From the NCBI GenBank assembly GCA_964408285.1, contig CAYOYV010000002.1, positions 110,590-174,589 on the forward strand: a stretch of DNA of 64,000 bases, read 5' to 3'. The position numbers and the translations under genes are program-made. Positions 1 to 64,000 of the stretch are shown here, piece after piece. The stretch's first letter is position 1, and each line of letters opens with the position of its first letter. Source of the stretch: an uncultured Nitrososphaerota archaeon (GTDB taxonomy: Archaea; Thermoproteota; EX4484-205; JAAOZO01). The notes beneath the pieces were generated by a model. The model was not told where the DNA came from and made no database searches. It saw nothing but the letters and a program-made list of their open reading frames with translations.

Positions 1-490
1 GCCATACTACAGGGGTGCTGTCGATGTTCTGACGTCTGATGTGATTCACGCTGTCGATGCATTGCGGTGGATGGGAGGGGGGGAGGTCAAGGAAGTACGG
101 AGCTCGGTCAGAAAGCTTTCTGCGAATTATCATAACAGCTTCAACGCCCTTGTCTCATTTGCAAACGGTGCTCTAGGGATACTGATGGCGAATTGGGTCG
201 CCGGATCTAGAATCCATATATTCGAGATGCACAGCAAGGGGGTATCGGCGTTCATAAATCCAAATGACAAGGCGTCGATATATTCTGATAACAAAACAGA
301 ACCTGAGGTGCTATCCACATTTGATGCCGCAGGCGGTAGCAGAGAACCCCATAGATATTATGGATTCTATGATGAAAATAGGCACTTCGTTGAATGTCTG
401 CTTCAGGAGAAAGAGCCAGAAACGTGTTTCAGCGATGCAACGAAGACTATGGAGCTTGTGGACCTGATCTACAAGAACTCTATCGAGTAA
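1..490 (+). CDS. Gfo/Idh/MocA-family oxidoreductase, C-terminal part (5' end cut by window edge)
   Basis: Frame 2 is open from position 2 with no stop. The C-terminal alpha/beta domain pattern (VIHAVDALRWMGGG...HFVECLLQEKEPET...) is typical of Gfo/Idh/MocA C-termini. Confidence 0.6.
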   Translation, partial: PYYRGAVDVLTSDVIHAVDALRWMGGGEVKEVRSSVRKLSANYHNSFNALVSFANGALGILMANWVAGSRIHIFEMHSKGVSAFINPNDKASIYSDNKTEPEVLSTFDAAGGSREPHRYYGFYDENRHFVECLLQEKEPETCFSDATKTMELVDLIYKNSIE

Positions 491-505
491 CTAGCCAAGG
501 ATTTC

Positions 506-1867
506 CTAGTGCTCAGAAAAACCGAGACCAGTCGATTCAAGGGTTTCTGTCGATATTTTCCCATTCCTGACTCTGAACAATGTCTTATGTCTGTCTTGTA
601 CGCTTTGGTAGGTGAAAGGCAGGTATTGCCTTGCGTTATATTCGAAACCCATGATCGGACTTGTCCTCGCGGCGAAGCTCGCCGAGTGGACCAGCGCCAA
701 TCCGGGGCATGTCAAATCCTGCACTGAGTAGGGGATTCCATAGCGTTGCATTTTTGCCACGTATAGAAGGCCAGAGGAATGCCATTTGCAGGTTTTGACT
801 GCCAGCCCTGACCAACCCAAACGTAGGGCCAACTCCAGCCCCTTCATGTCAGTCACCCCTTCGTCAGCCAAGACCGGCTTGATCGATGCCACATCTCTCA
901 TGGAGAACATGCGGCGGGTGAGATCCCGTTCCGTTGGTTGTTCAAGATAGAGTAGATTGCCGAAAGCGAGAGGCGATGCACGCTTCAACCTTTTCAGATA
1001 TTCCAGCGTGGCATCTGGATCTGGATTCATTTCATTGGCATCGACCGACAGGTAGAATTCCTCCTTTCCTTTGCGCCTCAGAGTCTCATAAGCAATCTCG
1101 GCGACTGCCCTTGTTCTTTCTACATCCCAGTCTATGTCGTAGCCCTTCAACTTCACTTTGAAACAGAAGATGCCGTCCCTTTCTATCCAATCCTCAAGAG
1201 TGACGGGCAGACCGTCGCTGGGGTCAGAGTCATCAACTTCGTCACTTGTGAGTTTGTCCAAAGCACCGACTAGGTGGAAAACGCACAGCTCCTTTGCATA
1301 ATCTTTCCTAATGAAGTCGGAAATGTAGCTGCCAGAGAATTCGGCCCCCAAATAGAAGCCAAGGTCATGTTCCATGTATTCCGGTCCATATCCATCATAT
1401 GAACATATGCCGTTTGCACGACCAAATGCATCGTGAAGGGCGGCGTCTATTGGAGAGGTCGCAACAAGCACTGCTAGCGTGGGAAGGCCTGCTCCCAGGG
1501 CGACCTCTGCCTCGATTTCCTTGGCAAGCGAAAGAATCTTCTCCTTCGCGCTCAGCACAATGTCTATAGGATGCGAAAACGCCGAAGCGTAGAGCCTCTC
1601 CACAATATCGCACGTTCTTTCGCCAACTAGCTTCATCGCACCAAGTTTTTTCTCATCTGCAATCAAAGGATCAGGAAAAGCCCACTTGTCGGAAAGGGGC
1701 ATGGCACCTAGTCCCTCAGCCGTCGATCTCTTTCTGTTTTCAACGGTTGCCTTGACTATTAGTGAAGTGGAATCTGTGACTACCACATTACCAAATTTCA
1801 GCGGAACCCGAAGCCTATCGCTTTTGTAGGTTGGCTCCAGTTTGATTACTCTGATGTCGGAATCCAT
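506..1867 (-). CDS. enolase-superfamily enzyme (mandelate racemase/muconate lactonizing family; sugar-acid dehydratase-like)
   Basis: 453 aa taking the start at the internal Met (MDSDIRVIKLEP), which is preceded by GGAGAGG. Contains a KxK motif (FCFKVKLKG), metal-ligand region (SVDANEMNPDPD) and LYLEQP. The longer ORF to 1900 would overlap the upstream gene by 23 bp. Confidence 0.75.
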   Translation of the reverse strand: MDSDIRVIKLEPTYKSDRLRVPLKFGNVVVTDSTSLIVKATVENRKRSTAEGLGAMPLSDKWAFPDPLIADEKKLGAMKLVGERTCDIVERLYASAFSHPIDIVLSAKEKILSLAKEIEAEVALGAGLPTLAVLVATSPIDAALHDAFGRANGICSYDGYGPEYMEHDLGFYLGAEFSGSYISDFIRKDYAKELCVFHLVGALDKLTSDEVDDSDPSDGLPVTLEDWIERDGIFCFKVKLKGYDIDWDVERTRAVAEIAYETLRRKGKEEFYLSVDANEMNPDPDATLEYLKRLKRASPLAFGNLLYLEQPTERDLTRRMFSMRDVASIKPVLADEGVTDMKGLELALRLGWSGLAVKTCKWHSSGLLYVAKMQRYGIPYSVQDLTCPGLALVHSASFAARTSPIMGFEYNARQYLPFTYQSVQDRHKTLFRVRNGKISTETLESTGLGFSEH

Positions 1868-1877
1868 GTTCCTCTCC

Positions 1878-2720
1878 TCATTGAAAGGCCCTGTCGTCAA
1901 GAACTTCCTTAAGATATGCTAAGTCGTCCTTTGTCTGCTTAATGAGGTCTTCAAACGTGAATCCGTCGTACTCGCTATGCACGGAGATATTTCCGTCGAA
2001 ACCCAATCCTTTGAGGTCCTTGAATATCTGAGGCCAGGGGACGAGCTCCTCCCTCAACGGCAAGACGCGCCGTTGCCATTTCCACTTGCCTGTTCTCTCA
2101 TCGACGGCCCCGAAGTGCCAGAAGTTCTTCACTGCAACCAGCCTGATGTATCGACTCAGGATATCGATTCCCATTTCTAGGCCAGCGGGACCTCCTTGGA
2201 TCAAAATATGTCCTGGGTCGATGTACGCGCACACGTTCTGAGGATCGTGCTCTTGGAGAAGCATAAGCACTATGGCAGGATTGGCGCTCAACACTGCTCC
2301 AGAGTGTGTATGAATTGCAGCGGTGATTCCATAATCCCTGCTCAGTTTCTCTATACCTTTCAATTGCTGCCGGGCCATTTGGATTTGATTCTCTATTCTC
2401 CCGAAACCTGAATATTCCCAGTAGCCCAATTTGATGAACTGCACTCCAGATCTGGAGGCCGCTGCGAATATCTCCTCGGCCTTATCTGCGTACGACTTCG
2501 TAATACTGGTGGTAATCATTGGAACAGTCAGACCTTTGGATTTCAGCATGTCAATTGCCTCAGGCAGTTTCAGAGCGGCTTCCTCTGGGAGCACATGTCC
2601 GTCGGATCTCACAACCAGGTCAGCGCCATCGAATCCCATTCCAGCGATACAATCCCCTGCTTCACTTAGGCTCAGGCGACCTATGCTCTTCAGCATCTTG
2701 GTGAACATGAGCAATTTCAT
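1878..2720 (-). CDS. sugar phosphate isomerase/epimerase (xylose isomerase-like TIM barrel)
   Basis: The N-terminus of the ORF is low complexity. The likely start is at MKLLMFTKMLKS. Motifs include HTHSG...(H), a D..GH pattern and a C-terminal hydrophobic barrel strand typical of AP-endonuclease-2/XI-like TIM barrels. Confidence 0.7.
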   Translation of the reverse strand: MKLLMFTKMLKSIGRLSLSEAGDCIAGMGFDGADLVVRSDGHVLPEEAALKLPEAIDMLKSKGLTVPMITTSITKSYADKAEEIFAAASRSGVQFIKLGYWEYSGFGRIENQIQMARQQLKGIEKLSRDYGITAAIHTHSGAVLSANPAIVLMLLQEHDPQNVCAYIDPGHILIQGGPAGLEMGIDILSRYIRLVAVKNFWHFGAVDERTGKWKWQRRVLPLREELVPWPQIFKDLKGLGFDGNISVHSEYDGFTFEDLIKQTKDDLAYLKEVLDDRAFQ

Positions 2721-2854
2721 GGCAGAAGTGCGAGAGTATCCATGTGGAGCATTATAAGCGTTCGGCGTCTTGAATCCAAATTTGCTGAACCGCAAAGCCA
2801 GGGTCGTGATCGTAAACATATTTAGGCACCAAGTTGGATTGGTCATCAGAGAGG

Positions 2855-3874
2855 ATGAGGAGAAAGATTCTCTGTATACCAACAATGGATCATATCCGTA
2901 TGGTCTTCTCAGCAAAGACGCTAGGAAGACTCAAGCATCGCTTCGATTTGGCATTCAACTTGAAGGACATAAGCTACACTTCCGAAGAAGTCGCTAACCT
3001 GATCGCAGGATATGATGGCCTGATAACAGGTTGGGGCTCACCTCAGCTCACCGCGTCCTTCTTTCAAAGGGCTGATCGCCTTCGCATAGTCGCACATTCT
3101 GCTGGATCAGTCAAGTTCATGCTGTCCAAGGAAGTCATCGAACGGTACATACTGCCCCGGAGGATCTGCGTATGCAATGCAAATAAGGCAATAGCACACA
3201 ATGTCGCCGAAGCAACACTGGGTTTGCTCATAATGGCAAGTCGCAGATTTGTGGATCATGTATCAAGCATTCGGGACAGATTGACTTGGCGGGACCCTGG
3301 GCTGCCTCTTGATGTTCCGACGATCAACGGAAGCACTATCGGAATCGTCTCGGCAAGTGCTGTTGGGCGTGAGGTCATCCGTTTACTGAGCCCATTCGAT
3401 GTAAGGATATTGGTCTATGACCCCTATCTCCAAAAAAAGGAAGCCCAGGGACTGAATGTTGAGAAGACTGATCTTCGGCGCCTCTTCTCAGTCTCAGACT
3501 TCGTCACAATACATGCTCCGTTGACAAGTGATACTCGTCATATGATCAATCGAAAATACCTCGGGCTACTGAAAGACGGCGCGATTCTTCTGAACACATC
3601 CAGAGGCGGACTCATAGACCATAATGCTCTTCTTGAAGAATGCAAGACAGGGCGAATCATGGCGGTCTTAGATGTGACTGATCCGGAGCCACTACCTCCA
3701 GATTCGCCGTTAAGAGGAATGGCAAATGTGATAATCACCCCACACATTGCTGGCCTTGGACTTTACGGGTATCACAAGATCGGGGAGGTCATTCTAGGAG
3801 CGCTCGAAAATTACTTCGCGGGAAGAAAGGTCGAGAATGCCATAGACTTCAGGAAATATGAGATAATCGCTTAG
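2855..3874 (+). CDS. D-isomer-specific 2-hydroxyacid dehydrogenase family protein (NAD-binding)
   Basis: Has the Rossmann GxGxxG-like motif GIVSASAVGREVIRLL, catalytic RGGLIDHNAL...ITPHIAG, and the D-2-HDH core. The start was chosen at the ATG preceded by GAGAGG; the ORF opens at a TTG at 2834. Confidence 0.8.
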   Translation: MRRKILCIPTMDHIRMVFSAKTLGRLKHRFDLAFNLKDISYTSEEVANLIAGYDGLITGWGSPQLTASFFQRADRLRIVAHSAGSVKFMLSKEVIERYILPRRICVCNANKAIAHNVAEATLGLLIMASRRFVDHVSSIRDRLTWRDPGLPLDVPTINGSTIGIVSASAVGREVIRLLSPFDVRILVYDPYLQKKEAQGLNVEKTDLRRLFSVSDFVTIHAPLTSDTRHMINRKYLGLLKDGAILLNTSRGGLIDHNALLEECKTGRIMAVLDVTDPEPLPPDSPLRGMANVIITPHIAGLGLYGYHKIGEVILGALENYFAGRKVENAIDFRKYEIIA

Positions 3875-3969
3875 GACCATCCCTGGTTCGCTTATGTCTT
3901 AGCTCAAGAACACGATTCGCTCCCACTTGAGAATGTGCCCAGTCTTTCGTCTAGATAATTCCTAATCAA

Positions 3970-4485
3970 TCACATCAACAGCAACAGCCCGAAGTATGAT
4001 GGCGTCTCCCTTCTAGTGCGCACGACTTCTATCTGGAATCCAGCCCCTCGTGCAGTCGCGTACACATCTATTCCGCAGGCCTCCATCGATGGTCTTGCCA
4101 AGCGGGGATGCTTGCATTCCCGGAGATTGCATTTTCTGCAGAAAGAACAAGGGCCCGAGGCAAGCCCGAAGGCTGAGTAATATCCGGACAGGAAAGCCTC
4201 TTTCTCAAGTTTGGCAACTACCTCGTGCGTTCGTGCTGAATCTGGCCGAAAGCGTAGCAATATGGCGGAGGAATATTCGTCGATTACTTTTCTCATTTCT
4301 TCTGGAGTTGGAGAATAAGGGGGACAGGTTAGACGTTCCCCGAACCCTCCGCATCCGTATTGACATTTCAGTCTTACCCAATGCCTGACGTAGACATCTC
4401 TGGCTCTTATCGCCTTTGCTTCCGAGGCTCCAAGTCTCAATGCCCTTGCACACAGATCCTCAAGGGTCTTGTATATGATGGGCAA
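3970..4485 (-). CDS. DUF2284-like predicted metal-binding protein (Cys-rich)
   Basis: CQYGCGGFGERLTCPP plus a second Cys cluster (CSFCRKCNLRECKHP). The size (171 aa) is typical of DUF2284 proteins. Confidence 0.55.
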   Translation of the reverse strand: MPIIYKTLEDLCARALRLGASEAKAIRARDVYVRHWVRLKCQYGCGGFGERLTCPPYSPTPEEMRKVIDEYSSAILLRFRPDSARTHEVVAKLEKEAFLSGYYSAFGLASGPCSFCRKCNLRECKHPRLARPSMEACGIDVYATARGAGFQIEVVRTRRETPSYFGLLLLM

Positions 4486-4633
4486 CCGATCTCGCCAAAC
4501 ATATCAGGCTGCTGCCTTCTTTATATTAGTGTGCCAGCCGAAGAAGCGCACGTGACTAGCGTTTACTTCTAGGAGAGAGTAGGCGCAATTCCCTAGGCGA
4601 TTCGACGCGACGCGATCCGCCTGACGCTGGACT

Positions 4634-5914
4634 TCACACGACGATCGGAAATATCGTTAGGGCAATAAGGATTGCCGCCGTGGTAGCGCAGTCAGCAAGA
4701 GAGCTTCTTATCGGCATCGCGAATGCATCAGGATCTAGGCCTCTTGCATATGTCAGCATGGCTATGCCAATCGATATCAGCAGTATGGCCAAGCATGCTA
4801 AGACATTAACCAGCATGAGGAAAACGGTGAACCTAAGGAATAAGGTGGGCTCCATTTGGTGATAGAAGAACGAAGTGATGGCGGAAAACAAGGCAAAGAT
4901 CACCGCTGATCCGAACCAGATCCCTGCAATTTCTGGCGCAATCAAGGTGAATTTGCGGGTGGGGGCGTTGAGACTTCCCAAGGCCAATCCGGTTGTGAGC
5001 ACTGATCCAACCATCAACCCAACATGACCTACCGTTCCGATTAGGGCAGGATAGACAATGAAGACCTCCTTGATTTCTTCCAATCGAGTGCTCGCGTTCA
5101 AGAGCAATATGCCCGTCACATTTACCACGATTGAACAGATTGTGAGAGCCATTAATGATTCCTTGATTGTATTCAGAAAATCCGAGCTTCGCCGGCCTAG
5201 AAAAGCCAGAATTGCGCACATAACGAAACACAGAACGTCGAAAACAGCTATCGCGGTATAGGCTATGGATCCGAAACTGAAGTAGAAATGTAATCCAAGA
5301 ACGTAGCAAGTCGTTATCATCAAATCCGTGAGAGTCGATTCCACCGGATGGGCCATCACGTCAAGGTCCATCCCACCCTTATATCCCGAGGAAACTATTG
5401 CTGTTGAGAAGGGAGTTACCACTAGAAAGGACAGTCCAGTTGTCAGAACAAGCACCATTAGACTCGGCAACATATCGAATCCGGAAGTGTAAAAAAACGG
5501 AATGGACGCTACCCAAAGCGCTAGGCAACTGAATAGACTAAGGCAGAAAGTCGCGGACAGCAAAGAATAGAACGCATTAGTGTTGTTTGTGAGCCTCGCT
5601 TTCATCGTTCCTAGATGGAGAGCGCTGCGATAGTGGCCGAGAAATATGCTTCCTATTGTGCTCCTCATGCTGATGACGGCTGGGTAGATAATTATGGTCC
5701 ATGGCGCAGCTGTGACCAGGCTGAAGTAGACCGCAATCAGCATACCAGTGATCAATCCATTCAAATCGAAAAGCAACGATTTTACTGATTGGCTAGAGGC
5801 GCCAAGGAACGAGGAGGCAGCAGACATCTCAGGGATAGTGCTTATGCAGAATCGAGCAAATTTAAGCCTGCAATCAAGCGAATCCCTTCCACCCATGCGA
5901 CAAAGACTTATCAA
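4634..5914 (-). CDS. polytopic membrane protein, MgtE-like divalent-cation transporter TM domain (tandem repeat, COG1824-like)
   Basis: About 10 hydrophobic helices. The motif PALIGTVGHVGLMVGS resembles the MgtE TM-domain signature. The longest ORF starts at a TTG at 5914; internal ATGs at about 5827 and 5743 are alternative starts, since the longest ORF overlaps the divergent neighbour. Confidence 0.55.
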   Translation of the reverse strand: MISLCRMGGRDSLDCRLKFARFCISTIPEMSAASSFLGASSQSVKSLLFDLNGLITGMLIAVYFSLVTAAPWTIIIYPAVISMRSTIGSIFLGHYRSALHLGTMKARLTNNTNAFYSLLSATFCLSLFSCLALWVASIPFFYTSGFDMLPSLMVLVLTTGLSFLVVTPFSTAIVSSGYKGGMDLDVMAHPVESTLTDLMITTCYVLGLHFYFSFGSIAYTAIAVFDVLCFVMCAILAFLGRRSSDFLNTIKESLMALTICSIVVNVTGILLLNASTRLEEIKEVFIVYPALIGTVGHVGLMVGSVLTTGLALGSLNAPTRKFTLIAPEIAGIWFGSAVIFALFSAITSFFYHQMEPTLFLRFTVFLMLVNVLACLAILLISIGIAMLTYARGLDPDAFAMPIRSSLADCATTAAILIALTIFPIVV

Positions 5915-7139
5915 TCGCCGGGCTTATTTGCGTTCTCGCAACAGACTCAGATTGGGCGAAAGATACCGAAAGATAGGATACCAACCGTTTCCCGTGAAGG
6001 ACATACTGAAAGAGATGAAGAACATCTCAGATCTAATGATAGATCTTGCATACTACTCAGCGATGTATCGTGATGAGGCATTGGTCGACGAGATTATCAA
6101 GCTGGGTGATTACGTACATAGGCTAGAGCTGCAATTGATGATGCAGGCAGCAATCGCGGTGCGAAGCGCCCATGAGGCGGAGAGGATGTTGAGCGTCCTT
6201 CTTCTCTCCCGATCTTTTGCCAAGATCTCTGATGCCACTGTGGAAATAGCGAAAATCGCGAGATCCAAACTCACGCTCAACCTGCCAGCCCACGTAATGA
6301 CCATGGACAAGTTCGTTTGCAGAATTAGAATCATGGCTGGTAGTTGGGCCGACGGCCGCAAGCTCGGGGAGCTATACAGAAAATCGAATGCGTTGCTCAA
6401 TGTCGCACTGGTCAGAAGTAAAGGAAAGTGGGTTATCGAACCAGACATTAGCTATCTGCTTAAGGAGCAGGACGTAATGTTCGCCATTGGCCTAAGGAGC
6501 AATGCGAGCAAATTCAGAGAAGTGATTGGCGATCTCGAAAGAGCCCAAGAATCCGATGAATCGTCGGCGATCTTCAAAGGACTAGCTGAATGGTTAGTCC
6601 AGCTTATGAATCTGTCAGAGTCCATGGTTGATGTATCCTACGTTGCTCTGCTTGCCTCGAGCAACGACTTGGCCAAATATGTGATTGACATGGAGGAACA
6701 CATCGACAGTTCAATGCCTAGATTCGAGGAGCGAGTGTTGTCAACCCAGGAATTATCCACGATTGACAAGGCAGCTCTGCTGAACACGGCAGAGGAAAGC
6801 GAACGCATTTCTGACGCAGCGAGAGACATAGCCGAGATCACACTGCTTGACCAGAGACCCCATCCGATAATATCAGAGGCCTTAGGGGAAACGAAGGAGC
6901 GGGTGACTGTTGTCACGGCAGAACAAGGCGAGGACAGGAAGCTCATTCAGGATTTGGACTATGAGAAATATGGAGGCATAGTACTGGCAGTGAAAAGGAA
7001 AAACCAATGGAATGTCAGGCCCGCGAAGACAACCTTCAGAATAGAGAAGGGGGATATTATGGTTGTCCAATACCTCGCAGAAGCAAGTGAGCTTGAGAGT
7101 TTCCCGAGGAAATTGCGAGGCAGCGGGCTTCTAGGCTAA
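5748..7139 (+). CDS. regulatory protein with two PhoU-like and two TrkA-C (RCK_C) domains (COG3273-like)
   Basis: The unit (PhoU-like helix bundle followed by a TrkA-C beta domain) occurs twice: VKDILKEMKNISDLMIDLAYY... then RKLGELYRKSNALLNVALVRSKGKWVIEPDISYLLKEQDVMFAIG, repeated. The start is uncertain; an internal Met is at about 5895. Confidence 0.65.
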   Translation: MINPFKSKSNDFTDWLEAPRNEEAADISGIVLMQNRANLSLQSSESLPPMRQRLINRRAYLRSRNRLRLGERYRKIGYQPFPVKDILKEMKNISDLMIDLAYYSAMYRDEALVDEIIKLGDYVHRLELQLMMQAAIAVRSAHEAERMLSVLLLSRSFAKISDATVEIAKIARSKLTLNLPAHVMTMDKFVCRIRIMAGSWADGRKLGELYRKSNALLNVALVRSKGKWVIEPDISYLLKEQDVMFAIGLRSNASKFREVIGDLERAQESDESSAIFKGLAEWLVQLMNLSESMVDVSYVALLASSNDLAKYVIDMEEHIDSSMPRFEERVLSTQELSTIDKAALLNTAEESERISDAARDIAEITLLDQRPHPIISEALGETKERVTVVTAEQGEDRKLIQDLDYEKYGGIVLAVKRKNQWNVRPAKTTFRIEKGDIMVVQYLAEASELESFPRKLRGSGLLG

Positions 7140-7224
7140 GCATTTCGAGAGCAACTCGAGGAAAATCAGACGATCCTCGTCTATATTCTCTGACAGAGGA
7201 GACAATGACAAGAGCTACCTAATC

Positions 7225-7710
7225 TCATTCCCCGCTAGGCCGGATTCGTAACGCGAATTCAGCAATTCTCCTCCCGAATCCGCTGCACAGCTTCAGGTCC
7301 TTCTTGTTCGGTCTTCCCTCAACTGCAAGCCCGTAGTGTTTGTCGTTTGGATTTCCCTGAATGACCATCCCATGGACGAGCATTGCCTCCAATATTGATA
7401 GTATCGTCGTTTCAGCCCCAGTTGCTATTCCACCGGATGAGGTGAAAGCGGCTCCAACCTTCCCACACAGTCTGCCATGTATCTTGACACTGTCATCCAA
7501 AAATTTCTTAACTGGTGCTGCCATAATTCCGTAATACGTCGGTGACCCAATTATTATTACATCCGAATCGATGAGATCCCTTAATGAAGCTCGTCTCACA
7601 TCCCTAAGTGTGACCTTCGTTCCCCTAACCTCGCTGGCTCCTCTGGAGATGGCCTTTGCCATGCCTGCAGTATTACCGCCGGCTGAGTAGTATGCCACCA
7701 GAATCCTCAA
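7225..7710 (-). CDS. flavodoxin-like fold protein (WrbA/NAD(P)H:quinone oxidoreductase-like)
   Basis: MRILVAYYSAGGNTAGMAKAI...IIGSPTYYG is the classic flavodoxin FMN-binding N-terminus. Confidence 0.8.
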   Translation of the reverse strand: MRILVAYYSAGGNTAGMAKAISRGASEVRGTKVTLRDVRRASLRDLIDSDVIIIGSPTYYGIMAAPVKKFLDDSVKIHGRLCGKVGAAFTSSGGIATGAETTILSILEAMLVHGMVIQGNPNDKHYGLAVEGRPNKKDLKLCSGFGRRIAEFALRIRPSGE

Positions 7711-7885
7711 TGGTCAGTTCGCCCAATTTTGGACGATCTTTGCTGCAATTTAACGATTGAGGTGAGGGCAGGCAGGGCCTCCGAATCTCATAGCGAAGGC
7801 ACAGATAGAGAAGGCACTTCCAGGAGTCTCACTCACATTCTCAGATTGGCTGATCCTAGGAACTCCTCATGCAGTATTCGCAATC

Positions 7886-8695
7886 TTGCTCACTTGGGGC
7901 GTAACGTTCAAGTGGTTACTCGAGCCGGAGATTGCAGATATTTCGGAGATTTTCTCCGGACTCGGACAGATGAGCTCTGCCCGCAAACCAATAGGGCGAG
8001 CCGAGAAATATGTGCTTGTGCTGACTCTCTCGGCCCTTGTGTTATGGGCGGCTCCAGGATTGGCCGCAGCTATATCAGAAGTCACACCTTCTTTTGGTTC
8101 GGTCTCTTCGCTTCTCAAGACTTATTTGCCGGAGTATGCTCCGGCAGTTTTGGCGATAATCGCACTTCTTATCATTCCGGGGGCTGGAAGGCCTTTGCCA
8201 GAGTTCTCAGAACTGGTCAACGGAGTGGATTGGAGCACGATCTTCATGTTTGGCGGAAGCTTTGTGCTTGGCTTGGAACTCTCCAATTCCGGCGCCGGTG
8301 ATTTGGTCGCAAATGGAATCAGATCGATTGGGATCAGAGCCGGATACTTCGAGGTCTTCGCCATCTCAGCAGTTTTGGGTTTCATAGTCACTTACCCTGC
8401 CTCAAACACGGCAGCAGCAAGCATAGCAATACCGGTAGCGATAATGCTCTCAAGGGCCTATGCATTGAATCCATTCCCCGCTGCAATTGCGGCAGCCATA
8501 GCAAGTTCCATCTCAAGTGCACTACCATCCACCACCCCACCAATGGCAATGGTCTATAGTTCAGGCTACGTCAGGGTCTGGCGTATGTTCAAAGTGGGCA
8601 TGATATCTGACATAATCAGACTGGTGTTACTCATCATGATAGGCCCCCAGATAGCCCAATCTCTGCTGTCAATGAAAGGACTGCCAATGAGCTGA
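7886..8695 (+). pseudogene. C-terminal half of a DASS/SLC13-type anion permease (probable gene fragment)
   Basis: Carries the single hairpin motif YPASNTAAASIAIPVAI and the C-terminal PSTTPPMAMVYSSGYV typical of DASS family C-halves. The in-frame TGA lies about 40 codons upstream of the TTG start, with no ATG/GTG between, so no N-terminal half is encoded in any frame before the flavodoxin gene. Confidence 0.4.
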
Positions 8696-8742
8696 TCTCG
8701 TAACAGAGTGCCTCATCCTGTCGTGCACTCATTCGTCCCAAG

Positions 8743-9993
8743 TCACAATTTCCGTGCCACAATATCGTTAACAGATCTTATGACAGACTCCAGATAAGAC
8801 GGCAGCCCAGTGACCTTCACTTCCATGAATCCTCTTATCAGGGCTGATGTGGCTTCGTCCCTCGAAAAGCCCTTGCTCATCAAGTAATATATCTCCTCCT
8901 CTGCCAATTTCCCGACCGCTGCTTCATGGGTGAGTTCAACTTCTTCCGCATTTCCCTCAAGCTCAGGTACCGCCGCTATCCTCGACTCTGGACTTAGTAT
9001 AAGACCCCTGCACTCGAGATGTCCCTTTATCAGGTCAGAATTCCCAACGAGCCTTCCTCTTGCCACTATGTTGGAGGAATCCTTCGAAATCGATTTTGAT
9101 ACTATTTCGCCCGCAGTTTCCCGGTTCTGGAAAATTATCTCGCTCCCCACATCCATGTAAGAGTTCTTCAGCCCAACCAAGACTGATGACATTGTAGTCC
9201 TTGCCCCTTTTCCGACAAGCCTCACGCTCGGGTACATTTGGATTGATGCCAAGGGATTGACATTTATGTAGTGGGTGATGAACGTTGCACCCTCCTCCAC
9301 GATAACTCCGGTCCTTGGCCTTACATGGGTCCCCTCCCCCCAGCCATGGATCATGGTGAACGACACCTTTGCATTCTTCTTGATGTAGAATTCACTTATG
9401 CCTATATGGAGCCCGGTCCTTTCCGGCGATACCGTACAGCCAGTTATTATGTTCACGCTTGAGCCCTCTTCTGCTATGATGATGTTATGGGGCGCCTGAA
9501 GGAGATTCGGAGTATCTATGAAAAGGCAAGCCTGTAATGGGAAGTCCACTTGAATTCCCTTGTCGGCCATTACCACGTAGCCGCCCTTTCCGTATAGCTC
9601 GACCGCGGCCGTGAATTTGTCCTTGTCAACGGATACAGCCTTCCAGTAGTACTCCCTCAAATCGACCTCATCAAATGCGCTCTCCAAGCTGGTCACTTTC
9701 AGGCCGTCCATCCTCGACTTCTTCAGGATCGGGCTGGCATCAAGCTGGAAATAGGTTCCAGACCTCTCTGCCTCATCTGGCATGATTCCTACCCTTCTGC
9801 TGGTGTCCCTCACGACAGTGGGTAGAGAGGACACACCATCGAGCTGGCGATGCTCTGTTGTCCTCAATCCGAATTCTTCGACTTTGAGGTCAGGACCATA
9901 CAGCGGAGTTCTGGCAATCGCTAACTTCGCTTTTCTTCTTAGGTCGCTGGTCCAATCAGCCCTCAGGCCCGTTTCCTGAAGCATTTGACACAT
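8743..9993 (-). CDS. sufB: Fe-S cluster assembly protein SufB/SufD
   Basis: Length and beta-helix core (HYINVNPLASIQMYPSVRLVGKGARTTMSSV..., C-terminal EATSALIRGFM) match the SufBD family. It lies immediately downstream of sufC. Confidence 0.85.
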   Translation of the reverse strand: MCQMLQETGLRADWTSDLRRKAKLAIARTPLYGPDLKVEEFGLRTTEHRQLDGVSSLPTVVRDTSRRVGIMPDEAERSGTYFQLDASPILKKSRMDGLKVTSLESAFDEVDLREYYWKAVSVDKDKFTAAVELYGKGGYVVMADKGIQVDFPLQACLFIDTPNLLQAPHNIIIAEEGSSVNIITGCTVSPERTGLHIGISEFYIKKNAKVSFTMIHGWGEGTHVRPRTGVIVEEGATFITHYINVNPLASIQMYPSVRLVGKGARTTMSSVLVGLKNSYMDVGSEIIFQNRETAGEIVSKSISKDSSNIVARGRLVGNSDLIKGHLECRGLILSPESRIAAVPELEGNAEEVELTHEAAVGKLAEEEIYYLMSKGFSRDEATSALIRGFMEVKVTGLPSYLESVIRSVNDIVARKL

Positions 9994-10727
9994 CCCTCGA
10001 ATCCCCTGCTCATGACTGAATCGACGATCACTTTTGCCTCTCCAAAACAGGCCATTCTGCCATCAATCATGACATATCCCCTGGAGAGTTTCAGATACCT
10101 AGCTATCTGTCCGATGTGGGTGACTATCATTGCCGAGGGAGCAGGTTCGGGTTCGCCATTCCCTGTTCTGAGGATCTCCTCTATTGCCCTGACAACAAGC
10201 TGAATGCTCTCAACATCTACGCCGGAATCCGGCTCATCTATTAAGGACAGAAATGGTCGCCCAGCAAGTAGCAACAGCAATTCGGCCCTTTTCATCTCGC
10301 CGCCGCTGAATCCCACGTTCAGATCCCGGTCGATGAAATCTCCCATTTTCAGCAATTCAACGTGCTGCTTTAGGGATTCACCTGTAAGTCCCCTTCTGGA
10401 AGCAATCGATTTCAGCAGAGTGCCAAGCGAGATCCCCCTTATTTTCGGCGGAATCTGGAAAGAGATCCCGATTCCAAGTCTGGCTCTTTCGTCGGTTGAA
10501 AGCGACATGATATCCCTGCCTTTGTACGCTATTGTTCCCCTTGTGACTTTGTAGCCGGGATATCCCATTATCGTGTTTATTAGCGTGCTTTTCCCTGAGC
10601 CGTTTGGTCCCATCAATATGACCGCTTCTCCAAGACCAACGGTGAGGTCTATTCCCTTCAGAATCTCCTTGTTGGCCACCTCCACGTGAAGATCCCTTAC
10701 TTCAAGAAGCATTGCTTGCGAACGCAA
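9963..10727 (-). CDS. sufC: Fe-S cluster assembly ATPase SufC
   Basis: Walker A GPNGSGKST, ABC signature FSGGEMKR and Walker B LSLIDEPDSG. The likely true start is the ATG at MLLEVRDL (about 10712); the ORF opens at a TTG at 10727. Confidence 0.9.
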   Translation of the reverse strand: MRSQAMLLEVRDLHVEVANKEILKGIDLTVGLGEAVILMGPNGSGKSTLINTIMGYPGYKVTRGTIAYKGRDIMSLSTDERARLGIGISFQIPPKIRGISLGTLLKSIASRRGLTGESLKQHVELLKMGDFIDRDLNVGFSGGEMKRAELLLLLAGRPFLSLIDEPDSGVDVESIQLVVRAIEEILRTGNGEPEPAPSAMIVTHIGQIARYLKLSRGYVMIDGRMACFGEAKVIVDSVMSRGFEGCVKCFRKRA

Positions 10728-10931
10728 TCGGATTTACTTAAGGGTTAAGCTGAGGTAAAGCGCCCATGCGCACGATGGTGAGTCCAGCTCTTTTCTCTAG
10801 GATAGATGAGGATTGATTTTTAGTGAATGGTTGGCAACAACCGCGTGCGCGGGAACCCGCAATCTATTGATAACCAAGCAATGCAGATAGTCAGACCGCA
10901 CGCACGAAAACTTTGTAGATGCCCATATCAA

Positions 10932-11786
10932 TCAGAGACTCTGCTGGGCTTGGATAGTGACCTTCATGGACTCCTTGGACTCTAGGTGCCTTTTCCTGCC
11001 GACAACATGAAGATGACCACCATATCCGATCAAACTCGGCTCCTCGCACAGCAATAGCTCCAGATCCAGGAGCTTCTTTGCCTTTGCCTCGTCCTGAAGG
11101 AGAGGCTCCGTTTCAGGCCTCGACACATACACCACAGTCTTCCCCAGAATTTTGACCACTTCCAAACCATTTGCTTCGAGCATGCTTCGCAGTTCGTCTG
11201 GAGAGAAAGCCCGGCAATAGAAGCCCCAGTTCGGTGCAAGGACTCTCTTTTCTAGCAATACCCTGCGCGCCTCTTCAGGACCACTCCTGACCAGCGAATT
11301 ACGTGCCATGCTGTAAAGGCTGTCCACGCCGGCAGCCATGTAACTACCGGGCTTCAATACCCTAGCCAATTCCATTACTGCCTTGTTCGGGTCACCACAG
11401 TAGGAGATCGGATCTCCTTCAGCGAGCACGTAATCAAATGTGTCGTCCGGGTAGGGTATGTCTCGTATATCGCCCTCCTTGAAGGTGACGAGGTGGTCCA
11501 AGCCCCTTTCAATCGCTTTTTTCTTGGCTACTTTGAGCATCCCCGCTGATATATCATAGAGAACGACCCTCAGGCCCTTCTCTGCGATAGGCAATGTCCA
11601 TTTTCCTGTTCCGCCACCGGCATCGAGAATAACCCCGTGATCAGGAAGATATGGTTCTATGTAGTGCCACGTTATCTTGTTATAGAGTTCTTTGAAGTAT
11701 GGATTCTCATATTCGCCGTCATATTGTTCAGCCGAACTATCGTAGTATTTGATCACGTTATGAATTTGCTCCATTGGTTCGCTCAA
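10932..11786 (-). CDS. class I SAM-dependent methyltransferase
   Basis: Motif I VILDAGGGTGKWTLPIA, motif II VVLYDISAGML, and post-I acidic DxxD. Confidence 0.8.
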   Translation of the reverse strand: MSEPMEQIHNVIKYYDSSAEQYDGEYENPYFKELYNKITWHYIEPYLPDHGVILDAGGGTGKWTLPIAEKGLRVVLYDISAGMLKVAKKKAIERGLDHLVTFKEGDIRDIPYPDDTFDYVLAEGDPISYCGDPNKAVMELARVLKPGSYMAAGVDSLYSMARNSLVRSGPEEARRVLLEKRVLAPNWGFYCRAFSPDELRSMLEANGLEVVKILGKTVVYVSRPETEPLLQDEAKAKKLLDLELLLCEEPSLIGYGGHLHVVGRKRHLESKESMKVTIQAQQSL

Positions 11787-11929
11787 TGTTCAATCTGTGT
11801 CATGAAGTTCGGCTTGTAATAAGAATTGTGATGTTTCGAATAGAGATCAGAACTTGAGGAAGTGGGGCCAGCACACGCGCGACGTGCGTCGAAGATCCTT
11901 CGGGAAAAAGCCCCTCTTTTGCATGATTA

Positions 11930-12664
11930 TCATCGCCTTCGGAGGAGCATCCTTCTCAGGATTAGATTCCTCGCGGCTATTCTTTCCATAATCTGCTCAA
12001 ACGCTTCACCGACCTTGAGCTCGAGGTTGAGCACGGTGCCTGTACGGCCTATATTGTCACGCCTCGTCAAGACCCTGACCCTTTCTGATATTGTTCCCAT
12101 TGAAATGTTCAATCGAGCAGCAACCTCGCTTTCCGTTCCGCGAATGCTTGACTCGATGTGACCGAATTCTGTCGGCTCTATCAGCATCAGCCTCTTATCA
12201 ACACCCCGAACCCTTGCTCCGGATTCCAGATCATCGAGTGAGATCGCTCCCCCGAAATAATAGAATTCGACCTCGGTTGTGCTTAACTTGGCCAGTGGAA
12301 GCGACACAGTCAGCTGCTCCAATGGATCTAGGATGAAGTAGCCCTTAGGGGTGGACTTAGGAGTCGCTTGTACAATGATCCTCTTCTTTATCTCAAGACC
12401 GCTGACCTCAAGAGCCGTCTGGATCCTAAATGAGGAGATCGGGCTCAAGAAGGCAATGTCCACATCACTTTTCTGGCTGACATCCCCTCTTGCAATGCTG
12501 CCGTGCGTGATGCATTCCAGTCCAGAACTATCAAGGATCCTCATTATCTGCAAAGCGCTCGATCTCTTCTCATGGACTGCCCTCCATCTCTGGGCATCGT
12601 AGATAACTTCTTTGGCCTCGCCTTTCCTTGATACCTTCTTGCTCAATTTGCTTGTGGCGCACAA
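11930..12664 (-). CDS. nucleotidyltransferase (Pol-beta superfamily) domain protein
   Basis: HGSIARGDVSQKSDVDIAF matches the hG[GS]...D.D NTase signature, followed by a C-terminal extension of about 130 aa. Confidence 0.55.
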   Translation of the reverse strand: MCATSKLSKKVSRKGEAKEVIYDAQRWRAVHEKRSSALQIMRILDSSGLECITHGSIARGDVSQKSDVDIAFLSPISSFRIQTALEVSGLEIKKRIIVQATPKSTPKGYFILDPLEQLTVSLPLAKLSTTEVEFYYFGGAISLDDLESGARVRGVDKRLMLIEPTEFGHIESSIRGTESEVAARLNISMGTISERVRVLTRRDNIGRTGTVLNLELKVGEAFEQIMERIAARNLILRRMLLRRR

Positions 12665-12874
12665 ATCAAGCTAATATTGCTTGTATCTCTCCTCGAAAAA
12701 GATGCCCTGAAAAGGGACCACCCTTGGGTCTTCATATGCATTTAATGAATCAGCGGGCAGCTCATGATAAAGCTGGCTCCTAATGGAACTCTGAAAGCCG
12801 ATATATCCTTGCAAGGACAGAAAAATGCGCTTCAATCAGGGCTCGGGGCAGGAGAAAGGCGGATCAGACTAAGC

Positions 12875-12890
12875 AAAAAACGTATAAAGC
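12875..12890 (+). promoter_or_regulatory. putative archaeal BRE/TATA element upstream of hppA
   Basis: A-rich tract followed by GTATAAAG about 45 bp upstream of the hppA ATG. Spacing is compatible with an archaeal promoter and a short 5' UTR. Confidence 0.3.
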
Positions 12891-12932
12891 ACCACCCCAA
12901 CAAGGGCCGGAAATCGGCCGTGATGATGAGCT

Positions 12933-14906
12933 ATGTACGATCCCTCGATCTTTGCTTTTGGGATAGGAGCCTTAGCTCTGGTGGTTGTCGCTTACCTAGT
13001 CCTCCGGATCCAAAAACAGGATTCGGGGAATCAGCGAATGAAGGAAGTGGCAGGTTACATAGCCATTGGCACCAACGCTTATCTCAGTAGACAAGTTAAG
13101 ACGATCGGCCTTGTCGTTCCTTGGTTATTCATTGCAATGTGGTTGGCATTCGGATCTTGGACGGCCATTGCATTCTTGTCAGGAGTTGCCCTTTCGCTCA
13201 TAGCAGGATATATCGGCATGAATGTGGCCATAAGATCCAATGTCAGGACTGCCAGCGCTGCAATAGTTTCAATGGGTTCTGCATTCAGGACTGCCTTTAT
13301 GGGCGGTTCCGTAACGGGCCTCTCTGTAACTGCACTCAGCCTTTTGGCTTTGTGCACGCTTCGCACCACGTTGGGGAATCTTGAGCCTTTGATTGGTTTT
13401 GGATTCGGAGGCAGCTTAGCAGCCCTGTTTGCTCAGATCGGAGGCGGGATATACACCAAGTCAGCGGACATTGGCGCTGATCTCGTCGGAAAGCTCGAGG
13501 AAGAGATTCCGGAGGATGACCCTAGGAATGCCGCAGTCATAGCTGATCTAGTCGGAGACAACGTTGGTGATTGTGCAGGCAGAGGCTCGGATCTATTCCA
13601 ATCATTTAGCGATGACATGATCACTGGAATGATCCTCGGTGCGATTTTCTCCTGGAAATACGGGGCAAATGGAGTGGTCTTTCCACTTGTCATGCAAGCA
13701 ACGGGTATCCTTGGCTGTATCGTCGGTATATCACTTGTCAGGGAATGGAAGGGGCGAAGCCCCTCCGCCTCACTCTTCCTGGGACTGTTCCTCGCGTCAG
13801 CAGTCAACGCGTTTGGATTGTACATACTATCCATGACGTTACTCAATGACTTCACGATATTCATAGCGGGATTGAGCGGACTCATTGCCACGCTGATCGC
13901 GGTCCTTGTCTCGGAATACTATACGGGCCTTGGAAACAGGCCGATCAGGCGCATGGCAGAAATCTCTCAAGGGGGAGCAGCAATCAACATCATAACTGGT
14001 TTCTCGTTTGGACTTCAGTCCTCGATTTTACCGATTCTGGCTGTTGTAGCAGCAATCATTATCTCGTTCGTGATTTCTGGAGGATCGCTATATGCTATTG
14101 TGGTTGCTAACATAGGCACAGATCTCCTATCCGCCTTCATCATGTCATCGGACGCATATGGGCCTATAGCGGACAACGCTGAGGGAATTGCCAGGATGTC
14201 CGGAGTCTCCGCGGAAGCGAGTGCCTCGTTGCAGAAGCTTGATGCAGTCGGGAATACGATGAAGGCTTCCACCAAAGCGTTCGCAATGGCATCAGGGACT
14301 CTAACGGCATTCGTCACCTTCCTCACGTATTTCAGCACTGCAGGCATACCCACATTGGCCGTCAGTGTGCCGTTTGCCTTGGCCGCACTATATCTCGGGG
14401 TTGCATTACCTTATCTATTCTCATCTCTCACGATCGGAGCGACTGCGAACGGGGCGCTTCGCATGGTATATGAGGTGAGGAGGCAGTTTAGGGAGATGGT
14501 AGGACTGAGAGAGGGCAAGACCACACCAGACTATGCGAGATGCGTTGACATAGCTGCTGCAAATGCGCTCAAGGAAATGGTGATACCTGGAATCCTAGCT
14601 TTCTCTGCGCCAGTAGTAATGGGTGTGCTATTTGGCCCCGAGGAGTTGGGAACAATGTTAGTTGGAGCGGCGGCGTCAGCTGCCCTGCTTGGTTTCTTTT
14701 TCAATAACGTTGGGGCTGCCTTTGACAATGCAAAGAAACTTGTGGAGACGGGATTGTATGGAGACAGGGGTTCCATAGCCTATAAAGCATCAGTCGTAGG
14801 GGATACGGTAGGAGACCCCCTCAAAGATGTAGCAGGCCCCTCACTGCTGATATTCATGAAGCTTGTAGGCATGACCGCCCTCTTGATATTGCGCCTGCTC
14901 CACTGA
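12933..14906 (+). CDS. hppA: membrane-bound H+/Na+-translocating pyrophosphatase
   Basis: Signature motifs GGIYTKSADIGADLVGK, DNVGDCAGRGSDLF and DAVGNTMKA. 657 aa with about 15 TM helices. Confidence 0.95.
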   Translation: MYDPSIFAFGIGALALVVVAYLVLRIQKQDSGNQRMKEVAGYIAIGTNAYLSRQVKTIGLVVPWLFIAMWLAFGSWTAIAFLSGVALSLIAGYIGMNVAIRSNVRTASAAIVSMGSAFRTAFMGGSVTGLSVTALSLLALCTLRTTLGNLEPLIGFGFGGSLAALFAQIGGGIYTKSADIGADLVGKLEEEIPEDDPRNAAVIADLVGDNVGDCAGRGSDLFQSFSDDMITGMILGAIFSWKYGANGVVFPLVMQATGILGCIVGISLVREWKGRSPSASLFLGLFLASAVNAFGLYILSMTLLNDFTIFIAGLSGLIATLIAVLVSEYYTGLGNRPIRRMAEISQGGAAINIITGFSFGLQSSILPILAVVAAIIISFVISGGSLYAIVVANIGTDLLSAFIMSSDAYGPIADNAEGIARMSGVSAEASASLQKLDAVGNTMKASTKAFAMASGTLTAFVTFLTYFSTAGIPTLAVSVPFALAALYLGVALPYLFSSLTIGATANGALRMVYEVRRQFREMVGLREGKTTPDYARCVDIAAANALKEMVIPGILAFSAPVVMGVLFGPEELGTMLVGAAASAALLGFFFNNVGAAFDNAKKLVETGLYGDRGSIAYKASVVGDTVGDPLKDVAGPSLLIFMKLVGMTALLILRLLH

Positions 14907-14973
14907 CATCTCGATACAGTAGCGAAGCTGTGCCCTCATCTGAGGATTGACGAAAGTATCCCAGTGAGAATGG

Positions 14974-16089
14974 TCATGCAGGCGCTTCGGCTTCTTCAAT
15001 AAGCAGAGAAGAAATCAGCATCATGAGTTCCTTCAGGCCTTCCCTGGTCTTTGCCGATATGCCGCAGTGGACCAATTCTTTGATGGTGGGTGAGAGTTCC
15101 TCGACTCTCTCCTGCAATTCATTCTGCCCTGTCAACAGATCACACTTGTTGAAAGCCAGTACAATTTTCCTATCCCCTATTCCAAGCTTTCTCAGCAAAT
15201 CGAGACATGTTTCAATTCTCAACTTCATCAGATCGATAGGGTCACTGACATCTACAACCAAGATCACAATGTCAGATGCCCTTATGTCCTCGAGCGTCAG
15301 GCTGAACGAAGCAATCAGGCGGGGATCAAGATCGGCCACGAATCCTATTGTATCTGCTACGAAAAGGCTCCTTTTGCCATCTGGCAGCAAATAGTATTTG
15401 CTGCTCAAAGTAGTGAAAGGCTTGGGACCGACCGCCTTGTTGAGATTCGTGAGCGCATTGAATAGTGACGTCTTTCCTGCGCTGTAATACCCTGCGATGC
15501 ACGCGGTCGGTATATTCATCCTCTTTCTCCTCGAGAGCTGCATTAGTTTCTCGCGCTTCTTTCTCGAGATCTCCTCCTGCAGATTTGATCTCCTCTTCAG
15601 GAGGCCAGCAACTATCTCATGATATGAGTATTCACCCAGGCTCTTGGGCCCGGGATGCTCCTTTCCAGTCTTATATCTTATAGATGCGACCAATCGTTCA
15701 TATGGTATCTCCTTGATCAGCTTCGCCAACGTTATCTGAAGCTTTGAAAGCTTGTCGGATGAGGAGAGATCGAATATCCTAAGAGTTAGGTCGTACCTGT
15801 CAAGAATCTCGCGTCCGAGCGACGTTGTGAGATTGTATTTTTGTTTGCTGGTTAAGACGTTGTAGAATATTATCGCGTCTACTTTGTCGTCGCTCGTTGC
15901 TTGCTTGATCTCGTCAAGCTTTCCCCTTCCAACCACGAATGCCGGATGTTCTCTTCTGCGAATCTGAATTGAAGAGCCGACTATGTCGAAGCCCGCTGCC
16001 TTGCTCAGATAGGCTAGTTCCTCCAGCCTCATCTTATATAGAGCATGATCGTGGGGATCCGTCTTGATGTAGCAAAGCCAAGCTTTCAA
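14974..16089 (-). CDS. hflX: GTPase HflX
   Basis: The N-terminal HflX domain is followed by a G domain (GYYSAGKTSLFNALT, DTIGF, NKCD). Confidence 0.85.
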   Translation of the reverse strand: MKAWLCYIKTDPHDHALYKMRLEELAYLSKAAGFDIVGSSIQIRRREHPAFVVGRGKLDEIKQATSDDKVDAIIFYNVLTSKQKYNLTTSLGREILDRYDLTLRIFDLSSSDKLSKLQITLAKLIKEIPYERLVASIRYKTGKEHPGPKSLGEYSYHEIVAGLLKRRSNLQEEISRKKREKLMQLSRRKRMNIPTACIAGYYSAGKTSLFNALTNLNKAVGPKPFTTLSSKYYLLPDGKRSLFVADTIGFVADLDPRLIASFSLTLEDIRASDIVILVVDVSDPIDLMKLRIETCLDLLRKLGIGDRKIVLAFNKCDLLTGQNELQERVEELSPTIKELVHCGISAKTREGLKELMMLISSLLIEEAEAPA

Positions 16090-16220
16090 ATTTTCGATTT
16101 AGTCGCCCACTTGCATTATTAACGTTTTCGATTGACAAAGGAATCCTACTGGAACTCATACTAGTCACGAAACGGCCACTGGCTATTGAGAAAGCCTTAA
16201 GGAAGAGTAATCCGGGATGA

Positions 16221-17441
16221 TTGAGAATGGCATCGGATTCCAAGAAGAAATTCGTGGGGCTTGTCACAGGAGCCACAATATATCAGATCGCGCTTTCGGT
16301 ACAGAGTTCGATAGCCTCACCCTTTTTCAATGACAGAGGTATCTCGGCGGAAGAGATAGGGCTCTTAAATTCAATCAATTGGGGGATCATCAGCTTTGCT
16401 TCAATGCCGAGTGGCAGGCTTTCCGATATTGTGGGACGAGTTGGTCCTTTCGTTCTCTCGAGCATACTGGGGTCAATTGCTTGCATACTGGTCTACTTCA
16501 GAGCTGACTTTCTCAGCGCGCTGATGCTCTACTTGCTGGTTGGGCTCTCGACAGCACTCTTTACGCCAAACGCCAGCGCCTTCATATCGGATATATTCGA
16601 AGCAGAGAGGGTGACCGTTCTTTTCGCAGCCTTCTATCTTCTCACGTTAGCGGGAGCAGCAATTGGCTCCATTCTGTCCGGCGTATCCTCACAGAGCCTA
16701 GGCCCCGAGTACCCGTTTCTCGTTGCTTCTGCTCTATTCGTCTTGTCGGCAATAGTCTACCCCCTACTCATCAGGCGGGAGATCAGAAGGAGGGCGCAAC
16801 GACATGACTTCCATACCATTGCGAGTACCTTTGACATTAGGGCGATGATATCAACAATCAGAAGGAACCCCGGTCTTCGTCTCTATGGATTTTCGCTGTT
16901 CTTCCACTCACTGGGGTTTCTGATGATAGGACCCTATGTCAGTCTATACTGCCAGAAGGTCGTAGGTCTTGACATTGCAGGCGTCGGTTTGGTCATAGCA
17001 GCTTGGAACTTTGGATTGGCGATCGGTTCTCTTCCATGGGCTTGGGCCAGTAGCAGAAGAGGGAGCGGCTATGTCTTACTTGGCCATTTCATTCTTTCCT
17101 CGCTGAGCTGGCTTGTGTTCACCTCCGCCAGGGATATGATTTCGGCAGTCGCATTTGGTTTGATCCTTGGTTTGGTTGGAGCAATGGATTTGCCGGCAAG
17201 AAGAACAATAACGATTGGATTTGCCCAGAACGGCAGACTCGGGGAAACGATGGGTTTCATCGAATTGGTCAATGGGATGGGAGGGCTGTTTGGAGGCGTT
17301 ATCGGAGGGATCCTCTGGGAGAGACTCGGCCCGGCTTTGCCATTTTATGCTGCCGCTATCTTGACCTTGATTTCAGTTCCACTGGCACTGATCGCTATGA
17401 GTGGCAAGTATAACAGGAGCGCTCGTCAGGTCCAATTCTAA
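16221..17441 (+). CDS. MFS transporter
   Basis: 12 predicted TM helices. The GRLSDIVGR motif sits between TM2 and TM3 (the MFS signature). Confidence 0.8.
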   Translation: MRMASDSKKKFVGLVTGATIYQIALSVQSSIASPFFNDRGISAEEIGLLNSINWGIISFASMPSGRLSDIVGRVGPFVLSSILGSIACILVYFRADFLSALMLYLLVGLSTALFTPNASAFISDIFEAERVTVLFAAFYLLTLAGAAIGSILSGVSSQSLGPEYPFLVASALFVLSAIVYPLLIRREIRRRAQRHDFHTIASTFDIRAMISTIRRNPGLRLYGFSLFFHSLGFLMIGPYVSLYCQKVVGLDIAGVGLVIAAWNFGLAIGSLPWAWASSRRGSGYVLLGHFILSSLSWLVFTSARDMISAVAFGLILGLVGAMDLPARRTITIGFAQNGRLGETMGFIELVNGMGGLFGGVIGGILWERLGPALPFYAAAILTLISVPLALIAMSGKYNRSARQVQF

Positions 17442-17509
17442 CCCTGAATTCCCAAAGGCATTCAATTCCGATGTCGCCTGATGGGGGACCTTGTAGAATT
17501 CAGCGTCAT

Positions 17510-17914
17510 TCATGAAGGATAGGCTGAGATGGCGCGTTTGATTCTCCTTTCAAGGGATCTAATGTCCGGATATCGTATCCAAGTTATTTTCGGCGCACCC
17601 AGAAGCATTCGGGAAAGCCTCGCCCTTCTCGGGGCGACAGCCACTATCGGCTTATTCAGCATCAGCGCAAGCATTATCTCCATGCCTACTCCGTGGCTTG
17701 GTCTCGAGACATCGGCCACGAGGATGTCCGCAGTTCTGATGCCTTCGGTATCCCTCGCATAGACCTTCTCAGGTGGAAGACCGAAGCCCGGATCCTTCTT
17801 CACCAGCCACTCTGAAACGACATCGGTTCCCGCAATTGACAGAACGTCGTAGAGACGCCTCGCCATCCTGAGCCTTCTTCCCTTGATTATTGGACATGAC
17901 AGATACACCTTCAT
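17510..17914 (-). CDS. nucleoside 2-deoxyribosyltransferase-like (flavodoxin-like fold) protein
   Basis: 134 aa. VYLSCPI...ADILVADVS...HGVGMEIMLALMLNKPIVAV resembles the NDT/LOG-like family with a conserved Glu in a G..E motif. Confidence 0.45.
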   Translation of the reverse strand: MKVYLSCPIIKGRRLRMARRLYDVLSIAGTDVVSEWLVKKDPGFGLPPEKVYARDTEGIRTADILVADVSRPSHGVGMEIMLALMLNKPIVAVAPRRARLSRMLLGAPKITWIRYPDIRSLERRIKRAISAYPS

Positions 17915-18094
17915 TTTCCAGCTCTCGTCTTCATTGATGCCTCATAAGACTTCCGGTTGGCTCCCCTATGAAATCAGATCGTTAGGTAGGCCCGCCTTTG
18001 AGCTTCAGATTTCCCGTTGAAGTGAATTCTCAGGGAACGGCATTCACACATTAGAGATAAATAGCCATGAGGTGACGAATCCCAGCGAAGGAAA

Positions 18095-18976
18095 TTGTTC
18101 TTAGCGATTAGGGATTTTACGGTGAAATGGATCGGATACGAGAACGTGTATGCAGGCTTGAAGGACTTGGGGTTGAAGAGCTTCGAGCTATACATGGATA
18201 GAGAACTGAAGGGAGCGAAATATAGAGACATGGGAGAAGAGGTACCACTTGGATTCGATCTTTCGACCTCAGAGAAGAGAAGAGAGCTATCAGAACAGCT
18301 AGGACAAGAGGGCCTGACAGTTTGTGCCATACTCGTTGAGAATGATTTCGCGCGGACCGACCTCAAATCAGAGATTGACTGGATAGTCAGAACTTGCGAA
18401 GTGGCTCCACAAATAGGATGTGATACTGTGAGAATCAATCCCCCAATGAGAATACAGGAGGGAATTTCTGAGGGCCAGTATCTTGACATAACCATAGACT
18501 GTTGCAGGGAGATACTGGAGAGAACAAAGACAACAGGTGTCTCGTTGGCAATGGAGAATCATGGAGTCATGGGCAACAGATTCGAGTTTCTGAGAGGAGT
18601 ACTCGAGAGTATTGGATCGGAAAGAATGGGATTGAATCTCGATACTGGGAATTTCTATTGGTTTGGCTATCCGCTGGGAAGAGTGTACGAGATCATAGAG
18701 TATTTCGCTGGGAAGGCCAAGCACACTCACATTAAGAACCTTAAGTTTGCCGAACAGAAGCGCAATAGCTTCAGAAAACCAGGGGAGGACTGGCCGAGCT
18801 CGGGGGCAACGATATACGAGGGGGATATTGATCACAGGAAAGTGCTGAACTGGCTCAGGCAGGCTGGCTACGAAAGGGATCTGACCCTTGAGGATGAATC
18901 TCTGGGGAGATTCGATGTGAAAGAAAGGATTGGGATAGTGAAGGAAGACCTGAGATTTCTCAGAGGACTCATATGA
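18095..18976 (+). CDS. sugar phosphate isomerase/epimerase (xylose isomerase-like TIM barrel)
   Basis: AMENHG, NLDTGNF and HTHIKN metal-ligand pattern. The start is uncertain (TTG at 18095, GTG about 27 nt downstream). Confidence 0.75.
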   Translation: MFLAIRDFTVKWIGYENVYAGLKDLGLKSFELYMDRELKGAKYRDMGEEVPLGFDLSTSEKRRELSEQLGQEGLTVCAILVENDFARTDLKSEIDWIVRTCEVAPQIGCDTVRINPPMRIQEGISEGQYLDITIDCCREILERTKTTGVSLAMENHGVMGNRFEFLRGVLESIGSERMGLNLDTGNFYWFGYPLGRVYEIIEYFAGKAKHTHIKNLKFAEQKRNSFRKPGEDWPSSGATIYEGDIDHRKVLNWLRQAGYERDLTLEDESLGRFDVKERIGIVKEDLRFLRGLI

Positions 18977-19081
18977 TTCTTCTGCGCGCTTATCCCACGG
19001 TGCTATAGTCTCTTACAGACACGGAGAAAGAGCAAGAGTTGAAGAGATTTCTTCACGTTAAGGCTTAAATGAAGGGACGGA

Positions 19082-19333
19082 ATGCTATCCTGGCATATGC
19101 AAGAGGACATTCGCCTTAGGATTCTGAGGTTTCTGAACGAATCTGATCAACAGGTGGATTTCTCGACCCTCGTGAAGCAGCTTAACTTAGAGGTAACGGA
19201 ATTGGCAATCGAGCTGGACATCCTGATACACGAGAAGAGATTCGTAAGCGTCGTGGATCTAGGTTCGAGTTCCTCTTATGCGATCACATCTGCTGGAATC
19301 GAGGAATTGAAGATGTTACAGGGCAAATGCTAG
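19082..19333 (+). CDS. small winged-helix-like DNA-binding protein (hypothetical)
   Basis: 83 aa. LRILRFLNESDQQVDFSTLVKQLNLEVTELAIELDILIHEKRFV has an ArsR/MarR-like wHTH pattern. Confidence 0.4.
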   Translation: MLSWHMQEDIRLRILRFLNESDQQVDFSTLVKQLNLEVTELAIELDILIHEKRFVSVVDLGSSSSYAITSAGIEELKMLQGKC

Positions 19334-19405
19334 AAAGAAGCCACGTGATCCGTCGAAATGCCAGGTCGTCCGATTCAGACTAAAGATCGTATCTCCGAAT
19401 CGGAT

Positions 19406-21664
19406 TCAAGAACTCTTCGATCTTACCTCTGTATAGCCCCTGTCGTTCCTTAGGAGGACTATATGATGATCGACTAGATTCGATAGATCTTCATGCGATA
19501 TAATGAATATCTGTTGGAATGTTGCCTTCATTGCATCCAAGACCTCAAATATCCCCAACTTCCTTGAATTGTCACTGCTGGATATGCATTCGTCCATAAG
19601 GAGGCAGTGTCTCTCAGCAGCGACCCTTGATTCCAGGATACTCTGAGTGAAAGCCAATCTCAACGCTATCAGGAACTGGTCTTGAGTTCCGCCGCTGAAG
19701 ATCTCTCTCTCCTTGTAGCCACCGGCTGATGAAGAATGTACCTTGAACTTCAGATCTTCGGATATCTCGAAATCGGAGTACCTTCCATCCGTTATCAACG
19801 GCAGAATCTGATTTATGATGTAAGAGGCTTGAGGAATCACCTTGGCCCGGAGTTCCCTTCCTGTTTCCTTCATTTCCTCAATGATCCTGTTCAGCAGATT
19901 CGCCCTGCGTTCGAATTCCTTAACCTCCAGATCCAGATCCGGGAACCTGATGTAATCGCCTCGCAACCTTTCCAAGTCCCCGTCGGCTTGTTCGATTATG
20001 GCTCTTGTGGTCTTGAGCTTGCTGCTGAGCTCGTTCAATCTAGTCTGGCAGCTGTCCGACACCTGCTTCGAAGCATAATGCTTCATTGGATCATATCCGA
20101 CGGCCGAGATGCCCTCTGGCCTGTTCATTGAAAGCGTCTTTACCTTGTCAGTTAGCTCGGAGATCTCATTCTCCAAGGTTCTGCTTTTTTGCTCAAGTCC
20201 AGCTGAGGCAACGGACTTCTCCTGTGCCTTAAGATCCCTGACTGCGCCCCCCAGCGCCTCCAAAGAATCATGCCCTGTCTCCGCCCTTATTCTGCGTAAC
20301 GCCTCATCCAAATCCCTTTTGACCTCACCAGAATCGGAGTGGCCACTCTTGTTTTTCAGGGCCAAGAGGTCCTCCTGTGCTTTCTCCAGTTGGTTTGATA
20401 GGCTCGCGATCTGGACGAAATAGGCCCTTACCTCAGACAGCTTCGTGAAAAGCCTGTCAGCCCTTAGATATCTCCTGAAGAAATGAATTCCAAGGATCGC
20501 TGGCATGCATGCAACAAGCAGGACAAGGGATTGATTCCAAAGCAAACCAACAACTAATACGATCGAGGCCAGAGCGCCTAATATCCCAGTCAATTGCAGG
20601 TTCCTGGACTTAAGTCTGCCAAGATCCACAGGAGTGAGCATGGCAGCTTCCTTCTCCAGTCCCATCTGCTCAATGGCACTAGATTTCGCACGATTAGACT
20701 CACCAAGTTCATGCATCAAATCCTTGATCCTCGCCTCAATCTCTTGAAATGAACGCTGTTGGTCCTGCAATTCCTGCACAATCTCTGCATCCCTTGCAAT
20801 GACTTCCTCGTATCGAATGACCGAAGTCCGTATCTTCTCTAGGCCTTCCCTCTGAGCGAGCACCTGCTCCAGCTCACCTTCCTTTGACTTTAGAAGCTCG
20901 TTTGAGGAATAGAATGCGTAGAGCCACTCATGGCCTTCATATGTTCTATTGGCTTCCCCAAGTTCTTTGGCACATTCTTTCACCTGAAGATCTAGCTGTT
21001 TCTCCTCCGCCTGAAGCTTTGTCTTGAACCGCATTTTCTCGTCATATTCTTCCTTGTTGGCTTTGACTCTCTCCAACTCCGATCTCTTCTGGTCTAGGAC
21101 GGCCTTCTCGGACGATGCATCGGCCTTCACCTTATCGGAAGCCTTGTCGAACAGATCGATTCCCATGACCTTATTCAGCAGTTGTTCCCGTTGTGATTTC
21201 ACGAGATCTTTCAATGCATCTAGGTCTTTCTGCCTCATGTAGATCAGCTTCGCAAAGGAATCTCTGTCCATTCCTGTCAGCTGCTCTACCATAGCTTCAA
21301 TTGCCGTTATGCTCGTGATCTCATTGCGCTTGTCTTCATTCCCATCGATCACAGGTACCAGACGAGCCGAATGGCCGGACTGAACCCCGAACCTTCTTGC
21401 CATTCTATAGCGTTTCTCCGCTGAGCTGAATTCAAGTTCGAGTTTCGTCTCTGATTTCCCCCATGTGACCAGATTCTCGCGTTGTTCCTCAATTCCGGGA
21501 CCTTTCTTCAGGCCATATAGAGCGTACTCGATAGCCTGAAACAAAGTGGTTTTGCCGCTCTCGTTTGGACCAAATATGCCAATCCTGCCCTTCTCAGGGA
21601 ATTCAAGTTCTATTCTCTCGCCGAACACCTTGAAATTCTCTGCTACGAGCCTGTGCAGGATCAT
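19406..21664 (-). CDS. Rad50/SbcC-family SMC-like ATPase with central hydrophobic hairpin (YhaN-like)
   Basis: N-terminal Walker A GPNESGKTT and Q-loop MRQKD. Long coiled-coil arms. C-terminal signature FSGGTQDQ, Walker B/D-loop CLLMDE and H-loop IISHE. Residues about 358-396 (LTGILGALASIVLVVGLLWNQSLVLLVACMPAILGIHFF) form two TM-like helices at the coiled-coil apex. No CxxC hook is present. Confidence 0.85.
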   Translation of the reverse strand: MILHRLVAENFKVFGERIELEFPEKGRIGIFGPNESGKTTLFQAIEYALYGLKKGPGIEEQRENLVTWGKSETKLELEFSSAEKRYRMARRFGVQSGHSARLVPVIDGNEDKRNEITSITAIEAMVEQLTGMDRDSFAKLIYMRQKDLDALKDLVKSQREQLLNKVMGIDLFDKASDKVKADASSEKAVLDQKRSELERVKANKEEYDEKMRFKTKLQAEEKQLDLQVKECAKELGEANRTYEGHEWLYAFYSSNELLKSKEGELEQVLAQREGLEKIRTSVIRYEEVIARDAEIVQELQDQQRSFQEIEARIKDLMHELGESNRAKSSAIEQMGLEKEAAMLTPVDLGRLKSRNLQLTGILGALASIVLVVGLLWNQSLVLLVACMPAILGIHFFRRYLRADRLFTKLSEVRAYFVQIASLSNQLEKAQEDLLALKNKSGHSDSGEVKRDLDEALRRIRAETGHDSLEALGGAVRDLKAQEKSVASAGLEQKSRTLENEISELTDKVKTLSMNRPEGISAVGYDPMKHYASKQVSDSCQTRLNELSSKLKTTRAIIEQADGDLERLRGDYIRFPDLDLEVKEFERRANLLNRIIEEMKETGRELRAKVIPQASYIINQILPLITDGRYSDFEISEDLKFKVHSSSAGGYKEREIFSGGTQDQFLIALRLAFTQSILESRVAAERHCLLMDECISSSDNSRKLGIFEVLDAMKATFQQIFIISHEDLSNLVDHHIVLLRNDRGYTEVRSKSS

Positions 21665-22830
21665 CTCTCTGCCTCTAGGTATTTTAGACCCAATTCCCTG
21701 ACCTCCAAGAGCAACCCCGTAATCGCCGGATCCGAAGTCTCTGAGATCATCTTGTCAAGCCGGCCGACAAAGGCTTCAATTGGATTCTCGATTCTTCCCA
21801 GGAAGATCCTGCCGACTCCCTCGACCTCAAGTTGACTGCGATCTAATACGAGATGAAAGAACATCTCATTGCAGGCCCTGTATATGTCGTTGAGCTTCAT
21901 CTTGGCGTACTGGATCTGAGACACATTACCGGTGAGACTGAGTTTCAGCATTTTCTTCTCGTCTCGATGCTTCCTTAGGAAATCCTCTACCGCCTCGTTT
22001 AGCTTCTCGCCGAAGGATTTCGATAACGGTAGCTCGTGTGCTTCCATCGGGCGTGTGTCAAGTTTTATGAACTCGCTTGAAGCTTCACGTTCATTGAGTT
22101 CAACCCAGTAGAATCCCTTCTCGTCATTCATTTCGGCCCAACTTAGCTTCTCTATTGAGCCTGGATTGCATATGAGACATCCATCGTGTTCTCTCTTGAA
22201 TGAATTGTGATAGTGACCTAGGGCCAAGTAGTTCAAGCCCTTTCGGATGTCCTTTGGGCCAAACGGATTCTGATTGCTCATCTCGGGGATAACCGGCGTG
22301 ACGCCTAATCCAGCAAGTGAACCATGAAGCATGAGGATGTTCCGGTGGCCGTCTAGTGGAACCTTTTCTCCCTCTAGCGGATTCTTTCCCTCGTATCTGG
22401 CGTAATAGGATTTGCCCGATACACATATCGTGCTTCCGTCCATCCGCAATAGCTTCTTCTGGATTCTTTCAGAGCCAGAAAAGACAGTTGCGAGTCCGGC
22501 TGATCCCAGGACGTCTATCGCGAGTTGGGCATATTCGGACATTCTGGGGACGTCGTGGTTTCCTCCAATCATGAAAACGGATATGTTGCTGTCATCGAGT
22601 TCCCTAATCAAACGTGTTACCAAGACCCTAGAGAAATTACTTGGTAGGAGTTTGTCGAATATATCTCCACTTATCAAGAAAAGATCCGGTCTATTTGCAA
22701 TTGCGTAATTAACTATTGCCGAGAAATTCCTATTGAGGTCTTCCTTTCTCTCATAACTTCTTACAATATCGGGTATGTTGAAATTCTTGTCAAGGTGCAA
22801 ATCACTGCAATGGATGAATTGTACCGTCAT
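21661..22830 (-). CDS. Mre11/SbcD-family calcineurin-like phosphoesterase (nuclease)
   Basis: Phosphoesterase motifs CSDLHLD, GDIFD, GGNHD, MLHG and GHYH. The stop overlaps the start of the downstream SMC-like gene by 4 nt (ATGA). Confidence 0.85.
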   Translation of the reverse strand: MTVQFIHCSDLHLDKNFNIPDIVRSYERKEDLNRNFSAIVNYAIANRPDLFLISGDIFDKLLPSNFSRVLVTRLIRELDDSNISVFMIGGNHDVPRMSEYAQLAIDVLGSAGLATVFSGSERIQKKLLRMDGSTICVSGKSYYARYEGKNPLEGEKVPLDGHRNILMLHGSLAGLGVTPVIPEMSNQNPFGPKDIRKGLNYLALGHYHNSFKREHDGCLICNPGSIEKLSWAEMNDEKGFYWVELNEREASSEFIKLDTRPMEAHELPLSKSFGEKLNEAVEDFLRKHRDEKKMLKLSLTGNVSQIQYAKMKLNDIYRACNEMFFHLVLDRSQLEVEGVGRIFLGRIENPIEAFVGRLDKMISETSDPAITGLLLEVRELGLKYLEAER

Positions 22831-23082
22831 TTTTATCCCTCCAGATTAGTAGATTTCCTCCAAAAAACCGAAGAAGCGGAAAGGTCGGCATGAGAGGCCA
22901 AAATATCATAAATCAAGCTAAACATCAGATTAGCGGATTTAAGTCTACCCTTCCCTTGCATATGCCATGCCGCAGAAGGAGCTAGATATGTGAGAATAGC
23001 ATGATTCGGGAGAAATCATGGAGCACCACCTGGGCATTGCGTAACATCTGAAAGGATACACGAACAAGGGATTTGGTTCGTT

Positions 23083-24297
23083 CTACATTTTGGGCCTTGT
23101 CTTTTCGATGAATTCGTCCACTTCTCTTATCAAGGAAGGCTCCTTTGTCCCCGTGAGTGCATATACTCTCTGCTTGAATAGCTCTATTTCTGCGCTGCCC
23201 GTTAGGACTTGGACCTCTAGATATAGATCCCTCTGGTCATTCGGCTTTAGGAATTGGAGGGTGCCCCATTTTCTTTCCTTGTCCCTCCCCAGAACAAGAG
23301 CATTCGCCGGCTCAAGTCCAACGACGTACTCGCCTTCACCCATCATCTTCCATTCGATGAGTCTGTTGAGCTCTGATTTCCTGAATTTCAGTCCGATTCC
23401 AATCCCTTGGCCTTCGTTGAAGCCCTCATTCACAATTCCAGCATAGCAGAAACCTTCAGGATCAGTAGCAAGGTCATGGAAATACACTTTCTCTTTGAAC
23501 CCCTCTGTGGGAGGCTGGAACTCAGCGTATTTCTCGTAGCCCTTCCATGCCTCTTCATCTCTCGGGACATATCTCATTGAGCTCGAAAGAAATCTGGATC
23601 CCGCATCCAATACAGGAAACCCAATGTTGAAGTGATAGAGTATCATGAATGGTTCAGTTCTCCAGCCCTCGTTCGTTATTGTGTCCTTTATCGTGAATTT
23701 GTTCTCTCCCAACTTGGCCTCTATTCTTCGGTACAGAACCAGATTCGGACCGAACACACTCGCTTCTCTGACCTTCCCCTCTATCGACATCACGTAATCT
23801 TCGCCCCTCCATTCAGTTCGAGCCGCAACAGAATCGGCAGGCGTGTAGGCTATCCTTCCGTGCAGACCCAATTGCTCTCCCTCATCCACGCAAGCTGCAC
23901 CACAGTGCGTCAAGCCGCACATCGTCAGAAGCCCGCCGAAGAAACCTTGGAGCCATCCTCTGCCTGACGGATCGTACTGCTCTGGTGCTGTATCTCCAGT
24001 CTGGCTTTTCCACCCCAGCGCGGCTCCTCGATATTCGGCGTTCGAGATCGCCATTCCTCTGTCCAGGAGAACCAGGAAAGAGAAGCCTGCTCCAGTACTG
24101 ACTATTGCGGCTTTGACGTCCCTTTCAGCTCCTTCGTCAAGCTGGACCAGTCGAATTCCGCCCAGCTGATTCATCCTTCCGACGTATTTGGCAATCGTGG
24201 CATCGTATGACTTTCCATACAATTCGACCATCTTGCACGACACTGACTTGATGATATATATCTGAGAATTTAAGACTTCAATCCCAAGCTTTCCCAA
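23083..24297 (-). CDS. galactose-mutarotase-like (aldose 1-epimerase/DUF4432-like) protein
   Basis: All-beta predicted. Motif ILYHFNIGFPVLD. The size (about 400 aa) is typical of DUF4432 proteins found in sugar clusters. Confidence 0.45.
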   Translation of the reverse strand: MGKLGIEVLNSQIYIIKSVSCKMVELYGKSYDATIAKYVGRMNQLGGIRLVQLDEGAERDVKAAIVSTGAGFSFLVLLDRGMAISNAEYRGAALGWKSQTGDTAPEQYDPSGRGWLQGFFGGLLTMCGLTHCGAACVDEGEQLGLHGRIAYTPADSVAARTEWRGEDYVMSIEGKVREASVFGPNLVLYRRIEAKLGENKFTIKDTITNEGWRTEPFMILYHFNIGFPVLDAGSRFLSSSMRYVPRDEEAWKGYEKYAEFQPPTEGFKEKVYFHDLATDPEGFCYAGIVNEGFNEGQGIGIGLKFRKSELNRLIEWKMMGEGEYVVGLEPANALVLGRDKERKWGTLQFLKPNDQRDLYLEVQVLTGSAEIELFKQRVYALTGTKEPSLIREVDEFIEKTRPKM

Positions 24298-24416
24298 TCA
24301 TTCGCTGTGAGAACCCTAAGTCAGGGAGCATAACCTTCATATCTACGCCAAAGGGCATCGCGAGACTGCTGCTCTTGTGCTCTTCAAAGCCGAAAAGGAG
24401 AACTCGGATAAAGGCT

Positions 24417-25031
24417 ATGGCTTTTGATTTCGATGGAACACTTGTGGATTCGCTGGATTTCTTGGCTCGAGGATGGGAAGAAATAGCATCGGAATTGAAG
24501 ATATACCTCAGGACGGATTTGCGAAACCTAGTTGGCTTGACGGCTGAGCAGATAGCATATGAGATCTCATCGGGGGAACCGTTGTTGCAGGAAAGACTAT
24601 TGAGAAAAAGATCCGAGGTCTTTGAGGCAAAAAGGTTTGTCAACGAAGCAAAGCTCTTTCCTGAAACCAAAGGGGTATTGAAGGAGCTTCGGAGAAGGGG
24701 ATTTCCGCTGGCGTTGGCAAGCTCAACGGTGGCTGCAAGGCTACTCGAGCTTGCAGATCTATACAAGATCTCAGATTTATTTGATCTGATAATAGGGGGT
24801 GATGAAGTCGCGAGAAGCAAACCGGCGCCTGACCTCTTATTGGAAACGGCTAGGAGACTTCAATTAGAACCAAGGAGCCTTGCATATGTCGGAGATACTT
24901 CTTACGATATTGAATCCTCTTTGGCCGCTGGGTCTGTGGCCATTCTAGTGAACAGAACCGGATCTCGATACGAGGGGCCCGACCCGGATTTTGTGATTTC
25001 GAACATGGAGGGATTACATCTTCTCCTCTGA
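24417..25031 (+). CDS. HAD-superfamily hydrolase (beta-phosphoglucomutase-like subfamily IA)
   Basis: Motif I AFDFDGTLVDS, motif II LASSTV, and motif IV GDTSYDIESSLAAG. The start was set at the ATG of MAFDFDGT. Confidence 0.8.
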   Translation: MAFDFDGTLVDSLDFLARGWEEIASELKIYLRTDLRNLVGLTAEQIAYEISSGEPLLQERLLRKRSEVFEAKRFVNEAKLFPETKGVLKELRRRGFPLALASSTVAARLLELADLYKISDLFDLIIGGDEVARSKPAPDLLLETARRLQLEPRSLAYVGDTSYDIESSLAAGSVAILVNRTGSRYEGPDPDFVISNMEGLHLLL

Positions 25032-25121
25032 GTGTCTGGCCTTGTCCTGAACATATGTCGCAGAGACGCGCGATCATTGAACGATTATAAGGAAGCACTT
25101 GGATTGATGCAGTATCGCACC

Positions 25122-26222
25122 ATGCGGTACAAGATCGCAGTTATAGGAGTTGGCGTCGTAGGGAAACTACATCTCGATGTCATCAAAGAATTAGCAAATG
25201 CCGAAGCAATTGCCGTGGTTGATGTCAGAGAGGATGAAGGAAAAGCCACGGCTTCGAAATATGGTCTCAAGTGGTACTCGGACTACATGGAAATGATCGA
25301 AAATGAAAAACCTGACATGGTCAGCGTCTGTCTCCCCCACTTTTTGCATTCGAAGGTCGTTTGCGATGCCGCTCGTGCCGGGGTGAACGTCCTTGTAGAG
25401 AAACCAATGGCGATTAGTATAAAGGAATCAGATCGAATGATAAGCATGGCAAAGAGGAGTGGAATCAAGCTAGGCGTTGTTTTCCAGAATAGGGAAAGGG
25501 CCATTGCGAAGAGATTAAAAAAGATAGTTGCAGATGGCACCTTGGGCGACCTAATGAGAGCTCTATTGGAGTTCAACACGTTCAGAAGTCAAGCGTATTA
25601 CAGTAGCGCTGGATGGAGAGGAAGATGGCAAACCGAAGGAGGGGGAGTTCTGATCAATCAGGGTATTCATCACCTTGACCTCTTCCAATGGGTCATAGGA
25701 AAAAAACCAAGGAGACTCTGCGCGTTTACCAACACAATGGCGCACGACATAGAAGTGGAGGATCTCGCAACATCGATCATCGAATTTGAGGAATGTACTC
25801 AGGCGGCAATTCAGATGAGTACAATAGACCACCCCACTATATGCAGAATTGAATTGAGGGGCCAAAACGCATATGCAGAGTTCGACGATAAATCAATCAA
25901 GCTGGCCCGGAATAACCCTACGATTGGAGATAGATCGAAACTCCAGGAAATGTGGGCGACACCAGAACTCACTCTGGAAGAGATTGAAGAACCTAAGGAG
26001 GAGGCAAAGAAGCTCCACGAAGCGGTATATCTTGACTTTCTGGACTCGATGACGCACGATAGGCAACCAGCCGTGTCCGGGGAGGAGGGGCGCAAATCCG
26101 TCGAGATAGTCAATGCTATCGTGGCCTCCAGTTTCACAAGAAGGCCGGTTCGTTTTCCATTGGATGCAGATAAATACGAACAGATATTGAGGAAGCTGTC
26201 GAAAAGCTCTAGGAAAAAGTGA
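25122..26222 (+). CDS. Gfo/Idh/MocA-family oxidoreductase
   Basis: MRYKIAVIGVGVVG Rossmann motif and the EKP motif (VLVEKPMA). The C-terminal dimerisation domain is present. Confidence 0.85.
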   Translation: MRYKIAVIGVGVVGKLHLDVIKELANAEAIAVVDVREDEGKATASKYGLKWYSDYMEMIENEKPDMVSVCLPHFLHSKVVCDAARAGVNVLVEKPMAISIKESDRMISMAKRSGIKLGVVFQNRERAIAKRLKKIVADGTLGDLMRALLEFNTFRSQAYYSSAGWRGRWQTEGGGVLINQGIHHLDLFQWVIGKKPRRLCAFTNTMAHDIEVEDLATSIIEFEECTQAAIQMSTIDHPTICRIELRGQNAYAEFDDKSIKLARNNPTIGDRSKLQEMWATPELTLEEIEEPKEEAKKLHEAVYLDFLDSMTHDRQPAVSGEEGRKSVEIVNAIVASSFTRRPVRFPLDADKYEQILRKLSKSSRKK

Positions 26223-26228
26223 CGCCAT

Positions 26229-27362
26229 TCATATCAAGGACGCTGAGATCTTAGGAGGAGAGGCGTAGTCCGAGTACCTTTGGGCGATTTCTGCCACATG
26301 GGAGTCACCGTTGTGAACGCAAATCCTGTACTTGAATTCCAGTTTCTCATCTCTTCTCATAAGTAGTCCTCCTCTCTCATGCGGCTCACCGTTGAAGATC
26401 GTCGCACCGAATACATTCGCTGTCATCAGTCCATAGTCCCTCACATGCCAATACGTCGGATGCCTAGGATTCTCCGGAGCGTCAAGTATGGCTATTCCCT
26501 GCCAAGTTCCATCGACTGGACCGGAATAGTCGCACCAATTCGCCTTCTTTCCCCAAGTTTTGACCTCATTTATGCCCCCCCATGAGTTCTCAATTCTGCC
26601 GCCGTTCTCAACTTCCATGGACTCCCTGACTCTAACGCATATGGCGCCTGCCTCCTTTGTGTCCCCGAACAAAACATCCCGATAAGGTGCCGAGAAAAAG
26701 GATTCATGGTCCAACAGCCATTGCCTGTCAGGAGCATTCCAGAGCCTTATGGTCCTTCTTTCCTCCAGCAGCTTCTCTGATAGAAAACTGCTCCATGTGA
26801 GGTACATGGTTATCTCCGAAAAGACCGGGCCGGCGACTACGCGCGGCGTTCCTCTGGTTGTAATGATCCCGTGGTTAGGCAACTCACTCCAGATGTCGTT
26901 CTGGTTGACATCGCCATGGGCAACCCAAAGTGATTTGTGATGAACATGATCCGGAGGTTCATTCCATGTCAAAGGAAGACCTGTTGGGCCGTTCAGTGGG
27001 AAAACGAATGGTCTGCTCGACTTGCTGGAGTAGTTGCAGCACATGATGAGATCCGTCCCTCTCGAGACTGTGATTTGCTCGTGTGTCGCTTCGGCAAGGA
27101 GAGGGTCTTGGAGAGCGTCAGCCATCTCACCCTTGACGAGAAAGAACCTCAAGATCTGGGATTTCCCGCTATGCAAACCTATCCAATGGACGTTGAGTCC
27201 TTCATCTGAAAACGTGAATTGGGCAGGAATCCCTTGCCCCTTCTCGTCAACAAGAGCCAGATCAGTTGCTCCGTGCAGACTGGCCCCTAAGATTGCATGG
27301 ACGGGAGTTGGCGATCCGCCTCTGGATCCGGTCTTCCACTTCATGACGGCCAATCGTTTCAT
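26229..27362 (-). CDS. PmoA-family/DUF6807-like protein
   Basis: HHKSLWVAHGDVN and HVRDYGL motifs. The size and context (beside a Gfo/Idh/MocA gene and a TIM-barrel isomerase) are typical for this family. Confidence 0.45.
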   Translation of the reverse strand: MKRLAVMKWKTGSRGGSPTPVHAILGASLHGATDLALVDEKGQGIPAQFTFSDEGLNVHWIGLHSGKSQILRFFLVKGEMADALQDPLLAEATHEQITVSRGTDLIMCCNYSSKSSRPFVFPLNGPTGLPLTWNEPPDHVHHKSLWVAHGDVNQNDIWSELPNHGIITTRGTPRVVAGPVFSEITMYLTWSSFLSEKLLEERRTIRLWNAPDRQWLLDHESFFSAPYRDVLFGDTKEAGAICVRVRESMEVENGGRIENSWGGINEVKTWGKKANWCDYSGPVDGTWQGIAILDAPENPRHPTYWHVRDYGLMTANVFGATIFNGEPHERGGLLMRRDEKLEFKYRICVHNGDSHVAEIAQRYSDYASPPKISASLI

Positions 27363-28219
27363 CTAGATCCCCCCCAGAAGTAGGTCCTTAGATTTCTGAT
27401 GCTTTCGCTCGCTGTCTCAATTGGATCTCTCGGGCGATCAAATATCTCAACTGAGACGAATCCCTTGTAATCGATGTCTTTCAGCGCCCGTGCGATTGAA
27501 TCATAGTCAGCGTTTCCCATTCCCGGTGCCTTTCCATTTGTATCGTTGGCATGGAAGTGTGCAAGAAAAGGAGCTGAACGCGTGATTATCTCGTGCATCG
27601 ACTTCTCCTCGTCGCTCATGCTATAGACATCCAAGGTCATCCGCATATTCGGAAGCCCTACGTCTTCTATCATTCTCATTGCCTCCTCGGCAGTATTGAT
27701 GAAATTGGTCAGGCTTCGCGAAAGCGGCTCCAAGCAAAGGAGAACATCCAGCCTCTCTGCCTCCTCACAGCAGTATCTCAGGATCTGTTTCGCAAACACC
27801 CAAGCGTCCTCTTTACGAACGTTCTTTGAAATGCTTCTTTGTTTCGGAGACCCTAGAACAATAACATGACCTCCGATATCGGCGGTGAATGCGATCAGGT
27901 CAGCCATGTAATTCTTGGTCCTCTCTCTTGTTGACGCGTCTGAATGAGTCAGATGAAGACCCGCGGGTGAAACAAGGACCCAGTGTATCCCCACTATTTC
28001 CAATCCATTTGAAGCGGCCAGCCCTCTCAAGGCCTCCCTGTCCTTCCTACTAATCTTTCTGACATCGTCTGAAATAGTGAAGGGTGCAATCTCTATACCG
28101 CGATAGCCGAGTTCAGAGACGATTTCGAATGACCTGTTGATATCAGTATTGGAGAGGAGTTCGTTGCATATTGAGAATCGCTGGCTCATATCTCTTCCTG
28201 ATTGGGCGCTTTCAATCAT
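27359..28219 (-). CDS. sugar phosphate isomerase/epimerase (xylose isomerase-like TIM barrel)
   Basis: GYRGIEI, LCLEP and HFHAND motifs. The 3' end overlaps the PmoA-like start by 4 nt. Confidence 0.8.
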   Translation of the reverse strand: MIESAQSGRDMSQRFSICNELLSNTDINRSFEIVSELGYRGIEIAPFTISDDVRKISRKDREALRGLAASNGLEIVGIHWVLVSPAGLHLTHSDASTRERTKNYMADLIAFTADIGGHVIVLGSPKQRSISKNVRKEDAWVFAKQILRYCCEEAERLDVLLCLEPLSRSLTNFINTAEEAMRMIEDVGLPNMRMTLDVYSMSDEEKSMHEIITRSAPFLAHFHANDTNGKAPGMGNADYDSIARALKDIDYKGFVSVEIFDRPRDPIETASESIRNLRTYFWGGSR

Positions 28220-28339
28220 GTGAGAAGATAAACATTGCCAGCTCTGCCGTTCAGCTTCAGAGTTATCTGAACAACTGAGGACGGTCGCAGGTTCTCCGAT
28301 GAAACTTCATATCCTGCATTCTCTACATCACGAGGAAAT

Positions 28340-29425
28340 ATGCTATACAAGGAGGATTGGGAAAACGCAAAAAACAGGATGACCGCCTGGTGGGACGGTG
28401 AAAGCACAGATAGCCCCCTAATCCAAGTATGGGCTCCCAGAACTTCGCGTATGCCTGATAGCAGGATTCTATGGGAACTCGCCCGAAATCCATCAGACCC
28501 AGAGGGCGATATTGATCTGTATGAAAAGTGGTTTTCAAGAGTCTATTTCGGAGGAGCGGCCTATCCGAACCTGTGGATCAATCTGGGGGCCGGAGTCCTT
28601 GGGGCGTATCTTGGAGCCAAGCCGAGATTCATGAGGGACACAGTTTGGTTTGGGGCACAGTGGAGTAACAAATTCGTGAAGGACTGGGATGAGCTCTCAG
28701 ATATCACTCTTGAAGAAGGGAACGAATGGTGGCAGTACACCAAGAGGGTAACGAAGATGGCGGCAAAAAGAGGAAAGAGCAAATTCGTCGTTGGGATGAC
28801 CGACCTCGGGGGCATAGCGGATGTCATCGCATCCCTCAGGGGGCCTCAGAATCTGATAGCGGATCTATATAGGAACAAGAAAGAGGTGGCGAATCTCTCG
28901 GGGAAGCTCGTTGAGATCTGGCACAGATGCTATGAAGATCTACTGGCAATTATCCGGGAGGAAATGCCAGGTTCCTCTGCTTGGATGGGAATATGGTCAC
29001 CTCGAAAGTGGTATCCAACCCAATCCGATTTCTCCGCGATGCTTTCTCCCAAGCTTTTCGACGAACTGGTCTTGCCCTATCTAAGGGAGCAGTTCCTGAG
29101 GCTGGATGACCCCCTGTACCACTTGGACGGTCCTGGCCAGCTCTGCCTCGTTGACTCCTTGTTGAAGACGCCGGAGCTCAAGGCGATCCAGTGGGTACCC
29201 GGAGCTGGGGAGGATAATCAAGGTCATCACTGCGGTTCAAGGAAGTGGTATCCACTCTACAGGAAGATCCTCGGCAGAGGAAGGCGCTTGGTTCTAAGCA
29301 TGCCACAAAGGTACATAGTTCCGATAATCAAGGAGCTCGGCTCGAAGGGCATATTATTCCAAACTACGACAAGGAATATTCTGTCCGCAAAGCGGCTATT
29401 GAAATCCTCTTCAGGCAAACTCTGA
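28340..29425 (+). CDS. conserved hypothetical protein (function unknown)
   Basis: 361-aa ORF with uniform coding statistics and Trp-rich motifs (WWDGES, WFGAQW, WMGIW). I could not assign a family from sequence alone. Confidence 0.5.
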   Translation: MLYKEDWENAKNRMTAWWDGESTDSPLIQVWAPRTSRMPDSRILWELARNPSDPEGDIDLYEKWFSRVYFGGAAYPNLWINLGAGVLGAYLGAKPRFMRDTVWFGAQWSNKFVKDWDELSDITLEEGNEWWQYTKRVTKMAAKRGKSKFVVGMTDLGGIADVIASLRGPQNLIADLYRNKKEVANLSGKLVEIWHRCYEDLLAIIREEMPGSSAWMGIWSPRKWYPTQSDFSAMLSPKLFDELVLPYLREQFLRLDDPLYHLDGPGQLCLVDSLLKTPELKAIQWVPGAGEDNQGHHCGSRKWYPLYRKILGRGRRLVLSMPQRYIVPIIKELGSKGILFQTTTRNILSAKRLLKSSSGKL

Positions 29426-29489
29426 CTCTTATTGAGTCGTGATACATGTGACTCTCTTTTAATACTCCCGGTCAATCGTGCTCATTGAT

Positions 29490-30179
29490 ATGGGGAGCAA
29501 GGGAAGGAGTGGCGAGGAGATAGCCATGAGATTGCTTCAGAGCCTCGGATATGAGATACTTGAAACCCGTAAAGAGGTGAGTCTAGAGGGGACTGGAGTT
29601 GCTGAAATAGATATCACGGCAAGGGATCCCAGAGGGACGGTCTACGCCATTGAAGTCAAGTCAGGAAAGGCTTCAGTGTCAGACATTAGGCAAGTCTATG
29701 CTAATGCAAAGTTGGTGGGATTGAAACCCATGATAATCTGCAAGGGATTCTCGGACAGATCTGCGGAAGTTGCGATCAAGAGATTCAAGATCCGGAGCCT
29801 TCTACTACCAGAATACTATCTAATCAACCTTGAAGACGTAAAGGAAATAGTTGATGAGTTGGTTGCCGACATATTGCTCGGATTTGAGAAGGCGGACTTG
29901 AGGGCGCTGAACGAAGAGGAGATGAGGGTCCTTGTTGGACTGTCCGAGGTTTCCTCTTTCTCCGAGGCCATGACGAAGTCCGGGATGAATAGGAAGGCCT
30001 TTGGAAGGGCTATCGGAGAGATAAGGAAGAAGTGCCATTTCCCTCTGAAACGGTCAGGATTCATGTACCTGAGTCTTCAGGCGAAGAATCTCATAAGGAG
30101 ATCGCGGGAGGAAAAAATGCTCCGTGAAATACTGGAAAAAGTCAAGTCGATTGATGAGAAGCTACAGTCCCGCAAGTAA
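29490..30179 (+). CDS. Hjc-like PD-(D/E)xK nuclease domain protein with C-terminal HTH-like extension
   Basis: The N-terminus (MGSKGRSGEEIAMRLLQSLGYEIL...EIDITARD...VYAIEVKSGK) matches the archaeal Holliday-junction resolvase Hjc E...D...EVK catalytic pattern. An extra C-terminal segment of about 110 aa (EEEMRVLVGLSEVSSFSEAMTKSGMNRKAFGRAIGEIRKK) resembles an HTH. Confidence 0.5.
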   Translation: MGSKGRSGEEIAMRLLQSLGYEILETRKEVSLEGTGVAEIDITARDPRGTVYAIEVKSGKASVSDIRQVYANAKLVGLKPMIICKGFSDRSAEVAIKRFKIRSLLLPEYYLINLEDVKEIVDELVADILLGFEKADLRALNEEEMRVLVGLSEVSSFSEAMTKSGMNRKAFGRAIGEIRKKCHFPLKRSGFMYLSLQAKNLIRRSREEKMLREILEKVKSIDEKLQSRK

Positions 30180-30314
30180 TCACTGGGTCCGCCGCTCTTG
30201 AACATTCGGCCTACTTCTTTCCATCTTCTGCCCAAGCAGGCGGCAGATCTCATAGTCATGAAGCATAGTTATTAAATGGCATAATCTCGGAAACGCGGAG
30301 GGCAGACCTCAGGC

Positions 30315-31961
30315 ATGGCTGGAGGAATTCTCGCGGCACTGGACAAAATCTCTTCGAGAAAAGGCCTAGTCCTTGCCCTCTATGCGGCATCAGTTGCATA
30401 TTTCTTGGGCATCATTCTTCTTCCGACCACAATTGGAGTCTTGACCAAGCTCGGCTCTGCACAGCAGGTCTTTGCCGATCCTGCTCTATTTGATAGAGCA
30501 ATATCTGCGATCAAGTCATCCTTTGGATTGGCATTTCTTGTTTCCTCGCTCGATCTCATTGCGGGTATACCGCTGGCCTGGCTTATAGCTAGAAGGAAAA
30601 GCAGCCTGATAGGGGTCCTTGATTGGTTAGTTGACTTGCCCCTGATCGTGCCAACGGTGACATTGGGTTATTCCGCTTTGCTGTTTTGGTCTTCAGACAA
30701 TCCATTTGGTTTCCTCGGGATGCAGCCGCTGTCTCCCGGCTGGGTCTTGGTTCTATTGCTGCATTTCTGCTTCTCATACCCAGTTGTTGTAAGAGTAATG
30801 GTGAGCAAGATCATGGAACTCGACCAGATGTATGAGATAGCGGGAAGGACACTTGGTGCAACTCCCCTTACAGCTGCCAGAAGCATATCGATACAATTGC
30901 TGAGTTCCGGGATTGTTGCTTCCTTCTTGTTAGCATTTTCAAGGTCTCTTTCTGAAACTGGGGCAACTATTGTGGTTGCAGGGATATTTGAGAATGGTCC
31001 TGTGTTCATCAGGCGGGCAAAGGAGGCAGGCATGGATGGACCTATGGTCTTCACGAGTCTGGCTCTTATTCTGCTCTCCTTGTTGGTTTACTATCTTGTT
31101 CGCTATCTAGGAGTCCGGGTGAGAATCCCGTTCATAAGGGCTTGGCCCGACATCGAGAAAAAGCTCAGTGGAAAGGAAACCACAACCGTCAGGGATGTCC
31201 TAACTGTTCTCATCTTCGTCTTCTTCATAATGTCCCCAACGATCTTTCTCAGTCTGAAGTATGCACCTTCTCTTTTCGGGAGCCAAGTGCTCTCGCAATT
31301 TCTATCCAGCACCGGCATCTGGAGTTCGTTCTGGGCAAGCTTGATTCTGTCCTATTCAATAGGGCTCGTCGTCGGAGTGATAAACACGGTGTTCAGCATA
31401 CCAATGGCGATCATTATAGCCAGGCGCAGGTTCGGAAAACTCCCAGCTACCATACTTGATGGCCTGACAGCTGTGCCATTGATCATTCCTTCTGTCGCCC
31501 TCGGAGCATCGATGGGGCTATTCTGGGGGGGCCTCAGGACGCTGCCCGAATTCTTGCTAATAGTGTTCGCGCATCTGAGCATTACCTATCCTTATCTTGT
31601 CGCTACAATGGTTTCCGCCTTCGAGGATATTCCGCCATACTTTGAAGAATCGGCAAGAACATTAGGAGCAAATGCGTTTACGGTATTCAGAACAGTGACC
31701 TTGCCCATGGCGAAATACTCGCTAATCTCCGGCATTATGCTCACCTTTACAAGAAGTGTTGATGAGACGGGGGCGACGCTGGCGGTAGTTTCACAGCTGA
31801 AGACCGTGCCTGTACTACTGGTTGACTGGATCAGAAGCGCCTTCCCCGGAAGTGACTTAGCAGCCGGATTCGGCACCTTGTTGCTTCTGCTGATTTCCTT
31901 TTTCATCCTCCTAATGCTTAGACTACTCACTAGGCCAGGTGAAAGATTTGCCAAGAGTTGA
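30315..31961 (+). CDS. ABC transporter permease, fused double domain (FbpB/ThiP/COG1178-like)
   Basis: Two TM domains, each with an EAA loop (EIAGRTLGATPLTAARSISIQLL and ESARTLGANAFTVFRTVTLPMA). Confidence 0.85.
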   Translation: MAGGILAALDKISSRKGLVLALYAASVAYFLGIILLPTTIGVLTKLGSAQQVFADPALFDRAISAIKSSFGLAFLVSSLDLIAGIPLAWLIARRKSSLIGVLDWLVDLPLIVPTVTLGYSALLFWSSDNPFGFLGMQPLSPGWVLVLLLHFCFSYPVVVRVMVSKIMELDQMYEIAGRTLGATPLTAARSISIQLLSSGIVASFLLAFSRSLSETGATIVVAGIFENGPVFIRRAKEAGMDGPMVFTSLALILLSLLVYYLVRYLGVRVRIPFIRAWPDIEKKLSGKETTTVRDVLTVLIFVFFIMSPTIFLSLKYAPSLFGSQVLSQFLSSTGIWSSFWASLILSYSIGLVVGVINTVFSIPMAIIIARRRFGKLPATILDGLTAVPLIIPSVALGASMGLFWGGLRTLPEFLLIVFAHLSITYPYLVATMVSAFEDIPPYFEESARTLGANAFTVFRTVTLPMAKYSLISGIMLTFTRSVDETGATLAVVSQLKTVPVLLVDWIRSAFPGSDLAAGFGTLLLLLISFFILLMLRLLTRPGERFAKS

Positions 31962-33057
31962 GCTCAGGCGTGTCAGTAAGACCTTCGGGCAGATAGCCGC
32001 CCTTCGGGACATTGATCTGGAAGTTGGCGATGGCCAATATGCTTGTCTTCTCGGCCCGACAGGAAGCGGGAAGACTACACTGCTCAAGGTAATCGCAGGC
32101 CTAGTGGCAGTGGATACCGGGAAAATCCTTCTCGATGGGAAGGTCTCCAATGAGGTGCCTCCCGAGCAGAGAAATGCCGTCTACATGCCCCAGAACTATG
32201 CACTGTTTCCTCATATGACGGCCAAGAATAATATCGCATACGGCCTGCGGGTCAGGGGAGTAGACGAGGCGAGCATTTCGGATGTTATCGAAAGAACGCT
32301 GGAGTTAGTCAAGCTCAAGGGCTGGGGAAATGCCTATCCACATGAGCTAAGTGGCGGCATGCAGCAGAGGGTTGCCCTAGCAAGATGCATCACGACAGGC
32401 TCCAAGATTATGCTACTGGATGAGCCCCTCGGGGCTTTGGATGCAAGGCTCAGGCTGGAATTGAGGATAGAACTCAAGAGACTTGCGAAGGATTTGGGAC
32501 TAACGGTTGTCCATGTGACTCACGATCAAGCTGAGGCGACTGCCATGGGAGACGTAATCATACTTCTGCGAGGCGGACAGATAGCGCAGTTCGGAGAACC
32601 AGAAGAGGTACATCTAAGGCCAAGCAGCATCTTCGCCGCTAATTTCGTCGGAGAAAAGAACATAATCGATGGCAGGGTCACAGATGTCAGAGCCGACGAG
32701 GCAATTATCGATCTTGGTGATGGGCTGCAGATAGTCGCCCCAAGAAACGGGCTTGGAACAGGAGAATTGGCAGTGGTGGTCATAAGATGTGAGGGAATAC
32801 ATCCATTTCATATCCATGATAAGAACACCAATAACATTGCAGGGGTTGTAAGGGATGTGAGGTTTCTTGGAAGTTACTTCAGATATTCGATTCAGCTGAA
32901 AGGGGGGAAGGTGCTGCAGGCGAATGTTCCCTCTGCAAGATCGTTACATGTGAATGCAGCAATAGACAACACAATCCCATTGAGCATAAGGAAGGAAGAC
33001 ATAGCGGTCTTCAAGTATCCGGAAAGGGGGCTTGCATTGGAGGTCGAAGCGATATAA
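31939..33057 (+). CDS. ABC transporter ATP-binding protein with C-terminal TOBE domain
   Basis: Walker A GPTGSGKTT, signature LSGGMQQRVALAR, Walker B LLDEPLGALD, and a C-terminal TOBE-like beta domain. Confidence 0.9.
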   Translation: MKDLPRVELRRVSKTFGQIAALRDIDLEVGDGQYACLLGPTGSGKTTLLKVIAGLVAVDTGKILLDGKVSNEVPPEQRNAVYMPQNYALFPHMTAKNNIAYGLRVRGVDEASISDVIERTLELVKLKGWGNAYPHELSGGMQQRVALARCITTGSKIMLLDEPLGALDARLRLELRIELKRLAKDLGLTVVHVTHDQAEATAMGDVIILLRGGQIAQFGEPEEVHLRPSSIFAANFVGEKNIIDGRVTDVRADEAIIDLGDGLQIVAPRNGLGTGELAVVVIRCEGIHPFHIHDKNTNNIAGVVRDVRFLGSYFRYSIQLKGGKVLQANVPSARSLHVNAAIDNTIPLSIRKEDIAVFKYPERGLALEVEAI

Positions 33058-34151
33058 TGCCCAAGATAGAGGTAAAAGGACTGACAAAGAGATTCGGTGA
33101 TTTCGAAGCGGTCAAAGATGTCAGTCTGACGATTGAAGATGGAGAATATGTGTCGATTATAGGACCGAGCGGGTGCGGGAAGACTACTCTGCTCAGGACC
33201 TTGGCAGGTATGATTGGCCAGGATCAAGGACACATCTACTTCGATGGAAATCAAATAGATGACAAGCCCATTGAGGAGAGGGGGGTTGGGTACGTTTTCC
33301 AGAACATAGCGCTTTTTCCGCACATGACATTGTGGGGCAATGTCACATATGGTCCCCGCGTGAAGGCGTATGACTCAAGAAGAACGAGGGCGATATCGAT
33401 CGAAATGCTGGAAATGATGAAACTTACAGAGAGATACAGGGATTATCCGATCGAACTCAGTGGGGGAATGCAGCAGAAGGCAGCGGTCGCTCGATCTCTG
33501 GCTTCCGAGCCCAGCGTCCTCCTTCTCGACGAGCCACTCTCAATGCTTGACGCGAAGGTCAGGGCACAATTGAGATTTGAGCTAAGACGAATAGCAAAGG
33601 ATCTGAACCTCACCGCAATCCATGTCACACACGATCAAGAAGAGGCGATGGCAGTATCCGACAGAATTTTCATCATGAGGAAGGGAAGAATAGTGGAAAG
33701 TGGCAGACCCGACGAACTGTATTTGAGTTCAAAGGAAATCTTCACTGCCTATTTCTTGGGTGAATCAAACATTTTCCAGGGCAGAGTGACTTCTGTTGAT
33801 GATTCTGGTTGCTCAGTGGAAATCGATGGGTTAGCAATGAGATCAGGTATGACTGGCCTCGCTGCCGATTCGAAAGCTGTAGTCGTTGTGAGGCCAGAAT
33901 TCATAGAGCTTTCGGAGAATCCTCAGGAAGGCAATTGGCAAGCTACAGTGGCGAACGCAAGTATGGAGGAACCATTTATCAGATATGAATTGAGGGTTAG
34001 TGACAGCATAAGCATGGTCATGAAACAGCCCTTTTCTTTGGGGATGAAGAGATTCCCCGTGGGAAGCGTCGTTCCTGTAACAATCGTGCCTGATCGCGTA
34101 AGGATCTACAAATACCCCGAAGGAGGCTTAAATAAGGAGATTGAACTTTGA
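33057..34151 (+). CDS. ABC transporter ATP-binding protein with C-terminal TOBE domain (second paralog)
   Basis: Walker A GPSGCGKTT, signature LSGGMQQKAAVAR and Walker B LLDEPLSMLD. Its ATG overlaps the upstream stop (TAATG). Confidence 0.9.
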   Translation: MPKIEVKGLTKRFGDFEAVKDVSLTIEDGEYVSIIGPSGCGKTTLLRTLAGMIGQDQGHIYFDGNQIDDKPIEERGVGYVFQNIALFPHMTLWGNVTYGPRVKAYDSRRTRAISIEMLEMMKLTERYRDYPIELSGGMQQKAAVARSLASEPSVLLLDEPLSMLDAKVRAQLRFELRRIAKDLNLTAIHVTHDQEEAMAVSDRIFIMRKGRIVESGRPDELYLSSKEIFTAYFLGESNIFQGRVTSVDDSGCSVEIDGLAMRSGMTGLAADSKAVVVVRPEFIELSENPQEGNWQATVANASMEEPFIRYELRVSDSISMVMKQPFSLGMKRFPVGSVVPVTIVPDRVRIYKYPEGGLNKEIEL

Positions 34152-34158
34152 CATAGGC

Positions 34159-34845
34159 ATGTCAAAGCCCTTGGAGGAGTGGCTGAAGGCCAGGAGAACA
34201 ATAAGGGTGATGGGCTTAATCCAAGAGCACTCTGAAAAAGCCCTTCAGGTTACCGATGAGTTCCTCCATATGGTTGATGCCTCGATCGCGAATAGACAGC
34301 AAGATCTTGACTTGGCATACAAGAGAGAAGAGCTCAGGGAAAGGGAGGGTGACGCTCTCAGGAGGAAGATATTGGAGGAACTGGCAAGGGGGGAACTCTC
34401 CCCCGAGGAGCGAGAGTACATCATGCGACTGGCTAGACAGATGGACCTGGTTGCTGACTATGCTCATGGTGCTGGACGGATATTGACTTTCCTCCCCTTG
34501 GATAGAACTGACGAGACGCTTAGGCAGCAGATACATGAGATATGCAACAAGACCAGGGACTGCGTGGCCAACCTAGGGCAGTGCATCAAGGAACTGGTCC
34601 AAAAAGATCTGAATGGTGCTGCCTACTACGTTGATATTATTGAGAAGCTCGAGGAGGAGGTCGACGAACTGCACATGAAGACGAGGAGAACTCTTCTTGG
34701 CGATTATTACTCTAGGGTCGATCCGAGGATTGTGAGTTTCCTTTCAGAATTCTTCGAGGCGGTCGAGGAGACCTCTGACAGATGCGAGGATTGCTCGGAT
34801 CAGATAAAAGTTCTGATCATATACCTTTCAAAGCCTTCCTCGTAA
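34159..34845 (+). CDS. DUF47/PhoU-like transport regulator protein
   Basis: About 228 aa helical protein with paired acidic helices (DEFLHMVDASIA... and YYVDIIEKLEEEVDELHMKTRR), like TIGR00153/PhoU_div proteins. Confidence 0.65.
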   Translation: MSKPLEEWLKARRTIRVMGLIQEHSEKALQVTDEFLHMVDASIANRQQDLDLAYKREELREREGDALRRKILEELARGELSPEEREYIMRLARQMDLVADYAHGAGRILTFLPLDRTDETLRQQIHEICNKTRDCVANLGQCIKELVQKDLNGAAYYVDIIEKLEEEVDELHMKTRRTLLGDYYSRVDPRIVSFLSEFFEAVEETSDRCEDCSDQIKVLIIYLSKPSS

Positions 34846-35062
34846 CGAGTGTAGCATTTGTCTTCCCAGAAGAACCTTCCGAGAGACGCATCAGGAGGCG
34901 TCGCCGGATTCATAGAAGCCCATGTTCCCAATCGTGCAAGTGGAACTGGTCTGCAGCCCGTCGTTCTCAGGAACAATCCCACTCACACAATATGCTACGA
35001 CGGTTAATACTCTATTATAGAGGTGAATCATTAAAACGTCCGAGGAGCAGACATACCTGAGA

Positions 35063-35980
35063 TTGGGAGGCAGCATATTGGTCGCTGGGCACACGTCCGT
35101 CGATGTAGTGACAGCACCAACCGGGAAGAATGTGCAACCCGGAGGGGCTGCGCTCTATGCGGCCATAGCGGCCAGGATCTTCAACAACGATGTTAGGCTG
35201 GCGACTTCCATCGGAACTGACTACGAGTATCACGAGCTTCTCAAGCAGTTCCCGAATTCGACCATAGTGATGGCGAATACGAAGAGCTGCAGATTTGAGA
35301 TTGAGTACGATGATAGGTGGAGCGCGACCTACAACAAATCGGAATACATGGCTGCCAGATTTCTGAAAGCGGACAGAGTGGTAACAGCGGCACAGGGGTG
35401 TTCATACGTGCATCTTGCACCGATGCCTCCAAGAAAGATCTCCAAGATGGTTCATGGCCTCAGGGAGAGACCTGGGCTTACGATCTCCTTGAATTCCTGG
35501 GAAGGATACATGAAAGAAGGAAACGACAGAAGACTACTGCGTGAGTTGGCTCCACTTGTTGACTTCTTCATCATAAATGAAAAGGAGATAATGAAGTTGG
35601 CAGAAGTAGACAATCTGAATCTGGCAGTCAATAGTCTGCCTGCCAAGCAATTGATAGTGACACTCGGGCACTTTGGGGCGATATATGCAAAGGAAGGTAG
35701 ATTCACCATATACCCAGCCACTACTTGGTTTGGTGGAAATACGGTCGATGCGACGGGAGCAGGAGATGTTTGGTGCGGAGCATTCATCGGTGCCTACTCA
35801 TTAGAACAGGACGTTCCTTCAGCAGTTTCCGCCGCCGGGACCATATCTGCCCTGAAATGCAGGGGATGGAATTTCCAAGAGATAGAGAGATTGAAGTTCG
35901 ACTCGGTGAACGATCTAGTCAGGTATGCCTTGAGCGAGAGAGCGGAGGGCCAGCAGACACTCACCAGATTCCTCAGATAG
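35063..35980 (+). CDS. PfkB-family carbohydrate kinase (ribokinase-like)
   Basis: The N-terminal GG motif (NVQPGGAALYAA) and the C-terminal DATGAGD anion-hole signature are both present. Confidence 0.85.
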   Translation: MGGSILVAGHTSVDVVTAPTGKNVQPGGAALYAAIAARIFNNDVRLATSIGTDYEYHELLKQFPNSTIVMANTKSCRFEIEYDDRWSATYNKSEYMAARFLKADRVVTAAQGCSYVHLAPMPPRKISKMVHGLRERPGLTISLNSWEGYMKEGNDRRLLRELAPLVDFFIINEKEIMKLAEVDNLNLAVNSLPAKQLIVTLGHFGAIYAKEGRFTIYPATTWFGGNTVDATGAGDVWCGAFIGAYSLEQDVPSAVSAAGTISALKCRGWNFQEIERLKFDSVNDLVRYALSERAEGQQTLTRFLR

Positions 35981-36154
35981 CATGGGACGCCTCAATTCAG
36001 GGCATGATTCCGCCGTGTGTCCGATGCTTCCTTTGAATCAGCAACCCGCCTCGTGATTTCTGGCACCCCGAATCGGGGACTTGTCCAATTGGAATGGGAG
36101 CGCCGCGCTGTATGTTCAGGCATGGTTTAAGTATTCCCAAAAAAGGAACTGGAA

Positions 36155-37774
36155 GTGCCAATGAAAAGCCTCGAAGCGATACTGCAAAAAGCCATAGCCT
36201 CAATGCAAGGACATCCCCTTCTATTGGGCTTCGTCAGTCTGGCTTGGCTTGCTCTCAGAACCGGAACGAAGCCGACGAGAATATCCTATCCGTGTCAGAG
36301 GGCGGCTTTGGCGAATTCCTGTTTTCTTCTAACTGCCTATATCGTACCATTTCTAATGCTTATTCCCGATGTTCCGGCCAAGTATCTGAAATCCAAGAAG
36401 GTTCTTCTGGCCATCCTTCTGGCAGTGATCATTTCTGGAGGAGCAGCGGTGCTGATTCTGCTGAAGCCGCAAGACAATTCGACAGTGTTGGAAATAAATC
36501 CCAGCAAAGCAAAGGAATCTCCGGCCTCCAAGATATTCATTGTAAACGGGGTGAAGGAGTCCGACTGCTACGAAGCAGTGCGGCAGTTGATCTCTCTGAT
36601 GGGATCCAATGGCTTGTTCTTTTACAGATCAGAATCGGCCGGACTCACTCAAGATCCAAGTGGATTGATTTCAAGCGATGATGTCGTCATAGTAAAAGTC
36701 AATGGCCAGTGGAGCGAGAGGGGCGGGACGAATACAGACCTTGTCAAGGCCTTGATACAATTCATATTGGAACACCCAGATGGTTTCACTGGAGAGATAG
36801 TAATATGTGACAACGGGCAGGGCAGGGGGAGCCTATCTTGGTCTCAGAATAACGCCGAAAACAGAGCTCAGTCCTTTGAGACATTGGCAGAATATTTCTC
36901 TGGCAGAAGAGTCTCAACGTATCTGTGGGATAGGATTGCAGATCGCGTGGTCAGGGAATATGATAAGGGCGATCTTGCCGATGGCTATGTCTTGACCGAT
37001 GTTCCGCTGGCTGGAGCGACAACTAATATGCAGAACGTTTCCTATCCAAAGTTCAGGACAAAATACGGGACCTACATCAGTTTCAACAGGGGAGTCTGGC
37101 AGTCCGATTTGGGATCCTACAACTCCTCGAGGCTCAAAGTGTTGAACGTTCCAGTGCTGAAATCTCACTCAGGTTACCTATTCACAGGCGCAATCAAGCA
37201 CTACATGGGAGTGGTGTCGCAGACACTGACGAACGCCCATTCTGCGATCGGCAAAGGTGCCATGGGAACAGAAATGGCGAATACACGATATCCCATCCTG
37301 AACATCCTAGATGCCATCTGGATCAATCCTCGCCCAGGTTCCGGGCCTGCGACGTCATATGCAGATGCGGTCAAGAGCGGCCTAGTGATGGCAAGCAGAG
37401 ATCCCATCGCATTGGACACTTGGGCTGCGATTCACGTGCTCTCAGAAGTGGCAGTCAAAATGGGATTTGCATCCGGTGACGCTATTAGGTTCAATCCAGT
37501 CGGTTCTTATCTGAAGCCCAGCATGGAGGAATTGAGGGGTCATGGATATGACGTTACGATGGATGAGAGTCACATGGACATATGCGTGGCCAATCTCATA
37601 TCAGCTACGAACGATGGGAAGGAGCTGATCTTTTCTCTTGGCACATCGCAGAACGGATGGATGCTTCAGACATCCCAAGACTTTGTCAGATCAGAGTATA
37701 GCCCAGTCTCTCCTTCAGGAAATCTGACAATGCCTCGAGAGTCGGCAGTCCGCTCTGAGCGCCGACCTTCCTAA
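36155..37774 (+). CDS. membrane-anchored DUF362 domain protein
   Basis: N-terminal TM helices. The DUF362 core begins VVIVKVNGQWSERGGTNTDLVKALIQFILEH...IVICDNG and ends LKSHSGYLFTGAIKHYMG. The C-terminal tail is low complexity and overlaps the convergent PfkB gene by about 89 bp. Confidence 0.55.
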   Translation: MPMKSLEAILQKAIASMQGHPLLLGFVSLAWLALRTGTKPTRISYPCQRAALANSCFLLTAYIVPFLMLIPDVPAKYLKSKKVLLAILLAVIISGGAAVLILLKPQDNSTVLEINPSKAKESPASKIFIVNGVKESDCYEAVRQLISLMGSNGLFFYRSESAGLTQDPSGLISSDDVVIVKVNGQWSERGGTNTDLVKALIQFILEHPDGFTGEIVICDNGQGRGSLSWSQNNAENRAQSFETLAEYFSGRRVSTYLWDRIADRVVREYDKGDLADGYVLTDVPLAGATTNMQNVSYPKFRTKYGTYISFNRGVWQSDLGSYNSSRLKVLNVPVLKSHSGYLFTGAIKHYMGVVSQTLTNAHSAIGKGAMGTEMANTRYPILNILDAIWINPRPGSGPATSYADAVKSGLVMASRDPIALDTWAAIHVLSEVAVKMGFASGDAIRFNPVGSYLKPSMEELRGHGYDVTMDESHMDICVANLISATNDGKELIFSLGTSQNGWMLQTSQDFVRSEYSPVSPSGNLTMPRESAVRSERRPS

Positions 37775-38621
37775 TCTTCAGAGCAGCCGAAGCATTCGCC
37801 ACAATCGAAGCTTTCGAGAAATCCAAACCCTTCACAAGCACGCCGTACAGGAAGGCAGAATTGAACGCGTCTCCTGCTCCTGTGGTATCTAAGACCTCTG
37901 TCTTGAAGGAATTAAGTGACTCTTCTCCTCCCTCGGTCGCAATTAGGCTGCCCTTCGAACCCATGGTCATTACCACCGCCTTTGGACCTAGCCTCAGCAG
38001 AGACCTTGCTGCCAAGACGGGGTCCTTGGCATCCGTTATTGACATGGCCCCCAGCTTGTTGGGCATAAGTAGATCGGTTAACTCCAGTATTGGCTTCAGA
38101 GTATCGAGTCCATACGAAGACACATGCTTCTCGAGGTCAAATGATGTCAGCAGCCCGTGTTCCTTCGCAACCCTCATGGCCTTCAATGCGCTGTTCGGCT
38201 TGATGGCACTTGTGTGGAATGCCCTAGCTGATGTGATGTAGCCTTCATCAATCTCATCCGGATCTGGTAGGTTATCCCTGAGCAGTGGATCCTGTATTAT
38301 CATCTTTTCTCCTGCCCTGTTGACGAGGATGATGTTCAGGGCAGTTCTGCCGCCTTTGTGAATCATCAATTTGTCCAGGTTTACGCCCTCAAGCGACATC
38401 GAGGACACGATCTGTGTGCCTTCTCCATCATCTCCAATTCCTCCTATGAATCCCGCTTTCCCTCCCAATCTCGCGAAGCCTACGCAGAAGTTGCAGGTTA
38501 CGCCTCCAACATTCCTTTGTGATGAGAGACTGAATATCTTCTCATCCGGCTCGGGGAACTCGTCCACAATCTGGGTCAGATCAATACAGGTTTCGCCCAA
38601 TCCCACAAGGTCCAGCGTCAT
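37686..38621 (-). CDS. PfkB-family carbohydrate/nucleoside kinase
   Basis: GG dipeptide region (NVGGVTCNF) and DTTGAGDAF signature. Confidence 0.85.
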   Translation of the reverse strand: MTLDLVGLGETCIDLTQIVDEFPEPDEKIFSLSSQRNVGGVTCNFCVGFARLGGKAGFIGGIGDDGEGTQIVSSMSLEGVNLDKLMIHKGGRTALNIILVNRAGEKMIIQDPLLRDNLPDPDEIDEGYITSARAFHTSAIKPNSALKAMRVAKEHGLLTSFDLEKHVSSYGLDTLKPILELTDLLMPNKLGAMSITDAKDPVLAARSLLRLGPKAVVMTMGSKGSLIATEGGEESLNSFKTEVLDTTGAGDAFNSAFLYGVLVKGLDFSKASIVANASAALKIRKVGAQSGLPTLEALSDFLKERLGYTLI

Positions 38622-38626
38622 CTAGA

Positions 38627-39187
38627 TCACTCCAATGTGGCATGAAGTCTCAATATTACCTCTTCAGTGACCCCCTTCCTTTTCATGACTTCCGCCACGA
38701 CGCTGTCCAATGTCGATAGCGCGGCAATGTCGAATAGAGAAGTGAACGGAGCCGAGCTGCTCTTCTCAACCAGCCTTGTCTTTCCAGGTATCGAAACTAC
38801 GTGGTCCGCCATCTCTCCTATTCGGCTCTGCTTGTGGGCCGTCAGTACCACGACCACTCCACCCATCTCTTTCGCCTTTTTCACCAGGCAAGCCGTGGAT
38901 TCCGTTTTCCCGCTGCCAGATATCGCGACGAGTATATCTCCCCTGCCAAAGCTAGGGGTGAAGGTATCCCCAACAAAGAAAGCCGGGATTGCTATGTGAT
39001 TGAGCCTCTGAACGAAGGCCTTTATCATGAGCCCCGATCTTCCTGCTCCATAGGCGAACACCCTTTTGCTTCCCACAATCAATTCCACCAATTTCTCAAG
39101 CTGCGTTTCAGAGAGACTAGAGGCTAGGCCTGACATGTGCTTTGCTATCTCATCCAAGGAAATGCCTAACGTGATCAGTCTGTCCAT
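38627..39187 (-). CDS. SIS-domain sugar-phosphate isomerase (6-phospho-3-hexuloisomerase-like)
   Basis: VFAYGAGRSG...ISGSGKT SIS motifs. The size (186 aa) is typical of PHI/HxlB. Confidence 0.75.
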   Translation of the reverse strand: MDRLITLGISLDEIAKHMSGLASSLSETQLEKLVELIVGSKRVFAYGAGRSGLMIKAFVQRLNHIAIPAFFVGDTFTPSFGRGDILVAISGSGKTESTACLVKKAKEMGGVVVVLTAHKQSRIGEMADHVVSIPGKTRLVEKSSSAPFTSLFDIAALSTLDSVVAEVMKRKGVTEEVILRLHATLE

Positions 39188-39300
39188 TGTCTCATCTTTA
39201 TCGACGCAAGGGGAAATAACTCTTTAGGCACTAAATGCCGGCCATTCCCCTTGACCTCTGGTTCTGTGGGTCAAAAACCAACATAGGTGTTGTTGAGGGC

Positions 39301-40500
39301 TCACAATGCGGAGCCTTCACGAATGTCATGGACTGCCTTATTGATAATCCGTACGCCCTCCCTTATGTTCTCCACTGAATTTGCATAACTTATCCTTATG
39401 TAACCCTCACCATTTGAGCCCATAGCAGTTCCATGAAGGACCGCTACACCATATTTCTCCAAGATGAACCTCATGAGTCCCTCGCTGTTCATAATTCCAT
39501 TCTTTAGCACCTGCTTGACATTTACGAATCCATAGAATGCACCACGCGGTTTCACCATGGAAAGCTGCTTGGTTCTTTCTATTTCCTCCATCAGGACATT
39601 CCTCCTTTGCTGATAGGTTCTTACCATCTCGTAAACAGGTTCCATAGGCCCCTCTAGCGCCGCTATGCCTCCCCTCTGAACAAACATGCTCACACAAGAT
39701 GTCATGAGATTGAGAATCTTGGTCGTGAAGGGCAGAAGATACTTCGGCACTATCATGTAGCCCAATCTCCACCCAGTCATGGCATATCCTTTCGAGAAGC
39801 CGTCCAGTATGATTGTCCTTTCAAGGTTAGGATCGAATTCCGCAGGGGAGCAATTCCTCGTTCCGTCATAGATCAGGTACTTATAGATTTCATCCGAGAT
39901 GACGTAGATGCCTTTCTCCCTGGCCAATTCCGTTATCCCTTTCACATCCTCCTTTGTTAGCACGGAACCAGTCGGGTTCTCCGGTGAATTCAGCACGATT
40001 GCCTTTGTTTTTCCAGTGATCAATTTGCTGACCTCCTGAGCCGTCATTCTGAATTCGTTCCCTTCCCTGAGTTTGACCGATACAGGCCTACCGTGGAAGA
40101 ATTTTGTCGCGCCTTGATAAGCAGGATAACCAGGGTTAGGCAATATCACCTCGTCCCCTTGCTCTAGGACGGAAGCCAGGGCAGCAAATACTCCCTCCTT
40201 TGCACCAACCGTTACCAATACATTTTCCCTCCAGTTGAGATCTATGCCAAGATCTTGTTTTGTCTTCTTGGCAATGGATTCCCTGAGCTCAGGCAAGCCT
40301 GGCGTTGGAGTGTAGTGCGTCTCCCCTTTCCTCAAGGCCTCAATCGCGGCCTCTCTAATGTGAAGGGGTGTCACAAAATCAGGTTCTCCTATCTCCAAGT
40401 GAATGATCTTCTTTCCCTGGGCCTCCAATTCCTTTGCTTTACCCAATACGACGAAAGCGGATTCAGCACCTGCGTCGATGGCTCTCTTTGCAATGTCCAA
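39301..40500 (-). CDS. class I/II PLP-dependent aminotransferase (aspartate aminotransferase family)
   Basis: NPTG, the PLP-lysine region FSKGYAMTGWRLGY, and the overall fold-type I pattern. Confidence 0.9.
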   Translation of the reverse strand: MDIAKRAIDAGAESAFVVLGKAKELEAQGKKIIHLEIGEPDFVTPLHIREAAIEALRKGETHYTPTPGLPELRESIAKKTKQDLGIDLNWRENVLVTVGAKEGVFAALASVLEQGDEVILPNPGYPAYQGATKFFHGRPVSVKLREGNEFRMTAQEVSKLITGKTKAIVLNSPENPTGSVLTKEDVKGITELAREKGIYVISDEIYKYLIYDGTRNCSPAEFDPNLERTIILDGFSKGYAMTGWRLGYMIVPKYLLPFTTKILNLMTSCVSMFVQRGGIAALEGPMEPVYEMVRTYQQRRNVLMEEIERTKQLSMVKPRGAFYGFVNVKQVLKNGIMNSEGLMRFILEKYGVAVLHGTAMGSNGEGYIRISYANSVENIREGVRIINKAVHDIREGSAL

Positions 40501-40704
40501 GGTCTTCCTCTAGTGCAGTTATGGGCTATCTGGCTATTTGAATTCTATTAGGGATTCCCCTTTGGCACTCAGGACGGCCCTCTTTGGCATCGAGAACCTG
40601 ATTAGGGAGCAAATCGGTGAAATGACCCAGTAGAGCTGATTCAGCAGAGTCGCCCGGAAAAAAGGATGGTTCTATGTATTCGATCTCCCCAGACCTTTCA
40701 TATT

Positions 40705-40998
40705 TCACACTTGTGGTGTGCTGGTTTGTGTGCTTTCGCCACTGGATTCGATCTGAACCGCATAACTACCGTCAGGCTTCTTCCAGAACAATATCTCGTC
40801 TCCTGACTTTGCAATCTCGCTGAGTCCGAAGTAGATCCTGTTATACCTGTCAACTCTCTTGCTGAATTCGGCTGTGCCTACGACCAGCTTGAACGCACCA
40901 CGCGGAAATACCTTTACAGAATCGTTTGGCACACGAACAAAACCCTTTTGGACCTCTGAGGCAGTCAATTTCTTCCTGAGCACTATCTGGGCGCTCAT
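40705..40998 (-). CDS. stand-alone B3-like (EcoRII-N/plant B3 pseudobarrel) DNA-binding domain protein
   Basis: KKLTASEVQKGFVRVPNDSVKVFP and SGDEILFWK parallel the B3 consensus K.LT.SDV..L.IPK..AEK.FP and AGDVVSF. 97 aa with no catalytic domain. Confidence 0.5.
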   Translation of the reverse strand: MSAQIVLRKKLTASEVQKGFVRVPNDSVKVFPRGAFKLVVGTAEFSKRVDRYNRIYFGLSEIAKSGDEILFWKKPDGSYAVQIESSGESTQTSTPQV

Positions 40999-41209
40999 TC
41001 TAACGTCTGAGTGAGAATCGGGCTTTTAAAAACATTACATTCTCCCGCGATCACGGAGTCGTCGTTCAAAATATGAAGATACCAGACTACCACATGCGAT
41101 TCATTTTCCAAAGGCGCAAAATCGAATCTTGTAATAACTCCAGTCAACTGTCTGCTAAGGTTGTTAAACGGATTCGCCAGTTTGGTTCACTTGCGACCGA
41201 TCCGCGAAT

Positions 41210-42532
41210 ATGCGCCAGATTGCTGAACTGCTAACGAGGACACGCTTCGATGATTACTGGTCATTCTCCGATGCAACAAGGAAGGAAATATCGCGTCTCA
41301 CTCATAGCTATCATCGATACCCATCGAAGTTCATCCCGCAACTTTCGAACCGATTGATTAGCCAATATAGCGAACAGAACCAGACTGTATTGGACCCTTT
41401 CGTCGGTGGAGGCACTGCCTTAGTAGAAGGTATGCTCTTAGGACGCAGAGCAGTTGGGATAGATATCAATCCCATAGCATGCTTGATTTCGAGAGTGAAG
41501 ACAACTCCAATTTCGCCAAGCGTCCTTGAGGGCGAGTTCAATAAGATAATGACCAAGGTGCACGATCGCAGCAAAAACACCACCTTGGTGACACGTGCGT
41601 CCAGAACGGTGACATCTGACTTGGACATCAGCAGGATCCGTTACTGGTTTACTGATAGCTCGATAAGACATCTTTCGCTCATTCTGTCCGTGATAGACGA
41701 AGTGGAAGACCATAGGATTCGCGAATTCTCACTCTGCGCGTTTTCGCACATATTGAAGAATTGCTCCCTATGGAGCATGAGAAGCATAAAGCCAACACGT
41801 GACATGCACAAGAATATTCCGAACCCAATCAATACATTCCAGAAACACATGCTACATATGATTATGAAGAATCTGCAATTCGATGCCCTTCTCCCTCTCT
41901 CGGCAAAGGAGAATCTGGATGAGCATGTTAGAGTGGTGCAAGATGATTGTCGAAATGCTGCTGAGCACTGTCGGAATGCTTCGCTAATAGTGACGAGTCC
42001 TCCGTACGTTACCTCATATGAATATTTCTCCGTTCATCAATTGAGCGTGATGTGGCTTCATCCATCGATAAACTTCACGGAATACAAGAAGAAGTTCATC
42101 GGAATAAAGCACAAGCCTCTGCTAACTGAGCAATTGGCAAGCGAGACGGGCAGGAAACTCGTCCAACAGCTTTATTCGACGCCACATGCCGCTGTCAATG
42201 CTTATGCGAGGGCCGTTCAAACTTACTTTGCTGAGATGCAACAGGCGCTTTTGAAATTCAGAGAAGTCCTAAGACCAGGAGGTAAGATCTGCATTGTCAT
42301 AGGAAATACCTCCTACTACGGTGTCACTGTCAGAAATGCCGAAGTCATGGCAGAAACCTGCGATGCCTTGGGCTATGAGCTGCAATTCATCATAAAGAGA
42401 AGGGTTCCTCTAAGCGCCAAATTCCTACCTTCGGCTCGCGACCCACGAACGGGAAACTTCGTCTCATCCAAGGGAAACTCCAAAATCGCATATCCATACG
42501 AGTATATCCTGACTTTCTCAAAGAGAAACTAG
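41210..42532 (+). CDS. DNA methyltransferase (N4-cytosine/N6-adenine family, alpha-like motif order)
   Basis: SAM-binding motif I (VLDPFVGGGTALVEG) is near the N-terminus, catalytic motif IV (TSPPYVTSYEY) is at about residue 263, and LRPGGKICIVIG follows. Confidence 0.8.
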   Translation: MRQIAELLTRTRFDDYWSFSDATRKEISRLTHSYHRYPSKFIPQLSNRLISQYSEQNQTVLDPFVGGGTALVEGMLLGRRAVGIDINPIACLISRVKTTPISPSVLEGEFNKIMTKVHDRSKNTTLVTRASRTVTSDLDISRIRYWFTDSSIRHLSLILSVIDEVEDHRIREFSLCAFSHILKNCSLWSMRSIKPTRDMHKNIPNPINTFQKHMLHMIMKNLQFDALLPLSAKENLDEHVRVVQDDCRNAAEHCRNASLIVTSPPYVTSYEYFSVHQLSVMWLHPSINFTEYKKKFIGIKHKPLLTEQLASETGRKLVQQLYSTPHAAVNAYARAVQTYFAEMQQALLKFREVLRPGGKICIVIGNTSYYGVTVRNAEVMAETCDALGYELQFIIKRRVPLSAKFLPSARDPRTGNFVSSKGNSKIAYPYEYILTFSKRN

Positions 42533-42590
42533 AATCAGGACGGATTATCATCAGGAGAGAAAGAAGCAACGATGAGCTAGAACAGTAGGT

Positions 42591-43388
42591 CTAGGGTGTT
42601 CCCTTTGACTCGGCGACCTTTTCCTCCATTGCAACCTTCTCAGTAGGCTCTGGCTCCTCTCCCGGCTTCTTTTCCTCAGAGGCTTTTTCCTCAGATGGCT
42701 TTTCCTCTTTTTCCCTTTGGTATTCCTCTACGAATATTACTTTGTCTACTGATTTGAGGTATCTGCTGATGTCAGAGAACACAGCTCTCTTCAATACAGG
42801 AAGGCCCTCAACATAGAACATCTCTTGAGGCAGTTTTACGGTCACGATGGACTCGGAGATCTCAGCGGTTATGGCCCCCTCCTTCGGTTTTGGGAATCTC
42901 CTGTTAAGGATTGCATTCGCTTTTCCAAGATCGTCCTCGATCTTGCTGACCACTTTGAACGAATAAGTCAGAGTTTTACCTGCAAGGGGGGGATTGAAAT
43001 CCACGCTAACTCTACCAGAGCTTATTGTCTTTATTGTCCCTATCTTCCCATCTATATCGACCCTTGCCCCGACATCCAAATTCTTCACGCCTGCGAATTT
43101 CCTTATCGGATAGACCCTGACCTTCGTTGGATCCCTTTGCCCGTATCCCTCCTCTGGTGCCACATTGATTTCGTATTGTTCGTTCACAGTGGCCTCCTTC
43201 AGCCTGTTCTCCAGGCCCTTTGGTATTCCCCCAGCACCCAATATGAACAGCCTGGGTTCATACGCCTGACGTTCATCAAAGCCCTTCATCTCCTTTGCAG
43301 TGTCCGCGTTCGTCGTATCAACCAGTTCGCCCGTTTCTTGCACTTTTGCCGTGAAATCAACCAGGAGAAATGAGCCCTCTTCGTTCAT
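42591..43388 (-). CDS. long-type archaeal FKBP peptidyl-prolyl cis-trans isomerase
   Basis: FKBP domain with IF insert, followed by a C-terminal domain and an acidic Lys/Glu-rich tail. The pattern matches archaeal FKBP26-like proteins. Confidence 0.85.
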   Translation of the reverse strand: MNEEGSFLLVDFTAKVQETGELVDTTNADTAKEMKGFDERQAYEPRLFILGAGGIPKGLENRLKEATVNEQYEINVAPEEGYGQRDPTKVRVYPIRKFAGVKNLDVGARVDIDGKIGTIKTISSGRVSVDFNPPLAGKTLTYSFKVVSKIEDDLGKANAILNRRFPKPKEGAITAEISESIVTVKLPQEMFYVEGLPVLKRAVFSDISRYLKSVDKVIFVEEYQREKEEKPSEEKASEEKKPGEEPEPTEKVAMEEKVAESKGTP

Positions 43389-43490
43389 GATACATTTTCC
43401 CCAAAAATCGGTCTAATATATAAACCATCCCCGCCCCAAGTCCAAGGCTCGGATGAGAAATGCGTGCGTCTCACCCGTCGCGCGCGGGTC

Positions 43491-44006
43491 CTATTCGTTC
43501 ACGTTTATCTCCTTTATCCGGGCATCTCCATCTATTTTCTTTATGAATGCATATACTGAGGGCGGAACTAGGTTAGACCAATCTTCTCCTGCCAATATTC
43601 TCCTTCTGATCTCTGTTCCGGAATACAATTCACGCTCGTAGAAGGGAATCTGCCTCACTTCATACCCCTCCTCCTTGAGGAGCCTGCTCGTCAGTGGATC
43701 GTTCGTGTAGACGCGCCGAAATGAGGGAACGCCCTTCCTGACATATGTAACCCATGATGGATGGAAGTCAGTATCTGGTATCCCTGTCAACAGGTATCTC
43801 CTTGCATCTATTCTGTCTTCATCAAGAGCGTCTAGCAGCATCTCGATCCTTTCTCCAAGAGTGAATGGATTCTTTGGTTCGTGGCTTGAGAGGGAACTCC
43901 CTATGGCTATTGTCAAGCGGTCTTCCTGCCTCAGAATTTCCCTTATGGCGTGCAAGTGCCCCTTATGGACCGGCTGAAATCTGCCCACATATAGGACCCA
44001 CGGCAT
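43491..44006 (-). CDS. nadM: nicotinamide-nucleotide adenylyltransferase, archaeal type
   Basis: GRFQPVHKGH (the HxGH nucleotidyltransferase motif) and the 171-aa size match archaeal NMNAT. Confidence 0.9.
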   Translation of the reverse strand: MPWVLYVGRFQPVHKGHLHAIREILRQEDRLTIAIGSSLSSHEPKNPFTLGERIEMLLDALDEDRIDARRYLLTGIPDTDFHPSWVTYVRKGVPSFRRVYTNDPLTSRLLKEEGYEVRQIPFYERELYSGTEIRRRILAGEDWSNLVPPSVYAFIKKIDGDARIKEINVNE

Positions 44007-44168
44007 TGCTCCTGCTCAACATAGACTGGAGCTGGAGGATTATTTATCGTTTAAAGCTGGATGGACGCGCGCTCGCTCTTGGTGGCAGCTGATAGGCGAC
44101 ATCGGGCATGTCACTTGCTTTGCCGAAGTCGGAGTGCAATTGGAACAGTCTTCTGAATCCTCCAGATG

Positions 44169-45485
44169 TCAAGGATTCCCAGGTTTTGGAGTTCCCCCTG
44201 GCCGGATTCTTGCAGTGTCCTTGACGCCGAATGCAAGTAACGTTCCTAGGACATAAAGCAAAGCTGCTGATATATAGAGTGCTGTATAGCCCAAGTTCGA
44301 TGACTGGGCATTGAAGTAGTCAAGCATGAACCCACCCATCCCAGCCAATACGCCTGAACCAGCAGTTGCGATGTTCGAAATTCCAAGATAACGCCCACCT
44401 GATTCAGAAGGAATCAGGTCAGCGCCCCAAGCCCAATTCACGCTCAAGAAGATTCCAGCACTAATTCCGATAAGACTCCCAAAAATCAGGACTTGATCCA
44501 ATGTGGTGGCGGTGATCAGCAGTAATGCCCCTATCGCACCAAGTACGCCCGAGAGGATGATGAACCATTTCCTGCCCCACCTGTCGCTCAACGCACCTGA
44601 AGGATAGACAACCACCGCGATCGTAATGGCTATGACAGCAAGCAGACTGCCAACGGCACTGGCCGGATTCGGCAAACCAAGCACATCCCTGAGGAAATAA
44701 AGTGCATAGTTGCGCACGAGATTGCTCGCCGTTATGATAACAAGGCGCGAAATCATCCATAGGAAAAAGTGCTTGCTATGGAAGAGACTCGCCAGAGAAT
44801 CGCGAAGCGTACTCGAGCTGGGCCCCTGCATTGTTGATTTGGGCTGGATCTTGGGAGCTCCATCGAAAGGTTGCTCGGTTACAAATATCGCAGTAACCGC
44901 CATTGAGAAGAGGAGAAAGAAAATGATCGTCAGAAATGCGATCAGTATCTGTCCCTGTCCGATTAGATAGCCCATAATGAGAGACGTAACGATCATGCCT
45001 GCTATCTCCAAGAACTGCTTGACACCAGTTACAGCTCCTCGCTTCCTCTCTGGGACCAGCTCGGGGATGTAGCCCTGATACGGCCCATGAGCTATATTGG
45101 AAGAGGTTTGTAGAAGCAAGTAGGCAGCAAGCAGCACCAAATAATCTCCGGAATAGGCCATGGCCAGCAGGAAGATAACATCGAAGAGGGTGCCGCCGAC
45201 GATGTAAGGGCGTCTGCGTCCCCAACGTGTTGTGCGTGTGTCGCTCCACGCGCCGGCAACAGGTTGCACTACTATTGCGACGATCAGACCCAGCGCAGAA
45301 ATCATGCCTAGGGCACCTCCCTTTTGCGACTCGGGAACCAGTAGCGGGACAAGAGTTGGTAGAATGATTGGCCCCATCGAATTCCAAAGGAATGAAAGAG
45401 AGAACCAATAGACATTGAGGATCAGATAGTCCAGCAAGCGCAATGGATGAGAGGCAATGCTGCCTTTCTGGTCACCGGTGCTCAT
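44169..45485 (-). CDS. MFS transporter
   Basis: 12 TM helices. The start was set at MSTGDQ. The 84-codon N-terminal extension of the ORF overlaps rtcA and is not hydrophobic. Confidence 0.8.
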   Translation of the reverse strand: MSTGDQKGSIASHPLRLLDYLILNVYWFSLSFLWNSMGPIILPTLVPLLVPESQKGGALGMISALGLIVAIVVQPVAGAWSDTRTTRWGRRRPYIVGGTLFDVIFLLAMAYSGDYLVLLAAYLLLQTSSNIAHGPYQGYIPELVPERKRGAVTGVKQFLEIAGMIVTSLIMGYLIGQGQILIAFLTIIFFLLFSMAVTAIFVTEQPFDGAPKIQPKSTMQGPSSSTLRDSLASLFHSKHFFLWMISRLVIITASNLVRNYALYFLRDVLGLPNPASAVGSLLAVIAITIAVVVYPSGALSDRWGRKWFIILSGVLGAIGALLLITATTLDQVLIFGSLIGISAGIFLSVNWAWGADLIPSESGGRYLGISNIATAGSGVLAGMGGFMLDYFNAQSSNLGYTALYISAALLYVLGTLLAFGVKDTARIRPGGTPKPGNP

Positions 45486-45593
45486 TCTCCCCCGAAGCCC
45501 AGTATGGGAGTTTAAAAAGCGAGGGTCAATTCGAAGAAGTTCACCTCGAAATGGCCCAAATCTTATCAGGCGGATACGGAGATCTGAATTGAC

Positions 45594-46622
45594 TTGATAG
45601 AGATCGACGGATCTTACGGTGAGGGAGGGGGACAGCTTGTGAGGATGGCCCTGGCCTTTTCCTCCATTTTCGCAGAACCGATAAGAATTTTCAACATAAG
45701 GGCCAGAAGAAGCAATCCAGGTATAAGACCACAGCATCTTGCCGCGATAAGGTCAGTGATCATGATCTCGGGAGGAAAAGTCGACGGAGCGCATGTGGGC
45801 TCATCGATCCTAGGATACTTCCCAGAAAGGCCGGTGGGCGGGAAATTCAGCTTAGATATTGGAACAGCAGGAAGCGTCGCAATGGTCCTGCAGGCCTTGC
45901 TTCCAATCTCCCTAATGGCCGAAAAAGAGGTGACTGGGATAATCAGAGGAGGCACAGAAGTCCCATGGAGCCCCACAGTGGACTATTTCGATGAGGTGTT
46001 CCTGAAAGCAGTAAGGAGAATGGGAGCGCAAATACGTCTGAAGCTTCTCAGAAGTGGATACTACCCGAAGGGGGGCGGCTTGGTTGAGTTCAAAGTGGAA
46101 CCATCCAAGGAATTAGGCGGCCTCGATCTCATCGATTTCCCCAAGCGGACATGGGTGAAAGGCATAAGCAGATCCCACAATCTTCCTCAGTCAGTTTCGG
46201 AGAGGCAGTCAAACGCTGCGCGGAAGTATCTTGAATCACGAGGAATCGAGGTCGAGGCAATCCAAACATTATCTGGAAAAGAAGCGCTCGGACCCGGCAG
46301 CAGCATAACGCTATGGGCAAGCGGGACTTCAGAGCTATACGTTGGAGGTGATGCATTGGGCGAAAGAGGAAAACCCTCCGAAAAGGTTGGCGAAGAGTCC
46401 GCTGGAATGATTTGGCGTTATCTGGAATCGAAGGCGCCGGTTGACGAGCATGTTGCTGACATGCTGCTCCCCTATCTTGTCCTGGCAAAGGGACAGTCAA
46501 GGATGAGGATCTCAAATCCTACTCAGCATCTCCTCACTGAGATTCATGTTGCTAATCTATTTGGAAAGACCAATGTTTCGCTGACTGAGGACGAAACTCC
46601 GACGCTAATAGTGAGTGCTTAA
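45594..46622 (+). CDS. rtcA: RNA 3'-terminal phosphate cyclase
   Basis: The GEGGGQ-containing N-terminus, overall length and RtcA motif pattern are present. The active-site His region is present (GPGSSITLWASG... H). Confidence 0.9.
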   Translation: MIEIDGSYGEGGGQLVRMALAFSSIFAEPIRIFNIRARRSNPGIRPQHLAAIRSVIMISGGKVDGAHVGSSILGYFPERPVGGKFSLDIGTAGSVAMVLQALLPISLMAEKEVTGIIRGGTEVPWSPTVDYFDEVFLKAVRRMGAQIRLKLLRSGYYPKGGGLVEFKVEPSKELGGLDLIDFPKRTWVKGISRSHNLPQSVSERQSNAARKYLESRGIEVEAIQTLSGKEALGPGSSITLWASGTSELYVGGDALGERGKPSEKVGEESAGMIWRYLESKAPVDEHVADMLLPYLVLAKGQSRMRISNPTQHLLTEIHVANLFGKTNVSLTEDETPTLIVSA

Positions 46623-46664
46623 TAACAGAATCCTTTAAATCCATGATGAGATGTCCTTCTTGTC

Positions 46665-47264
46665 ATGTCTGAATACGGCTTTCCCGGTGCCACTGCTTTG
46701 GGCCTGATTTACAAGGATGGCGTGATGTTAGTTGCGGATAGACGTGCTTCTTACGGCACATTCGTACTCAGCAAGAACGCTAGGAAGATCTTCAGGGTCT
46801 CGGAAAGGATTGGAATTGTCTCAGCAGGGTTCATATCCGATATGCAGACCCTAGTTAGGGAGGCACGCTACAATGCGAATATGTTCAGACTTCATAACAA
46901 CAGGGAGATGAATGCGAGAGCTTTGGCCAAATTCATGTCGAATGCTCTTTTCTCCAGTCGAACGGCGCCCCTGATGACGCAAACCATAGTTGCAGGATTT
47001 GACAAGGGCGAGAAATCGGTAATAGTCCTAGATGCGTTGGGTTCTCTCATAGAGGACAGATACACTGCCGTGGGAAGTGGTTCTGAAGTTGCACTGGGAG
47101 TGCTTGAGGCCGATTACAAGGAGAACATGACATATGAAGAGGCAAAGGATTTGATTGTCAGAACTGTGAAGGCCGCTCTTGCCAGAGATTCTGCATCAGG
47201 AAATGGCATAGATCTATTGGTGATAGATGAAAAGGGAACAAGGGAGGAGTTCATCTCTATCTGA
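46665..47264 (+). CDS. psmB: proteasome subunit beta
   Basis: Short propeptide then TTALGL (Thr1 nucleophile). Ntn-hydrolase core of 199 aa. Confidence 0.9.
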   Translation: MSEYGFPGATALGLIYKDGVMLVADRRASYGTFVLSKNARKIFRVSERIGIVSAGFISDMQTLVREARYNANMFRLHNNREMNARALAKFMSNALFSSRTAPLMTQTIVAGFDKGEKSVIVLDALGSLIEDRYTAVGSGSEVALGVLEADYKENMTYEEAKDLIVRTVKAALARDSASGNGIDLLVIDEKGTREEFISI

Positions 47265-48225
47265 GCCTGATTGGCCGGCTCAGTCTACTCAGTAGGCTTA
47301 CCCTACTATCATCATCGTGCATTATGATCGGATAACTAGATGAGGCCGAAATGGCGCCTGCGAATTGCTTTATCTCCCTATTTGAAGGCATGTTCTCTTC
47401 CTTCATCCTTCCGACAGTCCGGCCATATCCAATCGACATTGCAGCCTTGACCTCGACGTAGGTCGGGCCATATTTGGAAATCAGGGCCGCGTAGCCATCC
47501 GGATTCTTCATATTCATTGCTCTTGCTGTTGTTATTCTGAACACCGTCGGGCATGAGAAGGAGCCGGTCAATTCAAGGGATTGAAGCAGCAATGAGTATC
47601 TCGTATTGGCATTCGGTCTGCACACTTTCAGATATGTGCTCTCATCAGGAGCTCCAACAGTGATGTAGAGCTGGGTCGGTTCGACATCCAGGCTGGAAAG
47701 CATGCTTGGATGTGTCCCATTCGTCACGAGCAATACCGTGAAGGACTTCTCTTTGTATATCGAGATCAGTTCGCCCAACTTCGGATAAAGTGTCGGTTCT
47801 CCGGAAAGTGAAATCGCAACCTGATTTGGATTGACAGCTTCCCTATATTTGCGCCTGTCGACCAAGCCCTTCATGACGAGATCATTATAGCCGCTCAGGA
47901 TCCTTCGTTGTTCGTGAATCGACTGCTCCACGATGAGCTCAGGCTCGTCGATTTGTCGCATCTTGCTTTCGTCGAAGGAGAGACCTAATTCCTCGGGCAT
48001 GACCCTCCAGCACCACAGACAGGCTTGATTGCAATAGGTCACCGCAGGCGACATCTGCACGCAGCGATGGGAAGGTATGCCGTAGAACTTCTGTTTGTAG
48101 CAAGTGCGATTCCTGACCAAACTCTCATGTGTCCATTTACATTTCTTGACGCCACTGTGCCTGCCTATTATATGGTACTTCTGATTCCTGAGGATCTTCG
48201 CAAGCGATTCAGGGATTTCGGACAA
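47257..48225 (-). CDS. taw1: tRNA 4-demethylwyosine synthase (Taw1/TYW1, radical SAM)
   Basis: Radical-SAM cluster motif C(x4)C(x2)C (CNQACLWC) and the TYW1 C-terminal wyosine-base domain. Overlaps psmB 3' end by 8 nt on the opposite strand. Confidence 0.85.
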   Translation of the reverse strand: MSEIPESLAKILRNQKYHIIGRHSGVKKCKWTHESLVRNRTCYKQKFYGIPSHRCVQMSPAVTYCNQACLWCWRVMPEELGLSFDESKMRQIDEPELIVEQSIHEQRRILSGYNDLVMKGLVDRRKYREAVNPNQVAISLSGEPTLYPKLGELISIYKEKSFTVLLVTNGTHPSMLSSLDVEPTQLYITVGAPDESTYLKVCRPNANTRYSLLLQSLELTGSFSCPTVFRITTARAMNMKNPDGYAALISKYGPTYVEVKAAMSIGYGRTVGRMKEENMPSNREIKQFAGAISASSSYPIIMHDDDSRVSLLSRLSRPIRLR

Positions 48226-48299
48226 TCTGCTGTGGCAACGGCTAGATCAAGGATAAAGAAATTCGTTTCGAGGCCTCGAATCTTACGCGCCGTGCATGC

Positions 48300-49802
48300 T
48301 CAATCAGCGCCAATGCGTTCCCACACGGGCGGAATTCTGCCTTTGCCTTCTGGTCCTAGGATGACTGGAGCTATGCCAGCTATTTCGCAGAAATAGGTGA
48401 GAGGTCTGACCCTATTGCCTATGATTCCAAGGACATGATTTGAAGGGAACGTGCTGAGAAATTCATCGAAGCCGCAATGAAGCCTCACATGTACATGTGG
48501 CCATGTTGGATTTGTCTGGTCGTTTAATTCCTTACGCTGCTCGGGCGGAAGGTCAAGACTCTCACCAAGCGCAATGACCATGTACGGTCGATCATTCCAG
48601 ATCCCCATCCTGGCAAATGTCATTTCGCCTGGCGCTGCATCGAACTCAACTGATGCGCCTCCAGCTTTGAAGTAGAATTCCAGAGCAGGATGGAATGTGA
48701 TCTTCCTGAAGTTTTCCTTTGGGTCCATGCTCCTAGAGGCATACCAGCTAGAGTGATTTCCTGAATTGCACCAATCCCATATGTTCTTGTCAGGGTGATA
48801 AAGACGGACGTCCATGAAAAGTGTTGGCAGCCCTCCACTGATGTATTTCAAGATCTGCATTGTTATGGCAGCGAACGAATCTGCCTCTGTCGCGCAGACC
48901 GTGGGCTCCTTTGGTCCATTCCAGTCATACGGATCGTTCATGATCATCTCAGGGACATCCCCAAGACAAACATACTCTGTCAGTTCCCTCTGCCCCTTTA
49001 GACCGCAGAAGTCGAATCCCTTCTCCCTGTTGACTTCCTTCATGGCGAGATATAGGCGGATCTGGTTCTTCAAGGTCTCTGGCGTCAGCATCCTCCCGTC
49101 GTATCTTATCCTGTCTCCGAGCAGTCTGCCGAACCAACCAAAGCCCTTCTCTACCTCTTCATCGTCAATTTCTTCCATCCTTTTCACCAGTAGCAACTGG
49201 TCTATCTGACGCACCGTTACGCCTAGCGTCTTGAGAACAGGAACAAGATGGTGATAGCCCGTTTCCATGCCCATTGAGTGCCCTCCATACATGCCGTAAA
49301 CCTCATTTCTCATGGTGGTTAGAGCCTCTGAGGCGCGGATCCAGTCAAAGACCTGCTGCTGGGTGGCTGGATCGTCCATGTCTCCGACTATACGGTGGGT
49401 CCTCATTCCGGCTTGACGTAATGCACCGTCCGTCGCAAGGAGCCCCACGTTGCCAGGGAATTTCCCGCTGTTGTTCGAAAGGCTCAGAATTGGCTTGTCT
49501 CTGCCCACGCTGTTCACGAATGGCCACACAAGAAATGGAAAGTTCCAGACGAAATAGCACATTACTATCTGCTTGCAGTTAGCCCTCGACAATTCCTCTC
49601 CTACCTTCTGCGCCACCCTTGCGGAGGTTATGATCTCGGAACCTGTGATCACATCGGCTGATGTTCCGTCGAGGTTCTTGATTCCTTGTCTTATTATTCC
49701 AGCCCATCGTTGCACGACCTTCATGCACTCTGGGTTGTTTTTCGTATATACGTGCTCCCTTTCGTCATTCAGCAACACAATTCCAATTGGTGTAGATTTC
49801 AT
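48300..49802 (-). CDS. L-fucose/L-arabinose isomerase family protein
   Basis: About 500 aa with the three-domain pattern of FucI/AraA-like aldose-ketose isomerases. The start was set at MKSTPIGIVLL; the ORF opens 14 codons earlier. Confidence 0.55.
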   Translation of the reverse strand: MKSTPIGIVLLNDEREHVYTKNNPECMKVVQRWAGIIRQGIKNLDGTSADVITGSEIITSARVAQKVGEELSRANCKQIVMCYFVWNFPFLVWPFVNSVGRDKPILSLSNNSGKFPGNVGLLATDGALRQAGMRTHRIVGDMDDPATQQQVFDWIRASEALTTMRNEVYGMYGGHSMGMETGYHHLVPVLKTLGVTVRQIDQLLLVKRMEEIDDEEVEKGFGWFGRLLGDRIRYDGRMLTPETLKNQIRLYLAMKEVNREKGFDFCGLKGQRELTEYVCLGDVPEMIMNDPYDWNGPKEPTVCATEADSFAAITMQILKYISGGLPTLFMDVRLYHPDKNIWDWCNSGNHSSWYASRSMDPKENFRKITFHPALEFYFKAGGASVEFDAAPGEMTFARMGIWNDRPYMVIALGESLDLPPEQRKELNDQTNPTWPHVHVRLHCGFDEFLSTFPSNHVLGIIGNRVRPLTYFCEIAGIAPVILGPEGKGRIPPVWERIGAD

Positions 49803-49974
49803 CGTCCTTCCCTCATTCCAGGTGAAGAAAGCACGCAGAAGCAATTTGAATCTTTTCGGGCACAGTAAGATGACGAGGGATGTAGCGCGCTGTCCTGTTT
49901 AGCCAGATGCTCTCGAGCCTCTTCAGGATGCAGAAAGTGCTTTAACTTCCCAGAATGTCAGACTGTGCAATAGA

Positions 49975-50979
49975 ATGACGGTCGGGGTTGGCATAGTCGG
50001 GGCTGGATTCATGGGCACTACGCATTCAAAGGCATACAGTCAAATTCCTAATGCGAAGGTCGTGGGCGTGGCCGATCTGGAGTTGGAAAGGGCAGCTGGA
50101 TTGGCCCAGAGCTGGCAATGTCCGTCATACGATTCCATCCAAGGGTTATTGAGGAATCCGAATGTGCAACTCATTGATGTAACGCTCCCGACTCCATTGC
50201 ATTGTGACGCCGTGGTGCAGGCAGCGGAGGGAGGTAAGCACGTGATCTGTGAGAAGCCAATCGCTCTGACATTGGCTGATGCGGACAGGATGATCAAGGC
50301 TGCGAGGCAAAACAAAGTTGAACTCATGGTCGCGCATGTCATCAGGTTCTGGCAAGAATGGGCATTGCTTGCTGAGAAGGTAAAGACAAGGGATTTCGGG
50401 CGCGTGATGGCGATTAGCTGCCTGAGGCTCTCTGAAGAGCCAAAATGGGGCTGGAAGGGCTGGTTGCTGGACGGGAAGAAGAGTGGAGGCGCCATCATAG
50501 ACCTACACATCCATGACACGGATTTCATCTGCCATCTCTTGGGAAGGCCGAAGGCGGTGACTTCGATGGGAGATCCAAACCATATTCTCACGATCTACGA
50601 CTATGGGAGGAGCCTTGTAGCCTCGGCTGAAGGAGGCTGGTTCCATTTGAAGGGCTATCCATTCGTAATGGCCTATGAGTGCTATCTTGAGAAGGCCACA
50701 TTCAAATATTCCTCAGATCGCACCCCAACTTTGACGATCTTCCAACCGGAAAATGAACCGTACAGTCCGGAGTTCCTGAGCATTGCCAAGGACTCTGGGG
50801 TCTCGACGGGCAACATAGCTGAGCTCGGAGGATATTACGAGGAGCTGAAATATTTCATCGAGTGCATCGATGCCGGTAAGAAACCTGACAGGATAAGACC
50901 ACAGGATGCCAGACAGTCCTTGGAGATCTGTCTTGCTGAATTCAAAAGCCTGAGAACAGGGCGAAAGGTGGGGCTCTAG
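49975..50979 (+). CDS. Gfo/Idh/MocA-family oxidoreductase
   Basis: VGVGIVGAGFMG Rossmann motif and EKP motif (VICEKPIA). Confidence 0.85.
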   Translation: MTVGVGIVGAGFMGTTHSKAYSQIPNAKVVGVADLELERAAGLAQSWQCPSYDSIQGLLRNPNVQLIDVTLPTPLHCDAVVQAAEGGKHVICEKPIALTLADADRMIKAARQNKVELMVAHVIRFWQEWALLAEKVKTRDFGRVMAISCLRLSEEPKWGWKGWLLDGKKSGGAIIDLHIHDTDFICHLLGRPKAVTSMGDPNHILTIYDYGRSLVASAEGGWFHLKGYPFVMAYECYLEKATFKYSSDRTPTLTIFQPENEPYSPEFLSIAKDSGVSTGNIAELGGYYEELKYFIECIDAGKKPDRIRPQDARQSLEICLAEFKSLRTGRKVGL

Positions 50980-51101
50980 AAGGATTCCGCGCACGACGCT
51001 CCAGGGCAAATTCTGCCGGATCCATGCGCCAACAGAAGAATGAGAGCAAGTGGCAGCCAAGTAACATTTATATAGGTAACCATTGAGGTATGTAACAACA
51101 A

Positions 51102-51557
51102 ATGTCGCATGTAACAACGAATGGTAGCTGCTGCGAAGGCGATTCGGTTCCCCAGCATGAAGAGTGTGGCAAGCCTCATCACGAGGCAGGTCATCGCTGT
51201 GTATATGTTCGCGTAAAACATTACCCAGAAAGGGGATGGATTCAGTTTCTCATTCTCAGGATACTGTATGAGAAACCCATGCATGGCTACCAGCTACTGG
51301 AGGAAATCGAAAGCCGAAGCCAAGGATACCACAGGTTGATGCCTGGGGCGATCTACACAATTCTAAGAAGGATGGAAGCGAACGAATTGCTTAGGTCGGA
51401 ATGGGAGAAGGTCGAGTCAGGACCAGACAGGAGAGTCTACAGGCTGACCGACAAGGGCGTTATGATGCTCAAGAGCGGATTGGAGGCAATAATCAGGAGG
51501 CAGAAACTCACCGAGGATTTGGTCAAATTTTACGACGAAAAATTCAGGGGGAAATAG
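51102..51557 (+). CDS. PadR-family transcriptional regulator with Cys/His-rich N-terminal extension
   Basis: wHTH core FLILRILYEKPMHGYQLLEEI...YRLTDKG. The N-terminal 40 aa contains CC..HEEC..HHEAGHRC, and there is no alternative in-frame start downstream before the wHTH. Confidence 0.7.
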   Translation: MSHVTTNGSCCEGDSVPQHEECGKPHHEAGHRCVYVRVKHYPERGWIQFLILRILYEKPMHGYQLLEEIESRSQGYHRLMPGAIYTILRRMEANELLRSEWEKVESGPDRRVYRLTDKGVMMLKSGLEAIIRRQKLTEDLVKFYDEKFRGK

Positions 51558-51558
51558 G

Positions 51559-51732
51559 ATGAAGATCGTGATGTGTGATTCATGCTGTTGTTCTTACGAC
51601 ACGGGTCTAAGTTGTGAATGTGACGAACTGGACTTGGACAACCTCGAGATCCTCCCTCCAGAACTCACCCGGGATTCGTTCGACGATGAATTCGCTGATT
51701 CGCTATTCATTCCAACTCCAGAAGAAGCATGA
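51559..51732 (+). CDS. cysteine-rich acidic micro-protein (57 aa), hypothetical
   Basis: Not in the ORF track (<60 aa). The ATG lies 2 nt after the PadR stop and is preceded by AGGGGG. Translation: MKIVMCDSCCCSYDTGLSCECDELDLDNLEILPPELTRDSFDDEFADSLFIPTPEEA. Confidence 0.3.
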   Translation: MKIVMCDSCCCSYDTGLSCECDELDLDNLEILPPELTRDSFDDEFADSLFIPTPEEA

Positions 51733-51932
51733 GCATGGGACGGCACCAGAGAGCGGAAACCTTGTTTGCGCTTTCTCCCAAGACCCGCTCTTGAATCCAA
51801 GCCTGTTTGGCCATGATGGCGTATGATCTAGGCGGCATGCCTGCTCTTCTTCCAGTCACACTAATAGCTGGATCCTTCTGACCGACCAGGATCAGATGGG
51901 CTGAACATGTCACTTCGCCTGTCGGGGAATTC

Positions 51933-52685
51933 TCACGGCTCAAGTTTCTGCATCAGGACTATGTTCTCTCTTTCATTTTCTTTCAACGGGGCCCATGACA
52001 GGTGTTTGAAAAACCCTACGAATCTGAAAAGCCCGCTCAGATCAACCAGAGACTTCATCTCCTGAGGGCAGAAATCCTTTGAGGCCAAGTGTGACGTGAG
52101 TGTCCTCTTAATCCCGCGATCGTTCACCTCCAAAATCAACCTCTCCTCTGATATCTGCTCAATCGGATTCAGAGGAATTGCCTCGAAGGTTGTCTTTACC
52201 TCTACATCTCCTCTCCTCATGGTCCACTCTTCCTTTCCATGGGATGATGGATCCAATGCGACATTTTCCAATAGGTAGACGCCCTTCTGATTCAACGAAT
52301 TCGCAACACATCGCAGATGCTTGAGGAACTCCTCATTGGAATTGACAAAGAGCGAACCGGATAGGACAAAGGCAAAATCACATTTTCTGCTAAGCGAGAA
52401 GTCCCTCATGTCAGCCTGAAGAGTTTCTATCGCCAATCCCTCTTCTGATGCTTTCTGATGCAAATACTGGAGCATCATTGGACTATTATCTAGGCCTACT
52501 CCTTCGTATCCTCTCCTTGCGATCTCCCTCAGCTGTATGCTTGGGCCACAGCCTATGTCAAGGAATCTCTTTGCCCGTTTTCCTGTCAATTTGAGTGCGA
52601 CATCCTCAAAGAAATTTACCTGACGCCTGACATCCTGATATCCAAAGGCGATTTCGTAGTATTGCGGATTATCATACACGCTCAT
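51933..52685 (-). CDS. class I SAM-dependent methyltransferase
   Basis: Motif I FLDIGCGPSIQL and acidic motif II VGLDNSPMML. Confidence 0.8.
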   Translation of the reverse strand: MSVYDNPQYYEIAFGYQDVRRQVNFFEDVALKLTGKRAKRFLDIGCGPSIQLREIARRGYEGVGLDNSPMMLQYLHQKASEEGLAIETLQADMRDFSLSRKCDFAFVLSGSLFVNSNEEFLKHLRCVANSLNQKGVYLLENVALDPSSHGKEEWTMRRGDVEVKTTFEAIPLNPIEQISEERLILEVNDRGIKRTLTSHLASKDFCPQEMKSLVDLSGLFRFVGFFKHLSWAPLKENERENIVLMQKLEP

Positions 52686-52766
52686 TTGTGATGATGCTTC
52701 GAATCAGGAGGCTATAAACGCTGTTAGGCCTCGGATATCTTATATTAGGCTAGTCGGTAGCCTGCC

Positions 52767-54722
52767 CTATTTCTCGGCAGGGAACATCTCTGACTGAAGC
52801 TCTTCGATCTTTCCGCTCAATTCCTTGGCCCTAGTCGAGTCGAATAGAGTTCCTCTGAGTATGCGGAGGGCAAAGACGGAGGCAATCCAACTGTTCATCC
52901 AGCCGGACTCTACACACCATGCTCCCCATCCAAGATCCGAGGAGCTACCCCAATACTCCCATTTGTCGTAATCGAAGCTTCTCATCCAGCAGCCGTTCAG
53001 ATACCGATGTCTCTCAGAACTCACCTGTATCCTTGAAAGAAAGCCCGCCAATCTGTCCTCTGCCCTTCTGATGTTCGGATCATGGGAAGCGGACGCCAGC
53101 TCATGTAGTCCGAGGAATGTGAAATTCGCAGTGTACAGTAGATCTGAGGCCGGGTCCCCATTCTCCTGTATGACCGGGGCTTCCGTCGTTGCATAGGCCT
53201 CATTTGAGTTTGGCGGCGGATAGTGTCCATCCTTTGGATCTCCCACTTTCTCAGCAATCGCACCGCAAGGTTGTTGCTGTTCTAGCACGTAATCTGATAT
53301 GGTTCCTATCCATTTTCGATACTCTGCTTTCTGTTCTGTCCGGATCAGAAACGCTAGAGGAAGGAGCATCCTTCCCATCTCCTGTGAAATACCATTCGAC
53401 CATCTCCATTTGGGACAGACCTCCATCGTCATTCTGATGGCATTCACCGTTCGTCTCAGGAAGAGGTCCTTGCCCGTTAGCAAGAAGGCCCATAGGAAAC
53501 AAGCCCAAAGGAACGCCTGATAGTGAGGCGTGTATGAAATCGTGTCTTTGTTGTAGTAGTAAGCCCATCCATTCTTGATCAGGTCCGGCATATCAATTCT
53601 GTCCTGTCTGAATCCCAAGGCGCCCGTTGTTCTCAGATTTGCGAGTAAGGCCATTGCTACATGTCTGTCCCATTTGTCATCCTTCAGGATCTGGATGGCT
53701 GAGAGTGTCGGGAGGATGACCCTTGCGTTGTCGTCTCCGTAAAACACGCCGAGTCCCTTGGCCCAATCAACAAGGCCATAGGCTGGGCTCGTCGGATCAG
53801 AATACTGAAAAGACCAAGTGTAGTCCAGAAGGCCTTCAGCGATTCTCTTGCTCCTTGGATTCCGTGTCGCCTGCCAATCGAGGGCAAAAATAAGTGCGGC
53901 TTCGGCCAAGCAGTCCATGCGGATATAAGGCCTAGCCAGTTGATCTCCTTCGAAGTCTATGCCTGATTGATAGCCCTCTATGACTCCTCGGTCCTTGTCC
54001 AATGCGAATAGGGCGTTTTTGGAGAACCACTCAACAGATTTTCCAAAGGCTTTGTTCTCCGCATCCGGTGGAAGTCCCTCATCCTTGCTAAACGCAGTGT
54101 TCACCGTGGGATTCCATGAAATGGATATCTCATCCCCATTAGTGAGCCATCTGAGCAGTGTCTGCAATACCAACTTCCAAGAGTTGATTGGAGCATAACG
54201 TCCTTTCCTGAATTGGCTGAGCTTGCTTGTAGCCACGATTGCGAAATCCGAATAGCTTAGTAGAATTGGATGAATCTGGTTCGGCAGTCCGTATACTGCC
54301 TTATCATATCCAGCGACTCGCGCAAGAACAAGGTGATGGTCTCTGGCTTCGGTCGGCAGAAACCAGCAGCCATGCATCGTGAGGATGGTCATTGGAGGAA
54401 GTCTTGGGCCAAACAAGTCAGATGTCACTACGAGGCGTTCCCACTCCGCTGTCCTAGGTTCAGCGAATTCCATGTTGGGAATCGAAAGCGGGTATTCCAG
54501 GTACAACTTCAGATCCTTTTGTCTTGCAGTTTCGAGCATGCTCTCATTTATGGTGAGCTTTGGGATCGGGTAGGTGTCGGCCAATGCCAGTACTACGTTC
54601 TCACTCCTTGCCAGGCTAATCGCTGTCTCTATCCGGTCGAAACGCAGAACTGACACTCCACAATTTATCGCGGCTTCGTAGAGATCGTTGTCTTCGGAGC
54701 AACAGAAGATAAGCTGCTTCAT
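52767..54722 (-). CDS. large conserved hypothetical protein (possible alpha/alpha-toroid glycosidase-like fold)
   Basis: 651 aa taking the start at MKQLIFCC. Aromatic-rich repeats (WAYYYNKD, YQAFLWACFLWAF, WGAWCVESGWMNSW) suggest a carbohydrate-active barrel. No family was assigned. Confidence 0.45.
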   Translation of the reverse strand: MKQLIFCCSEDNDLYEAAINCGVSVLRFDRIETAISLARSENVVLALADTYPIPKLTINESMLETARQKDLKLYLEYPLSIPNMEFAEPRTAEWERLVVTSDLFGPRLPPMTILTMHGCWFLPTEARDHHLVLARVAGYDKAVYGLPNQIHPILLSYSDFAIVATSKLSQFRKGRYAPINSWKLVLQTLLRWLTNGDEISISWNPTVNTAFSKDEGLPPDAENKAFGKSVEWFSKNALFALDKDRGVIEGYQSGIDFEGDQLARPYIRMDCLAEAALIFALDWQATRNPRSKRIAEGLLDYTWSFQYSDPTSPAYGLVDWAKGLGVFYGDDNARVILPTLSAIQILKDDKWDRHVAMALLANLRTTGALGFRQDRIDMPDLIKNGWAYYYNKDTISYTPHYQAFLWACFLWAFLLTGKDLFLRRTVNAIRMTMEVCPKWRWSNGISQEMGRMLLPLAFLIRTEQKAEYRKWIGTISDYVLEQQQPCGAIAEKVGDPKDGHYPPPNSNEAYATTEAPVIQENGDPASDLLYTANFTFLGLHELASASHDPNIRRAEDRLAGFLSRIQVSSERHRYLNGCWMRSFDYDKWEYWGSSSDLGWGAWCVESGWMNSWIASVFALRILRGTLFDSTRAKELSGKIEELQSEMFPAEK

Positions 54723-54796
54723 TGGAGGATTCGCTCTTGGTCTTCTAATTAAGCTTTCAAGTTGATTTACTCGTTTCAGGGGAGATAGAACCAATG

Positions 54797-56260
54797 TCAG
54801 AGAGCCTTTAGAAATCCCTCGATGTTGTTCCTGATCGATTGAACCAAAGGATTTCCCAATCTCTCCGGGGCCTCCAACTTCTCCAGCTGTTCCACCCTGA
54901 AATAGATTGGCGGGTGGGGATCCCATCCAATCCATTCCATGATTCTGAACGAGGGGCTTCGCTCCAGCTGTAGCCTATGAAAACCTATCTTCCTTAGAGC
55001 CTGAGCAAGAATCCTCGGTTGCCCTAAAACCTTCGCCGCTTCAAGATCCGATTTCCCCTCGAAGAACTTGGCGATGAAATAGACAAGACCCAGAGAAATG
55101 AAGAGGTAGAAGAATCCCAGATACATAACAAGGGGCCAGATCAGATATGCCCTTATCAGATACTCAAGTGATGTGAGAGCGAAGAAGACAAGTGTGTCCC
55201 TGCCCTTGAGATGACTGAATTCATGGCCCACTACCGTGTATATCTCATCTTCTTCGAGTTGTACGAGCAATCCCGTCGTAATCAGCATCACTCCTTGGCT
55301 TGGGCCCGGTCCCGAGGCTGCAGCATTGGGGATTGTCAAATTCTCAACGACTATTCTAGGAAGGGGGAGACCAAATTTCTCTGCTACCTTTCGGACAATG
55401 CCATACACGTCAATAGTCTTGGTGGACATATTCTCTGTCGAGCATTCAAGGCCGTGTTTTGAGAGTATTTCGCCTATTTCAGAGCAGTCCACTGGCTTTC
55501 CAAGTGCCAATGTCTTGTCATAGATCTCAGATTTGATTTGGATCAAGGAGACTCCTCTGAGTTTTCTCCTAAAGTCCTCCTGACCATCGAATGGCAACTG
55601 ATATGCGAACACGTGAACTCTTGGATTCTGTGGTGTGATCTGCCAATCTGCCATCCTGGCTACTATTCTGCCGGAGGCTAGGACCAACAGGAATTGGACC
55701 AGTACAAGGACTATCGGTGCATATTGTCCCAATACTAGGAAAAGGTATACGTTAATCGCTGCAAAGAGGATGAACAGGGGAAGCATACTATCTGAGAACA
55801 TGTTCCGAATGATGTTCCTCCGGGAAGCTGGTGGCTTCTCGGGCAGGATCTTCTCGCCTTCTGCCCAGGCGAAATATATCGTGGCAGTCCTTGCCTTTTC
55901 CTCAAATAGATTGACCACTATCGTCAGGTCTTCCTCAAGACGTTCGATCTCCTCTCTTGGCGTGTCTGGGTCAACATGAACCAATTGAACAAGGATCGGC
56001 CTTCCGGTGGTGATCTCCACATCAGCAAAGCCTACTCCACGGGAACCGATTGCCCTGAACGAAAGGGTGGGCTTCTTATCAACCAGTTTAAGTTCAACAT
56101 TCCCAAAGCGATCCTGATCGGCAAGAAGGTATTGGTCCATGATGAACCTCAGCAAATAGCCGAAATAGCCCTCGGCAAGTTCCGTTTCGATCGTGAATGA
56201 GGAGTCGATCCTTTCGACCATTTCGCTGACCTTTGGGAACGAACTTGATGACCACTCCAT
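54797..56260 (-). CDS. M48-family zinc metallopeptidase (HtpX-like) with N-terminal soluble domain
   Basis: HEFSHLKGRD (HExxH), IPNAAASGPGP (HtpX PNAFA-like motif) and TM helices. An extra N-terminal domain of about 150 aa is present. Confidence 0.75.
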   Translation of the reverse strand: MEWSSSSFPKVSEMVERIDSSFTIETELAEGYFGYLLRFIMDQYLLADQDRFGNVELKLVDKKPTLSFRAIGSRGVGFADVEITTGRPILVQLVHVDPDTPREEIERLEEDLTIVVNLFEEKARTATIYFAWAEGEKILPEKPPASRRNIIRNMFSDSMLPLFILFAAINVYLFLVLGQYAPIVLVLVQFLLVLASGRIVARMADWQITPQNPRVHVFAYQLPFDGQEDFRRKLRGVSLIQIKSEIYDKTLALGKPVDCSEIGEILSKHGLECSTENMSTKTIDVYGIVRKVAEKFGLPLPRIVVENLTIPNAAASGPGPSQGVMLITTGLLVQLEEDEIYTVVGHEFSHLKGRDTLVFFALTSLEYLIRAYLIWPLVMYLGFFYLFISLGLVYFIAKFFEGKSDLEAAKVLGQPRILAQALRKIGFHRLQLERSPSFRIMEWIGWDPHPPIYFRVEQLEKLEAPERLGNPLVQSIRNNIEGFLKAL

Positions 56261-56402
56261 ATAAAGGTGAATACCAACGACATCCTACAATCGGAGCATT
56301 TAGTCTGAGCTTCGCACGAGCACCCAAGAACCATGACGCTTGATGGCAATCATGCTTTTATCATGGACAGAATAGCCGTGTTCGCTCAGGAGCGATGGAG
56401 AA

Positions 56403-57038
56403 ATGCGCGAGAATTTGGCCCTAGATATAATAAGGAAAAAAAGCGAGGAATTCTTGAAGCATTCACATCATAGTCGATCACACGTGGAAAGGGTATACAA
56501 TCTGGCTTTGAAGATAGGGCAAGAAGAGGGCGCCGATCTTGAAGTCGTGAAGGCAGCCGTCCTGCTCCATGATATCGCCAGAGCGATGGAAGACGAGGGA
56601 GAAATAGATGACCACGCAACAGAAGGAGCAAAGATGGCAATGAAGATCCTAGAGGAGGCTGGTTTCCCAAAGGAGAAGATCGGAGAAGTAGTTCACTGCA
56701 TAGAAGTACACAGATTCAGGAAAGGCGCCGAAGCTAAGAGTCTGGAAGCAAAAATACTGCAGGACGCGGACAGGCTTGACATCTTGGGTGCGATTGGACT
56801 TGCAAGGGTCTTTGCGCGTGGTGGTTGGGCAAATCTCCCCATTCACGATCCATCAATCCTGCCAAAGGCAAGATACGATGGCAGATCCCTCACTTCGATT
56901 AATCACATATACGAGAAGATATTGAAGGCCAAGGAGACGATGAACACAAAGACCGCAAAACGATTGGCAGAAGGTAGGCACGAATTCGTGGAGCAGTTCA
57001 TGGAGAGATTCCTCAAGGAATGGGGCGGCCAACTGTAG
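56403..57038 (+). CDS. HD-domain phosphohydrolase
   Basis: H...HD (VLLHDIAR) and a downstream D (ILQDADRLD) form the metal-binding pattern. Confidence 0.8.
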   Translation: MRENLALDIIRKKSEEFLKHSHHSRSHVERVYNLALKIGQEEGADLEVVKAAVLLHDIARAMEDEGEIDDHATEGAKMAMKILEEAGFPKEKIGEVVHCIEVHRFRKGAEAKSLEAKILQDADRLDILGAIGLARVFARGGWANLPIHDPSILPKARYDGRSLTSINHIYEKILKAKETMNTKTAKRLAEGRHEFVEQFMERFLKEWGGQL

Positions 57039-57073
57039 CTTTCCGTCTGCTATCCTAGACAGCACATTCCTGT

Positions 57074-57964
57074 TCATGTGGAGAAAAGCCCCGGTACGAG
57101 TTTCCTCACTACCTCGATCGACTGAAGAGCTCCAGACATAGACAGCTCGAACACAGCTGGTCCGTCGAACCCGAACCGGGTAAGCGCTCCGAAGAAATCC
57201 TGGATATTCATGTCGCCGCTTCCTAACGGGAGATGATCCCTAAGGAGCATTGATCCATCTTCATTCTTCCGCCTGAATCCATCATGGAGGTGAAGCCCGA
57301 TTAACCTCTGTCTGAACAACTCGAGTGCTTCCATCAGCGAGAGGGTCTCGCTAAAGCCTCCGAGAATGTGCCCTGTATCAAGAACAACTGAACAACCCGT
57401 TTCCTCGGCCATGCTCACAGTCAGATCAAGTGGGAATTCGACGCTCTCAAGAGCCAACCTTTTTGGATCAATTCCGGTCTGTTTCAGGAGTTCTGCGGTG
57501 CTTCTTGATGCGTTTGAACCCATCGAGAGGTTTATCAGGTCAACGGAGCGTCTGGGGTAGGGCAATCTGCTGAATTCCGATGCAAGTGCACCTGTTGCGT
57601 GAAAGACGTAATATTCTGGTTGGAATCCCTCCGCCAATTCAATGGCCTCTATGCATGTTTCCACGGATGCTTTTCTTATTCTCTCATTGAATGAAGCCGG
57701 CTCAACAGCCCATAGGGGAAGATGAGCCGAGAGGGTCAACTCTTCGGATTTCCTGATCTCAGATATCTCCGCTATTCTGTCATTGTTCAGGGATCCGGGT
57801 AGCGCATGAAGCACGTCGAGAGTGATCTCTACATGGACGAATCCCGCGGAGGCTGCGTTCTTGACTATTTCGGGATAACAGAATCTTGAGAAGTCGATCT
57901 GATCCCCTTGGAGAATTCTGCTCAAGACATCAGCGAAGTCAAGAGGGGTTATTCCGAATCGCAC
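57074..57964 (-). CDS. sugar phosphate isomerase/epimerase (xylose isomerase-like TIM barrel)
   Basis: VFHATG, VLDTGH, LHLHDG and FELS metal-ligand pattern. Confidence 0.75.
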   Translation of the reverse strand: MRFGITPLDFADVLSRILQGDQIDFSRFCYPEIVKNAASAGFVHVEITLDVLHALPGSLNNDRIAEISEIRKSEELTLSAHLPLWAVEPASFNERIRKASVETCIEAIELAEGFQPEYYVFHATGALASEFSRLPYPRRSVDLINLSMGSNASRSTAELLKQTGIDPKRLALESVEFPLDLTVSMAEETGCSVVLDTGHILGGFSETLSLMEALELFRQRLIGLHLHDGFRRKNEDGSMLLRDHLPLGSGDMNIQDFFGALTRFGFDGPAVFELSMSGALQSIEVVRKLVPGLFST

Positions 57965-58018
57965 GGATGTGCTGTCCGTCTGAGGTATATAACCGACTCG
58001 CCTTGCCCTCGGGAATCT

Positions 58019-59053
58019 TTACCCCTCTCTCCTCCTTAACACTTGATCAGTCCTTTCTATGAGGGGCTCTAGATGAGGCAAGTCTGAAATGCAGTCTCTT
58101 ATGATTCCCTCAAGGTCCCTTCTGTTCTGGTCCTCATCTCTATTCTCATGCAATATTCTAATCATCCAGTCCACCAAATCCTCGAGGATCCTTCTATACA
58201 GATAGAATCCGAGGAAATCGGTTTTGAGGCAAACACGACCGAATTCATCCTCATAATTGTCTAAGAACAGATCGAAGCGATCCCCAGTGAATGCAAAAAT
58301 ATCATGCTCAGGGGGTGCCAAGATTGCACCCTCCCAATCCAGAACATAGACCTCCCCCCTCGCATCTATCAGGATATTACTGCCTATGGGATCGGTGTGA
58401 CAAAGGACCGTTTGCTTCTTGATTCCCCTGACTGAAAGTTGAAGGGTCTCCAGTCTCCCAAGACGCCCGAGGAGTTCCTCCTTCAATGGCAATATGAGAT
58501 CCCTCAATGCCAGCTTGCCCTCTCCATCTCCCTGAGTAGTACGCTCAAGTGTCTCAAGGCCCGTCAGCATTTCGCCCTTGAATGGAATCCCGAGATCATC
58601 GATCGGTGGGTTCTCAGTACCAATGTAGGGGGCGCAATTGTGAATCCTTGCGATCTGTCTCGCCACGGTTGCTAGGACCTCGTCAGAAGGTCTCTCATCA
58701 TTAATGGTCCTTCCCTCAATGAAGTTGTAGACAACGACTGGCATGCCACCGAAGTCTGACTTAAGTGAGCCCGCTTGTGTTCTTACTGGGCAAGGAAGGC
58801 TTCTGAAGTAATTACCATGAAAAAGGTTCCACATCAACGGTAAGCAAAAGTCCAGAGCTTTCGCGCTCTTCAGTCCCATGCGAGTGGAAGGAAGGACTTT
58901 TACTAGATATCTCAAACCGATATCGCTATCGATTAGATAGCAGTATCCGACTTCTCCTTTGGGAAGAAACTCGATGCGCCCCACCCAGAGTCCGTATTCG
59001 GTGCCGATTCTAGCAGCTAGCGATTCCCTGTCTATTCCAAGATCGTCCTTCAT
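58019..59053 (-). CDS. aminoglycoside/choline-kinase-like phosphotransferase (APH family)
   Basis: Brenner motif CHTDPIGSNILID and Mg-binding VLDWEGA. Confidence 0.75.
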   Translation of the reverse strand: MKDDLGIDRESLAARIGTEYGLWVGRIEFLPKGEVGYCYLIDSDIGLRYLVKVLPSTRMGLKSAKALDFCLPLMWNLFHGNYFRSLPCPVRTQAGSLKSDFGGMPVVVYNFIEGRTINDERPSDEVLATVARQIARIHNCAPYIGTENPPIDDLGIPFKGEMLTGLETLERTTQGDGEGKLALRDLILPLKEELLGRLGRLETLQLSVRGIKKQTVLCHTDPIGSNILIDARGEVYVLDWEGAILAPPEHDIFAFTGDRFDLFLDNYEDEFGRVCLKTDFLGFYLYRRILEDLVDWMIRILHENRDEDQNRRDLEGIIRDCISDLPHLEPLIERTDQVLRRREG

Positions 59054-59115
59054 GCTATGGTCACATACCTATGTTCTGTTCCGGCGAATTTCTAACAACC
59101 CTGAACTTGGACATA

Positions 59116-59988
59116 TCAGTACTGTCCTAGAGCACCCTCACGCCTAGTAGAATCATAGGCCTTCTTGAAGACCCAGAGAGAAACGGGTAGTAGGATCAAT
59201 ATGAATAATCCAAGCTTTGTGATGTCCTCCAGTATCGCCAATGAGGAAAAGCCTTCTCCGCTCATCAGGCATCTCCTGATTCCGTCAAGTGAATAGGTCA
59301 ATGGAAACACAGCGCCCACCCACTGGAGATAGCCAGGAAGCAGTCCCAATGGGTACAGGACTCCTGAGAACAGCTGTGTCAGCCAAGAGAATGCCCAGAC
59401 TATCGGGTCTCCCTGTTTCAGCTTCAGGATGGCACCCGCGCCCAAGATACCGACTACCATGTGACTGACTATGAGAAGTATCGTGAGGACAGCTGCAGCC
59501 AAAAAAGAGCTGAAGTTCAGATTGAAGCTGGCACCCATGAGGAGTCCCATGCTCATTGAGGCCAGAAGGAAATAGGATGCCACTATGAATCTGAAGACTG
59601 ATTCTCCCAGTAGGAAGACCCTGAAGCTCGTTCTGGAGGACAGTATTGTCTCCATGGTGCCATCCCACTGTTCCTCCCTTATAGCCTCCGACAGCCCAGA
59701 AACAGAAGAGAAGACGTAATTCTGGAAGGCTATGCCTATGACCGTGAAGGTCAAGAAATCTGCTGCATACCCGGCATTGACTAGTGCCTGCGGAGACACT
59801 ATCTTCGAGACGAAATAGTAGGTAGCAACGAAGAGCAGTGAGCCTAAGATGTCCAGTATTATCCACAGCTTGTAAGTCCACCAGATTTTGAAATCCCTCG
59901 ATATGAACGCGATTACCTTTGTCACAGGATCCACTTGGGCCTCAGGGACCGGCTCTGCCAAGAACTTGATTATCTCTTCCACCTTCAT
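59116..59988 (-). CDS. ABC-2 type transporter permease
   Basis: 6 TM helices, ABC-2 topology. Confidence 0.75.
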   Translation of the reverse strand: MKVEEIIKFLAEPVPEAQVDPVTKVIAFISRDFKIWWTYKLWIILDILGSLLFVATYYFVSKIVSPQALVNAGYAADFLTFTVIGIAFQNYVFSSVSGLSEAIREEQWDGTMETILSSRTSFRVFLLGESVFRFIVASYFLLASMSMGLLMGASFNLNFSSFLAAAVLTILLIVSHMVVGILGAGAILKLKQGDPIVWAFSWLTQLFSGVLYPLGLLPGYLQWVGAVFPLTYSLDGIRRCLMSGEGFSSLAILEDITKLGLFILILLPVSLWVFKKAYDSTRREGALGQY

Positions 59989-59998
59989 TCAAGGTCAC

Positions 59999-60889
59999 CT
60001 AGTATGATGAGGTCGTCCCCTGCCTCCTGATGGTCCTATAGCCCCATTGCAACACCGCTAGTCCCAGTGGCACTAGAATCACGGTAGACCCGAACAGAAT
60101 CGAGAGATCCGAGAACACATTCTGGTCAGCCAGTGAGACACCGAACATCAGCGAGCGTCTCATTGCATCAAGTGCGTATGCATATGGTAGCATCATCGAC
60201 AGGCCTTGGAGAATCGGAAATGCCTTGAGCATCTCCAGCGGATACAGAACCCCTGCAAGAAATTCGTTCATCGCCGCGACTATGAAGGTCACAGGATCTC
60301 CTCTCTTGTGAACCATTACTATGCCGGCTGCGATGAGACCAAGTGCTTGGTTTGCTATCAACATCAGGGCGAATGAAAGGAGTGCCGTAGCAACAGACTG
60401 CGCTGTCAGGATGAATCTCACTCCCAACCCGACAATCCCCACCGCGAAGACCCCTATCAGATAAATCGAACTCACTAGGTATCCACGGGCTGTCAGCCCT
60501 ATGAAGAACACGAACATATTGACTGGAGTGACTGCAACAGTTTCAAGGGTCCCGCCTCGTATCTCGTGTTGAATTGAGTGACTCAGTCTGGTCAGACATG
60601 ACCACAGATAGTGCGAAGTGGCAACCCCGATCAATGAAAAAGCAAGATAACTTGTTCCCCAACCGGTCTGCACCAGTCTCTGTGGATCGACCTGCAGCCC
60701 CACGAAGTAATACATCACCACTGAGGCCACTGTGCTGAGCAGGTCCATGATCAACCAAGATTTGTACGCTAGCAGAATCTTCAGATTGGCCCATATGATG
60801 CCAAGGAGCTGTCTGACCGGAGATGCCAGACGAGGCTCATCGTTCTTGAACAACTGGATGAGCTTATCCGCCTTCAACTCTTTCTTCAC
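59999..60889 (-). CDS. ABC-2 type transporter permease
   Basis: 6 TM helices. Paralog of the adjacent permease. Confidence 0.75.
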   Translation of the reverse strand: MKKELKADKLIQLFKNDEPRLASPVRQLLGIIWANLKILLAYKSWLIMDLLSTVASVVMYYFVGLQVDPQRLVQTGWGTSYLAFSLIGVATSHYLWSCLTRLSHSIQHEIRGGTLETVAVTPVNMFVFFIGLTARGYLVSSIYLIGVFAVGIVGLGVRFILTAQSVATALLSFALMLIANQALGLIAAGIVMVHKRGDPVTFIVAAMNEFLAGVLYPLEMLKAFPILQGLSMMLPYAYALDAMRRSLMFGVSLADQNVFSDLSILFGSTVILVPLGLAVLQWGYRTIRRQGTTSSY

Positions 60890-61853
60890 CTGTCAAACGG
60901 ATGAAGACCTCCTCCAAGTCTGGGAGTGCTTTTTGTATCCCGATCATCTTGGTTCGTCTCGACCTAAGATACTGTGGGATCCTCACCAGGGCCTCATCCT
61001 CATTCTCTACTTCGAGTTGTATGATGACGTGATCCTCCTCCGGTTGAACCTTCACGACCTTCTTCACTCCTGGCACGCTTTGTAGTTCCGACACCGCAGT
61101 CTCTCCTGATCCAAGAAGTCTCAGCTCAACTCCCCTGAAGCTCTTGGTTATCTCGCTCAACTTCAACGGAGTGTCCACTGCGACTATCTTCCCCTTGTTC
61201 ATCACTGCTATCCTATCGCAGAGTCGTTCGGCTTCCATTATGTTGTGAGTGGTAAAGAATATCGTCTTATGTAGCTCCTTGCATAGGGACCGAAGGAGAT
61301 TGCGGGTCTCTATTGCACCTGATGCGTCGAGGCCAACAGTCGGCTCGTCCATGAGCAATATCGTTGCATTAGCGAGCAGTGTTCTGGCCAGCATGACTCT
61401 AACTTTCATCCCTGTTGAGAAATCCTTGACGAGCCTGTCCGCGTCCTTTGTCAACTCGAAGAAATCCAGGAGAGCGTCTATTCTCCTGCCTGCCATATCT
61501 GAGGGAATGTTCTGTAAGAATGCGTAGAATTTCAGGTTATCTCTTGCAGAGAGCCTCCAATAGAGTGCTCTGCCACCTGTTTCCCCGTGAAGCCAGCCTA
61601 TGTTCTCCTTGACTTTGTCTGGCTCGTTGACAACATCATAGCCTGCGATCTTGGCGGTTCCCTCATCCGGAATTATCAACGTACAAAGCATTTTGATTAA
61701 CGTGGTCTTTCCTGCTCCATTTGGGCCAAGTAGCCCGAAGAAAGCCCCTTCCTCAACATCCAGATTGACGTGATTAACGGCGATAATCCTATCTACTTTA
61801 CCGCCCTCCTTCTCGAAGTATTTCGTCAGATCTATCGTTTGGACGGAGTACAT
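60864..61853 (-). CDS. ABC transporter ATP-binding protein (ABC-2/DrrA-like)
   Basis: Walker A GPNGAGKTT, signature FSTGMKVRV and Walker B LLMDEPTVGLD. Confidence 0.9.
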   Translation of the reverse strand: MYSVQTIDLTKYFEKEGGKVDRIIAVNHVNLDVEEGAFFGLLGPNGAGKTTLIKMLCTLIIPDEGTAKIAGYDVVNEPDKVKENIGWLHGETGGRALYWRLSARDNLKFYAFLQNIPSDMAGRRIDALLDFFELTKDADRLVKDFSTGMKVRVMLARTLLANATILLMDEPTVGLDASGAIETRNLLRSLCKELHKTIFFTTHNIMEAERLCDRIAVMNKGKIVAVDTPLKLSEITKSFRGVELRLLGSGETAVSELQSVPGVKKVVKVQPEEDHVIIQLEVENEDEALVRIPQYLRSRRTKMIGIQKALPDLEEVFIRLTGEERVEGG

Positions 61854-62121
61854 AGGGCATTCCTTTCAACTGCTGCGTCTCACTGCCAGCTTCTCGGCTA
61901 TTTTAGCCTTTAATGGTTTCAGAAATGGACCGCCCCTTGATCTAGGACGAGAGTTGGGTCTCCAAGAACAAGCCTTGAGAAGCTTATGGGCGAAGGGATG
62001 ACTATTTTCTGGATTAGACATCGCATTCTAGGGCATTTCCACTCAAGCGGAAGGCATCAAGGCAAAGGTGTCCCTTCTTGGTTTGATTCTCTTTTGGCGC
62101 CCAAGGCCGTCAGTTTTTCGA

Positions 62122-63525
62122 TCAAGAAGAGAGATCCAATGAGGTGTACGAAAGCTCATACTTGCCTTGGAGGCCTTTCACGAATCTGTTCTCATACCTT
62201 TTGAAATAACCACCGAAAGCAGATGCAAGTCTCTTGGCCTCCTCCGGCTCTTCATCAACAAGATTTTTTGTCTCCTTGGGATCTTCGATCAGATCATATA
62301 GCTCGTCAGGTTGTCCCTCCGGCCTTTGAATGTAGCTCCATCTGGAATCCCTTGTGCATCTATCGATTGCCTCGTAGTATCCGGATATCGCGTACTTCCG
62401 ATGCTCGTCTGATTTTCCCATCAATACGGGCAAGAAGCTCCTGCCGTGCATCGAGTGTGTGTTATTGCCCAGACCCAAGAATTCGAGAAGGGTCGGAAGC
62501 AGGTCGGGGCACTGGACAATCCCGTTAGTATTTCTTGCTCCAACCCCCTCTGGCATTTTTATCATCAGGGGGACTTTCAACAGCTCGTTGTACAGTCTGT
62601 CCCCTCCCTTCAGGAATTTGCCGTGATCTGCCAAGGGATGGCCATGATCTGCTAGAACAACTATGAGAGAATCTCTCATGAGGTCCAATGCTTCAAGCTC
62701 AGCCAGAAACTCGCCGAACCAATGATCTACAAAATTCGCCTCTCCTGCATATAGCCCCCTTATGTGGTCTATCTGATCCTCACTTGCCCAGGTCCTTGCC
62801 TCGCCCCCCATGGGGAGGATCAGCTTTGGACCCTTGTATTTCGCCCGAGTATATTTGTCATAGTCACTTGGTGGAAGCCATGGTTCATGGGGGTCAAAGC
62901 TGTCAATCCACAGGAACAGCTTCTCATGTGCTCTGTTCAGCCTGAGCCATTTTGATGCTTCCTTGAACACCTTCGCAGCGAACCAATCTTCCTCGCTTTC
63001 GAAATCGTCGATATTTGCTAGGAACCTCTGCACGTACCTTCTGAAATTCTCGTCATATCCTTGGTTCACATAGTCTTCAATATTCCTCTTGACAGGAGGC
63101 CCAGAATTGTAGGCGTCATACTCTTGCCCCCTTATCCATACAAAGGAGTCAAAGCCCTTGTGGAAGTTCATTCCTGGCTTAAACAGATGATATGTGTCCG
63201 TGATTAATCCCGTCACGTATCCCTCACGTTTCAATATCTCAGCAACGGTGATCTCTGTCGGGTGCATTGGTGTCCAAGGCTTATAGGGCAAGGTGAACTG
63301 GCCTGTCATGAGTTCCGTTCGAACTGGAATTGTGGGAAGTCCTGCTGGGTACGCGTTGTGGAAGACTATGCTCTGCTCGGCTAGCTTGTCCAGATTCGGA
63401 GTCCTGCATGGCGCAACGGCTTCGAAAATTGGCTTTCCGTTACTGTAATGACCGATGTGATCTTGCCTGAAGCTATCCAGCATTACAACGAAAACGTCAT
63501 GTGCCTCTCCTAGTTGCTTGACCAT
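62122..63525 (-). CDS. sulfatase-fold (alkaline phosphatase superfamily) hydrolase/transferase with Thr at the formylglycine position
   Basis: N-terminal metal ligands MLDSFRQDH. The sulfatase signature position reads LPTIPVRTELMTG (T-x-P-x-R instead of C/S-x-P-x-R). The C-terminal HGHP (ADHGHPLADHG) is present. Confidence 0.75.
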   Translation of the reverse strand: MVKQLGEAHDVFVVMLDSFRQDHIGHYSNGKPIFEAVAPCRTPNLDKLAEQSIVFHNAYPAGLPTIPVRTELMTGQFTLPYKPWTPMHPTEITVAEILKREGYVTGLITDTYHLFKPGMNFHKGFDSFVWIRGQEYDAYNSGPPVKRNIEDYVNQGYDENFRRYVQRFLANIDDFESEEDWFAAKVFKEASKWLRLNRAHEKLFLWIDSFDPHEPWLPPSDYDKYTRAKYKGPKLILPMGGEARTWASEDQIDHIRGLYAGEANFVDHWFGEFLAELEALDLMRDSLIVVLADHGHPLADHGKFLKGGDRLYNELLKVPLMIKMPEGVGARNTNGIVQCPDLLPTLLEFLGLGNNTHSMHGRSFLPVLMGKSDEHRKYAISGYYEAIDRCTRDSRWSYIQRPEGQPDELYDLIEDPKETKNLVDEEPEEAKRLASAFGGYFKRYENRFVKGLQGKYELSYTSLDLSS

Positions 63526-63628
63526 TTGGCGACGGGAGTCGAGGCTTCGACCAGGATTTAATCCCTTTGCTCATGATGTGGCGCCCAGTCGCAGTCAGAT
63601 GGAATAGAGCCTAGAGTCAGGATACTTG

Positions 63629-63958
63629 CTACAGGTATTTCTTGCAGGCGTAGCAATACCAACGCTGATATTGTGATACGTAGACTAGAGGTCTACCACA
63701 GGTAGGGCAGCCGTAAGCGGGTTGTGGTTGGGCATACTGCGGAACGGGAGATATTGGTGCCCTCGGTCTACTGAAGATTCCTCCGATCAGGCCTCCGATG
63801 GTTGCAAACGTCACAGCTCCGGCACCCAAAATGATGATCACCACCATCCAGCCTGTTCCTCCCAGGACGGCGTCAGCTCCTTCCAGAAGTTGGGTCCAAC
63901 GACCTAGCACGCCGATTCCCACTGCACTGAGGATGAGGCCAGCCCCAACTGCCCACAA
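63629..63958 (-). CDS. small membrane protein with C-terminal zinc-ribbon
   Basis: Two Gly-rich TM helices, then CPTCGRPL...CYACKKY (CxxC...CxxC). The 5' end may continue past the window edge. Confidence 0.4.
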   Translation of the reverse strand: MWAVGAGLILSAVGIGVLGRWTQLLEGADAVLGGTGWMVVIIILGAGAVTFATIGGLIGGIFSRPRAPISPVPQYAQPQPAYGCPTCGRPLVYVSQYQRWYCYACKKYL

Positions 63959-64000
63959 GGTTGAGCTTAGGAAGGCAGCAATGATGCCCTTCAGGACACC

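Follow-up and report, generated by a model that had tools for sequence, protein, structure and literature searches.

Two adjacent genes in a 64,000-nt stretch of DNA from an uncultured Nitrososphaerota archaeon (the whole stretch is referred to below as the window) appear to encode an archaeal Mre11-Rad50 complex for the processing of DNA ends in a version anchored in the membrane, a reading to which we assign a probability of roughly 0.6. The ATPase of the pair has no zinc hook and carries a predicted transmembrane hairpin in its place, a design that probably keeps the processing of DNA ends at the cell membrane.

Both genes, and all features described below, are on the minus strand. The upstream gene (21661–22830, 389 aa) was called as an ORF for a Mre11/SbcD-like metallophosphoesterase nuclease and the downstream gene (19406–21664, 752 aa) as an ORF for a Rad50-like ABC ATPase with an apical predicted membrane hairpin; the coordinates, the overlap and the size of the ATPase are exactly those of the original prediction from which we started. 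The plus strand reads CAGGATCATCTCTCT at positions 21656–21670, so that on the minus strand the start codon ATG of the ATPase gene and the stop codon TGA of mre11 overlap as ATGA (21661–21664). The same 4-nt overlap was seen in the orthologous loci L001, L002, L005 and L013, and we infer that the two genes are translationally coupled. A GGAGGG element is located 6 nt upstream of the mre11 ATG (22837–22842) and, judged by its likeness to a Shine-Dalgarno sequence, presumably acts as a ribosome-binding site.

The ABC head of the ATPase is complete and is split by a long antiparallel coiled coil. It comprises a Walker A motif (GPNESGKT, residues 32–39, 21548–21571), a Q-loop, a signature (FSGGTQDQ, residues 656–663, 19676–19699), a Walker B motif (LLMDE, residues 688–692, 19589–19603) and an H-loop. 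In an alignment of 113 homologues G32, N34, E35, G37, K38 and T40 of the Walker A region are invariant, as are L688, M690, D691 and E692 and the H-loop residue H724. The signature, which had been noted as divergent, indeed reads FSGGTQDQ in the ATPase and does so in all 120 of its closest homologues; across the wider family it is xSGG[TA]xDQ, against FSGGE.DL in the zinc-hook relatives. Among the Pfam models, AAA_23 (Rad50/SbcC; 8.2e-15, 56.4 bits) fits the protein better than AAA_27 (the YhaN-type N-terminal domain; 1.4e-5, 25.3 bits, just above the cut-off of 22), and SMC_N matches with 4.2e-12. The NCBIfam Rad50 model PRK03918 matches with 4.4e-28, but at 97.8 bits against a cut-off of 700 (the Rad50 equivalog cut-offs are 700–1087 bits). 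A sequence search of the PDB found the Rad50 of M. jannaschii (2.5e-25), and the top Foldseek matches of the modeled ATPase are the Rad50 chains 7zr1 and 3auy.

The nuclease matches Metallophos of Pfam (7.7e-13) and the NCBIfam models Mre11_Sulfo (1.9e-28) and sbcd (5.8e-20), both under their curated cut-offs; its Mre11 score of 99.8 bits does not reach the equivalog cut-offs of 500–600 bits. Its top sequence matches in the PDB are the M. jannaschii Mre11 entries 3auz and 3av0 (6e-16). The phosphoesterase motifs are complete (DLH 10–12, GD 55–56, GNHD 90–93, H169 and GHYH 205–208), and both sequence and model show an intact active site of the Mre11 type. For the pair as a whole, archaeal Rad50 and Mre11 are the best matches of solved structure, ahead of bacterial SbcC and SbcD. 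The motifs, profiles and structure matches thus bear out the proposed pairing of a Mre11-like nuclease with a Rad50/SbcC-like ATPase, and the nuclease gene was found immediately upstream of the ATPase gene in all 18 non-redundant archaeal loci.

The absence of a zinc hook also held: the ATPase has five cysteines and no CxxC anywhere in its 752 residues, and none of the 120 homologues has a CxxC hook either. At the apex of the coil they carry a hydrophobic hairpin instead. In the window protein this predicted transmembrane helical hairpin (residues 358–396, 20477–20593) lies exactly halfway along the chain and consists of TM1 (LTGILGALASIVLVVGLLW, residues 358–376, Kyte-Doolittle peak 2.34) and TM2 (QSLVLLVACMPAILGIHFF, residues 378–396, peak 1.93), separated by NQS. 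With the 19-residue windows used here, no value above 1.6 occurs outside residues 355–398. Summed plainly on the Hessa scale, TM1 gives -1.3 kcal/mol and TM2 +3.6, while the rest of the ATPase never falls below +8.4 and averages +23. TM2, which contains a proline and a histidine, is marginal on this scale. About 39–45 consecutive residues are nearly free of charge in a protein that is elsewhere 36% charged. Across the 113 aligned sequences the charged fraction is 0.01–0.02 in both segments, compared to 0.35–0.37 in the arms of the coiled coil, and the hairpin is flanked on both sides by stretches rich in lysine and arginine. Mean column identity is 0.41 in the block against 0.77–0.88 in the heads; the sequence drifts and the hydrophobicity is kept, a pattern typical of lipid-facing helices.

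AlphaFold2 (pLDDT 81.7) places a helix at residues 345–375, a turn at 376–378 and a second helix at 379–440; together they cap a long antiparallel stalk of helices. The ascending arm (approximately residues 170–344, 20633–21157) is modeled as a continuous helix from 169 to 333. The descending arm (approximately residues 397–625, 19790–20476) is built in the model from helices 386–440, 445–463, 468–486, 490–513 and 526–624. It opens with a juxtamembrane motif, Y399-x3-D403, whose two named residues are at least 90% conserved. Hydropathy, charge depletion and the modeled helix-turn-helix all support, as a prediction, the transmembrane-type hairpin that had been suggested for the apex, and residues 358–396 are predicted to insert into the membrane.

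A central hydrophobic block was found in 120 of the 120 closest homologues of the ATPase. Of the best 150 cluster representatives, drawn from 1.84 billion proteins, 128 are near full length, and 118 of these have the block as well. The block is always central across protein lengths of 570–1320 aa, and it is located at relative position 0.43–0.52 in loci with proteins of 613–1010 aa. In the 1010-aa relatives the insertions in one arm are matched in the other, which is what an antiparallel coiled coil predicts. The hairpin type is present in both Archaea and Bacteria, and across the sequences compared a predicted hairpin in place of the hook is a trait of the family and not of one protein. No cultured archaeal member was seen among the matches, and a search with the thermophile-type L023 protein gave only MAG and metagenome sequences. 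Each long contig among the matches has one copy of the ATPase, with no second member of the family. The nearest zinc-hook representatives (∼800 aa, FSGGE.DL) were considered as a Rad50 of Bathyarchaeia and rejected, as they occur in bacterial contexts without Mre11 or HerA.

No homologue of NurA or HerA was detected by tblastn over the 64 kb of the window, in agreement with the original prediction. In 10 of the 18 non-redundant archaeal loci, the orthologous pair is part of a four-gene cluster ordered mre11-rad50-nurA-herA or nurA-herA-mre11-rad50 (L002-4, L006-9, L015, L021 and L052), and these orthologues, at 40–46% identity, share both FSGGTQDQ and the hairpin. The order nurA-herA-mre11-rad50TM is also found in L023, L024, L026 and L044. 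Approached from the side of HerA, the adjoining Rad50 is of the membrane type in 35 of 47 evaluable loci and of the zinc-hook type in none of the 47. The sub-clade of the window (L001, L005, L013) has the pair without nurA-herA, on its own amid metabolic genes. No close HerA was found on its 1.38- and 1.47-Mb contigs, which is suggestive, not conclusive, and on that account the pair-only sub-clade may work without NurA-HerA; contigs shared by ATPase and HerA matches were identified for the operon-type clade only.

Beyond Mre11, NurA and HerA, no gene is common to more than 3 of the 18 loci. The neighbors of the pair in the window are genes for sugar metabolism and housekeeping functions, not defense genes. 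Genes of the HEPN/PriCT, BREX or integrase/HNH/PLD-helicase kind lie near the pair in L001, L002 and L052. The small wHTH ORF at 19082–19333 does exist, with weak matches to HTH families, but it was rejected as a component of the system because it accompanies the pair only within the same species.

The original prediction had taken the missing HerA and NurA as a sign that the pair is not the housekeeping Mre11-Rad50. The clustered loci, the membrane-type Rad50 beside HerA, the archaeal structure matches and the metabolic neighbors give that step no support. The same prediction had named, as an outcome that would speak against it, a pair that is the only Mre11/Rad50 of its genome and sits in an ordinary orthologous context; of these two points, the context did prove ordinary and orthologous. 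Since no solved structures are closer than those of archaeal Rad50 and Mre11, and given the counts of 10 of 18 and 35 of 47, the pair is most likely the lineage's own Mre11-Rad50 end-processing machine fitted with a membrane anchor, not a separate module for defense or uptake.

Like the archaeal complexes of M. jannaschii, Pyrococcus furiosus and Sulfolobus, the pair combines a split ABC head and an antiparallel coiled coil with a neighboring Mre11 whose active site is intact, and its orthologues are encoded in one operon together with NurA and HerA. It differs from them in the absence of CxxC and the predicted hairpin at the apex, in a signature of the xSGG[TA]xDQ type instead of SGGE, in the shorter ATPase (752 aa) that scores far under the curated Rad50 cut-offs, and in the detachment of the pair in the window from nurA-herA. 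With E. coli SbcCD it shares the design of a two-gene module of nuclease and SMC-like ATPase working without HerA-NurA; SbcC, however, has a zinc hook, and archaeal Rad50 and Mre11 match the pair more closely in sequence than SbcCD does.

SbcE (YhaN) of B. subtilis is a protein of 963 aa. It has been described as SMC/SbcC-like and lacking CxxC, its central domain as hydrophobic and insoluble, and its gene as a neighbor of that for the SbcD/Mre11-like nuclease SbcF (YhaO); it is found at the competence pole and has an effect on transformation (Krishnamurthy et al., 2010, PMC2811018). SbcE/SbcF is the closest described analogue of our pair, a likeness drawn from the published description. The lack of CxxC, the hydrophobic central domain, the adjacent SbcD-like nuclease and the match to the YhaN-type AAA_27 all agree with the YhaN/YhaO-like architecture proposed earlier. 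The B. subtilis system is bacterial and has no link to NurA-HerA, and its central domain was reported as insoluble, not interpreted as a membrane hairpin or anchor (PMC2811018). From cluster names, the contexts of bacterial representatives of 959 and 962 aa and Pfam scans, no YhaN orthologue was identified in the family; these two representatives have no adjacent nuclease. ASRP/ClsN/Sph proteins also have a Rad50-related head and coiled coil, and the match of the ATPase to them is weak: the NCBIfam ASRP model gives 25.2 bits against a cut-off of 300, and ASRPs carry a zinc hook (PMC9389158), which the ATPase does not. The word “transmembrane” is absent from a 2022 survey of archaeal SMC-related proteins. 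In the literature searchable here, queries for transmembrane or membrane-anchored Rad50, membrane YhaN/YhaO and Bathyarchaeia Rad50 gave nothing relevant beyond PMC2811018, the only prior literature that we found for this large and uncharacterised family.

The hairpin could instead stay outside the membrane: the complex would be soluble, and a greasy four-helix knob would take the place of the zinc hook in dimerisation. To our knowledge, all known relatives use the Rad50 apex to dimerise; the marginal TM2 would suit such a knob, and the central domain of SbcE was simply called insoluble (PMC2811018). The long run of nearly uncharged residues, the basic clusters on both flanks and the free drift of a sequence that keeps its hydrophobicity all argue against it. 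Soluble helical bundles, moreover, are amphipathic and not uniformly apolar, and we regard a soluble knob as quite improbable. Still further from what was found is a Lamassu-like SMC defense system with the Mre11-like protein as its effector. The PADLOC model for LmuB (PDLC03859) does cover residues 2–732 of the ATPase with 2.9e-25, and LmuB resembles it in having a Rad50-derived head and a coiled coil, but this match is expected from shared ancestry, LmuB being itself Rad50-derived, as the title of PMC12663957 states. The Rad50 models outscore that of LmuB, the partner is a bona fide Mre11 whose orthologues are linked to NurA-HerA, and no equivalents of LmuA or LmuC were found around the pair, whose neighbors besides Mre11 are metabolic genes. 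A Lamassu-like system is therefore very improbable.

More weight, though still on the unlikely side, can be given to a specialised extra paralogue: a canonical zinc-hook Mre11-Rad50 would be encoded elsewhere in the genome, and the tethered pair would handle foreign or incoming DNA at the envelope, in defense or uptake. This would account for the pair standing without nurA-herA in the window and its sub-clade, and it would fit the HEPN/PriCT, BREX or integrase/HNH/PLD-helicase genes near the pair in L001, L002 and L052, the full-length LmuB-type match and the polar location and transformation role of SbcE (PMC2811018). It is less easily reconciled with the sister-clade orthologues inside nurA-herA clusters, the absence of a zinc-hook Rad50 beside HerA in the 47 loci, the single family member on every long contig, the lack of any further widely shared neighbor and the metabolic surroundings in the window. 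The anchored Mre11-Rad50 complex has points against it as well, namely the low curated Rad50 and Mre11 scores, the window without NurA or HerA, the lack of a close HerA on the 1.38- and 1.47-Mb contigs of its sub-clade, the marginal TM2 and the BREX genes, integrases or HEPN genes adjoining some orthologous loci.

If the pair is such an anchored complex, the hairpin would enter the cytoplasmic membrane from its inner face, leaving a short loop outside and both arms back in the cytoplasm. Two hairpins would pack in the membrane and hold two coiled-coil tips together; thus paired, they would stand in for the zinc hook and make the Rad50 ring a closed one. The Mre11 dimer and the ATP-engaged heads would hang about 25 nm below the membrane (our own estimate from ∼165–175 helical residues at 1.5 Å per residue), where they would clamp and cut DNA ends. 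NurA and HerA, co-transcribed with the pair in many related archaea, would be responsible for long-range resection in homologous recombination. The pair has become separated from them in the sub-clade of the window. Tethering may serve to hold broken ends, or to act on DNA that lies close to the membrane or enters the cell.

The zinc hook counts as a defining feature of Rad50/SbcC, and what the coiled-coil apex does is central to current models of Mre11-Rad50. A large natural family that swaps the hook for a predicted membrane hairpin and keeps its Mre11 partner and, in archaea, the linkage to NurA-HerA is a natural experiment on that apex, and suggests a physical tie between the membrane and break repair or the processing of DNA ends. 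Tentatively, and at somewhat less than even odds, cells of Bathyarchaeia and several other uncultured Thermoproteota may have no Mre11-Rad50 besides the membrane-anchored form. If this is true, the zinc hook would not be universal in Rad50, a transmembrane hairpin would take over the joining of the coiled-coil tips, and the resection of double-strand-break ends with HerA-NurA would proceed on a tether at the cytoplasmic membrane. A large bacterial family, perhaps with SbcE/YhaN among its members, would then show the same solution again.

The pair is encoded on the minus strand by two open reading frames, the Mre11-like nuclease gene (21661-22830, 389 aa) and the Rad50-like ATPase gene (19406-21664, 752 aa), exactly where the original prediction had placed them. 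The two frames overlap in the sequence ATGA, and the first ATG of the pair is preceded by GGAGGG at 6 nt. Pfam Metallophos (7.7e-13) identifies the 389-aa protein as a calcineurin-type phosphoesterase. Its top matches among curated models were archaeal Mre11 (Mre11_Sulfo, 1.9e-28) and SbcD, and the closest solved structures are Mre11 of M. jannaschii and P. furiosus. Together with the complete phosphoesterase motifs (DxH, GD, GNHD, H, GHxH), these matches bear out an Mre11/SbcD-like nuclease partner.

The catalytic motifs of the 752-aa ATPase are likewise intact: Walker A (GPNESGKT), a conserved Q145-K-D, the ABC signature (FSGGTQDQ), Walker B (LLMDE) and H724. The protein was matched by Pfam AAA_23, SMC_N and AAA_27 and by Rad50 models (4.4e-28). 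The proposed Rad50/SbcC-like assignment holds as to family, but the score of 97.8 bits lies far under the 700-bit Rad50 equivalog cut-off. A motif scan of the whole protein found no CxxC, in agreement with the predicted lack of a zinc hook. An AlphaFold2 model from an alignment of 113 homologues (mean pLDDT 81.7) combines a head resembling that of Rad50 with a long stalk of antiparallel helices, and Rad50 chains (7zr1, 3auy) came out on top when it was compared with the PDB using Foldseek.

At the coil apex, hydropathy, charge and the AlphaFold2 model all agree with the hairpin predicted at residues 358-396. Kyte-Doolittle windows above 1.6 are confined to residues 355-398, with peaks at 358-376 (2.34) and 378-396 (1.93) separated by NQS. 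Simple sums on the Hessa scale are -1.3 kcal/mol for segment 1 and +3.6 kcal/mol for segment 2, and the minimum over the remainder of the protein is +8.4 kcal/mol. The modeled stalk tip consists of a helix (345-375), a turn (376-378) and a second helix (379-440). Across the 113 homologues, the charged fraction is 1-2% in the two segments vs 35-37% in the adjoining coiled-coil arms, and the flanks are basic (K/R 0.26 and 0.22 vs D/E 0.10). Within the block, column identity falls to 0.41, the lowest of the protein, compared with 0.77-0.88 in the head. As the block is low in identity yet kept uncharged between K/R flanks, its hydrophobicity rather than its sequence is under selection. This pattern is expected of lipid-facing helices with both ends cytoplasmic.

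The hairpin is a trait of the whole family, not a quirk of one protein. In all 120 homologues among the matches listed (40-82% identical) a hydrophobic block is central, CxxC is lacking and FSGGTQDQ is invariant; in 1010-aa variants with insertions in both arms, the block is still at the midpoint. When 1.84 billion cluster representatives were searched exhaustively with HMMER, 9295 matched at E<=1e-3 (149 at E<=1e-30). Among the best 150 of these 9295, 128 were near full length: 118 combine the block with the signature xSGG[TA]xDQ, six have a central CxxC instead of the block and the signature FSGGE.DL, and four have neither block nor CxxC. We inspected two of the zinc-hook representatives, and both come from bacterial contexts.

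When species-representative genomes were scanned, the FSGGTQDQ family turned up in MAGs with the labels Bathyarchaeia, other Thermoproteota, Nitrososphaerota and Heimdallarchaeota. Further carriers are from Caldisericota, Dictyoglomota and Chloroflexota, along with a Faecousia MAG; no cultured archaeal carrier was among the homologue-search matches. Bathyarchaeia-type copies of the pair, with 43-66% identity to the window protein, occur on contigs labelled Tenericutes (L006, which also carries NurA-HerA), Saccharibacteria (L018), Fraserbacteria (L025) and Thermoplasmata (L020), which are probably mis-binned or mislabelled. Relatives of 1120-1260 aa from Chloroflexota and Thermoflexus (loci L030, L033, L035, L039-L042, L045-L047) keep FSGGTQDQ and the adjoining Mre11, lack the hydrophobic block and, except in L041, have no CxxC. 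Two bacterial membrane-type relatives (L053 5001-7880, 959 aa; L056 5976-8864, 962 aa) have the signature LSGGTVDQ and two central hydrophobic segments, with no Mre11/SbcD-like gene adjoining, so the broader family is not always nuclease-paired.

Mre11 lies directly upstream of the ATPase in 18/18 non-redundant archaeal loci. HerA is present in 10 of the 18 and NurA in seven, plus three with a divergent NurA (backed by Pfam for L023 and L044); four-gene clusters of Mre11, Rad50, NurA and HerA number 10/18. A 1010-aa relative and a 752-aa relative on a 1.95-Mb contig both sit within such clusters, in the order mre11-rad50-nurA-herA. Directly behind two clusters of the order nurA-herA-mre11-rad50TM comes a gene resembling reverse gyrase, with helicase and Toprim/topoisomerase IA parts (L023 10819-14130, L026 10869-13004), which suggests that the carriers are (hyper)thermophiles. 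A survey that took HerA as its starting point covered 80 metagenomic loci, of which 47 extend far enough upstream to be evaluated; 35/47 had an adjoining membrane-type Rad50, none a zinc-hook Rad50, and 12 no Rad50 within reach. In these twelve (L086-L088, L110, L113, L120-L122, L127, L129, L132, L136) no Mre11/Rad50 was seen within up to 10 kb; nine carry nurA-herA, and L086-L088 HerA alone.

NurA and HerA were not found in the 64-kb window, as originally noted. In a rough neighbour-joining tree the window groups with a pair-only clade (L001, L005, L013), sister to the operon-type clade. This topology and the separate nurA-herA loci, mirror images of the pair-only mre11-rad50 loci, indicate that the four-gene operon was split in some lineages. 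The window neighbours are metabolic or housekeeping genes (xylose-isomerase-like TIM barrels, GFO/IDH/MocA oxidoreductases, HAD hydrolase, MFS transporter, HflX, H+-PPase). A probable sugar/inositol-type metabolic cluster lies on both sides (23083-28219 and 17510-18976), with DUF4432, HAD hydrolase, GFO/IDH/MocA oxidoreductase, DUF6807, two xylose-isomerase-like TIM-barrel and nucleoside 2-deoxyribosyltransferase-like genes; the L001 pair is likewise flanked by GFO/IDH/MocA genes. Convergent with the ATPase gene is an 83-aa wHTH-like frame (19082-19333, plus strand) with weak winged-helix matches (HTH_34 8.4e-4, under cut-off), which recurs in same-species contigs only (L050) and not beside the pair in other lineages.

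Other flanks vary. In L002, BREX-type genes (PglZ, BrxC-like, methyltransferase) lie immediately upstream of mre11, and the four-gene cluster is followed ∼8 kb downstream by a second SMC-like ATPase (21008-22945, minus strand, 645 aa) with two central CxxC (CPFC...CPIC). Beside this ATPase (19351-21008) are a gene of 218 aa and one with a DAC (diadenylate cyclase) domain. The flanks of L001 (12656-18709: weak HEPN match, PriCT_1 primase-like gene, many small ORFs) and L052 (1-2360 and 11576-19934: PLD-helicase with nSTAND-like region, HNH gene, pP_pnuc_1 gene, integrase) look like variable or mobile regions.

We favor the reading, at a probability of about 0.6, that the pair is the lineage's own Mre11-Rad50, a variant with a membrane hairpin in place of the zinc hook. 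The original prediction of a membrane-hairpin Mre11/Rad50-like pair is supported, but not its separation from the housekeeping complex, since orthologues lie in nurA-herA clusters (10/18, and 35/47 from the HerA side). An additional paralogue specialised in defence or uptake, as first proposed, would suit the window's sub-clade without nurA-herA, the BREX, HEPN or integrase genes bordering some orthologous loci, and the competence role of B. subtilis SbcE; the nurA-herA linkage of the orthologues speaks against it, and we consider it unlikely, though not negligible. It is less probable still that the block is a soluble hydrophobic dimerisation knob, which fits poorly with 39-45 uncharged residues between basic flanks. 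A Lamassu-like system, for which a generic LmuB match is the sole hint and which lacks LmuA and LmuC here, is very improbable.

The only described protein with the peculiarity of the window ATPase is B. subtilis SbcE (YhaN), paired with SbcF (YhaO), likened here by its published features: it has no CxxC, its central domain is hydrophobic and insoluble, and it acts in break repair and transformation (PMC2811018). Besides that paper we found no described membrane-type Rad50 in the searchable literature, and a transmembrane form goes unmentioned in a 2022 survey of SMC-related proteins from archaea. The pair is predicted to work like, and descend from, archaeal Mre11-Rad50, from whose Rad50 the ATPase differs in lacking the zinc hook and scoring below curated cut-offs. 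The hairpin would insert into the membrane, two hairpins may pair tip-to-tip within the bilayer and so stand in for the hook, and DNA ends would be clamped and cut ∼25 nm below the membrane. The pair represents a variant of Mre11-Rad50 from a large uncharacterised family.

Follow-up and report, generated by a model that had tools for sequence, protein, structure and literature searches.

What a free-standing protein of predicted B3-like fold does beside a DNA methyltransferase gene is the question that this locus raises. Prokaryotic examples of the B3/EcoRII-N fold are known solely from modules that form part of restriction enzymes, and plant B3 proteins form a large family of transcription factors whose origin is debated. 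Control of restriction-modification (R-M) genes is currently explained by helix-turn-helix (HTH) C proteins, HTH-methyltransferase fusions, promoter methylation and antisense RNA (PMC12707154). A first-pass annotation of the stretch of archaeal DNA analysed here (64 kb, hereafter the window) had described a 97-aa B3-like protein encoded divergently from a DNA methyltransferase, and had read it either as the remnant of a degraded Type IIE restriction enzyme or as a B3-type controller or specificity factor.

Genomic organization and conservation of the locus

The 97-aa and 440-aa open reading frames were found head-to-head, separated by the 211-bp spacer, exactly where the first-pass annotation had placed them (Table 1). 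The lower end of the range assigned to the feature holds only a 60-aa open reading frame, which we do not regard as a gene, since Pfam and NCBIfam gave no match for it and since indels of 1 and 13 nt disrupt it in a close relative with 93% identity in the B3 protein. The ~200 bp from the B3 gene to the next housekeeping gene are non-coding and indel-bearing.

Table 1. Features of the divergent B3-methyltransferase locus, in window coordinates.
Feature	Position	Strand	Basis
Intergenic DNA between the B3 gene and the aminotransferase gene, outside the feature	40526-40704	.	60-aa open reading frame rejected as a gene
Small B3-type gene, 97 aa	40705-40998	-	Open reading frame as read earlier, confirmed
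Divergent intergenic spacer, 211 bp, with both putative promoters	40999-41209	.	Open reading frame limits; alignment with four relatives
Conserved block GGGAGAATGTAATGTTTTTAAA, with TATA-like TTTTTAAAA ending 25 nt upstream of the B3 ATG	41025-41046	-	Mean pairwise identity 0.82
Conserved non-coding block, 54 bp, 38-91 bp upstream of the methyltransferase ATG: AAATCGAATCTTGTAATAACTCCAGTCAACTGTCTGCTAAGGTTGTTAAACGGA	41119-41172	.	Alignment with four relatives
DNA methyltransferase gene, 440 aa	41210-42532	+	Open reading frame as read earlier, confirmed

The pair is flanked by genes for an aminotransferase and for FKBP26. The same two housekeeping genes enclose it in all relatives, and the divergent arrangement is kept in every relative with enough sequence. 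Because all close relatives share one syntenic locus, the arrangement represents a single evolutionary event, and within this clade the methyltransferase gene has been inherited vertically between its housekeeping neighbours. Between most relatives, synonymous substitutions have reached saturation; the small gene evolves under strong purifying selection, with a dN/dS of 0.07-0.11, and the methyltransferase gene is likewise under purifying selection. The earlier statement that no restriction endonuclease lies near the pair held up: the neighbours are the two housekeeping genes, and a hidden Markov model (HMM) of the BsaWI-family endonucleases that partner homologous methyltransferases detected neither such an enzyme nor a remnant of one in the whole window. 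A search of the window for rRNA and tRNA genes likewise returned none.

The small protein is predicted to adopt a B3-type fold

The 97-aa protein is basic (pI 9.7), and its last ~10 residues are predicted to be disordered, leaving a structured part of ~85 residues. AF2 models of the window protein (pLDDT 82) and of a relative with 29% identity to it (P0015; pLDDT 85) both depict a single-chain open beta-barrel of seven strands, with B3 topology and two short helices. Foldseek comparison of the models agrees with a B3-type pseudobarrel, the scores for B3-type structures being about double those for MraZ or PHS018 in both cases. The two models and Foldseek together bear out, as a prediction, the pseudobarrel without a nuclease domain that had been proposed. 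The accompanying claim of a close match to the B3/EcoRII-N consensus fails at the sequence-profile level: neither PF02362 (B3) nor PF09217 (EcoRII-N) matched the window protein or its 22 relatives at E ≤ 1, and a profile of the 23-member family found no B3 protein among PDB sequences. Searches against Pfam, NCBIfam, PADLOC, PHROGs and PDB sequences, with the protein alone or with the family profile, returned nothing meaningful, a TRADD-like_N match (E 0.04) being discarded as noise. No HTH profile matched the small protein, whose predicted structure is nearly all beta. We regard it as a predicted B3-fold protein, an assignment that rests on modelled structures and has no sequence-profile link.

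The most conserved positions in the family, D50 (nearly invariant) and R54 (invariant), sit in the beta4-beta5 hairpin, which is placed at the C-arm position by secondary-structure order only. In BfiI-C and EcoRII-N, the corresponding hairpin is the base-contacting C-arm (PMC3973309). The placement of these residues and the basic character of the protein make it plausible that it binds DNA.

EcoRII-N, BfiI-C, UbaLAI-N, R.NgoAVII-C and LlaJI.R1-N belong as domains to enzymes of 160-400 aa, in which they are joined to PD-(D/E)XK, PLD or AAA+ modules. In contrast, the window family is free-standing (81-126 aa) and devoid of a catalytic domain, is ~20-70 residues shorter than these modules and has no detectable sequence-profile similarity to them. 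Plant B3 domains (FUS3, LEC2, RAV1/TEM1, VRN1, ARF) are eukaryotic and always lie within larger multidomain factors, and the window protein shows 12-19% identity to them, with PF02362 silent.

A rare family of free-standing relatives

The family is very rare, with 24 matches among 1.8 billion representatives, 19 of which are small stand-alone proteins. Each member has its own start and stop, and these are conserved. Long multi-stretch matches obtained in an exhaustive HMM search (P0008, P0013, P0016, P0024 and P0026) are repetitive or Ig-like and were treated as false positives. Scans of genome contigs and three scans of viral contigs yielded no further family loci, a scan of metagenome contigs recovered nothing beyond the same organism and a single relative already known, and no tblastn match among plasmids and phages was credible. 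The lineages that carry the family are uncultured and probably archaeal. No Pfam, NCBIfam, PHROGs or PADLOC model covers the family, and such genes are therefore currently annotated as hypothetical or not called.

In six of the seven independent gene contexts, family members adjoin restriction enzymes (of the HinP1I or ThaI families) and/or DNA methyltransferases. At locus L008 the B3 gene lies 87 bp directly upstream of a HinP1I-family endonuclease gene, the classical position of a C gene, with a convergent methyltransferase gene. Loci L014 and L017 share the order putative methyltransferase, B3, B3, HinP1I-family endonuclease; a ThaI-family endonuclease at L019 has four B3 paralogues around it; and at L007 a 647-aa methyltransferase, of the same permuted type as that of the window, is followed by a B3 gene. 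Two to four tandem B3 copies occur in some loci, and the B3 genes closely flank endonuclease genes, at times overlapping them. One family member, at L010, has no recognizable R-M neighbour. The partner methyltransferases are permuted, beta-type or gamma-like, and the partner endonucleases HinP1I-like or ThaI-like. Because these rare relatives lie mostly in R-M clusters, the small protein may be a non-HTH regulator of R-M genes.

A tRNA-like appearance of the L014 and L017 spacer was not confirmed. On a Halomicrobium plasmid, two 97-aa open reading frames diverge from the gene for a homologous methyltransferase; they are not family members, and were rejected as a parallel case.

The methyltransferase and its homologues

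The methyltransferase carries the motifs attributed to it, DPFVGGGT at residues 62-69 (motif I) and TSPPY at residues 262-266 (motif IV), of which the SPPY portion suggests N4-cytosine methylation. It matches PF01555 (N6_N4_Mtase) with an E-value of 1.2e-19 and 71.6 bits, against a cut-off of 26.7 bits, and one window protein, which we infer to be this enzyme, matches PADLOC MTase_II (E 3.2e-52). The enzyme is permuted relative to TTHA0409, and since its N-terminal part aligns to the C-terminal part of the PF01555 profile, it is circularly permuted with respect to the beta class. An insert of ~190 aa between motifs I and IV, which homologues lacking a B3 partner also conserve, probably forms the target-recognition region.

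The enzyme has more than 3000 homologues. A BsaWI-family endonuclease is encoded directly downstream, at a gap of 2-16 bp, in 62 of the 63 homologues that have a short gene there, and the window methyltransferase is 39-44% identical to those upstream of BsaWI-family endonucleases. Identity falls at 28% for plasmid methyltransferases paired with MvaI/BcnI-family endonucleases, and other homologues are linked to Type IIG restriction enzymes. The PF01555 match, the motifs and the R-M linkage of homologues uphold the identification of the neighbour as an R-M-type DNA methyltransferase, this linkage suggesting that DNA is its substrate. The methyltransferases of BsaWI-type (W/CCGGW) and MvaI/BcnI-type R-M systems share the permuted motif order and TSPPY with the window enzyme, which differs in having neither an endonuclease nor a second methyltransferase beside it and in sitting between housekeeping genes. 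Linkage to a cognate endonuclease, present among the homologues, is absent from the window and from close relatives, and the window enzyme is therefore an orphan.

Xre-type HTH proteins account for 8 of the 22 small open reading frames found immediately upstream in 80 homologous methyltransferase loci. On a Liquorilactobacillus plasmid, a homologous methyltransferase gene diverges from genes for an HTH regulator and an MvaI/BcnI endonuclease, and in others a MerR/HTH_17 domain is fused to the N terminus of the methyltransferase. In reference genomes, a B3 gene adjoins none of the 80 closest homologues of the enzyme.

Candidate control elements in the divergent spacer

Alignment with the relatives delimits two conserved blocks in the spacer. 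The 54-bp block has a mean pairwise identity of 0.82, against 0.26-0.45 in the flanking spacer, at a divergence at which synonymous sites are saturated. Its invariant core reads TGGAGTTA on the B3 strand, and the window has no second copy of its 33-bp core (41127-41159). We consider this block a candidate operator and/or methyltransferase promoter; inspection of it for a clear palindrome, dyad symmetry or a C-box-like repeat found none. A small open reading frame was rejected on account of its non-conserved start codon and frame, and an RNA element or riboswitch for want of an Rfam match or a consensus structure. The shorter block, judged by the general features of archaeal promoters, is probably an archaeal-type promoter of the small gene that yields a leaderless or near-leaderless mRNA. 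Motif comparison across the loci of distant family members gave a single weak lead, GAGTTAWT, an invariant core that recurs once more in the window, at 39215, in another promoter region.

A putative regulator of R-M genes and its alternatives

We favour the explanation, to which we give an even chance of being right, that the 97-aa protein is a B3-fold, sequence-specific dsDNA-binding protein serving as a dedicated transcriptional regulator of the adjacent R-M gene or genes, and that the pair survives as an orphan methyltransferase with its regulator. The small protein would be made from the TATA-type promoter 25 nt upstream of its own ATG and would bind the 54-bp block in the shared divergent control region, thereby setting the level of methyltransferase transcription and possibly also that of its own gene. 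It would fill the role played in homologous systems by HTH C proteins or N-terminal HTH fusions, and the endonuclease of the ancestral R-M unit would be absent here, leaving the orphan methyltransferase and the regulator. Gene context and conservation are the grounds on which DNA binding, the block as binding site and the direction of regulation are proposed. Of the two roles joined in the first-pass annotation, that of a controller is the best fit, given the R-M context and the HTH genes or fusions at the equivalent place; that of a specificity factor is less likely, because family members pair with unrelated methyltransferase architectures.

The small protein resembles C proteins (C.PvuII, C.AhdI, C.Esp1396I, C.Kpn2I) in being encoded by a small gene inside R-M clusters. 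The C-gene position directly upstream of an endonuclease is seen at L008; L014, L017 and L019 are R-M clusters, and the window holds a methyltransferase only. Beside homologous methyltransferases, Xre-type HTH genes take up this same place. In some divergent R-M units the C protein acts at the methyltransferase promoter, and the window B3 gene diverges from its methyltransferase like those units (PMC12707154). C proteins, however, are Xre-type HTH dimers that occupy C-box inverted repeats, whereas the window protein is a predicted beta-barrel without an HTH or an evident C-box; the conserved 54-bp block is present, but lies nearer the methyltransferase gene and lacks clear dyad symmetry. They differ further in that the window family has tandem copies in some loci and that the window locus has no endonuclease to control.

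Several observations count against a regulator. The 54-bp block could be no more than a core promoter for the methyltransferase, C proteins do not typically come as two to four tandem paralogues, the L010 member has no recognizable R-M neighbour and the nearest methyltransferase homologues (0 of 80) have no B3 neighbour. The divergent arrangement, moreover, stands for one evolutionary event, and the fold is assigned from predicted structures with no sequence profile tying the family to B3 or EcoRII-N.

An unlikely but credible alternative is that the free B3 protein is a trans-acting recognition or effector subunit of a split EcoRII/BfiI/NgoAVII-type enzyme, which binds the target and activates, inhibits or tethers a nuclease or methyltransferase; the window protein would then act together with the methyltransferase or survive as a leftover of such a system. 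All characterized prokaryotic instances of the B3-like fold are recognition or effector modules of restriction enzymes, and the close, at times overlapping, placement of family genes beside endonuclease genes, in several copies, accords with such a subunit. Against it, the clade of the window has no adjacent endonuclease and yet keeps the small gene under strong purifying selection, the methyltransferase has its own ~190-aa insert, conserved where there is no B3 partner, and a conserved protein-protein interface is unlikely across unrelated endonuclease and methyltransferase families. As the partners come from different enzyme families, a regulator acting through a DNA operator fits better than a protein cofactor.

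It is improbable that the protein is instead a general small DNA-binding protein or transcription factor, perhaps nucleoid-associated or a reader of methylation marks, whose adjacency to the methyltransferase is an accident of co-acquisition. The stability of the pair between the aminotransferase and FKBP26 genes in all relatives, the second GAGTTAWT core at 39215 and the L010 member point in that direction; the R-M clusters in six of seven independent contexts point away from it, as does the extremely rare and patchy distribution of the family, which is unlike that of a core chromatin protein.

We hold it very improbable that the protein is an AbrB/MazE swapped-hairpin antitoxin-like protein that neutralizes or represses a toxic endonuclease, its B3 likeness being a partial similarity of fold. 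Partial similarity between AbrB-type and B3-type folds is recorded in SCOP, and the family shares with AbrB/MazE/SpoVT and MraZ proteins weak profile matches (in 3 of 23 members), a motif resembling (D)xxGRI...GDxI and the character of small basic regulators. The AbrB/MazE profile PF04014, however, has no match to the window protein, the models are single-chain seven-strand barrels and not ~50-aa dimerizing hairpins, both of them score about twice as well against B3-type structures as against MraZ or PHS018, and no toxin or endonuclease partner was found in the window.

The Type IIE remnant proposed earlier, an EcoRII-like enzyme with a decayed nuclease domain, is scarcely tenable: the prokaryotic B3 fold is otherwise fused to nucleases and, by comparison with homologous systems, an endonuclease has evidently disappeared from the locus, but the family is uniformly free-standing with its own conserved starts and stops, the small gene evolves at dN/dS 0.07-0.11, its reading frame stops after the barrel and is followed before the next gene by only ~200 bp of indel-bearing non-coding DNA with no family match and no conservation in frame, and the endonucleases associated with this methyltransferase family (BsaWI, MvaI/BcnI, Type IIG) contain no B3 domain and are encoded on the far side of the methyltransferase gene.

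If the regulator reading is correct, a free-standing prokaryotic B3 regulator would connect the restriction-enzyme modules with the plant factors, and a beta-barrel controller would represent a new solution to R-M control, with new operators to seek, especially in archaea, where R-M control has hardly been studied. Our broader proposal is tentative, and we rate its chances as somewhat worse than even: that the family is an undescribed class of non-HTH R-M controllers and comprises the first autonomous prokaryotic B3 transcription factors, possibly the source state of EcoRII/BfiI-type recognition domains and plant B3 factors, kept here with an orphan, possibly CCWGG-specific methyltransferase as a small unit of epigenetic regulation. 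No pentamer is more depleted in the 64-kb window than CCWGG, and this depletion serves as a lead only to that possible specificity. With its ~85 structured residues, the protein also offers an attractive minimal B3 scaffold for studies of structure and specificity.

Organization of the B3-methyltransferase locus

Both open reading frames described in the first-pass annotation were recovered with the reported positions, lengths and orientations, separated by 211 bp (see table). The methyltransferase start was placed at 41210 because a stop codon lies in frame at 41165-41167. A public NCBI-sourced gene call makes both genes shorter (by window 41210-41389 and 40984-40998), yielding a 380-aa methyltransferase (protein record P0028) and a 92-aa small protein; if its stop is identical, P0028 lacks about the first 60 residues and with them the invariant YHRYPSKFIP motif. 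The pair is flanked by housekeeping genes of archaeal character, with 58 bp between the methyltransferase stop and the FKBP26 gene, and farther ORFs resemble NMN adenylyltransferase, RNA cyclase and proteasome beta subunit on reading of their translations. GC content is slightly lower in the pair (0.45-0.48) than in the flanks (0.49-0.52). A 60-aa ORF reaching down to 40526 has no family match, and was set aside as intergenic DNA because a close relative, with a B3 protein 93% identical to that of the window, has indels of 1 and 13 nt there. Among mechanically listed ORFs, an MFS-transporter ORF (44169-45737) and the divergent RNA-cyclase ORF (45594-46622) overlap by ~140 bp at their 5' ends, and the true transporter start probably lies downstream of the listed one.

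Features of the B3-methyltransferase locus in the window and gene order at loci of relatives (L numbers)
Feature or locus	Coordinates	Strand	Description
Class I/II aminotransferase	39301-40500		Pfam
B3 gene	40705-40998	-	97-aa ORF
Conserved island	41025-41046		Contains TTTTTAAAA, ending 25 nt upstream of B3 ATG
Conserved block, 54 bp	41119-41172		38-91 bp upstream of methyltransferase ATG
Methyltransferase gene	41210-42532	+	440-aa ORF
FKBP26	42591-43388		Pfam
L001, L003			FKBP26, methyltransferase, then divergent B3
L005			Methyltransferase fragment, then divergent B3
L004			B3, then aminotransferase
L007			647-aa methyltransferase of same permuted type, 74 bp, then B3
L008/L009			B3 ~86 bp upstream of HinP1I-family endonuclease; convergent beta-class methyltransferase
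L014-16 and L017-18			708-715 aa protein, two tandem B3 paralogues, HinP1I-family endonuclease
L019-21			ThaI-family endonuclease with four B3 paralogues around

Predicted fold and family of the small protein

Searches of Pfam, NCBIfam, PADLOC, PHROGs and PDB sequences returned no significant match to the small protein. Neither B3 (PF02362) nor EcoRII-N (PF09217) appeared even at E <= 1 for the window protein and 22 relatives, and the close match to the B3/EcoRII-N consensus noted at first pass was thus not reproducible as a profile match. An AlphaFold2 model built from five sequences (pLDDT 82) has the secondary-structure order b-a-b-a-b-b-b-b-b and a disordered tail from residue 88, and a Foldseek search with this model gave 22 B3-type matches, below which there was a sharp fall to noise. 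The B3-type fold is assignable from this predicted structure, not from sequence; an assignment to the AbrB/MraZ or PUA folds, which at first pass was named as the outcome that would count against it, was not obtained. The protein is basic (pI 9.7), and in the family alignment R54 never varies and P32, F36 and D50 hardly do, with D50 and R54 mapping to the b4-b5 hairpin of the predicted model. Its counterpart in BfiI-C and EcoRII-N, the C-arm, uses a (D/E)xR motif to read the 3' half-site (PMC3973309); mapped by secondary-structure order only, the D50/R54 hairpin would correspond to this arm.

A word-indexed search identified four close homologues, at 66-93% BLASTP identity, and an HMM run exhaustively over 1.84 billion representatives gave 24 matches at E <= 1e-3. 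Nineteen matches stand alone as proteins of 65-126 aa, most often 85-100; five were treated as false positives, being repetitive, Ig-like or otherwise unrelated. None of the family libraries has a model for these free-standing B3 proteins.

Genomic contexts of the B3 family

The close relatives share one syntenic locus with the window, and the arrangement in L001, L003, L004, L005 and the window is a single, vertically inherited one. Distant family members define six further independent contexts (L007, L008-09, L014-16, L017-18, L019-21 and L010-13), so that restriction-modification (R-M) clusters constitute six of the seven independent contexts, with partner enzymes from different families. 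The L007 methyltransferase is 22% identical to that of the window (E 9e-13), the B3 gene of L008/L009 occupies the classical C-gene position of systems governed by C proteins (HTH controllers of R-M systems), and the 708-715 aa protein of L014-16 and L017-18 has weak Eco57I/TaqI_C similarity. The window holds one B3 copy; tandem paralogues occur at L019:1755-3608 (four, one without a gene call in the source), L014:4069-4685 and L017:3816-4421 (two each).

In these two-copy loci a GC-rich element, conserved between L014:4689-4800 and L017:4425-4540, separates the endonuclease gene from the second B3 copy; on the minus strand the element terminates in ...GGCGGCGCCA and is tRNA-like in look, with no ARAGORN or Rfam match. 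Dense short ORFs without family matches, together with RHH, HTH and MazE-like genes, fill L008:1-12267; this locus has the look of an archaeal plasmid, virus or integrated element and is unmatched in the viral contig collection.

An orphan methyltransferase of restriction-modification type

The window methyltransferase has >3000 homologues at E <= 1e-3. GTDB species representatives contain 427 relatives, the best 80 of which (39-44% identical) span Bathyarchaeota, Heimdallarchaeota, DPANN, Methanosarcinales, CPR bacteria, Elusimicrobia and others. Such a patchy distribution is typical of mobile R-M genes. A gene of ~222 aa lies 0-40 bp downstream of the methyltransferase, or overlaps its stop, in 63 of these best 80 loci, and all but one of the 63 encode BsaWI-family endonucleases (PF18643), often followed by a second, small N6_N4 methyltransferase. 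BsaWI itself cleaves W/CCGGW (PMC4652773). This three-gene operon is seen among L027-L105 (e.g. L031:6001-8653) and is conserved in many archaeal and bacterial phyla; its endonucleases reach 81% identity even when the lineages are distant, which implies that it has recently spread widely by horizontal transfer. The closest outgroups of the methyltransferase (43-50% identity) lie downstream of a 1085-1246 aa Eco57I/MmeI-type Type IIG enzyme, and farther plasmid homologues (25-28% identity) are paired with MvaI/BcnI-family endonucleases.

An HMM of the BsaWI-family partners found no match in the window or the relatives' contigs. PADLOC Type II methyltransferase models match one window protein (best E 3.2e-52), which we infer to be the product of gene 41210-42532. 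Since its homologues are R-M-linked, Type II models match, and weak Trm11, Trm14 and RlmKL matches are confined to the shared SAM-binding motif, there is no support for the RNA- or protein-methylating kind of enzyme raised as a caveat at first pass; judged by these relationships, the window carries a genuine DNA methyltransferase of R-M type as an orphan.

The divergent spacer and a candidate operator

C proteins and HTH-methyltransferase fusions are two recognised modes of R-M control (PMC12707154). Xre-type HTH proteins account for 8 of the 22 small ORFs directly upstream of homologous methyltransferases, some homologues carry N-terminal MerR/HTH_17 fusions, and on a Liquorilactobacillus plasmid 108 bp separate the methyltransferase from a divergent HTH regulator, followed by the endonuclease. 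A B3-family gene is present in none of the 80 best homologous methyltransferase loci. By analogy, the predicted B3-fold protein of the window lineage is in the slot held elsewhere by HTH regulators.

When the spacer was aligned with those of four relatives, two conserved islands stood out, the remainder being unalignable. The B3-proximal island appears to be a TATA-type promoter of the archaeal kind, from which a nearly leaderless mRNA would be made. The 54-bp block has a mean pairwise identity of 0.82, versus 0.26-0.45 in the adjoining spacer, although the genes on either side are saturated at synonymous sites. The block has TGGAGTTA as its invariant core, and the 33-bp core at 41127-41159 has no second copy in the window. 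No conserved RNA structure (consensus energy -1.95 kcal/mol), Rfam match or clear dyad symmetry was found in the block; as an ORF it was rejected, its sole possible start being lost and the substitutions in L003 being non-synonymous. GAGTTAWT, from the invariant core, has two copies in the 64 kb (39215 and 41133), both intergenic, the former beginning 29 nt upstream of the ATG of gene 38627-39187; L007 has one, at L007:301, 118 bp upstream of the methyltransferase-B3 operon. The motif may be a shared binding site or merely promoter sequence, and is a weak lead because it could equally belong to a promoter.

Putative role of the B3 protein

The best-supported model, to which we give about an even chance, is that a predicted B3-fold, sequence-specific DNA-binding protein controls transcription of the adjoining R-M gene or genes. 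In the window it would act on the 54-bp block within the divergent control region, setting expression of the methyltransferase and possibly its own. Because the gene is strongly constrained without an adjacent endonuclease, its role in the window clade would be tied to the methyltransferase rather than to an endonuclease. Against this model, the family has tandem paralogues, which are unusual among C proteins, and the 54-bp block may be no more than a promoter.

A trans-acting recognition or effector subunit seems unlikely: partners range across unrelated endonuclease and methyltransferase families, which favours a DNA-operator-based regulator over a protein cofactor. Somewhat less probable again is a general DNA-binding factor or methylation reader unrelated to methyltransferase control; no R-M gene is recognisable among the B3 neighbours in L010-13, to be set beside the six R-M-linked contexts. 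Weak PF04014 (MazE/AbrB) matches occur in 3 of 23 relatives (best E 4.4e-4), and B3-type and AbrB-type folds are reportedly partly similar in SCOP; given the B3-type Foldseek matches, we consider an AbrB/MazE-like antitoxin improbable. The degraded Type IIE enzyme proposed at first pass is rejected as barely credible, with dN/dS of 0.07-0.11 against four relatives where estimable (synonymous sites being saturated in most B3-gene pairs and every methyltransferase pair), start and stop both kept in relatives, and neither room nor signal for a nuclease domain beside the gene in profile searches and in comparison of the downstream DNA with a close relative.

Neither the B3 fold nor its R-M association is new; what is new is the free-standing format of the B3 protein, its probable role as a regulator and its pairing with an orphan methyltransferase, the literature searched containing no account of free-standing B3-like proteins at R-M loci or of non-HTH C proteins.

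CCWGG depletion in the window

CCWGG is the most under-represented of the 512 strand-symmetric pentamers across the whole window (1-64000), with 86 observed where a maximal-order Markov model predicts 144 (z = -4.8; next pentamer z = -3.2). Synonymous-codon shuffles of the 58 called genes agree (80 observed versus a mean of 135.7, z = -5.6, none of 500 as low). Enrichment is seen in its one-step neighbours CTWGG/CCWAG and TCWGG/CCWGA, there is no depletion of WCCGGW in the window, and CCWGG is absent from the 211-bp spacer. Within the small sample that 64 kb represents, the pattern suggests that restriction or methylation in the lineage targets CCWGG, or once did. CCWGG is the target of MvaI-type systems and is described as the site recognised by the B3-like domains of EcoRII and UbaLAI; a CCWGG-specific methyltransferase is, on these analogies, a testable guess.
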